Assembly (NCBI RefSeq): GCF_020745735.1
Contig: NC_083409.1
Coordinates: forward strand, 19,488,341 to 19,552,340
Reading direction: 5' to 3'
Source of the DNA: Hemiscyllium ocellatum
Lineage: Eukaryota
Length of the DNA stretch: 64,000 bases
Shown piece after piece: positions 1 to 64,000 of this stretch (within the stretch, counting starts at the first letter, position 1; each line of letters begins with the position of its first letter). The position numbers and the translations under genes are program-made. The notes under the pieces are model-generated. The model searched no databases, was not told where the DNA came from, and was given only the letters and a program-made list of their open reading frames with translations.

Positions 1-1180
1 GGTGTAATTCATCCAGTCTGGGTGAGTTATCCACACTCAGACCTTTCAGCTTCCCCAGTACCTCCTCCTCAGTGTTGGCCACAGCACTCACCCCTGACAG
101 TCTTGAAGTACTGGGACACTGCTGGTGTTGTTTTCCATTGTGCAGACTGATGTAATGTATGGATTCAATTCCTCGACTTTTTCTTCATTTTCTATTATTG
201 TTTTTCCAATGTCTATTTCTGCCTCCCTCTTCATTTTTATAAATCTTGTGAAACTCTTGCAATCTTCTTTTATATTACTGGCTCGCTTTCCCCCCACATT
301 TCACCTTCTGTCCCCTGAATGTGTTTTTTTTTAGTTGTCCTCTATAGGTTTTTAAAGACTTCCTAATCCTCTGGCTTCCCACTATTTTCCACCACATTGT
401 ATGCCTTTTCCTTTTGTTTTTATGCTGTCCTTGACCTCCCTCATCAGCCATGGTTGCCTTGTCCTCCCCTTAGTCTGTTCCTTCTTTTTCAGGAGGAATT
501 CCTACTCTGCCTCCTGAATTACGCCCAGAAACTCTGCCATTTGCTGCCCTACCACCTTACCTGCTCGGCTCCCCTTACAACCAACTCTGGCGAGCTCCTT
601 CCTCATGTCTTTGTACTTACCTTTCCTCAATTGAAATACTGTTCCACCTGATTACAGCTTCTCCCTCTCAAACTACAGGGGGAATTCTATCATATTATGG
701 TCACTTATCCGGAGGGATACTTTCATTTTCAGCTCACTAACCAAGTTTGCCTCATTACACATCACTGAATCCAAAACTGCCTGTTCTAAATGATTAGATT
801 AGATTAGACTTACAGTGTGGAAACAGGCCCTTCGGCCCAACAAGTCCATACCGACCCGCCGAAGCGCAACCCACCCATACCCCTACATATTACCCCTTAC
901 CTAACACTACGGGCAATTTAGCTTGGCCAATTCACCTGACCCGCACATCTTTGGACTGTGGGAGGAAACCGGAGCACCCGGAGGAAACCCACGCAGACAC
1001 GGGGAGAACGTGCAAACTCCACACAGTCAGTCGCCTGAGTCGGGAATTGAACCCGGGTCTACAGGCGCTGTGAGGCAGCAGTGCTAACCACTGTGCCACC
1101 GTGCCGCCCGTGATCAACCACAAGCTGTTTCAAAAACCATTTCATAGACACTCCATGAAACCCTTTTGTTGAGATGCGCT
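1..1180 (-). mobile_element. Decayed CR1-type LINE ORF2 fragment (EN/RT region), interrupted by a SINE
   Basis: Minus-strand translations (FIKMKREAEIDIG..., ELNPYITSVCTME..., VLGKL.GLSVDNSPRLDELH) resemble CR1 ORF2 linker/RT-proximal motifs; multiple stops and frameshifts. Confidence 0.75.
795..1110 (-). mobile_element. Young HE1-like tRNA-derived SINE, copy-1-specific insertion
   Basis: tRNA-like head (TGGCACAGTGGTTAG A box, GGGTTCAATTCC B box), (CTAAT)n tail, TGAT direct repeat at 791-794/1111-1114; the paralogous site at ~41859-41870 is empty. Confidence 0.9.
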
Positions 1181-1214
1181 ACCCAGTCCATCTAAACATT
1201 GAAGTCTGCCATAA

Positions 1215-1545
1215 CATTTTGTATTTGGCTTTTCTGTCTCCAGTTCCAAACTTCCAGCTCAGCACTGTCTCCATAACTTGTCCTACCTGCCTATCTTCTT
1301 TTCCACCTATCCACTCCATCCTCCACTCCCTATTGTACTTTATGCTACTTTCTCCCCACCTCCACTCTCCTCTCATTTTTCTCTCCACCCTTCAGGCTGT
1401 CTGCCTCTATTCCTGATGAAGGGCTTTTGCCCGAAATGTTGATTTTTACTGCTCCTCGGATGCTACCTGAACTGCTGTGCTTTTCCAGCACCACTCTAAT
1501 CTAGAATCTGGTTTCCAGCATCTGCAGTCATTGTTTTTACCCTTT
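1215..1545 (+). mobile_element. Penelope-like element 3' terminal (pLTR) fragment
   Basis: CTGATGAAGGGCTTTTGCCCGAAA motif followed by the ...CTGGTTTCCAGCATCTGCAGTCATTGTTTTTACC terminus repeated throughout the window. Confidence 0.75.
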
Positions 1546-2574
1546 TCTGTTTCCTGATTGATTTCCTTCCCCACACCCTGATTACTGTTTGGAGACCTAA
1601 ACATAACTTGCATCAGATTCTTTATTTCTTGCGGTTCCTCAGCTCTACCCACACAGATTCTACACCTTCTGACTCTATATCACTTCTTGCCATTGATTTA
1701 ATTTCATTTCTTACTAACAAGGCAACACTTGCCCCTCCGTCCATCTGCCTATCCTTTTGATAGGACATGCATCCTTGGATATTTCGTTCCCAGCCCGGAT
1801 CCCCTTACAGCCATGTCTCTGTGATACCCACAACATCGTACCTGCTAGTTTCAATCTGCACTATAAGCTCATTGTGTATACTGTGTGCACTTAAGTACAA
1901 CACCCTCAGTCCTGCATTGACTGCCCTCCTTCCCATCATTGTCGTCTTATCTGCTGTGCTTTACGTTCGATACCTGATCCTTTCCACGCTCTCTGTCCTT
2001 TTACATCTTCTAGAAAATAGAATAATCTCTCCTGAGCCCTCCTCCACTTTAACTAGTTTAAATTCCTTGGAAACTCAATTTACCTCGATTTATGACATAA
2101 TTTTTCTACCTTACTCGGACTGCTTCGTGCATTTAGACACAAAGTCTGTAAGTTTGATCTATTACTGATTTCCCTGCACTTTTATGATCCCTTTGATATT
2201 GAAAAATTCCATCCCTTCCTTTTATTTTCTGGTAACAATCAATCCCATCACTAACCGGCAATCTGACCTTCTCCTTTCCCTTCCATTTTCTCATTTTCCA
2301 TCCAACTGAACCAAATTACTTTCTCTTTGGGTTGAGTTCAGGACAATATTTATCCAAAATCATGAAGAATGCTCTTTGATCTCATTGCTTCCAGTGGGAT
2401 CTTGCTGTGTAGAAATTGGCTGCCCCTTTCCTGAAATTGCAACAATGACTGGTTTTCAAACAAAATGTAAATGTTTTGGGAGAGCCTGAGGTGCTGAGGG
2501 CTTGACTGAAACACAATTAGAGTCACAATTAGAAACAAACTCTTCGATCTGACTCATCCATGCCAGCCACAGAG

Positions 2575-3560
2575 ACATAGAGTCATAGTGTCAGAGAGAT
2601 GTACAGCACAGAAACAGACCCTTCTGTCCAACTCATCCATGCAGACCAGATAACCTAAATTAATCTAGTCTCATTTGTCAGCATTTGGCCCATATCCTTC
2701 TATACCCTTCCTATTCATATACACATCCAAATGCCTTTTAAATGTTAACATACCAGCCTCCACCACTTCCTCTGGCAGCTCATTCCAGAAATGTACCACC
2801 CTTGGCAGGAATAAGTTATGCCTTAGTTCCCATTTAAATCGTTCCCCTGATACTTTCCACCTATGCCCTCTAGTTCTGGACTCCTTCACTCTGACCAAAA
2901 TATCTTCTTGTTTCACTTGATCAATGCCCCTCATGATGTTAGAAACCTCGATATGGTCATCCCTCAGCTTCCAGTGATCCAGGGAAAATAGCCTCAGCCT
3001 ATTCAGCCTCTCCTGATCGCACAAATCCTCCAACTTGGCAACATCCTTGGAAATCTTTTCTGAACCATTTTAATGTTCCCAACATTTTTCCTACAGCAGG
3101 GACGCCAGAATTCCACACAGTATTCCAAAAGGGGCCAAACTGATGTCCTATACAGCTGCAACAGCTCCCAACTCCAATACGCAATGCATTGCCCAATAAA
3201 GGAAAGCACGGTGGCACAGTGGTTAGCACTGCTGCCTCACAGCGCCTGAGACCCGGGTTCAATTCCTGACTCAGACGACAGACTGTGTGGAGTTTGCACG
3301 TTCTCCCCGTGTCTGTGTGGGTTTCCTCCGGTTTCCTCCCACAGTCCAAAGATGTGCGGGTTAGGTGAATTGGCCATGCTAAATTGCCCGTAGTGTTAGG
3401 TAAGGGGTAAATGTAGGGGTATGGGTGGGTTGTGCTTCGGCGGGTCGTTGTGGACTTGTTGGGCCGAAGGGCCTGTTTCCACACTGTAAGTCTAGTCTAA
3501 TCTAATCTAATGCCAAATGACTTTGTCAACCCCCTACCTACCTGCAACTCCACTTTCAAG
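2575..3560 (-). mobile_element. CR1 LINE 3' part (RT C-terminus and 3' UTR), interrupted by a SINE
   Basis: Minus ORFs ERLNRLRLFSLDHWKLRDDHIEV and LYRTSVWPLLEYCVEFW match the CR1 RT tail. Confidence 0.8.
3209..3510 (+). mobile_element. Young HE1-like SINE, copy-1-specific insertion
   Basis: tRNA-like head and (TCTAA)n tail; the paralogous site GGAAAGCA|TGCCAAATGAC at ~43945-43963 lacks it; no clear TSD, 5' join via GCA microhomology. Confidence 0.9.
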
Positions 3561-3669
3561 GAATTAATCTTTTTTGGGATGAACTGGGAGTCTTTCAGTT
3601 ATGCTTTTTCTAATCACCCTGTTCAGAAACAAACTTCTTGCTTTCATTCGCAACTAAAAATCAGATAAA

Positions 3670-4015
3670 GGAGGTGATGATTTCATGGTACTATCGCTGA
3701 GCTGTTCATCCAGAGATCCAGATTAATGTTCTGGGGGCCAGGGTTAGAATCCTGCCACAGCAGATGGTGGAATGTGAATTCAATAAAACAATCTGCAATT
3801 AAGTGTCTAATGATGACCATGAAACAATTGTTGATTGTCAGGAAAAAGCCATCTGATTCCCTGATGTCCTTTAGGGAAGGAAACTGCCATCCTTACCATG
3901 TGACTCCAGACCCACAGCAATGTGGTTGACTCTAAACTGCCCTCTGGGTGATTAGGGATGGGCAATAAATGCTGATCCTATCAGTGACACTCACATCCCA
4001 AGAAGCAATTTAAAC
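3670..4015 (+). mobile_element. Older tRNA-derived SINE of a second shark family (L2-partner type); paralogous copy at ~44110-44460
   Basis: Same repeat recurs at ~11650-11970, 14240-14490, 16900-17460 and 28250-28500; family assignment is from memory. Confidence 0.55.
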
Positions 4016-4143
4016 AATGTCTGTTCTTTTCTGGAGTTTGTTAGGTATTGGCTTCAAATGTTCAAACATTTTATCAATGAATATTCTGAGAGTTGAAATC
4101 CCTTCAAATGGCAGGGATTAAAATTGTTTCTCTTGTCTTTCAG

Positions 4144-4472
4144 TCCGTGAGAACTCACAGCCCAAGCTGACCCTGCTGCCCCCCTCCCCGGAGCAGGTCA
4201 ATGCCAAGGGCACTGCCACCCTGGTGTGCCTTGCCAATCACTTCTATCCCGATGAGCTGGAGGTGCAGTGGAAGAAGGACGGTGCAGTCATTTCGGACGG
4301 GGTTCAGACCAGCAACTACCTGCGAGCTTCGGACAGCACCTACAGCGTCAGCAGCCTGCTGACCCTCTCTGGGTCTGACTGGGAGTCGGATGCTCGCTTC
4401 TCCTGTGCCCTCACCCATGTGACCCTCCCCTCTCCCCTCAGCAAGAGCATCAGGAGATCAGAATGTGTGTAG
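4144..4472 (+). CDS. IGKC: Ig kappa (type III/NS4-like) light-chain constant exon, cluster 1; intact
   Basis: Acceptor TCTTGTCTTTCAG| at 4143, phase 1; RENSQPKLTLLPPSPEQVNAKGTATLVCLANHFYPDELEVQWKKDG...YSVSSLLTLSGSDWESDARFSCALTH...SECV*; C1-set Cys/Trp/Cys present; closely resembles nurse shark NS4 C. Confidence 0.96.
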
Positions 4473-4509
4473 TGTGTTGGAGATAGTCCAGAGAGGAGAC
4501 ACAACTTTA

Positions 4510-4515
4510 AATAAA
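4510..4515 (+). terminator. Candidate proximal poly(A) signal AATAAA of Ck1 (a second AATAAA lies at 4998-5003)
   Basis: AATAAA begins 38 nt after the stop codon; which signal is used cannot be told from sequence. Confidence 0.4.
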
Positions 4516-5058
4516 ATAGGGCTGAGCTGGCAGGACCAAGGTCATTGTCAGAACTGAATTTCACCTCTCTTCCTTCTCAGGACCGGTTAGAGACATTTCT
4601 GAGGTTCAGGGGTTATGGCAGTTCATTGGGACACTGTAGATAGAGCTTTTTGCTATGTCAAACCCCATGCTGTCCCTGTTCTGGGAGTGTTTGATGGGGA
4701 CAGAGTTGACTTATGATGCCAAGTAAAATCTCTTGAAGTTCCTGAAGACTGTCAGCTGTACAAAACAATGTGAAACTCAGAAGTCTCTGCTTCAGTAAAC
4801 CAGATCTCCTTCCTGCTCAGCCGCCAGTTCCAATTTAAGGTTTTATCACTGTTTGAAGGGACAGGATTCTCATGTTATTGAGAAAATCTCCACAAGTGTT
4901 TTCCTCAAGCTCCATTGTGGCTGTGAATTTGTGCAGCTTCCTCTGTCTGGGCTGTTAATTTCAGTCTGTTTTCTGTCAATGTCAATCTGGAAAATGGAAT
5001 AAAGATGAAGAAGATTCAGTTTCTGTGTCTGTGTGCTTTGGAGATTGACCACTCCATT

Positions 5059-5157
5059 CAGCTGATTGGCTGCATTTCAGCATAGCATTGTCACAATTGG
5101 CTAATTGGCCTGTCAATCAATGACACATCCATTGTAGAGGATACTGACAGCCAATCA
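5059..5157. promoter_or_regulatory. E-box/CCAAT (NF-Y Y-box) cluster downstream of Ck1; paralog at 45502-45599
   Basis: CAGCTG 5059-5064, CTGATTGGCT 5062-5071, ATTGG 5096-5100 and 5104-5108, AGCCAATCA 5149-5157. Confidence 0.4.
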
Positions 5158-5232
5158 TCAATCACTTTCAAATGATCCCTTTGATCTGCAATCTTTGGAG
5201 GTTACAAGATTCCAAACAGATTTCCATTAATG

Positions 5233-6540
5233 ACCACCTGGACCATCGCTGACACCTCCCTCCCCTTCCTGGACCACTTCATCTCCATTAATGATGACCA
5301 ACTTGACACTGACATTTTTTAAAAACCTACCGACACCGAGGATTCCACCTCTTCCCAACCTACCTCTTGCAAAAATGCCATCCCGTATTCCCAATTCCTC
5401 CGCCTCTGCCATATCTGCTCCCAGGAGGACCTATTCCACCACAGAAAACACTAGATGGCCTCCTTCTTGAGAGATGGAAATTTCCCTTCCCACGTGGTCA
5501 AAGATGCCCTCCAACGCATCTCGTCCACATCACACCCCTCTACCCTCAAACCCTACCCTTCCAACCGTAACAAGGACAGAATCCCCCCGGTGCTCACCTT
5601 CTACCCTACCAATCTTCACATAAACCATATCATCCAATGACATTTCCGCCACCTGCAAATGGACTCCACCACCAGGGATATATTTCCCTCCCACCCATTC
5701 CTGCTTTCCGCAAAGACCGTTCTCTCCACGACGACCTGGTCAGGTCCATGTCCCCCAACAACCCACCCTCCCTTCCTGACACCCTACCCTGCCATCACAG
5801 GAATTGCAAAACCTCTGCCCACACCTCCTCCCTCACCTCCATCTAAGGCCCCAAAAGAGCCTTCCATATCCATCAACTTTTTACCAGCACATATACCAAT
5901 ATCATTTATTGTATCTGTTGCACCCGATGCGGTCTCCTCTACATTGGGGAGACTGGATGCCTCCTTGCAGAGTGCATTAGGGAACATCTCCGGGACAACC
6001 ACACCAATCAACCCCACTGCCCTGTGGCCCAACATTTCACCTCCACCTCCCACTCTGCCAAGGACATGCAGGTCCTAGGCCTCCTCCACCGCCGCTCCCT
6101 CACCACCCGATGCCTGGAGGAAGAACGCCTCATCTTCCGCCTCGGAACACTTCAATCCCATGGCATCAATGTGGATTTCACCAGCTTCCTCATTTCTCCT
6201 TCACCCACCTCACCCCAGCTCCAACCTTCCATCCTCAGCACCATCCTCATGACCTGTTCTATCTGCTTATTTTCCTTTCCACCTATCCACTCCATCCTCT
6301 TCTCTGACCTATCATCTCCATCCCCACCCCCATTCACCTATTGTACTCTATGCTACTTTCTCCCCAACCCCCTCTCATTTATCTCTCCACTCTGCAGGCA
6401 CCCTGCTTCTATTCCTGATGAAACGTTGCCAGAAACATTGATTTTCTTTCTCCACGGATGCTGCCTGGCCTGCTGTGCTTTTCCAGCACTACTCTGATCT
6501 AGACTCTGGTTTCCAGCATCTGCAGTCCTTGTTTTTACCT
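5233..6540 (+). mobile_element. Penelope-like (Poseidon-type) retroelement, 5'-truncated: RT C-terminus, GIY-YIG endonuclease and pLTR
   Basis: Translations such as WTIADTSLPFLDH, KNAIPYSQFLRL, and a GIY-YIG-like YCICCTRCGLLYIGET segment; frameshifted. Confidence 0.88.
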
Positions 6541-6694
6541 AGAAACAGAAAGCTGTTAGGACTCAATAATTACAATCTTCGGCATTCCCTCTTCACACTG
6601 TGGTCCAGGCTCAGGTGCTGGGATTGCACTCTGCACTCTTTGCTGTATGCTGTGTTGTACCTGAAGTGATCTTAGGCCAATCACTGACACTGCA

Positions 6695-6895
6695 GGCTGC
6701 GTGTCCCTCTGAGTGTGAGTGTACTACATAATGCTGCCTGTAGGTGTCACTCTGAGTGTGGGTGTGTTATTCAGAGAGACACCTACAGGGAGCATGGAGT
6801 GTGAGCATGTTACTCAGTGCTGCCTGACTGTCTTGAGTGTGTGTGTTACTCAGTGCTGCCTAACTCTCTGAGTGTGTGTGTGTGTGTGTGTGTGT
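6695..6895. repeat. Degenerate GT-rich minisatellite (TGTTACTCAGTGCTGCCT-type units) ending in (GT)12
   Basis: Repeated CTGAGTGTG...TTACTCAGTGCTGCCT units and a GT run at 6872-6895. Confidence 0.7.
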
Positions 6896-6955
6896 TATTC
6901 TGCACTGGCTGTAGGCAGTGCAATGATTTGGAGATGTTGGTGTTGGACTGGGGTG

Positions 6956-7156
6956 TACAAAGTTAAAAATCACACAACACCAGTTTATAGTCCAACAGGT
7001 TTAATTGGAAGCTCACTAACTTTCGGAGCGCCGCTCCTTCATCAAAGGAATGTCCTCCACAACCACCTGATGAAGGAGCGGCGCTCCGAAAGCGAGTGTG
7101 CTTCCAATTAAACCTGTTGGACTACAATCTGGTGTTGTGTGATTTTTAACTTTGTA
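6956..7156. mobile_element. Inverted pair of Penelope termini (second family); 89-bp arms with a 23-nt spacer
   Basis: 6956-7044 is the reverse complement of 7068-7156 with few mismatches; contains CTGATGAAGGAGCGGCGCTCCGAAAG. Confidence 0.8.
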
Positions 7157-7879
7157 TCTCAATGAGTGGGAGTGTGTGCTGCCTCTCGGTGTCTCTGAGG
7201 TATTTGTCTCTGAGTTATGGGTAGAGAACGGGCTTTGTGATGGGGATTGAAGATTAGGCTTTAATGTTGTCAAATTTCGGAAGAAAAACAACTCAGTCTG
7301 AGATGGCAGCTCATTGAGGTGGCCAAGGTTAAAAATCACACAACACCAGGTTATAGTCCAACAGGTTTCTTTGGAAGTTCAAGCTTTCAGAGCACTGCTC
7401 CTTCATCAGGCAGCTAGTGGGGCAGGATCATAGTTCACAGAATTTACAGTGAAATTGAGACGGCAGCTGAGAAAGGTGAATACTGAGAGTGTATTCTCAG
7501 TAAGGGAAGGATTTCAGAGGCAGTGCACACTGTGCCCCCTAATGTGCTCCCCAATTACAATGGGATTTTCTGGAGCTGGGATCATTGCAGTATTGACTGC
7601 CTGCTCAGCCAATGCTGACTAGCCATAGTCGTATTTCAATGGTCAATTAGCTCCAAACTAAATGCAGCAATATTACTTTACAGGGAGGAGAGCAGTGAGT
7701 GAGGTTGAATTCTTGCAGCCCAAAGAGGGATTGCAGTGGATTAATGAAGGTTGCTACCACTATGAAGATGCCACCTTCACTCCCCCTGCCTCAGCTGTGG
7801 TGACCCTCGGGTTAAACACACCACCAGTCATCTCTGTCTGTAATGAGCGAGTGGGACTATGCTCCCACGGGAGGATTCT

Positions 7880-8175
7880 GGATCAGTGGTGCTGGAAGAG
7901 CACAGCAGTTCAGGCAGCATCCAACGAGCAGCGAAATCGACATTTCGGGCAAAAGCCCTTCATCAGGAATAAAGGCAGTGACCCTGAAGCGTGGAGAGAT
8001 AAGCTCGGGGAGGATGGGGGTGGGGAGAGACCCACTTTCCTGGGTGCTGGAGGGAAGGAGAAAGTGAAGACTGCAGATGGTGGAGAGTGTGTTGCTGGGA
8101 AACCGCAGCAGGTCAGGCAGCATCCGAGGAGCAGGATAATCAATGTTTTGGGCATAAGCTCTTCATTAGGAATGG
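7880..8175 (-). mobile_element. Two tandem Penelope pLTR fragments
   Basis: Reverse-complement pLTR motifs (GCTGGAAGAGCACAGCAG..., TTTCGGGCAAAAGCCCTTCATCAGGAAT). Confidence 0.7.
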
Positions 8176-8547
8176 AAGGAAGGCCAACCCCTCCCAAAGG
8201 CAGCAACAGGTTGGATCAAAGGGGCATCAAGAGTAAGCATGGGGAGATTGAGGGTGACAGAAGGAGGGGTTTGGTTGGCAGTTTGTTATTCAGAGTCAGG
8301 TCCCAGAGTATCAATCCTTCTGACACTCCCCTTTTTATCTGTCAGCCGGGGCTCCCCGATTGGACAAGGTTAATAACCCATCAAGGAACTCATATTTTAT
8401 TGAAAAACAATTATCGAACAAGGAGCACAAGATCTAAATGAGACAAGATAAAATGAATGGTTTCATTATGAACATCATAAATGAGATTTGGGAAATAAGA
8501 TTTTCATTCTGGGTGATGGGAATCTGGAATGGACTGTCACAGACTGT

Positions 8548-8852
8548 CACAGTGTGGAAACAGGCCATTTGGCCCAACAAGCCAACACCAACCCTCTGAA
8601 GACAGACTCCCTGAGACACATTCCCCTCCCCTTTTTCTCAACATCTCCCCTGACTGACAGATTCTTGATCACTGTGGCAATTTTAGAATGGCCAATTCAC
8701 CTAACCTGCACATCTTTAGATTGTGGGAGGAAACCCACACAGACACAGGGGGAGCGTGCAAATTCCACAAAGACAGTCACCTCGGGCTGCAATCGAACCC
8801 AGGTCCCTGGTGCTGTGAGGCAGCAGTGCTAACCACTGAGCCACCATACCGC
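8548..8852 (-). mobile_element. HE1-like SINE
   Basis: Full head-body-tail similarity to the copy at 795-1110, more diverged. Confidence 0.85.
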
Positions 8853-9469
8853 ACATTAAAGAACAGGAGCTTTTGCTAAACTCCGTGAGCCTGACGTGAA
8901 ATGAATTATAAACACACATCACTCTGTCAGGGAAGGTAGTGGAGGCTGGAAACCTTACAACATTTAAATATAATAACATGCAAGGATTTGGGATAAGTGC
9001 AGGAAATTGGGATTAGAGTCCTTTAGTGGCAGTTATGGCAGTGCAGACTCAATGGGCCGAAGGGCCTTTTCTGTGCTGTATCAATCTACGCTCCATGCTG
9101 AGAGGGCAGGGCAGGTTAATGGTGACTAGGTTAGACAGTTCCAAGATGGCAAATCAATGATCAAGGGTCAGAGGAAATGGCTCAAGCTTCAGTGAAGGCC
9201 CAAGTAAGTGCTTGGGAGGAGGGTCAGGGCTAATGGAGACTGAGTGAGGGCACAGGGTGCTGCCTGGCATCTCCAGGGGTTGTAGTGAGGCATGTGGGGA
9301 CAAGAGGGGAGTGTGTAGGGAGGCAGTGCAGTTCCAGTTGAATTGCGACCTTTGCGGCAACAGCATGACCTTCAGCACCAGGGGGTGTCCCTGACTGTGT
9401 CAGGCTCACTGGCTGCTCTCTGTGTGATTCCACACAGCCACCCACGTGGTCACCACGCAAGGTCTGGCT

Positions 9470-9690
9470 CTTGTCTACACTACTATCTACACCACCATCT
9501 GCAACTACCGTCTGGACCTTCTGTCTACAACACCATCTGCTCCCACCGTCTGCACCCTTGGTCTGCACCACCGAGTGTACCCACTGTCTGCACCCAGCAT
9601 CCACAGTCACTGTCTAGTCCCTCTGTTTGCACCCACCATCTGCACTCACTGTCTACACCGCTGTCTGCACCCTCCATCTACACCTCCCAT
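9470..9690. repeat. Degenerate ~12-bp tandem repeat (CCACCRTCTGCA-like)
   Basis: Repeated CCACCATCTGCA/CCACCGTCTGCA/CACTGTCTGCA units. Confidence 0.7.
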
Positions 9691-10274
9691 CTTTCTGCTG
9701 TTGTAAGATTGTATCCAATGATTCCATTGAGATTACTGCACCCGAAGCCTGAATTTTAGAACCGGCAATGATTGTCTTCTAACCCTGACCTACAAAGTCT
9801 GTGTTCCATGTAATGGAAAATTAACAAAATTAACATTTACTCTGAAATCTATTTACTCTGAAATCTGAAAGACAGTACTAGACTAAAATTAAAACTCTCT
9901 GACACTTTGCTGAAGTATGCAGTCGAGGGGCAGCTTCTCCCTGAGGAACTTTGTAAACATTCAACAAGAGAAAAATATAAGAACAGTCTGTCCACAACAA
10001 GAGAATGAAAAGAATAATAACTCAAATCTTCACAGTCTTTGTCCTTGAGAGTGTGATAAGAAACAGGATAAGGCGAATATCTGAATTATGCTCAGGGCCC
10101 TTGCACAAGGCATTTTTGTCAAGTACATGTGGTCCCCCTGCAATGCAGGGGTTAAAAAATAATCATAAAGCTCTTTTTGGTTGCTCTTGCTAATAGTTGA
10201 CTCGAGTCAATTTAATTTCTACAACATTCCACAATGGGCTGAGTAATATTAATTACTGAATGTTATTTGATTTC

Positions 10275-10735
10275 TGTGATGGCAGGACTGACGTATAAGG
10301 AGAGGTTGAGTTGGTGAGGATTGTATTCACTGGAGTTTAAAACAGTTAAGGAAAGGAACCTTGGAGAAATCTATAAAATTGGAACAGGATGAGACAAGTC
10401 AAATGGAGGAAGGATGTTCCCAATGGTGCGGGAGTCCAGAACCACGTTCATAGTTTCAGGTTAAGAGGTAAACTCTACAGGGCAGAGATGAGGAAAAATG
10501 TCTTCACCCAGAGAGTGGTGAGCCTGTGGAATTCTCTGTCACAGAAAGTGGTTGAGGCCAAAACATTATGTTTTGAAGGAGGCAGAGATAGCTCTTGTGG
10601 CTAAGGAACCAAGGCATCTGGGGTAGGGAGGGATTACAGTAATCTGCTCCATGATCAGCCACAATCATCTTGAGAGGCAGAGCAGGCTGGAGGGGCCAAT
10701 GGCCTACTCCTGCTCCTATCCTTTATGTTTCTACA
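10275..10735 (+). mobile_element. CR1 3' fragment
   Basis: ERLSW.GLYSLEF and EMRKNVFTQRVVSLWNSL motifs plus a CR1-type 3' UTR. Confidence 0.8.
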
Positions 10736-11984
10736 TTGTGTAAAATGGATTGCCAGGTGGAGGGCACTCTGTCAGATGGGTAAGTATCCATTCACAGATT
10801 CCCCCCACACCACTCCCCTTCCATTTTAATTGGGTCCACTCCCTCTCTTCTTATGTCTTTGTTATCTGACCAGTGACCACACCTCCCCTTCACCACCCCG
10901 GTAGGGAGCTGTGCTTATAACCCATCGTTTGTTTTAATTTGCTAACTGGGTGATGTGGCGGTGGGACTATCAAAAACAGGAAGCGCTGAATTCTTATCGT
11001 CCCTTGTGCTGATTTTGTTGTGTGTCTCCCTCAATATGGGTGACACAGCACTGCTGCCTCACAGAGCCAGGGAGCCAGGTTCGAGAGACATACAGCGCAG
11101 AAATAGGCCATTCGGCCCACCAAGTCTATGCCAACCACCACACACTAAACTACACTAATCCCATTTACCCGAAGTTGTCAGGAGCCTATTGTCTCCTGGA
11201 ATTAAAAGCGCTCATCCAAATGTATTTTAAAGGTTGTGAGATTTTCAGCCTGCACCACCCTCTCAGGCAGCATGTTCCACATAGCTACCACACACTGGGT
11301 CAAAAAATACTTTCACCTTAATCTTATGACCTCTGATCTTAAACAGGTCTGGGTGAGGAGCGGAGGCTGCAGAACAGTGTGAGAGGTCAGGAGTGGAGAG
11401 AGGGAGAACAGTGTGAGGGTGAGGAATGGAGGCTGGAGCAGGAAGACACTTGTGTTCTGGAAAGCAGCACAAATAGGGAAGAGATCCAAGAACTGGTGGG
11501 AATAATCTCCATGCTTCCTAACAGTAGCTTTATGGTGGGAAAGAGAATAAATCAGGAGATAATGAGGGCCAGGAACAAAGGCTGCTCATTAATTACAAAG
11601 GAATAATTACAATTAATCGTCAGGTCAATTATTCATAGTCAGATTTTTCTTTTTAATTCATTCACGGGATGAGGACATCACTGACTAGGTAAGCATTTAT
11701 TACCCACCCCTAATTGCCCCAGAGGGCAGTTAACAGTCATCCACATTGCTGTGGGATTGGATTCCCATGTAGGCCAGGCCAGGGAAGGATGGTAGTTCCT
11801 TCCCTAAAGGACGTTAGTAAACCAGATGGGTTTTCCTGACAATCGACATGGATTCATGGACATCATTGGACTTTTAATTGCAGATTTTTTTTTGTTCTTG
11901 AATTTAAATTCTCCCATCTGCCACGGTGGGATTTGAACCTGAGTCCCTGGAACTATATCTGGGTCTCTGTGCATTAATCACAGA

Positions 11985-12365
11985 AGGTTAGTGTGTAAGT
12001 ACAGCAAGTCATCAGGAAAGCTCATAGAAAGTTATGGTGTAGTGTGAGGGGAAACTGAATGCAAGACTTCATTGCAACATGCAAGATCCTGAGGGGCCTT
12101 GACTGGGTGGATGTGGAAAAGATGCTTCCTCTTGTGGGAGAATTCAGAACGAGGGATCACAGTTTAAAATTAAGGGAGAGTCCATTCAAAACAGAGATTC
12201 AGAAACATGTTTTTTCTCTCAGAGTTGTCAGTCTTTGGAATTCCCTTCCTTAAAAGGCAGTGGATGCAGAATCTTCAGATATTTTTAAGGCCGAGGTGGA
12301 TAGATTCTTGATGACTGAAGGGATGGAACATTATCTGAGAATGTAGAGTTGAGGTTAAAATCAGA
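11985..12365 (+). mobile_element. CR1 3' fragment
   Basis: ORF 12059-12253: DLIATCKILRGLDWVDVEKMLPLVGEFRTRDHSLK...RVVSLWNSLP-like CR1 tail. Confidence 0.8.
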
Positions 12366-12788
12366 TCAACCATCGAAGGCTGTCACTTATATTTTCTACC
12401 TGCAGATTAAGCTGCATGTGCAACAGGCCTCATCTGCACAGTATTTTCTCCAGCCTTTCACAATGATATGCGAAAGATACTGGCCCCACAATCAATCTTG
12501 TTGAATGGGGAAGCAGGTTCAAAGGGCCGAGTGGCCTACTTTTTTTCTTTGCCCATATGGTGCCTCATACACCTTCACACAATCGGAGATTGTCGTTTGT
12601 ATTTTCTACCTGCAGATTAAGCTGTTTGTGTAATCGGCCTCATCTGCACAGTGTTTTCTACAGCCTTCCAACGTGACATGCTAAAGATACTGGTCCTATA
12701 ATCAATCCATTTACTCTCTGAGTTGGTTTACTTAAAACAATAAAACACATTACAAGTCATGAAACAAACATTACAGCAAGCAATAATA

Positions 12789-13115
12789 GGCAACACAAAG
12801 CCTCAGTAATTAACACTACTGCCTCACAACACGAGGGATCCACCTCAGGCAGGTCTGTGTGGAGTCTGCACATTCTCCCTATGTCTGTGTGGGCTTCCCT
12901 CGCGTGCTCTGCTTTCCTCCCACAGTCCAAAGATCTGCAGACTGGTAAATTGGCCGTGCTAAATTGCCCAGAGTGTACAGGGATGTGCAGGCTCGGTGGA
13001 GTAGCCATTGAAAAATACAGAGATAGGATAGGGGTCTTGGTGGAATGACCTTCAGAGTGGCAGTGTGGACTCAACGGGCTGAATGGCCTATTTCAACACT
13101 ATAGGGATTCTGTGA
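12789..13115 (+). mobile_element. Old HE1-like SINE
   Basis: Degenerate head, conserved body GTCTGTGTGGAGTCTGCACATTCTCCC. Confidence 0.75.
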
Positions 13116-13624
13116 TACAAATGTAAGTTCCTTCTTTCCATTCTAGCCCTGAAGCATGCATGTGGTTCTGTCTCATATCCACTCAAGAGATGGCAACCCG
13201 CTGAAGACAGGAGCAGCCTCTATTTTTTTGGAAAGTACTTTTCCACTCTGTGTCCTTCACAGCCTTGTAGACAGCAACAATGAGATCGGGAAATAATCCA
13301 AAGCTATAATCTTCTGGACTCTTCATTAAACTGTGGAACCTGAAAAGCACAATTAAGGCCCAAGTCAATGAAGATATTTCTCAGCACGCCCCAGGAGTCA
13401 AAATAACTGAGTAGATCATTGCTCTGAATTGTTCATAAATTGCACCTTCACATTTCTGGAGGCTTTGATCAAAAAGGTTGCTTACTCCTCTCCAAAATAC
13501 AGCTTAAAATCAGGTCCAACTCCCAACCATCCAGCTGAGAGCGGAGCCCTGTACAAACTTGAACCTGGTCAGTGGGAGCACTGTCACCTCTGTCTCAGAA
13601 GCTTTGGGGAGTCTATTTTGATCA

Positions 13625-14135
13625 TAGAGTCCTTCAGCACTGGAGGCTGTTCAGAGGATGTTCCCCAGACTGATCCCAGGGATGAAAGGGCTGTCCTACG
13701 AGGAGCAGTTAAAGAGCTTGGGCTTGTACTCACTGGAGTTCAAAAGAATGAGGAGGGATCTGATTGAGGGATAGAAAATGTGAAAGGGGATTGATAAGGT
13801 GGATGTTGAATAGATGCTCCCCCTTGTGGGACAGTCTGGAACAAGAGGTCATCGATATCGAGTGAGAGGAGGTAGGTTCAAAACTGAGAGGAGGAGAAAC
13901 TACTTCTCCCAGAGGGTTGTGAATCTGTGAAACACAATGCCCCAGAGTGCAGTGGAGGCAGAATCAATCAACAGGTTCAAGAACGATGTGTTTCTGATGA
14001 AAAGTGAGATAAAGAGCGATGGGGAGCAGGCAGGAGAGTGGAGTTGAGACCAGGATAAGATCAGCCATGGTCCTGTTAAATGGCGGAGTAGGCTCGAAGG
14101 ACTGAATTGCCTCCTCCCACTCCTAATTCCTATGT
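13625..14135 (+). mobile_element. CR1 3' fragment
   Basis: LSYEEQLK.LGLYSLEF.RMR.DLIE motif and CR1 3' UTR hairpin region. Confidence 0.8.
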
Positions 14136-14499
14136 TGAACACACAGTCAAGGCTGACACTGCAAAACTGAGGGAGCTGTTGTCTTTCAGGTGAGATACAA
14201 AACAGAGATCCTGCCACAATCTATCGAACTGTACTATCTCCCCCAGTGACAAATGCTGGAATTTGAATTCAAATCACAAAGCAAGCCTCATTAATGGTGA
14301 CCACGATAATGATCCCTGAATGCTGTCCAGCCTCAGCCTTACCCAGTCTGGACTTCATGTGTCTCCAGCCCCACAGCAATCTGGTTAACTCTTAGGTGCC
14401 TTTTGAGAGGCCACAGCAAGGCCAGCAGTTCAAGGGCAATTAGTCTTGGGTAAGAAATGCTGATCTATGCCAGTGACACCCACCTCCCAGAAAACAGAA

Positions 14500-15640
14500 T
14501 GCAACAGAGATTGATGTCAGCCAAAATTGTCAGATCAGACTCCCAATGAGATGGGGAGATGGTTAAAAATGAATTCAGCTCAGTACGGAACAGATTCCCA
14601 CTTGTTTACACATTATTGCTGACAAAATAAGTGAGAGAAAACAGAAAACGAAAGGTGAGAACACTCACATGTGGGAATATCAATGAAAATTCAGGCAACT
14701 GAAGGAAGACATGAAGAACTGCAAAGGAAGACAAAAAGGAAGCGAGTTACAGAAAAGTGATGGAGAAAGAGACCTGCAAGGGGTCACAAGAATAATACAA
14801 ATGTTTTACTTGAAAATTAGAAAACCAAGGGGGCTCCAGTGCAATGTGAGACCTTTAAAAACAAACTGGGAATTCCATGAATGAGCCTAAGGGAATGGCT
14901 GATATGTACAATAATTAGATGTGTCAGTCTTCATAGTCAACGAATGACATAATGCAGCTTATATTCCAGGGAGGTCCTGCCACAATTGAAGACTGGAATT
15001 TGCAAAACTTGATACATGCCAGAAAACAGCATTGGAAAGCGAGCAGCTCTAAAGGCCGACAGATCTTCAGGACCTCAGGGGTTTAAAGGAAGGGGGAGGA
15101 GGTGGGGGGGAAGTTTCAGAGGCTTTTCCCATCAGGTTCCAAAGCAGCAACCACTCCTTTAGTTTGGAAAATATCCTGCTGTAACTCCAGAGGTTCAAGA
15201 AAGATGAGAGCGGGAACTGTGGAAATTACATTCTGGTCAATCTAACATCTCTTTTGAGGTTTCCATTGGAATCTATAATTAACCGCCGAGAGAATGAACA
15301 TGTAGAGAATTGGAAATAGCCCACATAGATTTGTGATGGCTGGGTTCTGACTAATGAACCAAATGCATAAACTAAATAGTCGATAGGGCAGCAAGTTCGG
15401 AAGTACTCGATAATTTCCCACAAAACAGTCTGCTGATCAAAGTTAAAACCCATGGGATTGAAGATGAATGTTTGACTTGGTTTGGAGGCTGGTTTAGTGA
15501 CAGACAACAGGGAAAGAAAGTGACAAGTGGTGTTCCACAAGAATTCTGTGGTGAGGCCTTAACTACTTACTGTATGTATGAATGAGAATCATAGTTTCAC
15601 ATTGACACAAAGACTGATGGAATAGTAAGCAGTGCAGATG
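14500..15640 (+). mobile_element. Highly decayed CR1 ORF2 remnant
   Basis: Residual KGSCLTN..., KVKTHGIE... and SGVPQ-like motifs across frames. Confidence 0.55.
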
Positions 15641-15739
15641 GTCTTTTTTGTTTAAAACTCACTCTGAGGACATGGGTGTTGCTATCTGGGCCAGCGTTTA
15701 TTACACATTCTGTGTTGTCCTTGTGAATCATGGAATCAT

Positions 15740-17745
15740 CATACAGTGTAGAAGTTGGTCATTCAGCCCATCAAATCCACACCAACCCACAAAACAGCAT
15801 CCCATTTGGACTGACTCCATTCCTGTACTGCAGCATTTCCTATGGCCAACTCACCCGTCAACACTATGTGCAATTTAGCATGACTAATCCACGTAAACAA
15901 CATATCTATGGACTGTGTGGAAGAAGCCCACACAGACATGGTGAAAATGTGCAACCTCCACACAGACAGTTGTCCTAGCGTAGATTTGAACCCAGGTCTC
16001 TGGTGTTGGGAGGTAGCAGCACAAACCACTGACCCAGAATTCTGCCTTTTGCAAGCAGGTGGTGAGCTGCCTTCTTTAACCACTGCAGACCATGTGCTGT
16101 AGATAAACCCACAATGCTCTTCGGGAGGGAATTTCAGGATTTTAATCCAGTGACACTGGAGGAACAGTAAAATATTTTCAAATCAAGATTCTATGTGGAG
16201 AGGAACTTGTTTTTGGTCGTGTTCTGTGTCCTTCTACATGGAAATGATGTGGGTTTGGAAGGTACTGTCTCAAGAGACTTGGTGTGAATTCCTGCAGTGC
16301 ACCTTGTAGATGGTGCACACTGCTGTTACTGTGCATCAGTGGTGGAGGGAGTGGATGTTCATTGATGTGGTGCCAATCAAGCAGGCTGTTTTGTACTGGA
16401 AGATATCAAGCTTCTTGATTGTTTTTGGAGCTGCACCCATCCAGGCAAGTGGGGAGTAACCCATCACAGTCCTATCCAAAACTTGACTGATCTTTTCTTA
16501 ATTCATTTACTGGATCGGGCATCACTTGCTATGTCAGCATTCATTGCCCAGAATCAAGTGGGGTGGTACAGCACTGGGACCAAGGTTTAATTCCACCCTC
16601 GGGCAACTGACTGTGTGGAGTTTGCACGTTCTCCCTGTGTCTGCCTGGGTTCCCTCCCGGTGATCTGGTTTCCTCCCACAGTCCACAAACGTGATGATTA
16701 GGTGGAATGGTCATGGGAAATGCAAGGTTATAGGGGAGTGGGTCTGGTTGAGATGTTCTTTGGAGAAGCGGTTTGGGCTGATTGGCCTACTTCCACATTG
16801 TAGGGATACTATGAATTTCTTCACTCAGAGGGTTTTGAATCTTTGGGATAATCATCGATACTTAGGCATTTGAATAAATTCAAGATAGAGATAATACACA
16901 TGTGGGGAGGCAATGAGTTAATGGTATCATCATTAGATTCTTAATCACAAGAGCCAAGTAATGTTCTGGGGGATCTGGGATCATCGCGGGGCAGCATGGT
17001 GGTACAGTGGTTAGCACTGCTGCCTCACAGCACCAGAATCCCAGGTTCGACTTTAGCCTCGGGTGACTGCCTTTTATGGAGTTTGCACATTCTCCCTGTG
17101 TCTGCATGGGTTTCCTCCGGGTGCTCCGGTCTCCCCCACAATCCAAAGATGTGCAGGTTAGGTGAATTGGTCACGCTAAACTGTCACTAGTCAGGGTTGA
17201 ATATGGGGAATGAGTCTGGGTGGGTTACTCTTCGGAGGGTCGGTGTGCATTTGTTCGACAGAAGGGCCTGTTTACATACTGCAGGGAATCTAATCTAAAT
17301 CCTGGCAATGTGTGGAGTGGAATTTTAAATCCAAAAAGACTCTGGAGTTAAGAGTCTAATGACGACCATTGTTGGGGGAGAACCCCATCGGGCCCACTAA
17401 TATCCATCAGATTGCTGTCCTTGCCCATACTGACTGACATATGACTCCAGATCCACAGCAACATAGAATCATAGAATCCCTACTGTGTGGAAGAAGGCCA
17501 TTCAGCCCATCAAGTACAAGCAGCATCTCACCCAGAACCAGCCCCCTCTCCTAACCTTACACTTCCATGGCCAATCCAACTAACCTGCACATCTCTGGAC
17601 TGAGAGAGGAAACTGAGGCACCCGGAGGAAACCCATTCAGACACAGGGAGGACATACACATTCAACACAGACAGTTGTCTGAAGGTGGAATCAAACCCAG
17701 GACCCTGGCGCTGTGAGGTAGTGACACCAGCCACTGTGACACCCA
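15740..17745. mobile_element. Cluster of four HE1-like SINEs (~15740-16030 minus, ~16565-16810 plus, 16988-17300 plus, ~17470-17745 minus) nested in older repeats
   Basis: Each shows the HE1 head/body; 16988-17300 ends in a CTAAT tail. Confidence 0.8.
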
Positions 17746-19899
17746 TTCCTCATCTCTGATCAAAATGTCTAACCCCTTATTCCCAGACTGGGGCTCTGCT
17801 TTAGAATCCCCAGGTAGGGGTTCATCCTTTCAATATCTACCCTGTCAAGGCCCTGGAGAATTTTAAATGTTTCAGTGAAATCTCATCCCAGCCTTCTGAA
17901 TTCTAGGGAATCCTGACCCAGTCCCCTCTCTCAATCATTAGACAATTCCTCAGCCGGTCACATGAACTGTGGCAAGGTTTGATCATCTCAGTAAGAGTTT
18001 CAAGGAGGGAAGGAGAAAGAAAGACTCTTTCTGCTTTGAATCGATGCTAAAAACTGAAAAAGCAGGAAAATATTGTCACTAAGTATTGTTCACATATTCT
18101 TACTTTTCATCAAAGTGCTGGATGAGGTTTCTCATGAATTTCAGGAGGTCACTGGTGGTGTCCTTCTATTCTTTATTCCTGCCTTGTCTCTTGTTCATGT
18201 CCGTTGAGGAGAACGGAGTCAACCGAGAAGGAAATGAATAGCAGAGTTTGTTTTCTCTGTTGATTATGTTAACCTTGCTTGCTCCTCTGATCACCTGAAG
18301 AAAGGGCGAGGCTCTGAAAGATTATGTTTTCTAATAAACGTGTTGGACTATAATCTGGTGTCGCATGATTTTTGACCTTGTCTTCTGATCACATTTAGGT
18401 TATTCCCACGAGCACTGCATGTTCTTGCTTCTCCAGGTCAGCAGCTGGCGATCTTGACAATGGATTTGACAATGGTCTCCATCAGAGAGGAACCACAAAT
18501 CAGGGACAGAGACCAGAGATTACAGGCCCCGCTCTTGCTCCTCAGTCCCAGACCCGAGCACAACGGGCCCCCTGGCATCCCAGGTACCGGTTGTTACGTC
18601 CCGGACCCTGTATATAATGCAATGGTGCAACTGATCCTTCTGATTTTTCCCAACCTCACCAGGTCTCCACAATCATTGAGATTCGTTAAATGCAGCCTTT
18701 GCCAATGAAGGACCCTGATTGATGGGAAACAGACTGAAATGGGTAAATAATAAAGTATTGGGGAGTTACAGACACAGTTTCCCAAGTGGAAATCTGATGC
18801 TATGGCTCTAACAGAGATCGGGAGGGACTGGGGAGTCCTGAATACAAAGTAAATATAGGAAAGAGGGAAAACTGCGAGAAGTGGTGGGATTGTTCTAGGC
18901 CCAGACAGGACTGACCAACCTTAGGCTCTGAGATATGATGGAGATGAAGAGTGAACTGTGCCGGGCTTTAACTCACTGTTACCAGAGTAAAACAGGAATT
19001 ATCCATTTCACAAGAGAGTAAATGGAACTAACATACCAGGTGCATGTGAAACACCCACCCCATCTCTGAGAGAGGGGGACAAGAACAGGGACATTCTCAG
19101 ACAGAAAGTATCACCCCGAGAGTGAAGGGTGGGGTGGGGATAGTGGCAGCGACATGCGCCCCCGCCCCCCCCAGAGAGTGGGGAAGGTAACACCGACACA
19201 TTTAAAACTGTATTATCACAAGCGAGAATTCAAACAGACACCCACTCTATCATACGGTGTTGAAGATGCACTGTCCTCATCAAAACACGTTTGCAAACCT
19301 CTTCACAACACGTAAGGGGAGAGAAACATTGAAAACTGTATTATCACGAGTAAGGGTCCATTTAAATCTTAGACCATGATGTTAAATGTTCCGAGCCGTA
19401 AACAACACTGGTGTATTGATGTCATTCCCTTATTAAACATTATTAAAACCTCTGTCAAACATTTTCCTGCAGGCAGTGTATTTAAAATATCAAGAGGCTT
19501 TCCCCATTGTTGGTTTGATCAGTGATGTAGCAAGGAAGCAGCAGCTGCCCCATGAACTCCAATAAAAGAATGAGAACAGGCTCTTCATACGGAGCTGGCT
19601 CCCGAGAATCCAATTCAACAGCAGGGACCAAAGAACAAGGAACAATAGATGTGTGAGGCAATAGATAAAAGAGATGTTTGAGGCAAGTATTTCACACAAA
19701 AGGAGTTGAGTACCTGGTACACACTGCCAGAGAAAGGAGTGGAAGCAGACACAATAGAAGTATTCAAGAAATACCTGCTCTAATGCATGAATAGGAAGGG
19801 AATAGAGGAATATGAATCCTGTAGGTGAAAACAGTTTCAATATGGAAGTGCAAAATGTGTCAGCACAGGCTTGGAGGGCCGAAGGGCCTGTTCCTGTGT

Positions 19900-20740
19900 T
19901 GTATTAAATTCCCCCGCCCCTTGAACCTCTGTTCCCCAATAATTGACCCCTCCACCCTGGGGAAAAAAAGCCTCATATTCTCCACTCTACATATCCCATT
20001 CACAACTTTATAAACTTCTATCAGGACACGCCTCATTTTTCCACATTCCAGTGAAAACAAACCCAGTCTATCAAACCTTTCTTCAGGACTACTATCCGCC
20101 ATACCAGACAATATCCTGGTAAACATTTTCTGCACCGTCTTCAAAGCATCCATATCCTTCTGGTAGTGTGGTGACCAGAACTGTGCGCAATATTCCAAGT
20201 GTGGCCTAACTAAAGGTCGATAAAGCTGCAGCATAACTTGTCTATCCTTATACGCAATGCCCCTTCCAATGAAGGCAAGCAGGCCATAAGTCTTTTTTAC
20301 TGCCTTACCTCCCTGTGCTGCCACCTTCAGTGATCTGTGGACATACACACCCAGATCCCTCTGCATATCAATACTCCAAAGGATTCTGCCATTCACTGTA
20401 TAATTCCCACCTGTCCATCACTTTTCAGAATGCATCACCTCACATTTGGCTGGATTAAACTACATCTGCCATTTTTTTTGTCAATGCATCCAACTGATAT
20501 AATATCCTGCTGTATCTTCTGACAATCCTTCTCATTATCTGCAACTCTACCAATCTTTGTATCAACCATAAACTTACTAATTAGACCAGCTACGCTTTGC
20601 TCCAAATCATTTATGGAGATCATGAACAGGAGAGTTCCCACCACTGAATCCTGTGGAATATCACTAGTCACAGCCCTCCATTCTGAAAACCATTCTTCCA
20701 TCGCTACCCTTTGTCACCTGTGACTAACCAAGTTCTGTAT
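19900..20740 (-). mobile_element. CR1 RT fragment
   Basis: Minus ORFs contain WRAVTSDIPQDSVVGTLLFMISINDL, SKFMVDTK (YADD-region) and LYRPLVRPHLEYCAQFWSP. Confidence 0.88.
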
Positions 20741-22594
20741 CCAATGCTGGGAACATTCTTGACAAGACACCTTGTTGCCAGCTCGTTAAAGCAACTTGAT
20801 CCAGTTTATTCAGAAAGACAAAAAGGACAATGTGAAGATTGTTGAACAGGCCCCTACACCTGGGCCTGAGGCAGGAGCCCAATCTCCAACACACTGGCCT
20901 CACTTCACACCAACCTTCACACAGTGCAGCGTCATGAACTCCGGCCATCAATTCCTCTGGGACCGGGACGGAGTGAGGGAACAGGAACAATTGTAGAACA
21001 GGCAATGAGGAGTAAAGCAAGATGGACAGGGTGTTTTGGAAAGTGTTTAATGGAGGAAACATACTTTGTGATACTCAGTATTGACATAGTCTACGTGTAG
21101 GAGGAGAAGGTGAGGACTGCAGATGCTGGAGATTAGAGCTGAAAATGTGTTGCTGGAAAAGCGCAGCAGCTCAGGCAGCATCCAAGGAACAGGAGAATCT
21201 ATGTTTCGGTCATGAGACCTTCTTCAGGAATTTACATGTATCACAGAATGAAAAATTAGCACAATCTGAAGACAATTAAAGTCACATCAATGTTTTTCTT
21301 TTTGATACATTTTCATTGTAGTATTCTGATTTAAGAGCTGTCCTCTCTAAGATTGAGCCGGTTGGATCCTCGCAGACCCCCAGTTATTTGTACTGTTCAG
21401 TAATGTGGGGATACCGATGGTGGAATGGGGAACACCTGACGAAGGAGCAGTGCTTCGAAAACTTGTGATTTCAAATGAACACCTTGAGCTGGAGCCTGGT
21501 GTTGTGTGCCTTCTGACTTTGTATTGTGCGGGCACAGTGAAACAGCTGCCTTCCAGTAGCTATAGAGTACTTGCAATGCAGCTGAGGAGTATGGGTAATG
21601 ACTCCTTCCATTAGCCGTGAACAAACCCGCAGTCATTCCAGTGGATTCCAGTGGAAATGACCTTTCAGTTACTTCCCAGGTATTACATGGTTCACCATCG
21701 CCATCTCCAGGATAATTTGGGAAGAGCAAGAACTAACCGACACGTCACGCCCGCCCTATCCCAGGAGAAATCAAAATAAATGGTATACAATTCAAATGAT
21801 CAAACTGGTGAAGCTTGAATTCATCTCTTAGAAAGACTGGAGCCTTGCCCGAAACAGGGCCTTGAAATGGGTGAACCTGGTTTGTCAGACTGCAAGGTGG
21901 AGTGTCCTTCGGATTAGCAGTGGGATCAGCAAAAAAAATCGTACGCAAAGATCTAACAAACAGCCATCAAAGCGTGCCCCAAAGTGCAAATATCAGTATT
22001 TGAAGCTCCACGTCTCCATCTCTATCCTTGCTTATTGCTCTTCCCAAATTGTTCTGCAGAGGGCGGTAATGAGCCATGAGTGTCTCGAAGAGGATCTGAC
22101 AGAGGGACAAGGTCATGTCCTCGGCCTGAGCGCAACTGCCTGACCTGCTGTGCTTTTCCAGAGCCACACTTTTCGACTCCAAGCACAACTATCCCTCAGG
22201 AGAATGAGGTGTGGCGCAAGAGGAAACGTGGAGTGTTGGAAAGGCACCGCAGCCTGGTCAGCCTGCAGAGGGGCAGAAACAGATTTGATGAATGAGCTGA
22301 TATCCTCCCCGAGCTGAGATGCAGACTCAGGCTTTCAGAGCCACACAGTTTACATTGTTACTAACCGTGGCTCCATGGGCAATGCTCCTGCTCATCGTGC
22401 AAAATGGTCATTGGATTGAAAGCCACCTCAGAAATGAGAGCACAGAATCCAGGCTGAGACTGTGTGCACTGCTGAAAGTTGCACAGTCCCTGGCTCCATC
22501 ATTTGAGACTCCACACACCACCACACCCCGGACCATCCCCACCCCACCTCAGGGGACTTGACAAGATCCCATTCTGAAGAGGTTCACTCGGGGG

Positions 22595-23094
22595 NNNNNN
22601 NNNNNNNNNNNNNNNNNNNNNNNNNNNNNNNNNNNNNNNNNNNNNNNNNNNNNNNNNNNNNNNNNNNNNNNNNNNNNNNNNNNNNNNNNNNNNNNNNNNN
22701 NNNNNNNNNNNNNNNNNNNNNNNNNNNNNNNNNNNNNNNNNNNNNNNNNNNNNNNNNNNNNNNNNNNNNNNNNNNNNNNNNNNNNNNNNNNNNNNNNNNN
22801 NNNNNNNNNNNNNNNNNNNNNNNNNNNNNNNNNNNNNNNNNNNNNNNNNNNNNNNNNNNNNNNNNNNNNNNNNNNNNNNNNNNNNNNNNNNNNNNNNNNN
22901 NNNNNNNNNNNNNNNNNNNNNNNNNNNNNNNNNNNNNNNNNNNNNNNNNNNNNNNNNNNNNNNNNNNNNNNNNNNNNNNNNNNNNNNNNNNNNNNNNNNN
23001 NNNNNNNNNNNNNNNNNNNNNNNNNNNNNNNNNNNNNNNNNNNNNNNNNNNNNNNNNNNNNNNNNNNNNNNNNNNNNNNNNNNNNNNNNNNNNN
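22595..23094. other. Assembly gap (500 N)
   Basis: Exactly 500 N, a fixed-size scaffolding placeholder. Confidence 0.99.
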
Positions 23095-24330
23095 AACCAC
23101 CCCATTATTCTTACTGATAACTGAAATCTCCTTAAAAAATCTATTTCTCAATTTCCCGCTGACTACTGGAGGGGGGCTATAATATAATCCCAAGAAGGTG
23201 ATTATCCCTTCTTTTTCTCAGTTCCACCCAAATAACTTCCCTGGATGTATTTCTGGGAATATCCTCCCTAAGTACTGCTGTAATGCTATCCCTTATCAAA
23301 AATGCCACTCCCTCCTCTCTTGCCTCCCTTTCTGTCCTTCCCGTAGCATTTGTATCCTAGAACATGAAACAGCCAGTCCTGTCTATCCCCGAGCCATGTT
23401 TCTGTAATTGCTATGCTATCCCAGTCCCATGTTCCTAACCGCGCCCTATGTTCATCTTCCTTCCCTGTTAGGCCTCTTGCACTGAAATAAATGCAGTTTA
23501 ATTTATCAGTCTTACCTTGTTCTCTGCTTTGTCCCTGCCTGCCCTGACTGTTTGACTTGCCTTTGTTCTCAACTGTACCAATCTTAGATTGAAATCTTTC
23601 CTCACTATCTCCCTGGGTCCCTCCCACCCATCTTACTAGTTTAAATCCTGCCGAGCAGCTCTAGCAAATCTCCCTGCCAGTATATTAGTCCCCTTCCAAT
23701 TTAGATGCAATCTGTCCTTCTTGTACAGGTCACTTCTACCTCAAAACAGCTTCCAAAGATCCAAAAATGTGAATCCTTCTCCCATACACCAGCTCCTTAG
23801 CCATGCATTCATCTGCTCTATCCTCCTATTCCTGCCCTCACTAGCTCATAGCACTGGGGGTAATTTAGATATTACTACTCTCGAGGATCTCCTTTTTAAA
23901 TTCCTGCCTAACTCTCTGCAATCTCCCTTCAGAATCTCAACCTTTTCCCTTCCTATGTCGTTGGTTCCAAAGTGTACAATGGCCTCCTGCTGGTCCCTCT
24001 CCACCTTAAGAACATTCTGCACCTTCCCTGAGACATCCTTGATCCTGGCACCAGGGAAGCAACACACCATTCTGATTTTTCACTGCTGGCCACAGAAACG
24101 TCTTCTGTTCCTCGGGCTCGAGAGTCCCCTAACACAGTCGATCATTTGGAACCCGACGTACGTCCCATTACATTAGAGCCAGTGTCAATACCAGGAACTT
24201 GGCTGCTCATGCTCAGTACCCCTGAGTTTCCATCACTCCCTACATTTTCCAAAGCAGCATACTTGTTTGAAATGGGAATAGCCACAGAAGACACCTGCAC
24301 CTCTCTGGCCTTTCCTGAAGTTATGGTCAG
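23095..24330 (-). mobile_element. CR1 element ORF1 (SGNH esterase domain) and start of the ORF2 endonuclease
   Basis: VCCFPGARIKDVS...IVHFGTNDIGR...RSSRVVISKL (esterase) and LNCIYFSARGLT...IAITETWL (APE endonuclease start). Confidence 0.85.
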
Positions 24331-25639
24331 AGCCCATGGGATCCAAGGCATTTTGGCAAATTGGATCCAAATATGAGGCAAGAGTGATGGTGGAGGGTTG
24401 TCTTTGTGATTGGAAGCCTGTGACCAGTGGTTTTAGGCAGGGATTGGGGCTGGGACCCTTGCTGTTTGTAATGTACATTAACAAATTGACTGTGATTGTA
24501 TAATTAGAAAGTTTTCAGAGGCCACATAAATTGGTGGTGTTATTGATATTGATTTGATTTTTATTTTAGTTTATTGTCACATGTACTCGAGTGCAAAAGT
24601 ATTGGAGTACAGTGAAAAGTGTGTAACGTCACCTCACAAGGTGCCATCTTAGGTACAAGGACCTCAGTACAGAATCGTAAGAACAAGGTAGAAAGAAAGA
24701 ATAAAGTTCAAAGTTACACGTTGCAGATCTTTTTAGTTTTAAGTAGAAAATGAAGAAATAAAGCTGAAAGTTCAAGAATTATAGCCTTTCTTTAGAACTT
24801 AGCAACCATGGGATCATACTTTAAGTAATCATCTCGAGTCCAGAAGTCCTGGCTGAGGCCTTCCCTGGTGGAGAGGCCACCATATACAGAAAGGACCACT
24901 ATGTGGGCTGAGAGACACCCACTCTGGGCCACTCAGAAATCGCTACACTAGGCCGAGTGACCATCGCGCTGGGCTGACAGTCTAGCATGCTGGGCTGAGA
25001 GGCCACCACATTGAACTGAGAGGCCATCATGTTGGACCAAGAGTCTGTCTTGTTGGGCTGGAAGATCTCCCTGCCAGGCCAGGACACTGCCACACCAAGC
25101 CAGGAGGCCACATCATTAGGTCTGCACTTGGTCAGAGGCCTGGCGACTGAGGCTGGGAGTCGGTGCCCAGGAGAAGAAATAAGGGAGAAGAACAAAAGAA
25201 AAACACAAAAGAAAAGGAAAAGAGAAGTGGAATAGAAAGAAGAAAAGGAAACAGACGAAGCAGATGAACTCGGGCTGAAGCATCCTACTCTGCTGCCATC
25301 TTGGATTACCGGGTCTCAGGCTACAGTCTGATATTGGTCAGCTGGTAACTTGGGCAGAGCAATGGCAGATGTAATTTAATCCTGATACCTCTGAGGTGAT
25401 CTAACTTGGGAGGTCTAATAAGGGAAGGATATACACAATGAAAGGCATGTGCCTTGAGTATCCTTATGCATGAATCACAGAGGGTTGGTTACAGGTACAA
25501 CAAACAATTAGGAAGGCAAATGGAATTTTGTCCTTCATTGCTAAAGGGATTGAGTTTAAAAAGCGGGAAGGTTATGTTGCAGCTGTACAGGGTGTTGGTG
25601 AGGCCACACCTGGAGTACTGCGGGGGGGGGGGGTAGGTG

Positions 25640-27480
25640 GGGCGGAGAGGGAAGCCCCTGTAAACAACATCCATTGACATTACTGTGTCCAAGACTTTTG
25701 TATCCTCTTCAAAAATGTTCAATGAGATTTTTTCAGCGTGACCAACTTGTCATGAATCCATGCTCTCCCTGGTTAACTGACCATTTTCAAGGTCTTCAGT
25801 TACCCCCAATCCTTGATTATAGACTACAACAATTTCCACACCACAAATATTGGCTTAATGACCTGTAATTTCCTGGTTTTTCTCTCACATCCTTGTTAAA
25901 TGTGAGGTGATATTTGCAATTTTCCAATCCAGAGGTATGACTGCTGTATCCAGGGAACTCTGAAAGATTATAGCTGAAAATGTGTTGCTGGTTAAGCACA
26001 GCAGGTCAGGCAGCATCCAAGGAGCAGGAGAATCGATGTTTCGGGCTTGAGCCCTTCTTCAGGAATCATTCTGAAAGATTATAGTCAGGGTGTCTACGCT
26101 GTGATCTGTTACTACCTTTATCACCCTCAGATGGAAACCTAGGTTCTGAGAATTTGTCACTCTTTAGTTCGATTAATTTCCTCATTATGGATATTTTACT
26201 GACATGAAATTTTATTCAGTCCCTGTGCCTGATCCTCTGTTATTTCCTTTGGGAATTCAGGCAAATCCTTTTCCTTTTCTACTGCAAATCTTGAGGTAAA
26301 GTATTTATTTAACATGGCTGTCATCTCCCCATTGTCACTGACAAGATCCCTCACTTTCAGTTTTAAAATGGCCAACATTGCTCCTGACCTCCCAGCTTCC
26401 CTTTTATGGAACTGTAGCATTTCTCCTTATTGATTTTGATTTCCCTTATATGTTCCCTTTCAGCATCCCTTTTGGTGGCTCTTAGCTACATTGTGGCCCT
26501 TTGTATCTTTCCCATTCAGCAGAACCTGTTATTTTATTTGCTTTATTGTAAACCCTTGTCTTTTCCTTATCTCTTTAATTGTCCTTTGTTGTTTGTTCTA
26601 AGAAGTGGACCTTTTCCCTCTCAGGTATAAACTGGCTTTGTTTTGAGTTGAATGTTCCTTTAAATATTCCCCACTGTTCTTCAGTTGTTTTATCCATGAG
26701 CAGATTTTCCCAGATTACTGTGGACAGTCTCTGTCGCATCTCATTAAAGTCGGCCCTTACCTTAATCTCAAACTCTAGCAGCTGATTCATGCTTTTTACT
26801 TTCAAATGCGACACTGAACTCGATCATGTTATGATCACTATTTGATAAATATTCATGCACAAATAGTTACGAACTAAATCTGGCTCATTATTCATTACTA
26901 ATTCCAATATTGCTTGTCCCCTTGTTGTATCCAGGACCTATTGCTGTTGGAAACTATTCAGCAGCAATTCACTATCTTTCTGACAGAGGGCTTGTCTGTC
27001 TCCCAATCTAAGTTAAAGTTAAACTTCCCCATTAATAATACACTGGCTTTGCTACACACTTGTCTAATTTTTGTATATATTACAATCCAGCACCTCAGAG
27101 CTGCTGTTGGCGGAGTGTGTGTGTGTCTGGGGGGGTGGTGGGATGCACACAATATTTATGACAGTTTTAGATCCCTTTCTGGTCCTCAGTTGCACTGAAT
27201 GCTTTCCCCTCATTATAACCTCCCTCACCATTGAAGTCTTTGTGTTTCTAATCAATATAGCTGCTCCACCTCTTCTGTCATTTCCCCATGTCCATCCTGT
27301 GAACCTTCTAACCGGATAAATTTAGTTCCCAATCCTAACGATTCTGTAAATATGTCTCAGTAATTGATCCTATAGCAAAATCTTTAATTTGAATTTGTGC
27401 GTGCAGATTATTGAATATATTCCTTACACTCAGTGCATTCGTATATTTCAAACTCTTATTTGGTCCATTCACTGGAATCT
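25640..27480 (-). mobile_element. Decayed CR1 ORF2 (EN-RT), interrupted by a Penelope terminus at ~25975-26065
   Basis: KDVREKPGNYRSLS, LLMGKFNF and DFNEMRQRL motifs. Confidence 0.7.
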
Positions 27481-27914
27481 GTTCCTCAGCACTGATGCTG
27501 TATTCACCTCTTTCTTACTTCTCTCTTCTGATAGCTTTCCTGATATTGCCCAAATATGACCTTTTGCCAATTTTCACTTAGGTTGTTGGTCCCAACACAC
27601 ACAACAACTAGATCCTCCCCCATTTCCCCCACCCCCGCACTCCATTATACTTTCAAGCCGGTTCGAGATGCCCCTTATCTTGGCACCAGGCAGGCAACAC
27701 ACCATGCAGGACACTCAATCCTGTTCACAAAGGATGCTATCAGTGCCCCTCATTATCAAATCCCCCTCTTTCCTTTGTGGTCCCCCAGCCTGAATGGCCT
27801 CCTGGCCCACGGTGCAGTGGTTTTCTTTCATTCATTCATAGGATATGGGCATCTCTGGCCAAGCCAGCATTTCCTGCCCATAGGGCAGTTAACAGACAAC
27901 CACATGAAATCATA

Positions 27915-28910
27915 GAATCATAGGTTCCATACAGTGTGAAACAGGCCATTCAACCCCATGAGTCCACACCAACATTCTGAGGAGCATCCCATTCAGATGT
28001 ATCCCTTTATCCCTGCATCTCCCATGGTTAATGCACCTAATCTACACATCCCTGAACACTATGGGTAATTTAGCATGACCAATCCATCTAGCTTGCACAT
28101 CTTTAAATTGTGGGAGGAAACCAAAGCACCTGTAGAAATCAGGTGAACGTGCAAACTCCACACAGACGGTCGCCCTAGAATGAATTAAACTCGGGATCCT
28201 GGCACTGAGAGGCAGCAGTGCTAACTACTAAGTCACAATACCACCCATTGCTGTGTGTCTGGAGTCACATTTAAGGCTGGGTAAGGATGACAGATTTTCT
28301 CCTCTAAAGGTTATTAGTGAACTGAATGAGTATTCTCCACAATCAACAATGGATTAATATCACCAATAGCTTCTTAATTCCAGAACCATTCTTGAATTCA
28401 AATTCCACTGTCTGCCATGGCAGGATTTGAACCCAGGTTCCCAGAACATTAGCTGAGTTTCTGGATTAATAGTCCAGCGATAATACCAATGGCCATTGTC
28501 TCCCCCTGTGTTAGCCTAGCTAATGGTGTCAAAATTGGCCTTCCCCCTGTTTTGACACTTAATTTCTGCTCTATCATTATCTCTTTACTTAACATAAGTA
28601 AAGGGTGACACAGTGGCTCAGTGGTTAGCACTGCTGCTTCACAGCGCCAGGGTCCCAGGTTTTATTCTGGCCTTGGCCAACTGTCTGTGTGGAGTTTGCA
28701 TGTTCTCCCCGTGTCTGCATAGGTTTTCTCTGGGTACTCCGGTCTCCTCCCACATTCCAAAGATGTGCAGGTCAGGTGAATAGCCCGTGTTAAATTGTCC
28801 ATGGTTGTTAGGTGCATTAGTCAGACGAGGGTGGGTTACTCTTTGGAGGGTTGGTGTGGACTTGTTGGGCTGAAGGGCCTGTTTCCACACTGTAGGGAAT
28901 CTAATCTAAT
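27915..28910. mobile_element. Two HE1-like SINEs (~27915-28250 minus; 28603-28910 plus)
   Basis: Head/body/tail similarity to the other copies. Confidence 0.82.
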
Positions 28911-31439
28911 CTTAATGACTTTGAACCTGATAGAGTTATGGTCACTATCGCCAAAATGCTCCAAACCACGCTTGACCATTCTGCAGTGTATCCACATTAG
29001 TTTCCAAAAGCAATCCTTTTCCTCATTGACACAGGGAGCAAGTACCTCATTCCTGTTGGACAAGGAGCTGAGGCACCTGAAAGGCTAAATCCAGGCTGCA
29101 TCGACCTGTTCACTTTTGGTCACACCCTCCTGTCCCTGACCACTGGCCATAATTTGAAGTATTTAACCTACAAGATGTAACTGTCTCCCCAAACACAGTG
29201 TCCAGGTAACTCTCCCCCTCCCTGATGTGTCACAGTGTTTGAAGCTCAGATTCCAGCTCATCAACTCTGAGCTGGAGTGCCTTGAGCAACCAACACTTGC
29301 TGTAGATGTGGTCACTCTGAGCTACAATGGGCTCCACCAGCTTCCCCATCGCAATTACACGTCACCTGGCCCTGTATATAGAAATTGTTTGAGGCGGTTT
29401 TAATTTGTATTTTTAAATTTCCTGTTGGTCTTTATTTTTTAATCTGTAAAATATTTCTGTCAAGGAGACAGAGAAGGCTCCAGCACAGGAGGAGGCTGTT
29501 CAGCCCCTCGTGTCAGTGCTGGCTGTATATTAACCTCATTCACAATGAACATCTCCATTGAATGTCTGTTGTCAGGAATTGATTGAATCTGTTTTTAGAG
29601 ACAGGATGACTAACAAATGATTAACTAACATGAACTGTTCCGAGAGAGTCAGCATGGATTTACAAAGGTTCAAACATCTTTAACTAACCTGATTACACTT
29701 TGTTAGGAGCTCACTAATGTGGGATAGAAGGGAATGTTGATGGCTATTGTCCATAGGGAATTCCACAAGACATTTAAAAAGAGACATGGAATCAGATGGA
29801 ATTTGAGAAATGCATTTATCTTGGGTCCAGAGCTAGGAGACAGAGAGGAGGGATAATGTGCACGTCCTCCAATGAGCAAGATGTGAATAGTGGTGTCCCC
29901 AGGGATCTGTGCTGGGACCTCAGCTTCACACAATATTTCTCAATGACTTGGATGAAGAAATAGAGAACCATATTTCCAAGATTGTTGATCACTCTGAGTG
30001 AGGTGGTTTGGAGGGTGAGATGGGGAGGGTGGAAGGAGGCGAGAGGTTTGAGAACAAGGATGAGAACTTGCAAATCAAGATGTTGCTGGACTAGGAGCCA
30101 ATGTTGGTCAGTGAGCACAAGGGGAGGGAATGGGGGAATGGGACTTGGTGGGAGTTCGGATACTGGCAGCAGAGTTTGGGATGAGTTGATGTTTACCGAA
30201 GGTGGTGGCTGTGATGTGGGCCAGGATAACATTGGAATGGTCATGTTTGGAGTCCCCATCACATAGCTGAGATTTGCAGTGTCTGATCTTTGTGATGTGG
30301 AGGATGTGGAGATCAGATCAGCCTCAAAGATGAATCTAAGGTAGTAAAGAGTCTGGGAGCTGAAGGGGATGGCTTTGATCTTTTCAATGTGTTTCCCAGT
30401 GAGCCTGGCTTCTCAGTCCTGACTGCTCTTAGCTGCTGTGATTGTCACTGATTGGACACTTATTATTAGAGATTCTGACCACAGCAGAAAGCCCCAGTGC
30501 AAAAAATAACTGCAAAGACTGTCAGATCGCAAGGTTGAAACTTCACCAAGAGAGGAAGTGAAAGAAGGAGCTCAGAGCAGCTGGACCTTTGTTACTGAGA
30601 CGGGAGAAAACTGTGAACCATCTGCACTCCCTGGAATCTGACAGCACAAGAGGAGGCCATTCAGCCCATTGTGTCTGTGAGTGACCCAAGCAGTCCTACT
30701 ACTCCTCTCTCTCCCCATAATCTAGCAAATCTTTCCTTTTCAGCTCGATCTTAATTGTCTCTTGTAGACCTGGGTAGACAGCGCAAGACTGCCCTTAATC
30801 TGGGTTCCAAATTGGTATCTCATTCATTCATTGGGAGACAAACTGCCTGGGCTGGGAAATGGAGCTCAGGATCCTGAACATTCCCTCTCCCCTCCTGAGG
30901 AACACTTCATTCGGTTTTGCATATTCACTCGTGGGAAGTGGGCTTCACCAGCTGTCCCAGCATTTTCTACCCTGTCCCTAGTTACCCTGGAGAAGGCAGT
31001 GGGAAGCTGCCTTCTTGAATCACTGTAGTCCACAAGCTGTAAGTTGACTCACAATGCTCTTCAGGAGGGAATGCTAGTATTTTAACCCAGCAAGGCTGAG
31101 GGATCAGCAACATATTTCCAAGTCAGGATGCTAAGCTTTTCCGAGGGGAAATTGCAGCTCATAGTGTTCCCATGTGTCTGCCGCTCCTGGTCTCCGAAAT
31201 AGAAGTGGATGTGGGTTTGGAAGGAAACCAAAAGAAATGCGGATGCTGTGAATCCGAGATAAAGATCAAAATTGCTGGAAAAGCTCGGCAGGTCTGGCAT
31301 CATCTGTGAAGAGAGATGCACAGGTCAAGCACGAAACATTAACTCTGATTTCTCTCCCCAGATGCTGGCAGTCCTACTGAGCTTTTCCTGCGATTTCTAT
31401 GTTTGTCCATGGGTTTGGAAGGTGCTATCTGAGGACCTT

Positions 31440-33060
31440 TGGTGAGTTTCTGCAGTGCATTTTATCGATAATACACACTTCTGCTACTGAGCATCGGGAA
31501 TGGTGAGAGTGGATGCTTTGAGAATATGATGCCAATCAAGCAGGTTGCTTGGCTCTGGATGGTATCAAGCTTTTCGATTGGATGAGAAAGACATAGACAG
31601 GAATAGATTAGAGGGATACGGGCCAAATGCAGGCAAATGAGACTCGTTCACTTCAGAAACCCTGGTCAGCATGGAATAGTTTGGCTTAAGGGTTTGTTTC
31701 TCTGCCATATGACTCTGTGACACTATCAGTCTATGAATGTTGTTGGAGCTGCACCTGTCCAGGCAAGTGGGGAGTATTTGCTCACACTCCTGACTTGGTT
31801 GACAGGCTTTGGGGGAATCAGGAGGTGAGTTACTCGATACAGTATTTCTAGCCTCTAACCTGCTCTTGTAACCACTATGCTTCTGTGGTGAGTCCAGTTG
31901 TATTTCTGGTCAATGGCATCTCAAGAATGTTGATAGTGGGGATTCAGTGATGGTAATAGCATTGACTGTCAAGGGACGATGGTTAGATTGTCTCTTATTG
32001 CTGATGGTCATTGGCTGGCATTTGCATGACACCGATAGGAAAGACTGCTCCTGAGATGAAACCTGGATATTGTCCAGATATTGTTGTATTTGAACATGGA
32101 CTGCTTCAGTATCTGTGGAGTTGAGAATGGTGCTGAACATTGTGAAATCTTTGCCAATCATCCCCATTTATGAGCTTGACTTTAGTTGCAATATCTGTCC
32201 AAAGTCTGTCCTATTCAGTACGGTGATAGTACCACACAACACAATGGAGGGATTCTCAATGTGAAGGTCAAACTTTGTTTCTACAAGGACTGTGTGATGG
32301 TCACTCTTACCAATACTGTCAAGGATAGATGTACCTACAGCCACAAGATTGGTGAGGGTGGGGTCAAGCATCTTTTTCCAAATTTTTGGTTCCTTCACCA
32401 CCAGCTGCAGAGCCAGTCCTCAGCTACGTCCATGAGGAACCAACCAGCTCGATCAGTAATGCTGCTGCCGAGCCACTCTCGGTGGTGGATATTGAAACCC
32501 CCCCACCCAGAGTACACTCTCTGCTGTCATCACCCTCAGTGCTTCCTCCAAATGTTGTTCAACATCCAGGAGAGACTGATTCATCAGCCGAGGGAGCAAG
32601 ATATCTTGTAATCACCAGGAGGTTTCCTCGCCCATGTTTAACTTAGTTTCATGAGTCTTCACGGGGTCCAGAGCCAACTTTGAGACTTCCCAGGGTAACT
32701 CCCTCCTGGCTGTAGACCACTGTGTCATCAGCTCTACTGGGTCTGCCTTTCTGGTGGGACAGGACACATGCAGGGACAGTGATGGTAGTGTCTGGGGCAT
32801 TGTCTGTATGATTCTGTGAGTATGACTGTGTCAGGCTGTTGCTTGACTAGTCTGTAAGACAGCTCTCCTGAATTTGGCCCTAGCTCCCAGATGTCAGTAA
32901 GGAGGATGGAGCAGGGTAGACAGGACTGTTTCTGTCATTGTCTTTTCTGTGTCTAGATCGATGCCTGTGGTCCGTCCGGTCTCATTTCTTTGTTGAAATA
33001 TTGTCATAATTGATACAACTGAGAGCTTTGCTCGGCCATTTCAGAGGGCAGTTAAGGGTC
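31440..33060 (-). mobile_element. Decayed L2/CR1-group LINE fragments
   Basis: VAVGTSILDSIGKSDHHTVLVET (endonuclease SDH motif) and QIQQYLDNIQ RT-tail-like text. Confidence 0.6.
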
Positions 33061-33904
33061 AACCACATTGCTGGGGTACAGTTCCATGGACCCTGCAGTA
33101 CATTCTGTCCTCTCCCACTTCCCCATTGTTAATGTGGAAGGCTGGAGGTTGCCAGTAGGATATCCAACTGCAGGAGCTATCACAGCCCCCTGCACAATTT
33201 TGTCCCCACATTAAATCCACACAAATCTTGAAATCACATAGCACCTTCAATGTTCAAAACGGTCCGAGATGGTTCACAAAGTTGCAGTAAGAGGAATGGG
33301 GGAGGGGGTGAGGAACATAAGAACTAGGAGCAGGAGCAGGCAATTCAGCCCCTCGAGCCCACTCCACCATTTAATACAATCATGGCTGATCCCATCTCAG
33401 ACTCAACTCCACATTCCTGCCCACTCTCCATCATCCTTTAACCCATTACCCATTAAATATCTGTCCATCTCCTCCTTGGTGTGAGACAGGGAAGGGACCA
33501 CTCCATTTCAGAAAAGACTGACTGTGGAAGGGGAAGGAGAGGGGAAGGGATTGGAACATGTTGTGAATGGACAGGATGGGTCAGTAGGTCAGAGCCTGTC
33601 CTGTCCCTCCAGCTCACACTGATGGCCTGAGGATCTCCTCTCTCTGCTGGGCCTTCATGGAATGAGGTTTGTGTCCAAACCAGTCCCCAGTGAGAACAGG
33701 CCAACAGAACAGAACAGAACAGCACAGAACTGCCCTTCATTTCACAAGAATCGTCCATCTTCCCGAGACAGACCAAACCCTGGTCATTGTGGGAAATGGG
33801 GCTTTATTCCAGGAGAAGACAGGGGTCAAGGGGTAACATCCATTTGTGGGGCAGAGCAGAGGGAGATTTATCCTGCATTTAACTGTCACCACCCAGGACA
33901 CTGT

Positions 33905-34560
33905 CAGAAAGAGAGAGAAGCGAGACAGAGAGAGAGATAGAATGAGAGTGTCTGGGTTTGTGTTTGAGTGAGAGAGAGAGGGAGGGAGGAACATCTGAGA
34001 CAGTGTGAGATATGTGATGAAACCAAAAGAGAGGTAAAGGGAGGTCGTAATGGTGAAGTTGAGGGATAAAGAGAGAGAAACAAGATGTGAGACAGTGTGA
34101 CTGATAGGGATGGAGAGAGACAAAGAGATAAGGTGAGAGAAAGGGACAGGATGGGTGTGAGACTAAGCATGAAGAGAATTGACAGAGAGGGTAGGGTGGA
34201 GTGTGTGTGTGAGAGAGAGAGAGAGAGATGAGTATGGGTAGGTACAGAATGATAGAGAGGGAGGGAGAGCGACTGTAGATTGGGATGTAGAGAGGGAGGG
34301 AGAGAGACAGAGGGAGGAATATAGAGGGAAAGATAACAGTTGGAGGCTTTTAATTGAAGTGAGAGAGGGAGCGAGTGACAGAGACAGAGAGATGGAGAAA
34401 CAGAGATTATGAAATGGAGTGAGCAATCATCAGTGAGTTGGAGGGAGTGACTATGAGACAAGAGTGTGAGAAAGAGAGAGAGAAAACATGAGCGATTAAC
34501 AGTGGGGGAGAGAGTGGTGGAGAGAAAGATGTGGCAGATGTGAGACAGAGAGAGAGGGAC
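33905..34560. repeat. GA-rich purine-skewed low-complexity tract upstream of the V promoter; (GA)12 also at 35491-35514
   Basis: Strong G/A strand skew with (GA)n and (GT)n runs. Confidence 0.85.
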
Positions 34561-35558
34561 ATGTCCTGGTCACCACATTCTCGGAAGGATGTGATTGTAC
34601 CTGAGAGGGTACAGGGGAGATTTCCCAGGATGCTGACTGAATCTGAGCTTTGAGAAAAGATTGGAAAGGTTGGGGTTGTTTTCCTTGGAGCAGTGACGGC
34701 TGAGATGGGACCTGATAGAGAGGGATAAGAATATTCGGAGCAGTGATAGGGTGGGTAGGAAGACACTTTTTGCATGAGACAAGGACTCAGTAACCTGGGA
34801 CAGAGATTGTAGGTAACACAGACATGGACACATAGAAACTGCTGCAGGAGTTGGCCATTCAGCCCTTTGAGCCTGTTCTGTCATTCAGTATGATCATGGC
34901 TGATCCTCTATCTCAAAGCCATATTCGTGCTTTCTCCCTATTCCCTTCATGCTGTTAAAATGCAAACAATTATCTCTCTCTTTTTCTTGAATATATTCAG
35001 TTCCTTATCCTCCACAGCCTTCAGTGAAGAGAATTCCACAGGTTGACCACCCTCTGAGTGAAGAAATGTTTCCTCATCTCAGTCCAAAAATGGACTACCC
35101 TGTATCCCCCTGAGACTGTGTCCCCTGGTTCCAGACTTCCCAACCAGGGGAAACCTCGTCCCTGCCCAGCCCTGTTAGAATTTTATACATCCATCTGAAT
35201 TCGAGTGAGTCCAAGCCCAGTCGAGTTCGAGAGAGAGAGGAGAATTGAGGAGAAATGTTTTCAACCAGAGGGTGGTGGGAGTCTGGAACTCACTGCCTGA
35301 AAGGCTGGTTGAGTCACAAACTCTCGTGACAGTGGAGCAGTGATTAGATATTCCCTTGTGTTGCTGCAGACTCCAGGATAATGGACCAAGAGCTGGAGGA
35401 TGAGATTAGTGTCATCAGATCTTTCTTTAACAGCACAGATACAATGGGCCAAATGGCCTCATTCAGTGCTGTTCACATCAATGATTCTCTGAGAGAGAGA
35501 GAGAGAGAGAGAGAAGAGGAAGTGTGAGGGACTGACATGGCCCTCCCTGCCTGATGCC

Positions 35559-35566
35559 ATTTACAT
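35559..35566 (+). promoter_or_regulatory. Ig promoter octamer variant ATTTACAT (consensus ATTTGCAT)
   Basis: Light-chain orientation, ~40 bp upstream of TATAAA and ~107 bp upstream of the ATG; one mismatch. Confidence 0.6.
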
Positions 35567-35606
35567 ACTGAGGAACACCCAGTCAGACTCTCACAGGCTG
35601 CAGCTT

Positions 35607-35612
35607 TATAAA
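35607..35612 (+). promoter_or_regulatory. TATA box of the Vk promoter
   Basis: CTTTATAAAGCAG ~60 bp upstream of the leader ATG. Confidence 0.7.
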
Positions 35613-35672
35613 GCAGAGCCCAGTGAAGGGAGAGTTTATTAGGAACCAGGCACAGGGACAGGAGCACACACC

Positions 35673-35721
35673 ATGATTTCACACATCCAGCTGATCTGGC
35701 CCCTGGCATTCTGTGTCGCAG
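35673..35721 (+). CDS. IGKV: Ig kappa leader exon (MISHIQLIWPLAFCVA/G)
   Basis: ATG in CACCATG context, hydrophobic leader, phase-1 donor G|GTACAA; intron 35722-35907 ends CCCTCAG. Confidence 0.92.
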
Positions 35722-35907
35722 GTACAAATCTCTCTCCTTCCACCTTGAATCTTTAGCTGCTCTCCATTTCACTCCAATTCCACTGACTTGTGATTGAAGG
35801 GAAAATGCTGAAACCAGAGGAATGCTCAGTGTCTCCAACAATCTCTCATTTGACAGGCTCTTTCTGTGACAGTTCTGACTTCACTGTGTTTCTCTCTGAT
35901 CCCTCAG

Positions 35908-36235
35908 GTATCAGTGGGGACATCACCATGACCCAGTCTCCTCCGGTGCTGTCAGTGGGACGGGGCCAGACCGCAACACTCACCTGTACGGCCAGTCAAA
36001 GCATTAGCAGCTCCCTTGATTGGTACCAACAACGAGAAGGTCAGAAGCCCTCTCTCCTGATCTATGCTGCATCAAATCGATTCACAGGAGTCTCCGATCG
36101 ATTCACCGGCAGTGGATCAGGGACCAGTTTTACCCTGAAAATCAGCAACGTTCAGAATGAAGATGTCGCTGACTATTACTGTATGCAGCGTAACAGCTGG
36201 CCTTACGTTCGGTAAAGGAACCAAGCTCAGACTGA
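35908..36235 (+). pseudogene. IGKV: Germline-joined Vk-Jk exon, out of frame at the junction (premature TAA 36213-36215)
   Basis: [13 protein letters not shown]...TC...WYQQ...[10 protein letters not shown] fused directly to a J reading ACG TTC GGT AAA GGA ACC AAG CTC AGA CTG A|GTAAGT ([10 protein letters not shown]) shifted by one base; no RSS or spacer between V and J. Confidence 0.93.
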
Positions 36236-36449
36236 GTAAGTAAACCTCAATCCAATGTTAGTAACCCTGTCAATACTGAAACACACTTTCTAAAACACAA
36301 ATGCTGAATTGTTGACGGTGTTAGTAGGGAGCTGCAGTGAATGAAATGGTTGATTGAAGAGCACTGTGTCTAACAGCGTATCCACCTGTATTTCTTTAGT
36401 TCCATTGCCCCCTTTAAAAGCAAGATATAAGTCAGTAAGTTTTACTCAC

Positions 36450-36607
36450 CGTGTGGAGGAGCTCTGTCCATTTGCAGCCTGTGGTCCCATTCCTGCAGCA
36501 TGGAGTGAAATCAGTGAGTAGCCTCCTGCCAGTCTCAGTGTGACGGACACGGGTAGAGTTTGATGTGAGCTCTGGCTCCCTGTCCCAGTCTCTGATCTCA
36601 CTGACCT

Positions 36608-36642
<35 letters not shown>

Positions 36643-36664
36643 CAGTGAGACACCGAGCTCCCAC
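36450..36664 (-). other. Candidate antisense first exon encoding a signal-peptide-like N-terminus (GTG start)
   Basis: gagGTGGGAGCTCGG gives (M)GARCLTV(L)11RSVRS-ETGTG...SSSTR, open for 71 codons and ending at a consensus donor CG|GTGAGT (36449-36444). Confidence 0.4.
36608..36640. repeat. (CAG)11 trinucleotide repeat in the J-C intron; reads as poly-Leu on the minus strand
   Basis: 33 nt perfect repeat. Confidence 0.95.
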
Positions 36665-37309
36665 CTCCCCAGCTTTAACTCTGCTCAATCACACAATCAG
36701 AGAATTGTTACAGTGCACAAGGAGGCCATTCTGTCCATCCTGTCTGTACTGGCTCTCCGAATGAGCAATTCACTGAGTGTCATTCTCCTGCCTTCTCCCT
36801 GTCACCTGCACATTGTTCCTTTTTGAATAATAGTCTCATTCCTTTTGGAATGTTTCAATTGAAGCTGCCTCCACCACACTCTCAGGCAGTGCATTCCACA
36901 CCTTAACCAAACACTACCTGAAAATGTTGTTCCCTATCTCACTTTTGTTACTTTTCCCAATTATTTTCAATCCATGGCCTCTCCCTCTCAATTATTTCTC
37001 AGTTGGGAACATTTTCTCCCTATTTACTGTGTCCAGGCCCCTCCTGGTTTTAATTCCTCGAACAAATCTCCTCTCAGCCTTCTCCAAAGAAGACAGTCCC
37101 AAATTCTCCAATCTCTCTTCATAACTGATGTTCCTCATCCCTGAAATGATCTTTGGGAATTTCTTTTGCCATTTCTACAAAACGTCACCTCCTTCCTGAT
37201 TTATTCACATTTTCTATGACCCTCATGATTTTATAAACCTCTGTAAGGTTTATAAGTCACTCCTCAGACTCTTACGCATCAGAGTAAAAAGTCTCAGCTT
37301 TTCCAGCGT

Positions 37310-39390
37310 CTTATAGTCATGGAGTCATACAGCGTGGAAACAGACCTTTCAGTCCAACTTGTCCGTGGTAACCAGATATCCTAAATGACCTCATCCTATT
37401 AACCAGCATTCGGCTTACATCCCTCAAAACCCTTCCTATCCGTGTACCCAACCCAATGTGTTTTAAATGCTGTAATTGTATCTGCCTCCAACACTTTCTC
37501 TGGCAACTCGATCCATACACATACCACCCTCTGTGTGACAAGTTACCGCTCAGATCCCTTTTGAATCTTTTGCCTCTCGCCTTAAACCTATGCCCTCTTG
37601 TTTTGGACTCCCTTTCCAAAGGAAAAGACCTTGGATATGCAACCTGTCCATGCCCCTCATGGTTTTATACACATCTATAAGGCCATCCCTCAGCCTTGAA
37701 TGCTGCAGGAAAAATAGCCACAGTTTCATCAGCCTTTCCCCGTAGCTCAAACCCTCAAATTCCAGGCCATGTCCTTGTAAATATTTCCTGCAGCTTTTTA
37801 AGTTTAACAACATCCTTCCTATCGCAGAATGATCAGAATTGTTCACATCATTCCCAAAGTGGCCTCACCAATCTCCTGTACAGCTGCACCATGATGTCCC
37901 AACTCCTGTACTCAATGCAGTGACCAATAAAGGCAAGCGTACCCAACACCTTCTTCATCACCCTGTCTACCTGTGACCCCACTTTCAAGGAATAATCCAC
38001 CTGCATCTTCACCCCTAGGTTTCTTTGTTCAGCAACACTCCACAGGGCCCTCCCATTAACTGTATAACTCCTGCCTTGGTTTGCCTTTCCAAAATGTAAC
38101 ATCTCGCATTTAACTAAACAGAACTCCATTTGCTACACCTCTGCCCATTGCCCCATCTGATCAAGATCCCGCTGTACCCTGAGATGAATTACTTCACTAT
38201 CCACTATCACGCCAATTTTGATGTCATCTACAAACTTACTGTAACTCCTATATTCACATCCAAATCATTTCTTTAAAAGACAAAAGCAGTGAACCCAGCA
38301 CCAATGCTTGTGGCACACAGCTATTCACAGATTTCCAGTCTGAAAAACAACCCTTTACCAACACTCTCTGTCTCCTATCTTCAATCCAATTTTTTTACCC
38401 CAATGGCTCACTCCCACTGGATCCCATGTGGTCTAACCTTGCGAACCAGTCTATCATGTGGAACTTTGTCAAACACTTTGCTAAAGTCCATATAGACAAT
38501 GTTTACTGCTCTGTCTTCATCAATCTTCTTTGTCACTTCCTCAATCAAATTCAGGAGACATGATTTTCTATGCATAAAACCACATTGATTATCCAAAGAA
38601 CGTAAATCCTAACCCACAGAATCCACTCCAACATCTTACCCAGCACTGACATCAGGCTCACTGGTTTATAGTTCCCTGGCTTTTCCTTACAGTCTTTCTC
38701 AAATAATGGCATAACATTATTCCCGCCTTAGGCAACCGACTGTGTGGAGTTTGCACATTCTCCCGGAGTCTGCTTGGGTTTCCTCCGGGTGCCCTGGTTT
38801 CCTCCCACAGTCAAAAAATGTGCAGGTTAGGTGAATTGGCCATGCTAAATTGCCCGTAGTGTTAGGTGCAGGGGTAAATGTAGGGGAATGGGTCTGGGAG
38901 GGTGTGCTTTGGGGGGTCGGTGTGGACTTGTTGGGCCAAAGGGCCTGTTTCCACACTGTAAGTAATCTAATCTAATCTAATCTAATCTAATTAGCCAACC
39001 TCTCTGGTTCTCTAGCACCTTACCCATGGTTGTCAGTAATACACATATCTCAGCAAGGGGCCCAGCAATCTCTTCCCTAGTTTCCCACACTGTTCTGGGA
39101 TACACATGATCAGGTCCTAGGGTTAATCTACCTTTATGTGTTTTAAGATCTTTTGCATCTCCTCATTTGTGTGTGGTCTCTTTTCAAGTCATCACTATTT
39201 TTACAAATTCCCTAGCTTTCTCCATAACAAATACTGACCTGAAATATTTGTTTGGGATCTCACCCACGTCTTGTGTCTTACCCAAATATAGCACTCACAT
39301 TTATCTGAATTAAACTCCATCTGCCATTCCTCAGCCCACTGGCCCAGTTGGTCAAGATTCCATTGTATTCTTAGACAGCCTTCTTCGCTG
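37310..39390 (-). mobile_element. CR1 ORF2/3' fragments in the J-C intron, with an HE1 SINE inserted at ~38720-38990 (plus)
   Basis: QCGFMHRKSCLLNLIE...VYMDFSKVFDKVPHDRL RT motif; CR1 3' tail at ~37310. Confidence 0.85.
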
Positions 39391-39397
39391 CCACTAA

Positions 39398-39706
39398 TTA
39401 GATTAGATTCTCTACAGTGTGGAAACAGGTCCTTCGGCCCAACAAGTCCACACCGATCCTCCGAAGAGTAACCCACCCGGACCTATTTCCCTCTCTGTAA
39501 ATCATCTAACACTATGGACAATTTAGCATGGACAATTCACCTGACCTGCACATCTTTGGACCATGGGAGGAAACCAGAGCACTCGGAGGAAACCCACGCA
39601 GACATAGGGAGAATGTGCAAACTCCACTCACCCAAGGCTGGAATTGAACCTGGGACCCTGGTACTGTGAGGCTGCAGTGCTAACCACTGAGCCACCGTGC
39701 TGCCCC
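39398..39706 (-). mobile_element. HE1-like SINE
   Basis: Head GGGGCAGCACGGTGGCTCAGTGGTTAG and (CTAAT)n tail. Confidence 0.88.
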
Positions 39707-40254
39707 ACCGGAACCATCACAAAGCCACCGATGCCTCCTGAAAATTCACCTGAACACACTCTCGCAACTCTGGCCCCTCTCTGCCCATTACACTGCTGCT
39801 ACCCCAAACTATATTCAGAAACTAAAGACCCCTATTCTCAACATTCTCATCAGGATTCTGAACTGAATCCTGGTTGGAGAGTGGGATGCACTCAGGGGAC
39901 TTTTGGACTGTCTGCTGCTTCCCCATTCCCTCTCTCCCTGCATATTCTGAAGCTGCAGAGTGACCACATCTAGAAACGTGCTCTCCACGGAGCTCTCAGC
40001 CTCACGGACGTTCCTCACTGACACCAACTGCTGCTCAAGCTCCGAAACCCGGAGTTCCAACTGCTGTCACTGACCTCACTTCTTGTACTCATGGTATTCC
40101 AGGACCGGGGAAACATTCTGAAGTTCCCACATGGATGCACACTCTTTCCACTCTTGGATTATCTCTTTGCAGAGTTCTGATGACAAACAGCTACAGCAGG
40201 GCTCACAGTCCAGTGGGTTCAGTGTTCCGGGGTTTTGGGGAAATTCTCCAGAAG

Positions 40255-40930
40255 ACTTTAAGTAATAGGCGCAGAAATCAGCCATTCAGCCTATGGAATC
40301 TGCTCTGCCATTTGACCTTGGCAGATATGCTTCTCACCCCCATTCTCCTGCCTACTCCACAGGAACATTCTATCCCCTTTACAAACATGAACCTATCTAT
40401 CTCTGTCTTTAATACACTCAGTGACTTGGCCTCCCTACCCTCTGTAACAATGAGTTCCACAGATTCACCACCCTCTGGCTGAAGAAATTCCTCCTCATTT
40501 CAGCTCGAAAGGGTCGGCCCTTCATTCTGAGGCTGTGCCTTGGTTACCTCGTCTCTCCTGTTTTTGGAAACATCTTCTCCACATCCACTCTATCCAGGCC
40601 TATCAGTATTCTGTAAATTTCAATAAGGTCCCTCCTCATGCTTCTAAACTCCATTGAGTACAGACCCAGAGTCCTCAACAATGCCTCATATGACAAACCC
40701 TTCATCCCCAGGATCATTCTTGTAAACCCCTCCAATGCCAGCACATTGTTTCTTACAATATGGATCCTAAATCTGCTCACAATATTCCAAATTCAGTCTG
40801 ACCAGAGCCTTACACAGCCTCAGCAGTACATCTCTGCCCTTGTATTCTGGCACTATTGAAATGAATGCAAACATTTCATTTTCCTTCCCAAGCACAAACT
40901 GCATCTGCCTGTTAACCTTAAGAGAAACCT
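40255..40930 (-). mobile_element. CR1 3' fragment
   Basis: GLSYEALLRTLGLYSMEFRSMRRDLIEIYRIL motif. Confidence 0.82.
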
Positions 40931-42838
40931 GAATAAGGTTTGTGCTTTAGATCTCCAAAGGCGTTCCTTATTTAGAAAATACCTCCACACCCTGACTCCA
41001 TTGGTGATGATCTTTCAGGAATCAATGTCCCCACAATCTCCTCGGTGATCTCCTTAAGAACACACTGGTGTAATTCATCCAGTCTGGGTGAGTTATCCAC
41101 ACTCAGACCTTCCAGCTTCCCCAGTACCTCCTCCTTAGTGATGGCCACTACACTCACCTCTGACCCCTGACAGTCTTGAAGTACTGGGACACTGCTGATG
41201 TTTTCCATTGTGCAGACTGATGTCATGTATGTATTCAATTCCTCGGCTTTTTCTTCATTTTCCTATTATTCTTTTTCCAATGTCTATTTCTGCCTCCCTC
41301 TTCCTTTTTATATATCTGATGAAACTCTTGCGATCTTCTTTTATATTACTGGTTCGCTTTCTCCCACATTTCACCTTCTGTCCCCTGAATGTTTTTTTTT
41401 AGTTATCCTCTACAAGTTTTTAAAAGACTTCCTAATCCTCTGGCTTCCCACTATTTTCCACCACATTGTATGCATTTTCCTTTTGTTTTTATGCTGTTCT
41501 TGACCTCCCTCATCAGCCATGGTTGCCTTGTCCACCCCTTAGTCTGTGCCTTCTTTTTCAGGATGAATTCCTGCTCTGCTTCCTGAATTACCCCCAGAAG
41601 CCCTGCTATTTGCTGCCCCACCATCTTACCTGCTCGGCTCCCTTTCCAATCAACTCTGGCCAGCTCCTTCCTCATGTCTTTGTCGTTCCCTTTACTCAAT
41701 TGAAATCTTGTTCCATCTGATTGCAGCTTCTCCCTCTCAAACTGCAGGGGGAATTCTATCGTATTATGGTCACTTATCCAGAGGGATACTTTCATTTTCA
41801 GCTCACTAACCAAGTTTGCCTCATTACCCATCACTGAATCCAAAACTGCCTGTTCCAAATGATCAACCACAAGCTGTTTCAAAAACCATCTCATAGACAT
41901 TCCATGAAATCCTTTTGTTGAGATGCTCTACCCAGTCCACCTATCCATTGAAGTCTGCATAACATTTTGTATTTGGCTTTTCTGTCTCCAGTTCCAAACT
42001 TCCAGCTCAGCACTGTCTCCATAACTTGTCCTACCTGCCTATCTTCTTTTGCACCTATCCACTCCACCCTCCCACCCCCTATTGTACTTAACTATTGTCC
42101 TCTATGCTACTTTGTCCGCAGCCCCACCCTCCTCTCATTTTTCTCTCCACCCTTCAGGCTGTCTGCCTTTATTCCTGATGAAGGGCTTTTACCTGAAATG
42201 TTGATTTTCCTGCTCCTCGGATGCTACCTCAACTGCTGTACCAATCCAGCACCACTCTAATCTAGAATCTGGTTTCCAGCATCTGCAGTCATTGTTTTTA
42301 CCCTTTTCTGTCTCCTGATTGATTTTCTTCCCCACACCCTGGTTACTGCTTGGAGACCTGAACATAACTTACATCAGATTCTTTATTTCTTGGGTTCCTC
42401 AACTCTGCCCACACAGATTCTACACCTTCTGACTGTATCATTTCTTGCTATTGATTTAAAGTCATTTCTTACTAACAAGCCAACTCTTCCCCCCTGCCCA
42501 TCTCCCTGTCCTTTTGATGGAAATGTATCCTTGGATATTTAGTTCCCAGCCCGGATCCCCTTACAGCCATGTCTCTGTGATACCCACAACATCGTACCTG
42601 CCAGTTTCAATCTGCACTACAAGCTCATTGTGTATATTGTGTGCATTTAAGTACAACACCCTCAGTCCTGCATTGACTGCCCTCCTTCCCATCATTGTCC
42701 TCTTATCTGCTGTGCTTTACGTTCGATACCTGATCCTTTCCACACTCTCTGTCCTTTTACATCTTCTAGAATCTTGAATAATCTCTCCAGAGCCCTCCTC
42801 CACTTTAACTAGTTTAAATTCCTTGGAAACTCAATTTA

Positions 42839-43003
42839 TAAGACCATAAGACATAGGAGTGGAAGTAAGGCCATTCGGCCCATCGAGTCCACTCCGCCAT
42901 TCACTCATGGCTGATGGGCATTTCAACTCCACTTACCAGCGTTCTCCCCGTAGCCCTTAATTCCTCGAGACAACAAGAATCTATCAATCTCGGCCTTGAA
43001 GAC
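42839..43003 (-). mobile_element. 165-bp 5'-truncated CR1 tail, copy-2-specific, 5-bp TSD ATTTA
   Basis: ATTTA at 42834-42838 and 43004-43008; empty site in copy 1 at ~2078-2082; same family as the 58122 element tail. Confidence 0.88.
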
Positions 43004-44591
43004 ATTTACCTGGATTTGTGACATCATTTTTCTCCCTTACTCGAAATGTTTCGTGCATTTAGACACAAAGTCTTTAAGTTTGATCTATTATTGATTTCCC
43101 TGCACTTTTATGATCCCTTTGATATTCAAAACTCCTGTCCCTTCCTTTTATTTTCTGGTAACAATCAATCCCATCACTAACTACAATCCTACCTTCTCCT
43201 TTCCCTTCCGTTTTCTCAATTTCCATCCAACTGAACCAAATTACTTTCTCTTTGGGTTGAGTTCAGGACAATATTTATCCTTGAACCAAAATCATGAAGA
43301 ATGCTCTTTGATCTCATTGCTTCCAGTGGGATCTTGCTGTGTAGAAATTGTCTGCCCATTCCTGAAATTGCAAAATTGACTGGTTTTCAAACAAAATGTA
43401 AATGTTTTGGGAGAGCCTGAGGTGCTGAGGGCTTGACTGAAACACAATTAGAGTCACAATTAGAAACAGACTCTTTGATCTGACTCATCCATGCCAGCCA
43501 CAGAGACATAGAGTCATAGAGTCAGAGAGATGTACTGCACAGAAACAGACCCTTCTGTCCAACTCATCTATGCCGACCAGATAAACTAAATTAATCTAGT
43601 CCCATTTGTCAGCATTTGGCCCATATCCTTCACTCTGAGCAAAATATCTTCTTGTTTCATTTGATCAATGCCCCTCATGATGTTAGAAACCTCGATATGG
43701 TCATCCCTCAGCCTCCAGCGATCCAGGGAAAATAGCCTCAGCCTATTCAGCCTCTCCTGATCGCACAAACCCTCCAACTTGGCAACATCCTTGGAAATCT
43801 TTTCTGAACCATTTTAATGTTCCCAACAATGTTCCTAAAGCAGGAAGGCCAGAATTCCACACAGTATTCCAAAAGGGGCCAAACTGATGTCCTGTACAGG
43901 TGCAACAGCTCCCAACTCCAATACTCAATGCATTGCCCAATAAAGGAAAGCATGCCAAATGACTTCGTCACCCCCCTACCTACCTGCAACTCCACTTTCA
44001 AGGAACTAATCTTTTTTGGGATGAATTGGGAGTCTTTCAGTTGTACTTTTCCTAAGCACCCTGTTCAGAAACAAACTTCTTGCTTTCACTCGCAACTAAA
44101 AATCAGATAAAGGAGGTGATGATTTAATGGTACTATTGCTGAGCTGTTCATCCAGAGATCCAGATTAATGTTCTGGGGGCCAGGGTTAGAATCCTGCCGC
44201 AGCAGATGGTGGAATGTGAATTCAATTTTTAAAATCTGCAATTAAGAGTCTAATGATGACCATGAAACAATTGTTGATTGTCAGGAAAAAAACATCTGAT
44301 TCCCTGATGTCCTTTAGGGAAGGAAACTGCCATCCTCACCATGTGACTCCAGACCCACAGCAATGTGGTTGACTCTAAATTGCCCTCTGGGTGATTAGGG
44401 ATGGGCAATGAATGCTGATCCTAGCAGTGACACTCACATCCCAAGAAGCAATTTGAACAATGCCTGTTCTTTACTGGGGTTTGTTAGGTATTGGCTACAA
44501 ATGTTCAAATGGATTGTCTTGCCAGTGAATGTTCAGAGAGTTAAAATCCCTTCGAATAACAGGGATTAAAATTGTTTCTCTTGTCTTTCAG

Positions 44592-44920
44592 GTGGTGACA
44601 ACTCTCAGCCCAAGCTGACCCTGCTGCCCCCCTCCCCGGAGCAGGTCAATGCCAAGGGCACTGCCACCCTGGTGTGCCTTGCCAATCACTTCTATCCCGA
44701 TGAGCTGGAGGTGCAGTGGAAGAAGGACGGTGCAGTCATTTCAGACGGGGTTCAGACCAGCAACTACCTGCGAGCTTCGGACAGCACCTACAGTGTCAGC
44801 AGCCTGCTGACCCTCTCTGGGTCTGACTGGGAGTCCGACGCTCGCTTCTCCTGTGCCCTCACCCACGTGACCCTCCCCTCTCCCCTCAGCAAGAGCATCA
44901 GGAGATCAGAATGTGTGTAG
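44592..44920 (+). CDS. IGKC: Ig kappa constant exon, cluster 2; intact
   Basis: Acceptor TCTTGTCTTTCAG| at 44591; with the J-terminal A it reads SGDNSQPKLTLLPPSPEQ...SECV*; identical to the Ck1 protein after the first three residues. Confidence 0.96.
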
Positions 44921-45672
44921 AGTATTGGAGACAGTCCACAGAGGAGACACAACTTTAAATAGAACAGGGCTGAGCTGGCAGGACAAAGGTCATTGTCAGC
45001 ACTGAATTTCAACTCTCTTCCTTCTCAGGACCGGCTCAGAGACATTTCTGAGGTTCAGGGGTTATGGCATGTCATTGGGACAGAGTAGACAGAGCTTTAC
45101 GCTGTGTCAAACCCCATGCTGTCCCTGTTCTGGGAGTGTTTGATGGGGACAGAGTTGACTTGAGATGCCAAGTAAAATCTCTTGAAGTTGCTAAAGAGCT
45201 GTACAAAGCAATGTGAACCTCAGAAGTCTCTGTTTCAGTAAACCAGATCTCCTTCCTGCTCAGTCGCCAGTTCCAATTTAAGGTTTTGTCACTGTTTGAA
45301 GGGACAGGGTTCTCGTGCTATTGAGAAAACCTCCACAAGTGTTTTCCTCAAGCTCCATTGTGGCTGTGAATTTGAGCAGCTTCCTCTGTCTGGGCTGTTA
45401 ATTGCTGACTGTTTTCTGTCAATGTCAATCTGGAAAAGGGAATAAAGATGAAGAAGATTCAGTCTCTGTGTCTGTGTGCTTTGGAGATTGACCACTCCAT
45501 TCAGCTGATTGGCTACATTTCAGCATGGCATTGTCACAATTGGCTATTCGCCTGTCAATCAATAACACATCCGTTGTAGAGGATACTGACAGCCAATCAT
45601 CAATCACTTTCAAATGATCCCTTTGATCTGGAATCATTGGAGGTTACAAGATTCCAAACAGATTTCCATTAA

Positions 45673-46885
45673 TGACCACCTGGACCATCTCTGACACCTC
45701 CCTCCCCTTCCTGGACCACTCCATCTCCATTAATGATGACCCACTTGACACTGACATTTTTTACAAATCTACCGACACCGAGGGTTCCACCTCTTCCCAA
45801 CCTACCTCCTGCAAAAATGCCATCCCGTATTCCCAATTCCTCCGCCTCCACCATATTTGCTCCCAGGAGGACCAGTTTCACCACAGAACCACACCACCAC
45901 ACCAGATGGCATCCTTCTTTAGTGACCACAATTTCCCTTCCCACGTGGTCAAAGATGCGCTCCAACGCATCTCGTCCACATCCGACCCCTCGGCCCTCAA
46001 GCCCCACCCCTCCAACTGTAACAAGGACAGAATCACCCTGGTGCTCACCTTCCACCCTACCAACCTTTGCATAAACCACATCATTCGACGACATTTCCGC
46101 CACCTCCAAACGGACTCCACCACCAGGGATATATTTCCCTCCCCACCCATTCCTGCTTTCCTCAAAGACCGTTTCCTCCATGACTACCTGGTCAGGTCCA
46201 CGTCCCCCAACAACCCACCCTCCCTTCCTGACACCCTCCCCTGCCACCGCAGGAATTGCAAAACCTCTGCCCACACCTCCTCCCTCACCTCCATCTAAGG
46301 CCCCAAAAGAGCCTTCCACACCCATCAAATTTTTATCAGCACATCCATCAATATCATTTATTGTATCCGTTGCACCCGAGGCAGTCTCCTCCATATTGGG
46401 GAGACTGGACACCTCCTTGCAGAGCGCTTTAGGGAACATCTCTGGGACAAGCACACCAATCAACCCCACTGCCCTGTGGCCCAAGATTTCACCTCCCCCT
46501 CCCACTCTGCCGAGGACATGCAAGTCCTAGGCCTCCTCCACCGCCGCTCCCTCAACACCCAACATCTAGAGGAAGAACACCTCATCTTCCGCCTCTGAAC
46601 ACTTCAATCCCATGGCATCAATGTGGATTTCACCAGCTTCCTCATTTCCCCTTCCCCCACCTCACCCCAGCTCCAATGTTCCAGCCTCAGCACCATCCTC
46701 ATGACCTGTCCTACCTGCTTATCTTCCTTTCCACCTATCCACTCCACCCTCCTCTCTGACCTATCACCTCCATCCCCACCCCATTCACCTATTGTACTCT
46801 ATGCTACTTTCTCCCCAACCCCCTCACATTTATCTCTCCACTCTGCAGGCACCCTACTTCTATTCCTGATGAAGGGATTTTGCCC
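45673..46885 (+). mobile_element. Penelope-like element (paralog of 5233-6540), truncated inside its pLTR
   Basis: ORF 45672-46298 (TWTISDTSLPFLDHSISI...KNAIPYSQFLRL) and downstream GIY-YIG text. Confidence 0.88.
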
Positions 46886-46984
46886 AAAACGTTGAAGTGC
46901 GGATGGTTGCGCAATATTCAGTACCATTCATAGACTCAGTATCTGAGGGGTTATGTTCAAAGGCAACAAGATCTGGACAATATG

Positions 46985-48465
46985 CAGGATGGAGTGGCAA
47001 GAGGCAAGTAAGTTTTGCACCAAAACTGCCAGTCAATGACCATCTCCAGTAGGAGGCCTGTGACCAGTGGTGTGCCACAAGGATCGGTGTTGGGTTCACT
47101 GCTTTTTGTCGTTCATATCAATGATCTGGATGTGAACATGGAACATAGTATGGTTAGTAAGTTTGCAGATGACACCAAAATTGGAGGTGTAGTGGACAGT
47201 GTTGCATCTTGTAAAGGCAAATCAGGGCAAGACGTATACATTCAATGGTAAAGGCCTGGGGAGTGTTGCTGAATAAAGAGACCTTGGAATGTATGTTCAT
47301 CATTCCTTGAAAGTGGAATCACAGATAGACAGGATTGTGAAGGCGGTGTTTGTTATGCTTGCATTTATTGGTCAAAGTATTGAGTTTAGGAGTTGAAACA
47401 TCATATTTGAGGCTGTACATGAACATGATTCGGCCTCTTTTAGAATACCGTGTGCAATTCTGGACTCCCTGCTTTCGTAAGGATTTTGTGAATCTTCAAA
47501 GGGTTATGCAAAGCTTTACAAGGATATTGCCAGGGTTGGGGGGTTTCTGCTATAGGAAGAGGGTGATTTGGTTGGGGCTATTTTCCCTGCAGCATCGGAG
47601 GCTGAGGGGCGACTGTAAAAAGATATTTATAAGGCATCTGGATGAGTATATGAATAGGAAGGTTTTTAGAGGAAAATGGGCCAAATGCTAGTGAGTGGGA
47701 CTAGATTTTATCTCAGATAACTGGTCAGTAAGGACAAGTTGAACCAAAGGGTCTGTTTCTGAGCTATACAACGCTATAACTCTCAGAATATTTAATCAAT
47801 GGCCCTTGGCATTCAATGGTGTTACCATCACTGAATCCTCCACTATGAACATCATGGGGATTAACATGGACCAGAACTCATCTGGACTGATTATTTAAAT
47901 ATTGTGGGCTACAAGGGCAGGTCAGAGGCTTGGAATACTGTTGTGTATAACTCACCTCCTGATTCCCCATAGCAAATCCACCGAGTACAAAGCACAAGTC
48001 AGGAGTCTGATGGAATAGGCCTCACTTGCCTGGATGAGTGCAGCTCCAGTAACACACTAAAAGCTCGACACCATCCAAGACAAAGGAGCCCACTTGATTG
48101 GCACCACATCCGCAAGCAGCCAGGCCCTCCACCACCCCCCACTCAGTAGCAGCAGTGTGTACAATCTACAAGATGCATCGTATAAATTCAAAGATCTTTA
48201 GCCAGATCCTCCCAAATCTATGACCATTTAGCTTTAGAAGGACAAGAACAGCAGATACACAGGACTGACACTTGCAAAAGCCCCTCCGAGCCACGCACCA
48301 TTCTGATTTAGAAAAATATCACTGATTCTTCAGGATTGCTGTATTACATCCCTGGAATGCCTTCCATAAGGGCATTGTGGGTCTACATACAACACATGGA
48401 CTGCATTGGTTACAAAAGATAGCTCACCAGGTTCTCAAAAGCAACTCGGATCAGTCAATAAATTT
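46985..48465 (+). mobile_element. CR1 RT fragment (~46985-47765) followed by an L2-type fragment (~47790-48465)
   Basis: [21 protein letters not shown]...[10 protein letters not shown] core; L2-like 3' region. Confidence 0.8.
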
Positions 48466-48940
48466 TGGCCAGCCGAGGAGTCATTTAAAAAATGTTTATT
48501 GAGGAGTTTAGAATTAAAATGGAGTTCCTTGGTGCTCAATGAGCTTTGAGTAATTTTTTTTTGTTCATTCATGGAATGTGGGTGTTTACATAAATGTGGG
48601 CTGTCATTTATTGCCCCTTCCTAATTGTCCTTGAGAACATGGTAGATGGAAGTGGGTACTGCAATTGCTGGAGATCAGAGTCAAGATTAGAGTGGTGCTG
48701 GCGTTGTACAGCAGGTCAGGCAGCATCCGAGGATGAAAGGCTTTTGCCCGAAACGTTGATTTTTCCTGCTCTTTAGATGCTGCCTGACCTGCTGTGCTAC
48801 ACCAGTACCACTCTCATCTTGACAAGATGGTGCTAATCTAGACCCACAATCTCATTAGAGAAGGACTTGCAAGAAGCAGTGGCAGAATTCCAAGTCAGGA
48901 TAGTGGCCACGGTTTACAAATTGAGTCACTCACTTGCACA

Positions 48941-49548
48941 GATAAAAAAATGAGGTCTGCAGATGCTGGAGATCACAGTTGAAAATGCGTTGCTGGTTAA
49001 AGCACAGCAGGTCAGACAGCATCCAAGGAATAGGAAATTCGACGTTTCGGGCATAAGCCCTTCATCAGGAATGAGGAGAGGGTGGCAGGCAGGTTAAGAT
49101 AAAAGGTACGGAGGAGGGACTTGGGGGAGGGGACCTGGGGGGTGCAGTGAGAGAGAGAGACTCACTGAAATCCTTGTAGAGGGAGGAAGAGAGCTTCTTC
49201 AAGGAAGGCATCCTTGCAAGAGGATTCGCAGAAGGTTAAAATCTTCGGGTAAAAAATGAGGTCTGCAGATGCTGGAGATCACAGTTGAAAATGCGTTATC
49301 TGCAGACCTCATTTTTTACCCGAAGATTTTAACCTTCTGCGAATCCTCTTGCAAGGATGCCTTCCTTGAAGAAGCTCTCTTCCTCCCTCTACAAGGATTT
49401 CAGTGAGTCTCTCTCTCACTGCACCCCCCAGGTCCCCTCCCCCAAGTCCCTCCTCCCTACCTTTTATCTTAACCTGCCTGCCACCCTCTCCTCATTCCTG
49501 ATGAAGGGCTTATGCCCGAAACGTCGAATTTCCTATTCCTTGGGTGCC
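48941..49548. mobile_element. Young Penelope-derived insertion: tandem pLTR repeat plus ~250-bp inversion, flanked by a perfect 15-bp TSD
   Basis: TCACTCACTTGCACA at 48926-48940 and 49549-49563; arms 49019-49270 and 49298-49547. Confidence 0.92.
49494..49529 (+). ncRNA. Minimal type-I hammerhead ribozyme motif in a Penelope pLTR (antisense twin at 49037-49072)
   Basis: ATTC-CTGATGA-A-GGGC-TTAT-GCCC-GAAA-CGTC-GAAT: helix I ATTC/GAAT, core CUGAUGA, helix II GGGC/GCCC, GAAA, palindromic ACGU and GUC triplet. Confidence 0.75.
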
Positions 49549-49741
49549 TCACTCACTTGCACAATCTACATATTTTAGCTCCAGGTAAAAACAAGGACTG
49601 CAGATGGTGGAAACCAGAGTCTAGGTTAGAGCGGTGCTGGAAAAGCACAGCAGGTCAGGTAGCATCCGAGGCTCCAACCAGCAGTGCATTTGCAACATTG
49701 TTCCTGACAAGTAGGACAAAAGGATAACATGGAAATATTAC

Positions 49742-49879
49742 CTTCACTTCATTTAAATTCCTCGTTCGTTTGAAGAAAGCAGAGCGAATTCGGCTTGGCT
49801 TCATCCATGGGGCTTGGCTGGCACTGGGGTCTTCAGAAAGCATCTCAGTGAGAATTTCTCTCATCACGTTAAATACAAG
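49742..49879 (-). pseudogene. CEP350: CEP350-like exon (near the C-terminus), open, phase 0-0
   Basis: TTCCAG|LVFNVMREILTEMLSEDPSASQAPWMKPSRIRSAFFKRTRNLNEVK|GTAATA, versus recalled human AVFDLTKEIFEEIFAEDPNLNQPVWMKPCRINSSYFRRVKNPNNLDEIK. Confidence 0.82.
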
Positions 49880-50542
49880 CTGGAAGAATTAAAAGGATAA
49901 AAGAGAAAAAAATTATATTAGATACGCCCTCCCTGCCAAAAAAAAAGCTCGTTAGATCGCTACATGGAAAACAAAAAGGAATACTGTTCAAAATATAGAA
50001 AAGAGCAACGGTTTGCTCCATGATCTGAATCAATGTTAAATTTAGATTATCATTGATTGCAGGAGAGAAGGCAAAAGAGAGATTCAAGAAGGGGTTTAAT
50101 AGGATTAGGAGAAAGTGAGGACTGCAGATGCTGGAGATCAGAGCTGAAAATGTGTTGCTGGAAAAGCACAGCAGTTTAATAGGATTGCAGAACTACCAAG
50201 GGTAAGTGCAGATGTATTAGACAAGATTTCCTGCTTAATACTGAGAAAGGCACCACAACATAAAATGAGGCACATCTTTGAAACAAAATGAATAACATCT
50301 GTGCGACATGCTGTAAATAGAAAGCAAACTATCATGGCTCCAACCATTACCTCCTAAAAGTTGACCAGAGGATTGTCGGGCAGCTAACTCCTCGATCAAA
50401 ATAAGAAAAACAGGAATTTCTCAGTTAGTTTTGCTTCATTTGTTGGTAAATTAAGAGTTAAAAAATATGGAGATAAATACGAGCACTTCAAGAGACAGTA
50501 GCTAATCAGGAGCAATTAGCATGAATTTCTAATCAGCAGGTT

Positions 50543-50854
50543 TTAGATTAGATTAGATTAGACACAGTGTGGAAACAGGCCCTTCGGCCCAATAAGTCCA
50601 CACCGACCCGCCGAAGCGCAACCCACCCATAGCCTTACATTTACCCCTTACCTAACACTACGGGCAATTTAGCATGGCCAATTCATGACCCGCACATCTT
50701 TGTGACTGTGGGAGGAAACCGGAGCATCCGGAGGAAACCCACGCAGACACAGGGATATGCAAACTCCACACAGTCAGTCGCCTGAGTCGGGAATTGAACC
50801 CAGGTCTCTGGTGCTGTGAGGCAGCAGTGCTAACCACTGTGCCACCGTGCCGCC
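50543..50854 (-). mobile_element. Young HE1-like SINE with 6-bp TSD CAGGTT
   Basis: CAGGTT at 50537-50542 and 50855-50860; near-identical to 795-1110. Confidence 0.92.
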
Positions 50855-52053
50855 CAGGTTGTGAACTATCAAATAATTTGACAAGGATGTATTAATAAAA
50901 GAGCAGATTAGTATGAAAAAAAAGTGTACATGGTTTTCATGGATTTTCAGAAATTATTTCAAGTTGCCTCTGAGACGACCAATGGCAAAATTCAAAAACA
51001 CCTCAAACGAAGGGGAGCACAGTCAAATGGATAGAGGTAGTTGGGAAAATGCAAGGTTCGGGTAAAATAAAGATTTCACATGAGAAAGGTGGGGAGAATG
51101 GAAGGGGCCCACAGGAGCCCATGCTCAGATTGCCCTTAATTGTTATAGTAATAAACACAATCTTGACTTGGGAATTTAAGAGAAGGAAACTAAATGATTC
51201 CAACTTGGGTTGAAGGGACAGAGATGGAATTGTACTGCAGTGACAGATACAGAAGAACATTTTCCGGAAGATGGAACTGAAGTTGAGAGTGAGATGAAGT
51301 AATACTTTAAGTGGATAAGAAATGGAATTACACCTGAAATGGTAAGATCCTAATCAGACCAGAGAAAAAGGCCACAAAGTATTCAAACATACAGGCCATT
51401 TAAAGTGACAGATACAGCCATTTAAAAAAAAACCTGACACTTCCAACTGCACACAAACAATTTAAGCCACATTAAGTTGCATAAGATCTTAGAATATTTT
51501 GGTCAATTTTGGGAACCTCCACACAGCACAAATTCAGACTGAAAAGTGCAAACTTTGAGGCTTTCTTGGTCTGAAAATTATGGAGTGACCTGTGGAAGAT
51601 AAGATTCTGGAGAGTTTTAAGAAGATGATTAATAATCATATAGTGTATTACCAACCAATGGAAAGACAGATGATACAAAAGAATTCAAAAAAATGAGTGA
51701 CTGGAAGAGACACTAGATATTATGTAAATAGAAACAGAATCTATAGATTCTCGGAGTTGGCAAAGTTGTGACAGATGGGATTTAGTGAATAACAGGATGA
51801 GGAGGAGGTTGATGATGATAAATTAACAATGGGAGAGTACAAACAGTGGAGGAGAAAGGGGCTTTGGATTTTTAGGGAAGGGGCAAAATGGTAAATTGAA
51901 TTCAAAGCTGTCATCAGGATCGAGATCATATGCATAACAGAGCATGTTAAAAACATCATCAATCAGAGGTGCTGTGGAGCACTATTAACCCATATCTTTC
52001 TTGCTTAATTGAGAAAAAATAATTTTGTGTTCAAACGCAAAAGCTACATTCAC

Positions 52054-52432
52054 CTCACAAAAATACTCTTTTGCTCACACTCTCTACATCTTGCCATTTA
52101 TTATTCTCAAGATAGTCTGGGGTATTCGTAGATCTCCTGGATCGTGGCCAAGTTCCTTCAACTTCCTCAGCCACTGCATGAACCATCTTCTCAACCTCTA
52201 AAGCATCAGGAGCTACAGCAAAGTCAGGTTCCCTTTGGATTTTGAGAGGCCCATCCTTTGGAGACTGGGCCTCCTGCACTGGCTGCTGCACTTTGCTACA
52301 GCGCAGCCCAAAGTCCTCATCAAACCAATCTTGGTCATCTACCAGGTCATCGAGCGCCTCGTGGCTCAATTCCAACTCTGCCAGGCGTTTGGCCAATTCT
52401 TCCTGCCCCCTTGTGCCAAACACTGGGCTGCC
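52054..52432 (-). pseudogene. CEP350: CEP350-like exon with an apparent 1-nt insertion near its 3' end
   Basis: CAG|GSPVFGTRGQEELAKRLAELELSHEALDDLVDDQDWFDEDFGL...DVESVSKRVF, versus human ESPVFGASGQEELAKRLAELELSREFLSALGDDQDWFDEDFGL...DIESTSKRVY; 379 nt, donor G|GTGAAT. Confidence 0.88.
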
Positions 52433-54071
52433 CTGTTGCAAAGTACAGGCTGTTGGTCAATCTAGAAACTGAAGGTCAGGAACAAAACTGTGAAAGCAAA
52501 GCATGAAAACAGGGAGACAAACAAACAAAAACCTTCTTGTTATATCTCAGAGTATGTCTGACGAGTTGGACACAGGCTGGAATTCATTTCCAATTTATTC
52601 TCAGCCATGCAATGAAAGTTAAGCTTTCCACATGGAGTGACATTAAACAGTATATTTTATCAGACTGAGTACAATTCAGTTAATGGAGTCAGGAGAAATG
52701 ATTTATATGCGTTTTCAATTTTTAAAAATAGTTGACTTGACCAAGGTGGTGGAAAAAATCATCTTTACAAAGTTGCGAAGTATCCCAAGTGGTCTTCTTG
52801 AGCTTTAAAAATACATTTGTTATGAAAAGAACACATCATACTGAGCAATATTTCATGAGGCTCACAAAGGCAGAGATCCCACTGCTGACTATCATGGAGT
52901 GTGGAGGATGGGGAGAATACAGCTTTTGAACAGTTTCGGGTCAGATACATTGTGATAAAATCAGTGAATATTCTTCAAACTATGCAATCACAAGAAATAT
53001 GGCTAGTTACGAGTTACCATGGAGAAAGTATGTCCATTTTAGGAAATTGATACAGACTGTTCAAATCTTTCCTGGTTCAGAGTATAAGTATGGAGAATCT
53101 CTTCATCTACTAACTGTCGTGTACTTAGGGGAATGAACGATTTCAGACTGAATGTTCTGAGCTTCAGCTTTCCAAAGTCAGATCACTTTCAGTTGACTGC
53201 TGCACCCCTTTTGATTCCTGCACTTTATAGGGAAACACAAATATTGACAAATCAGAAAAGCATGTGTCAGTTTAGTCAGGATGTTGCTGTGTCAAATCAA
53301 ACTGACCCAGTGACTTCCTGCACTGAATGCTCAGAAAGGAATGGACAGTATGAGAACTTGTCAAGCACTTTCATCAAAAGAGCTGCTCGTGCAATCAATG
53401 TTAATATGTGCAAACCATAAACCCTTCTGTTCTTCTAATCAGATGGTCATTCAGGCTCGGGACTTTGCTTCAGAACACTACGCTGGAAAAATTATGTGAA
53501 CTGATTTAGCAAGAGATTGGAAACCATGATTAAAAATTTAGTTGAAAAGAACATCTTTAAAAACACTTCCTCCCTATTAGGGAAGGACAGAAAAGTGCAG
53601 GAGGAAAAGTTTTGAATTTCAATAGCAATCCTTCAGTTCTAAACTCAATAATTATACAGTGGAAATGGTCACTCAACCTTCAGAAATAATCAGACATACT
53701 TACACATATTTTGAGAATTAATGGGCAAGGTAGAAAACACCGAGACACAAGAAATTTTATTCATATTGCCCAGAGCTGTATTTTATCACCCACAAATATA
53801 TTTAACAATTTAAAAGTCTTTTTGTAAAGGGGAAGACTCAGGGTAATTTCTGAAAATGGTGACCTGCAAAATGTGCCTGAAAAAAGTGGAGTTGTATTTT
53901 GACATATTGCTCGAGAAACAATGACAATCCTGGAAGTATGTTAAAACGTGGGAATTTAAGAAGCTCTGGAATTATTAATAAAACAATTGCATCAATGCTT
54001 CAAGACCATAACACATCTCCAATTCTTGAAATTCAAATCCATCCCAAAACAGGTTCAAAATTAATACTTGC

Positions 54072-55633
54072 AGGTCGAGGACAAAGATCTGGAGATAATA
54101 CTTCCTCCTTATCATCATCATGGTCATCTCTTTCAGATGTCTCCAATTGGATAACAGTCTTGTGTTCCTCCTCTCGATCCTTGGAAGATGACCTGGGTCA
54201 GGATTCAACATCCAATTTGAACTGTAATCCTCGGTTAGTATGTTGGATCTTCTCAGTTCGAGACTTTGAGATTTAATGCAATTGTCCAACAGTGTCCTTG
54301 ACAAAGGGAGATAGGATTGTGCATCTGAACTTTCTCTGAAATGCTCGGAACCAGCTGGTTCTCGGAATTCAGAACTCTTCAAATTTCAGAATAAGGTGAC
54401 AGTTTGATGGTGAAATGATTAAAAATCATACCAGAGGAGCACACTCACTCTGTAAAAGGGGGCGATGAAACAGAATTGCGGTTTGCCAGTGCTGCTCCCC
54501 CACCCCCCACTCTGTCCCTTCTCAGTGATGCGCCAAACAGCCATGTTAATGAGAAAACAACTTCACAAAAACAACTTCGGACTTGAGCTTTTCGGATTTC
54601 TGGATTCAGGTTAAAGGATTGTCTGCTTGTATCACATCAACCAAAGAACTGGCTTTTGAGTCACTGCTCTTCAGATCATCTCCATTAAAGTCTTCGCTGT
54701 CCTCACAATTGTCCTTGGGTTCCTCTCATTTAATATCCACGTGCTCCTCATGGATTTCCTCAGATTCAGGCTCGAGGAATGGTACTTTAAATTGAGCCTC
54801 AAGTTGGTCCTTTTCTCTGTTCAGTAAGTCCAACAGAGGAGATGAAGAGATCTCATGGATATTTAGTGAAAACGTCTCCCATTGTGCACTGGAAGAACAC
54901 ACAGACACATTGGTATTGATTTTGGTTTCTGTCTCCAGTACTGCCTTGGATGCCTTCTCTGTGAACACATCATTCCAGTTCATGTTTTCTACATTCTGGT
55001 CTTCACTCAAGTTTGCCAATTGTTCCTCCTCACCAGACTTGGACAAGGTCTCTTTTCAATTTTGGCCATCACCAAAAGTTACCACCACCTTGCTAGATTC
55101 ATTAATAACGTGCAGCAAGTCAAACTTACTTGGTTCAGAAAACTGATTACTTGCATTTTGATCATTCAAGTTGTTTTTAAATGAACAGAGCTTAAAGTCT
55201 ACTTGCCCTGCAGGAGTATTACTTCGACCAAACTCTTCCGCCTGCAGTTCTGCTAATTCCTTTGAAAGCTCTTGCTCAACCTCCATCGCATGTCCCATTA
55301 TTACTGCCTTCTGGCTTATCCAGCCCAAAAGCCATTGGCAAAGCTAGTTCTGCCCTTGAAGCGAAGTGTCCCCGGTTGGATGCTGCTAACTAAAATTCTT
55401 GCACCAATTTGGAATTCAGGCAGCTCATCGGTTTCAGGAACATGGCTGTTTGAGTGTGACACGGACAGAGACAGTGTGATGGTGTGGGAGTCTGATCCTC
55501 ATTGCTAGCATCACTTTGCTCTTCTCAGTTGGTGATTTCAAGTCGACAAGTTGTTCTGAACGTACGCTAGAACAGCTGGGAGAGTATTTCTCACCCAGCC
55601 GCTCCCTGATTTCATCATCCACACTGATACTTT
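54072..55633 (-). pseudogene. CEP350: Large CEP350-like exon containing a disrupted CAP-Gly domain; several frameshifts, deletions and nonsense codons
   Basis: DDEIRERLGEK...LVDLKSPTEKSK; EFQIGARILVSSIQPG/TLRFKGRTSFANGFWAG/DKPEGSNNGTCDG; SPLLDLLNREKDQLEAQ; FVKDTVGQLH*ISKSRTEKIQ; DKEEVLSPDLCPRP|GCAAGT. The 5' boundary is a candidate acceptor only. Confidence 0.88.
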
Positions 55634-55739
55634 CTGCAAAACATTCTCGACATTATAAAACCCGACAGTTTGGTTATATCGTGATACTTCTTTGCTTTGT
55701 CTTTCACAGAACAATTTCAGAGTTAATTTAGACAGCACC

Positions 55740-56255
55740 AATCCGACCGAATCGGAGTCCCCGACTCCTCTCTCTTTTTTAAAAAATAGTGCCCTGGACT
55801 CTATTTTGGATCCACAGGTCCCCGACCTGTTAGTGGGTGTCCCCACCTCCTCTTTAATCTTTCCTGAATTAATTCTTACCAAGGCCGATCCCTAGTAAGT
55901 AACGAGGGGTCAAGTGACGCACTAATGAATGAGAGGGAAACCAAACGACCAAAATACTCACGCCTGGCTGGCCGATTCCTCTACACTCAATAGCGGAGGA
56001 CTCAAGGCACTTACACCGCTTCCCATAATCTGTCCGTAATGAGTCCGAGTCATAGCACCAGATGGGATTTGGACCCCAGTGGACGGGGGGCAGGGGAGGT
56101 TCTGTTCCATGATCGGTCAATAAGCACTCACATTCGGTCTGGTTCTTTAAGACTTCATTCTTTAGTTTTCATACGTCCGGGCACAGATCGCCCAGAAACA
56201 CAGAGGTTATACACTTCGGTGTTCCTCAGAGGAGCTGCACGCATGGCTTGAAACA
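55740..56255 (-). mobile_element. Candidate endogenous retrovirus remnant (LTR end, tRNA-His PBS, leader)
   Basis: Minus strand ...CCCA-TC-TGGTGCTATGACTCGGAC (56060-56043) matches the tRNA-His PBS TGGTGCCGTGACTCGGAT at 15/18; splice-donor-like sites downstream; CpG-rich in an AT-rich intron; no gag/pol seen. Confidence 0.5.
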
Positions 56256-58121
56256 AAGATATTTTTATACTTTTCTTAAAGAAATGTACAGGCCATTATC
56301 GTGTAGTACATTCAGACAATTACCAATCAAGTTACAAAATAAGCTTAACTGACAGCAACTTGGTCCAATGATATTTCCTGGGAATCAACTTTATTTTCCA
56401 ACACTTAAGGCCCTCTTATCTGACTAACGGAATCTTTGCACCAGCACTTGAAGGTCAGTTAGATTGGCCAGTAATGTCTCATCTAGTCTAGTTATTTCTA
56501 TGTTGTAAAGGAAGCATTGTCTGCTAATCTCTGTTGAGGCAGACTGTGATAGTCAATTATGCAGCTCTAACAGCGTTAAAAGCCATTTATGCAGCTTTTA
56601 GTAGATTTGTCAATTTGCAGCCTAGAAGCCAGTTTGTCATATTATTTGCATTAAGAAGCCATTTTGTTCCCATTTTAGTGAGTAAGAGCATGTGTGAAGT
56701 GGTTGTTCCTGACAACAACTGGTTACCTCAGTCTGCATTCAGGATTCAGATCCTCAGTAGATAGAAACTTACAAGATAACACATGGCTTAGAAAGGGTGG
56801 AAGCTAGGAAGTTCACGTTAGGCAGGGAAACTAGGGCCCGTGCGCACATCCTTAGAATGAGAGAGTGTCAATTTGGAATGGAAATGAGGAGGAAGTGGGA
56901 AGCAAAACACATTTCATGTACAAAAGGGGATTGAATATGAATGGGCAGTGATTTAATTGTTTGAAAACTTCCAGCATGGGAGTCGGATCACAGTATATGT
57001 GGCAGTTCTCTATTCCAACAATACTCAATACTTTGTAGAAATCTTTCACCCACTTGATTGCTTTAAGGCACATCTCAAAAACTCACCCAACAGAACTGAT
57101 TATATTCTGTATGAACATATAATATTCTGCAGCAGCAAGTTTTATGTCAAAGCAACCTTCAGCCATCATTTCCTCTTTAAAAATAAAGATCCATTCTTGC
57201 TTTTTCACATCGAGTAAACAGATGGACTTCATTACAAATACATTTTTTTTAAAAAAAGACATTAAACTCCAGATAGCTCTGACAATGAAATATTTTATCT
57301 CAAAAGGTTGATTCAGCATTGACGTCAAAATGCATGGGGTCATAGAGTCAGTTATACAACAGACCCAGCTCATCCGCACCAACCAGATATTCCAACGTGA
57401 CCTAGTCCCAGTTTGCCAGCATTTGGCCCAAATCCTTCTCAACCCTTCCTATTCATGTACCCATCCCGATGCCTTTTAAAAGGTGCAAGTTGTAATTATT
57501 CCCCTCTCCACCACTCTGGCAGCTCATTCCATGTGTGCAGCTCACTGCGCCTGAAAAGTTATCCGTCAGACCCTTTTTAAATCTTTCCCTCTCATCTTAA
57601 ACCTATGCCCTCTAGTTTACAACTTGCCTGCCCTGGGAAAAAAAAATCTTGGCTATTCACCCGATCCATGCCCCTCATGATTTAATAAACCTCTACAAAA
57701 CCCCTTCAGCCTCCGATGCTCCATGGGAAAAATATTTCAGCCTATTCAGCCTCTCCTTGCAACTCAGTCCCGGCAACATCCTTGTAAATCTTTTCTGCAC
57801 TCTCTCAGATTTAACATCCTTCCTACAGAAAGGTGATCAGAACTGTATGCAGTATTCCAGACGAGGCCTCACTAACGTTCTGTACAACTGCAACGTTACA
57901 CTTCAACCACGACAGTCAATGTTCTGACCAATGAAGGCAAGCATGCCAAATGCCTTCTTCACCACCCTTTCTACCTGCAACTCCACTTTCAAGGAACTAT
58001 GCACCTGCATCCCGAGGTCTCTTTGTTCAGCAACACACCCAGGGCCCGACCATTAACTGTATGAACTAGTGACTGGATACAGAACTTTAAAAATGAGATT
58101 TGATAGAGAAGTTTAAAAAAG

Positions 58122-61100
58122 AAGACCATAAGATAGAGGAGTGGAAGTAAGGCCATTCGGCCCATTGAGTCCACTCCGCCATTTAATCATGGCTGATGGG
58201 CATTTCAACTCCAGTTACCCGCACTCCCTCCATAGCCCTTAATTCCATGTGGGATCAAGAATTTACCAATCTCTGCCTTGAAGACACCCAACATCCCAAC
58301 CTCCACTGTGCTCCATGGCAATGAATTCTGGCTGAAAAAATGTCTTATTTCCATTCTAAATTGACGCCCTCTCATTCTAAGGCTGTGCACACGGGCCCTA
58401 GTTTCCCTGCCTAACGGGAACAACTTCCTAGCTTCCACCCTTTCTAAGCCATGCTTTATCTTGTAAGTTTCTATTAGATCTCCCCTCAACCTTCTAAACT
58501 CTAATGAATACAATACCAGGCTCCTCAGCTGGTCATTGTATGTTCGGCCTACCATTCCAGGGATCATCTGTGAGAGTCTCTGCTGGACACACACTAGTGC
58601 CAGTATGTCCTTCCTGAGGTGTGGGGCACGAAATTGGACACAGCATTCTAAACGGGGCCTAATTAGAGCTTTATCAAGTCTCAGAAGCACATCAATGCTT
58701 TTATATTCCAATCCTCTTGAGATAAATGACAACATTACATTTGCTTTCTTAACCACGGACTCAACCTATAATTCAACCTTAAGAGAATCCTGGACTAGCA
58801 CTCCCAGATCCCTTTGTACTTTGGCTTTAGGAATTTTCTCACCGTTTAGAAAATAGTCCATGCCTGTATTCTTTTATTCAAAGTGCAAGGCATTGCATTT
58901 GCACACGTTGAATTTCATCAACCATTTCCTGGACCACCCTCCAAAACTGTCTAAATCTTTCTGTAGCCTCCCCACCTTGTCAGAACATCCTGCCTGTCCA
59001 CCTAACTACTTATCATCGGTGAACTTTACCAGAAAGCCCCCAGTTCCCTTCATCCAGATCATTAATATATAAAGTGAACAGCTGCGGCCCCAACACTGAA
59101 TCCTGCGGGACACCACTTGTCACCAGCTGCCATTCCGAAAAAGAACCTTTTATCCCAACTCTCTGCCTTCTTTCAGACAGCCAATCCTCAATCCATACCA
59201 GTAGCTCACCTCAAACACCATGGCCCTCACCTTACTCAGCAGCCTCCCACGAGGCACCTTACCAAAGACCTTTTGGAAGTCGAGATGGATAACACCCACT
59301 GGGTTTCCCTGGTCTAACCGACTTGTTACCTCTTCAAAAGAATGCAAACATGTTTGTCAGTTACGATCTACCCTTACTAAATCAATGCTGACTCGTTCTA
59401 ATCTGACCCTGCACTTCCAAGAATTTAGAAATATCATCCTTAACAACATATTCCAGAATTTTATCGACAACCGAGGTTAGGCTAAACGGCCTACAATTTT
59501 CCAACTTGTGCCTGGATCCTTCTTGGACAAGGGGGTTGCAACGGTGATTTTCCAATCATCTGGGACTTTCCCTGACTCCATTGATGTTTGAAAAATCACA
59601 ACCAACGCCTTCTCTATTTCCTTAGCCACTTCCCTCTGAACTCTAGGATGGAGCCCATCGGGCCAGGAGATTTATCAATTTTTAGACCTTTTAGCTTTTC
59701 TAGCACTTTCTCTTTTGTAATGGCAACCATACTCAACTCTGCTCTCTGATTTTCCTTAATTGTTGGGATATTACTCATGTCTTCCATTGTGAAGACTGAC
59801 ACGAAGTACTTATTAAGTTCTTCAGCTATTAACTCCCAACTCTAGCCTTCCTGCATCAATTTGGATCAGCTTAATTTCTACTTTTGCCACTCGTCTGTTT
59901 TTTATGTATTGAAAGCAACTTTCACTGACATTTCTAATATTACTGGTGAGCCTACCTTCATATTTGATCCTCTCCTTCCGTTTTTCTCTCTTCGTTATCC
60001 TCTGTTTGTTTTTGTAGTCTTCCCAATCTTCTGATTTCCCAGTCTTCCCAGCCACTTTATAAGCTCTCTCTTTCTCTTTGATACATTTCCTGACTTCCTT
60101 TGTCAGCCATGGCTCTCTAAATCCACCTCCCCCCACCTGGAAACACCCAGAAACTCCTGCCATTGTTGCTCTCCTGTCTTGCCCACTAGGCTCTGTTTCC
60201 AGTTGATTTTCGTCAGTTCCTCTCTCATGCCCCTGTAATTACCTTTATTTAACTGTAACACCATTACATCCGATTTTGCCTTCTCTCTTTCAAACTGCAG
60301 CCTGAACCCTACCATATTATGATCGCTGCCTCCTAAGTGTTCCCTGACTTTAAGAACTTTTATGAAGTCAGGTTCATTACATAGCACTAAGTCCAGAATA
60401 GCCTGCTCCTTTGTGGGCTCCATCACAAGCTGTTCCAAAAAGCCATCCTGTAAGCATCCCATGAATACCCTTTGTTTGGATCCCCCGATAACATTATTCA
60501 ACTAGGCCATTTGCATATTCAAGTACCCCATGGTCACCTTGACCTTGCCATTCTGACATGCCCTATCTATTTCCTGGTACATCTTGCGCCCTTGGTCCTG
60601 ACCACTGCTGTGAGGTCAGCACGTAACTCCCATTATGGTTTTTTCCCTTTGTGGTTCCTCAACTCCACATCATCTGATCCTATGTCATTCAGTGCCATGG
60701 ATTTAATTTCATTCTTAACTAATAAGGCAACCCTGTACCCTCTGCTCTCTCTTTTCAATAAGTTGTAAATCCTTGGATGTTTAACTGCAAGTCCTGAACG
60801 CCCTGCAACCATGTATCTGTGATGCCTACCACATCATCATACGTGCTGTTAATTCATCTACTTTGTTACAAATACTATGAACATTCAGGTAAAGTGCCTT
60901 AATGCTAATTTTCCTAACCTCATGATTTCCAACATCTCGCGTAATATGTCCAAAGTTATCCTTCGTTTTTGCTTCATTCCTGATCTGCCTTGGACTGAAA
61001 CCCTGTACACATGCTAACCTGCCGCTTATTGTTCTACTTGACTCCATACTCCCTGTTGCTTTCCCTTTCCCTTCCCCCAGACTCATAAGTGTCATGGTCA

Positions 61101-61904
61101 GCTGGCTCATCCTGTCCACAGCCCTTTTCCTCATCCATACAGGAGCAAAAATCGCATACCTGTTGGACAAGTTCAAGGGCTGAGGCTCCCCCACTCCTGA
61201 ACTCAGAATCCCCCTACCTGCCTCACTTACAGTCACCCCCTGTTGTTCCTGATCACTAACTGAATTTGAATTACTTAATCTACCGGGTGTGACTGCCTCC
61301 TGAAACACTGCGTTCAGGTAACTCTTCCCTCCTGGATGTGCCGCAGTGTTTGATGATCAGATTCTAGATCATCAATTATGATCCAGAGTTCTTTCAGCAA
61401 CCAACACTTGCTGTAGATGTGGTCACTGCCCTTCACAATGGGATCAGCCAGCTCCCAGAACATACAGCTACAGCACATCACCTGTCTAGCCATCTCTACT
61501 TATTTAATTCATTTATACAAAATGATAAGTTAAATATTATTCAACTAACCAACTAATAGCGAACTTTTAATCAATCACACGATACACGAGAAATATCAAT
61601 TGAAACGCCTTACCTTAGCATCACACGGGAGTCCTTTTCTTTGGTGAGAGGAGAGGGCAGGGGGAGACATGACACGTGTAGTATATCGGGATTCAGTTGC
61701 TGCCTAAATATATACCCAACAGACCTCTGCGCCTCGCTGTGGCCTGTCGCTCTGCTGCTTCTTCAAAAGCCTCACTTATCAAGCAGTCTCACGTCCGTTC
61801 CTGCTCAGTGTTCGCTCCGCCAAGCTAAGTTTTTATATTTTAAAGTTATCATCCCATCGGGTCTCTGGTCCTCATTGTCGCTCCTCCCACTCCCACTGCC
61901 GCCC
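58122..61904 (-). mobile_element. Near-full-length CR1 LINE (5' UTR, ORF1 remnant, ORF2 EN+RT with lesions, 3' tail)
   Basis: Ordered minus ORFs: 60826-61308 (ORF1 remnant into the endonuclease start), 60103-60501 EN (LDLVLCNEP..HLGGSDHNMV), 59150-59347 RT (LDFQKVFGKVP), 58205-58756 RT tail; tail (CTTATGGT)n-type at 58122. Confidence 0.85.
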
Positions 61905-62445
61905 ATATAATGAAGAACACTGATCCCCAGAGGTAAGTTTGCATATTTTAAAGTTAACTTCCTGTCAGGCCTCTGGTCCTTGCTGAAGGTGCTTGAGCTG
62001 CATGGAGGGAAAAATGTTTTCACTTGTGAGGCTGACCTGAACAGGAAGTTCACATTAATGAATCGAATCAGAAATTCAAAACAAGATATTCTTCCCTGAG
62101 AAGAATGACAACATGGAACTTGCTTATGCCAGGAATGCTTCAGTTGAATGGCTCGAATATGTTTAAGGGGACATTAGATATGTACCTCAGGGAGAAATAT
62201 ACAGAAGGATGCACAGACGGGATGAGAGAAAGTGGGAGCAGAGTTGCACAGAGACTAAATAACTGCACTAGTCTGTTGGGCCAAAAGGCACACTTCCCTG
62301 CTGTAAAGTATCTGTACATGTTCTGGTCTCTTTCACTCAAGAACCATTTAATCACCAACTAATTTGGACCAAAGGGGTATGAAAGAGAAATACAAGAGAC
62401 ATCCCTTCATAAGATTACACAATTAACATCCATTACTGAAAGTAC

Positions 62446-62591
62446 CTCTGCAGAGAGCAGGGTTTAATCTTCAGCTTCTCAGTATTAGTGGAGTACAGAG
62501 TTTTAATTTGCGGTTTGGTTGAGCTTGAGCTGCCAACATCACAATCTTTACTGGGCTCAGCTTCGGTCTTCGTCATAAACCCATCATAGGA
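62446..62591 (-). pseudogene. CEP350: CEP350-like exon, open, phase 0-2
   Basis: TTTCTTTCAG|SYDGFMTKTEAEPSKDCDVGSSSSTKPQIKTLYSTNTEKLKIKPCSLQR|GTACTT, versus human SYDEFIKKTEAELSQDLETSPTAKPQIKTLSSASEKPKIKPLTPLHR. Confidence 0.82.
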
Positions 62592-63115
62592 CTGAAAGAA
62601 ACATGGGGAGAAAGGGAAATCAAACACTGGGATTTAAAGAAGTACACATGACACAACTTTGCCAACTGCACTGAATTCAATGTACTTCTGAATTTTTAAT
62701 TAAGTTTTCTGGCAACTAAGGAATAGCAGGTCTTGATTTTTAGCAAACTACTCCAGTGAGGACCCAAGTTTTCAATTCAATCAGAAAGTTGAAGCATTTT
62801 CTGGATGAGTGCAGCAGAGCCAGACAGGTAAGCCAAAAACAGATAAAGCATTTGCCATTTGAAATAATAGAAAATTCAGATGTAGGATGCAGTGTTCATA
62901 ATCGTGATGTAATGGTACAATATAATATGAACAGTTGCTAAACTGCAGCACTTACCAAAATATTGTCCACCCAATCACGTTTTCTCCTGTCAAATGTCTT
63001 CATCTTCTGCAGTCTGTCTTCTGATATTGCTCCTGGTTGAATCCAAACAACTTCCTAACCTCATTAGAAATGAAGATTTGGGGATAGAAGCACAGGAGAA
63101 ATGGCAACTAATGCA

Positions 63116-63323
63116 CATAGGAGAAAGTGAGGACTGCAGATGCTGGAGATCAGAGCTGACAATGTGTTGCTGGAAAAGCACGGGAAGTCAGGCAGCATCC
63201 AAGGAGCAGGAGAGGCGCGACATTTCGGGCATGATTCCTGAAGAAGGGCTCATGCCCGAAATGTCGACTCTCCTGCTCCTTGGATGTTGCCTGACCTGCT
63301 GCGCTTTTCCAGCAACACATTTT
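63116..63323. mobile_element. Penelope-terminus hairpin insertion with an 11-bp TSD
   Basis: CAACTAATGCA at 63105-63115 and 63324-63334; ~70-bp inverted arms around a CTGAAGAAGGGC loop. Confidence 0.82.
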
Positions 63324-64000
63324 CAACTAATGCATACACCCTAAATACACAGACAAAACAACCTCCAATCCATTATCCTTCCCATAAACTGCTCAATGAA
63401 GACTTTGATGCGTGGACCTGCTGATTCTTTTCCCATTCTGAATGATGTAAAATTGGATGAAACTCAAAGCATGTTCCATTAAACAAAAATCACTAAATGC
63501 TTTAAAACTTAATTATAATTGAAGTGAATAACATCAGTGAGATCCGAAAGCATATACAAAACAACTTTAAGGTAGCATGCAATACTCCCAGATTGTGAGA
63601 AGGTTTGACATTTTCCCTTGCCTAAGACCGAGACGGAGAAATGAGTAATTATTCACTTATCAATTCACCGCATTACATGGTTCAGCACTTTGCCAACAAG
63701 TGCTGGCCTCTGCTCTGTCAAATTCCAAAAATGTTCTGCCTTTAATAGACTGTAGGCAGACAACTGAAGATCAGCACTGTGGGAGGTCTCACAATAATCA
63801 TTGGGGTTGACGTGGATTCATACAGTGGACCCAGCATTTCAGGATGGTCAAATCGTTCTCAGTTTAACAGGTGAGTTCATCAAAGCTATATGATCTAACT
63901 AATGACCACTGCCTCACATGGCTCCAGACAGGAAGTGTTTGAAAGGTATCTTGGCTAACACCGTCAAAGGCAAGTAACACGCCTGGAAATGTTGGTGTGG

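Follow-up and report, generated by a model that had tools for sequence, protein, structure and literature searches.

The 64,000-nucleotide stretch of Hemiscyllium ocellatum DNA analysed here (the window) contains a complete kappa-type (NS4/type III) light-chain cluster at 35559-44920, in which V and J are already fused in the assembled genome. The reading frame at the joint is one base off in the assembled sequence. Because V and J are out of step, the gene is unable to make a light chain. We consider it probable that this is a hemiscylliid NS4 cluster that was joined by germ-line V(D)J-type (RAG) recombination, that the join was dead on arrival, and that it is young. The sequence itself shows the anatomy of the gene, its collinearity with split genes, the absence of RSSs, and the constraint on its C exon.

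Anatomy of the joined cluster

The elements of the gene all lie on the forward strand. An octamer-like motif (ATTTACAT, 35559-35566) and a TATAAA (35607-35612) form the promoter. The leader exon (35673-35721) encodes MISHIQLIWPLAFCVA and the first base of a Gly codon and ends at a GT donor at 35722; the leaders of the H. ocellatum proteins P0016 and P0096 are identical to it. A leader intron of 186 bp (35722-35907, GT…AG) separates it from the fused VJ exon (35908-36235), in which a whole V-kappa domain runs straight into J. The V-kappa part (35908-36204), assigned by its V-set match and by homology to split loci, extends from FR1 to CDR3 and ends in …AGC TGG CCT T. It has kept Cys23 (TGT within 35979-35990), Trp41 (36021), and YYC (36174-36182), and its translation was scored as V-set by Pfam with an E value of 1e-17. 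The J-kappa part (36205-36235), assigned by homology to the J side of split loci, gives 10 residues in the J frame followed by A|GTAAGT, with the GTAAGT donor at 36236. The J-C intron (36236-44591) is 8.36 kb long and carries repeat insertions. It is followed by an intact C-kappa exon (44592-44920) with an AG acceptor and a TAG stop, whose product is GDNSQPKL…RSECV. This exon was scored as C1-set by Pfam (E 1e-22), and it is in the correct phase and free of defects. Downstream of V there are thus one J and one C1-set C exon, in the same orientation and with phase 1 splicing. The gene spans 9248 bp in the window, as compared with 9235 bp for P0016, another joined gene of H. ocellatum.

The coding joint, TGGCCT-T-ACGTTCGG (36198-36215), contains three bases (CTT, 36202-36204) that can be assigned to either V or J. 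It reads TGG CCT T ACG TTC GGT, which in the V frame is translated as W P Y V R and then stops at TAA (36213-36215). Across the leader, V, J, C, and the splice sites, the frame at the joint is the sole lesion. Direct reading therefore agreed with the first-pass annotation, made from the sequence alone, which had described the leader, the splice sites, both Cys, Trp, and the J motif as intact and the joint, with its V-frame stop at 36213, as the only defect. Frame rescue by splicing was considered and rejected, since the exon already contains the TAA upstream of the J donor.

When the entire 64 kb was scanned for patterns, no 12-RSS, no 23-RSS, and no second J core were detected, in line with the earlier statement that neither RSS nor spacer is present between V and J. 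When a copy of the V-J spacer re-inserted nearby, a possibility raised by Lee et al. (PMC2193156), was sought across the 64 kb, none was found, and the matches were (GA)n/(GT)n microsatellites only.

Two kinds of repeated sequence were also noted in the window. A repeat of ~310 bp occurs in both orientations with 78-93% identity (792-1109, 3206-3510, 16989-17298, 28609-28910, 39397-39705, and 50546-50855) and is probably a SINE-like element. A region of ~530 bp (49019-49547) matches its own reverse complement at 95%, forming a long palindrome or hairpin.

Comparison with split clusters and composition of the coding joint

The joined cluster was compared with six unrearranged clusters (L001-L006) from a fragmented assembly of the bamboo shark Chiloscyllium punctatum, a genus different from that of the window. 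The window V is 83-85% identical to the V genes of C. punctatum. On the V side, 35400-36204 aligned at 87-92% with the promoter, leader, intron, and V of the six split clusters. The region from 35400 onward aligned at 90% or more with L002, L003, and L005, and the homology extended up to 36204 in L001, L002, L004, and L006. The Chiloscyllium models P0015, P0019, and P0020 also run through this upstream sequence (…IYILRNTQSDSHRLQLYKAEPSEG). On the J side, 36202/36205-36699 aligned at 85-92% with J and the J-C intron of the six clusters. The heptamer-to-heptamer spacer measures 408-681 bp in these clusters, and the window lacks exactly this RSS-bounded segment. In each of the six, the borders read V|CACAGTG-12-ACAAAAACC and GGTTTTTGT-23-CACTGTG|J, a kappa-type arrangement. 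It is not visible in the window itself because the RSSs are gone. Since the flanks align with nothing between them, the deletion ends within a few bases of both heptamer/coding borders. Judged from these alignments, collinear flanks together with deletion ends at the RSS/coding borders are the signature of V(D)J-type recombination. The pre-joined kappa VJ recognized in the first-pass annotation is thus confirmed by the collinearity of both flanks with unrearranged clusters. That annotation had proposed an alignment to unrearranged clusters of the same species; those used here, which gave both the collinearity and a templated joint, are from C. punctatum.

Other origins of the fused exon were considered. 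A retrocopy was ruled out because the promoter and both introns are retained. A random deletion does not leave its ends at both heptamer borders with the promoter and introns kept. A more specific possibility is that the spacer was lost independently of RAG, through replication slippage or end joining between short CTT repeats, and a 3-nt direct repeat may indeed flank the deleted segment. However, both ends lie 2-5 nt from the heptamer borders of a spacer of 0.4-0.7 kb, for which random chance is ~1e-4, and the same precise excision recurs in nurse shark. We assign this possibility the lowest probability of all the alternatives weighed here.

Two further features of the J-C intron were noted during the comparison. 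A minus-strand ORF at 36446-36688, ~200 bp past J, encodes a poly-Leu run derived from a CAG/CTG repeat. Alignment of this region to L001, L003, and L006 extends to 36699, so that the family has conserved it within the J-C intron. A lone heptamer, CACTGTG (36362-36368), is located ~125 bp downstream of J within a 22-nt motif that is common to the window and L001, L004, L005, and L006. No nonamer was seen beside this heptamer. It recalls the intronic recombining heptamer of mammalian kappa loci.

The composition of the joint was examined against the coding ends of the six relatives. In 6/6, 27 nt separate the Cys codon from the V coding end, which reads CCTTGA or CCTTGG in 5/6 and CCTCGA in L005. 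The J starts found are GGACACG, GTTCACG, GCATACG, GCTTACG, and GCTTCCG, which follow the pattern G(CTT/CAT/GAC/TTC)ACG/CCG TTCGG. From these V ends and J starts, which belong to another genus, the window joint TGGCCTTACGTTCGG would be fully templated, without N or P bases. It can be read as V minus 2 plus J minus 4, or as equivalent splits. The N-nucleotide-free join proposed earlier is therefore upheld: no N bases are needed, and each base has its counterpart in a V end or J start of the relatives. A J of the TAC ACG type that had lost AC was also considered as the origin of the joint, and is unneeded given the J starts GCTTACG and GCATACG in the relatives.

The extent to which V and J overlap at the joint varies with the type of J. 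The overlap is 3 nt (CTT, 36202-36204) with a J of the L004 or L005 type, the former being GCTTACG and the latter also beginning with GCTT; it is 1 nt with the L003 type (GCATACG) and 0 nt with L001, L002, and L006. In the H. ocellatum proteins P0031 and P0096, the heptamer is followed by L-T-F-G. By the usual formula for chance overlap, at least 1 nt is expected in ~44% of joins and at least 3 nt in ~5%. Since the overlap is 0-3 nt depending on the type of the ancestral J, the microhomology idea is plausible rather than demonstrated, and a microhomology-guided join, if real, would have used CTT rather than CT. Thus, of the 2-nt CT microhomology suggested in the first-pass annotation, the possibility of an overlap stands, but its size hangs on the ancestral J (3, 1, or 0 nt). 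Fetal or TdT-deficient mouse lymphocytes make coding joints that lack N bases and are directed by short homology. The window joint resembles them in being fully templated with a possible overlap of 1-3 nt; the mouse joints are somatic, whereas the overlap in the window hangs on an unobserved ancestor.

An untrimmed join is +1 out of frame, since V at full length finishes a codon and J at full length brings one extra base. Since a net loss of 6 nt preserves this phase, the join was most likely dead on arrival. In other words, it would have been non-productive from the moment of its formation, and not inactivated by a later frameshift. This is favoured because it takes one event, while the alternative takes an in-frame join and then a deletion that happens to fall at the joint of an otherwise untouched gene. 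In that alternative, the original join was in frame (for example …CCT CTT ACG…, with a 9-residue CDR3) and gave a working light chain, which was lost by a 2-nt slippage deletion in CTCT. Such a product is reachable, as V ends CCT|TGA and J starts G|CTTACG occur in the relatives; the segments needed for the in-frame product imagined in the first-pass annotation do exist in L004 and L005 of Chiloscyllium. In addition, of the six nurse shark genes that are joined, four are in frame, and the constraint on the C exon described below fits a gene that worked until recently. However, the first lesion in ~700 nt of coding and splice sequence must then have struck the 2-4 nt of the joint, and no further lesion marks a period of decay. 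Most joins (2 in 3) are out of frame from the outset, and P0016, which is out of frame in the other phase, indicates that the kappa family does produce out-of-frame joins. The later slippage raised in the first-pass annotation is thus very unlikely, because the first lesion of a ~700-nt gene would need to land exactly on the joint.

It was also considered whether the frame at the joint is a consensus or polishing error, the true sequence being in frame and the shift an artefact that arose among the many copies of the family. Ig clusters can be mis-polished by reads from paralogues, but CCTTACG is neither a homopolymer nor a long repeat, and the error would need to strike the joint exactly. Out-of-frame joins are the expected majority, and an independent annotated paralogue, P0016, is out of frame as well. 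An error of this kind is less likely still than the in-frame origin. If the assembly had captured a B-cell clone with a somatic, non-inherited rearrangement, a joint such as this one, which resembles any lymphocyte coding joint, would likewise be expected. To win the consensus, however, one cluster among dozens must have been rearranged in most of the sequenced cells. The joint also lacks N additions, which according to Lee et al. (PMC2193156) are what most obviously sets somatic NS4 cDNA apart from germline-joined genes. We therefore regard somatic rearrangement as even less probable than a consensus error, and only the RAG-independent deletion ranks below it.

In the scheme that we prefer, V(D)J-type (RAG) recombination in an ancestor's germ line would have joined a single V to a single J, and the RSS-flanked spacer of ~0.4-0.7 kb would have been cut out. 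The coding ends would have lost 6 nt in total and been ligated without added bases, possibly via the short CTT overlap. This loss would have kept the +1 phase and brought in the TAA three codons past the joint, making the gene non-productive from the start. The join would be younger than the duplication behind the two clusters in the window. We infer both the RAG mechanism and the germ-line origin from the features above, taking the ancestral V end and J start of the window cluster from another genus.

Age of the join and related genes in the same species

The window contains two clusters, as 1-6422 matches 41067-46873 at ~92-93%. This match places a sister C exon at 4144-4472, and the VJ of the first cluster lies upstream of the window start. 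Two copies of the ~310 bp repeat are insertions specific to cluster 1 relative to cluster 2. The C exons at 4144-4472 and 44592-44920 differ by six synonymous and two replacement substitutions (pS 0.075, pN 0.008). Both replacements are located in two linker codons (RE vs GD), and the Ig domains are identical, with a pN of 0. The flanks of the two C exons have diverged by 6.3% and 7.4%. Gene conversion was rejected as the cause of the identical C proteins, since pS is close to the flank divergence (0.063-0.074). If cluster 2 had drifted since the duplication, ~9 replacements would be expected, and the Poisson probability of two or fewer is 0.0055 or less. These sequence differences indicate that the C exons are kept under purifying selection. 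A neighbouring observation on the C exon, made earlier, was thus borne out by pN/pS against the sister exon. Since the C exon is still constrained and there is no other damage, the inactivation is young relative to the cluster duplication. On the ordinary account, a recent bad join ended the function of a gene that had until then worked in split form. The constraint might alternatively reflect some continuing use of the C exon.

Two proteins of H. ocellatum annotated as 'immunoglobulin kappa light chain-like', P0016 and P0096, are close relatives of the window gene. Their V differs from that of the window at 4/115 residues, all of which are in CDR2 or CDR3. The tail of P0096, including the linker GDNSQPKL, equals the product of the window C exon, and the C region of P0016 is identical too. 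The P0016 protein (…YYCMQHSSWP-LRSVKEP…) is a V fused to a J that is read in the wrong frame. As deduced from the protein, its joint would be one base longer than that of the window (W-P-L-R-S-V-K-E-P) and so in the other wrong phase. In the public gene model of P0016, a 12-residue mini-exon taken from the J-C intron (equivalent to 36399-36434 of the window) restores the C frame. This mini-exon is most likely an annotation artefact that hides a pseudogene. Its equivalent in the window lies downstream of the stop and therefore does not rescue the frame.

P0096 reads through a 23-RSS (…PLHWELSLW) into 12 further residues, and its gene is 518 bp longer than that of P0016. Because its V and C are identical to those of P0016, the RSS is read through, and the gene is longer, P0096 is the split form that corresponds to P0016. 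Since joining is irreversible, the P0016 join is later than the separation of P0016 from the V lineage of the window. On the basis of four CDR residues at the protein level, it follows that the two joins are independent. The protein comparison suggests that the P0016 join was a separate, later event, its closest relative being the split P0096. P0016 is on a 116-Mb chromosome and P0096 is on an unplaced 72-kb scaffold, with V (115 aa) and C identical between the two. In the reference animal, they may represent a joined and a split allele of a single locus. If they are allelic, a germline join would have been caught here before fixation.

Three proteins labelled in public records as Salmonella enterica and Aeromonas veronii (P0012, P0117, and P0123) share 68-80% identity with the V or C region of shark kappa. 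Their contigs measure 299-990 bp, and they appear to be vertebrate sequence that has contaminated bacterial assemblies.

Germline-joined light-chain genes in sharks and skate

The presence of germline-joined NS4/kappa VJ in sharks, to which the first-pass annotation referred, has already been described. Lee, Fitch, Flajnik & Hsu (J Exp Med 2000, PMC2193156) used erythrocyte DNA of nurse shark to clone six NS4 genes joined in the germline. Four of them (R4, R7, R18, and RE18) are in frame and two (R6 and R19) are pseudogenes, and in R19 one base must leave CDR3 to give the frame (PMC2193156). The joins were present in several animals, at least five independent joins were inferred, and the joints had ends that were trimmed, perhaps some P bases, and scant indication of TdT (PMC2193156). 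The nurse shark NS4 genes and the window gene share the isotype, the cluster layout, and a leader intron of 186 bp (PMC2193156). The window gene is related to the nurse shark NS4 cDNA P0017, and the NS4 C region of nurse shark differs from that of the window at 8/106 residues. Digestion of nurse shark NS4 genes with PstI gives fragments of 727-754 bp from joined genes, as both predicted and observed by Lee et al., and ~1,200 bp from split genes (PMC2193156). The PstI sites at 35598 and 36332 of the window would yield a 734-bp fragment, inside the joined-gene range of Lee et al.

As in the joined NS4 genes of nurse shark, the RSSs and the spacer are fully excised in the window, the ends are trimmed, and there is little or no N addition. 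R19 is like the window gene in that its CDR3 is one base out of frame. However, R19 also has stop codons and R6 has many disruptions, whereas the window gene is damaged at the joint only. The species and the locus differ, and the germline origin of the nurse shark joins was shown by Southern blots of erythrocyte DNA from several sharks, while that of the window join is presumed. The age of the R4 join was estimated at 0-7 Myr (PMC2193156), and the youth of the window join relative to the duplication is consistent with such recent joining in nurse shark.

Whole families of germline-joined light-chain genes are described for skate, sandbar shark, and nurse shark NS3 (Anderson et al. 1995, PMC2192082; cited in PMC2193156). 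These families share with the window gene V-J fusion within V-J-C clusters, and in them the fused genes are inherited DNA. There, entire isotypes are joined, in frame, and expressed, whereas the window gene is one dead copy in a family that is mostly split.

The class of fused genes, dead ones included, has thus been known in nurse shark since 2000, and the window gene is a further and cleaner example in another orectolobiform. Its integrity outside the joint, its templated joint, and its constrained C exon would date it as a recent, dead-on-arrival product of germ-cell V(D)J recombination. A broader reading, which we put forward only tentatively, is that RAG activity is ongoing in the germ line of this shark lineage and that the kappa clusters keep an unselected record of it. 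The window join might then be very young, perhaps polymorphic, and one of many independent joins of which ~2/3 would be out of frame. The study of 2000 could only sample germ-line joins by cloning. A census of all such clusters in this chromosome-level genome, recording frame, trimming, overlap, and age, would measure the frequency and the mode of germ-line RAG activity.
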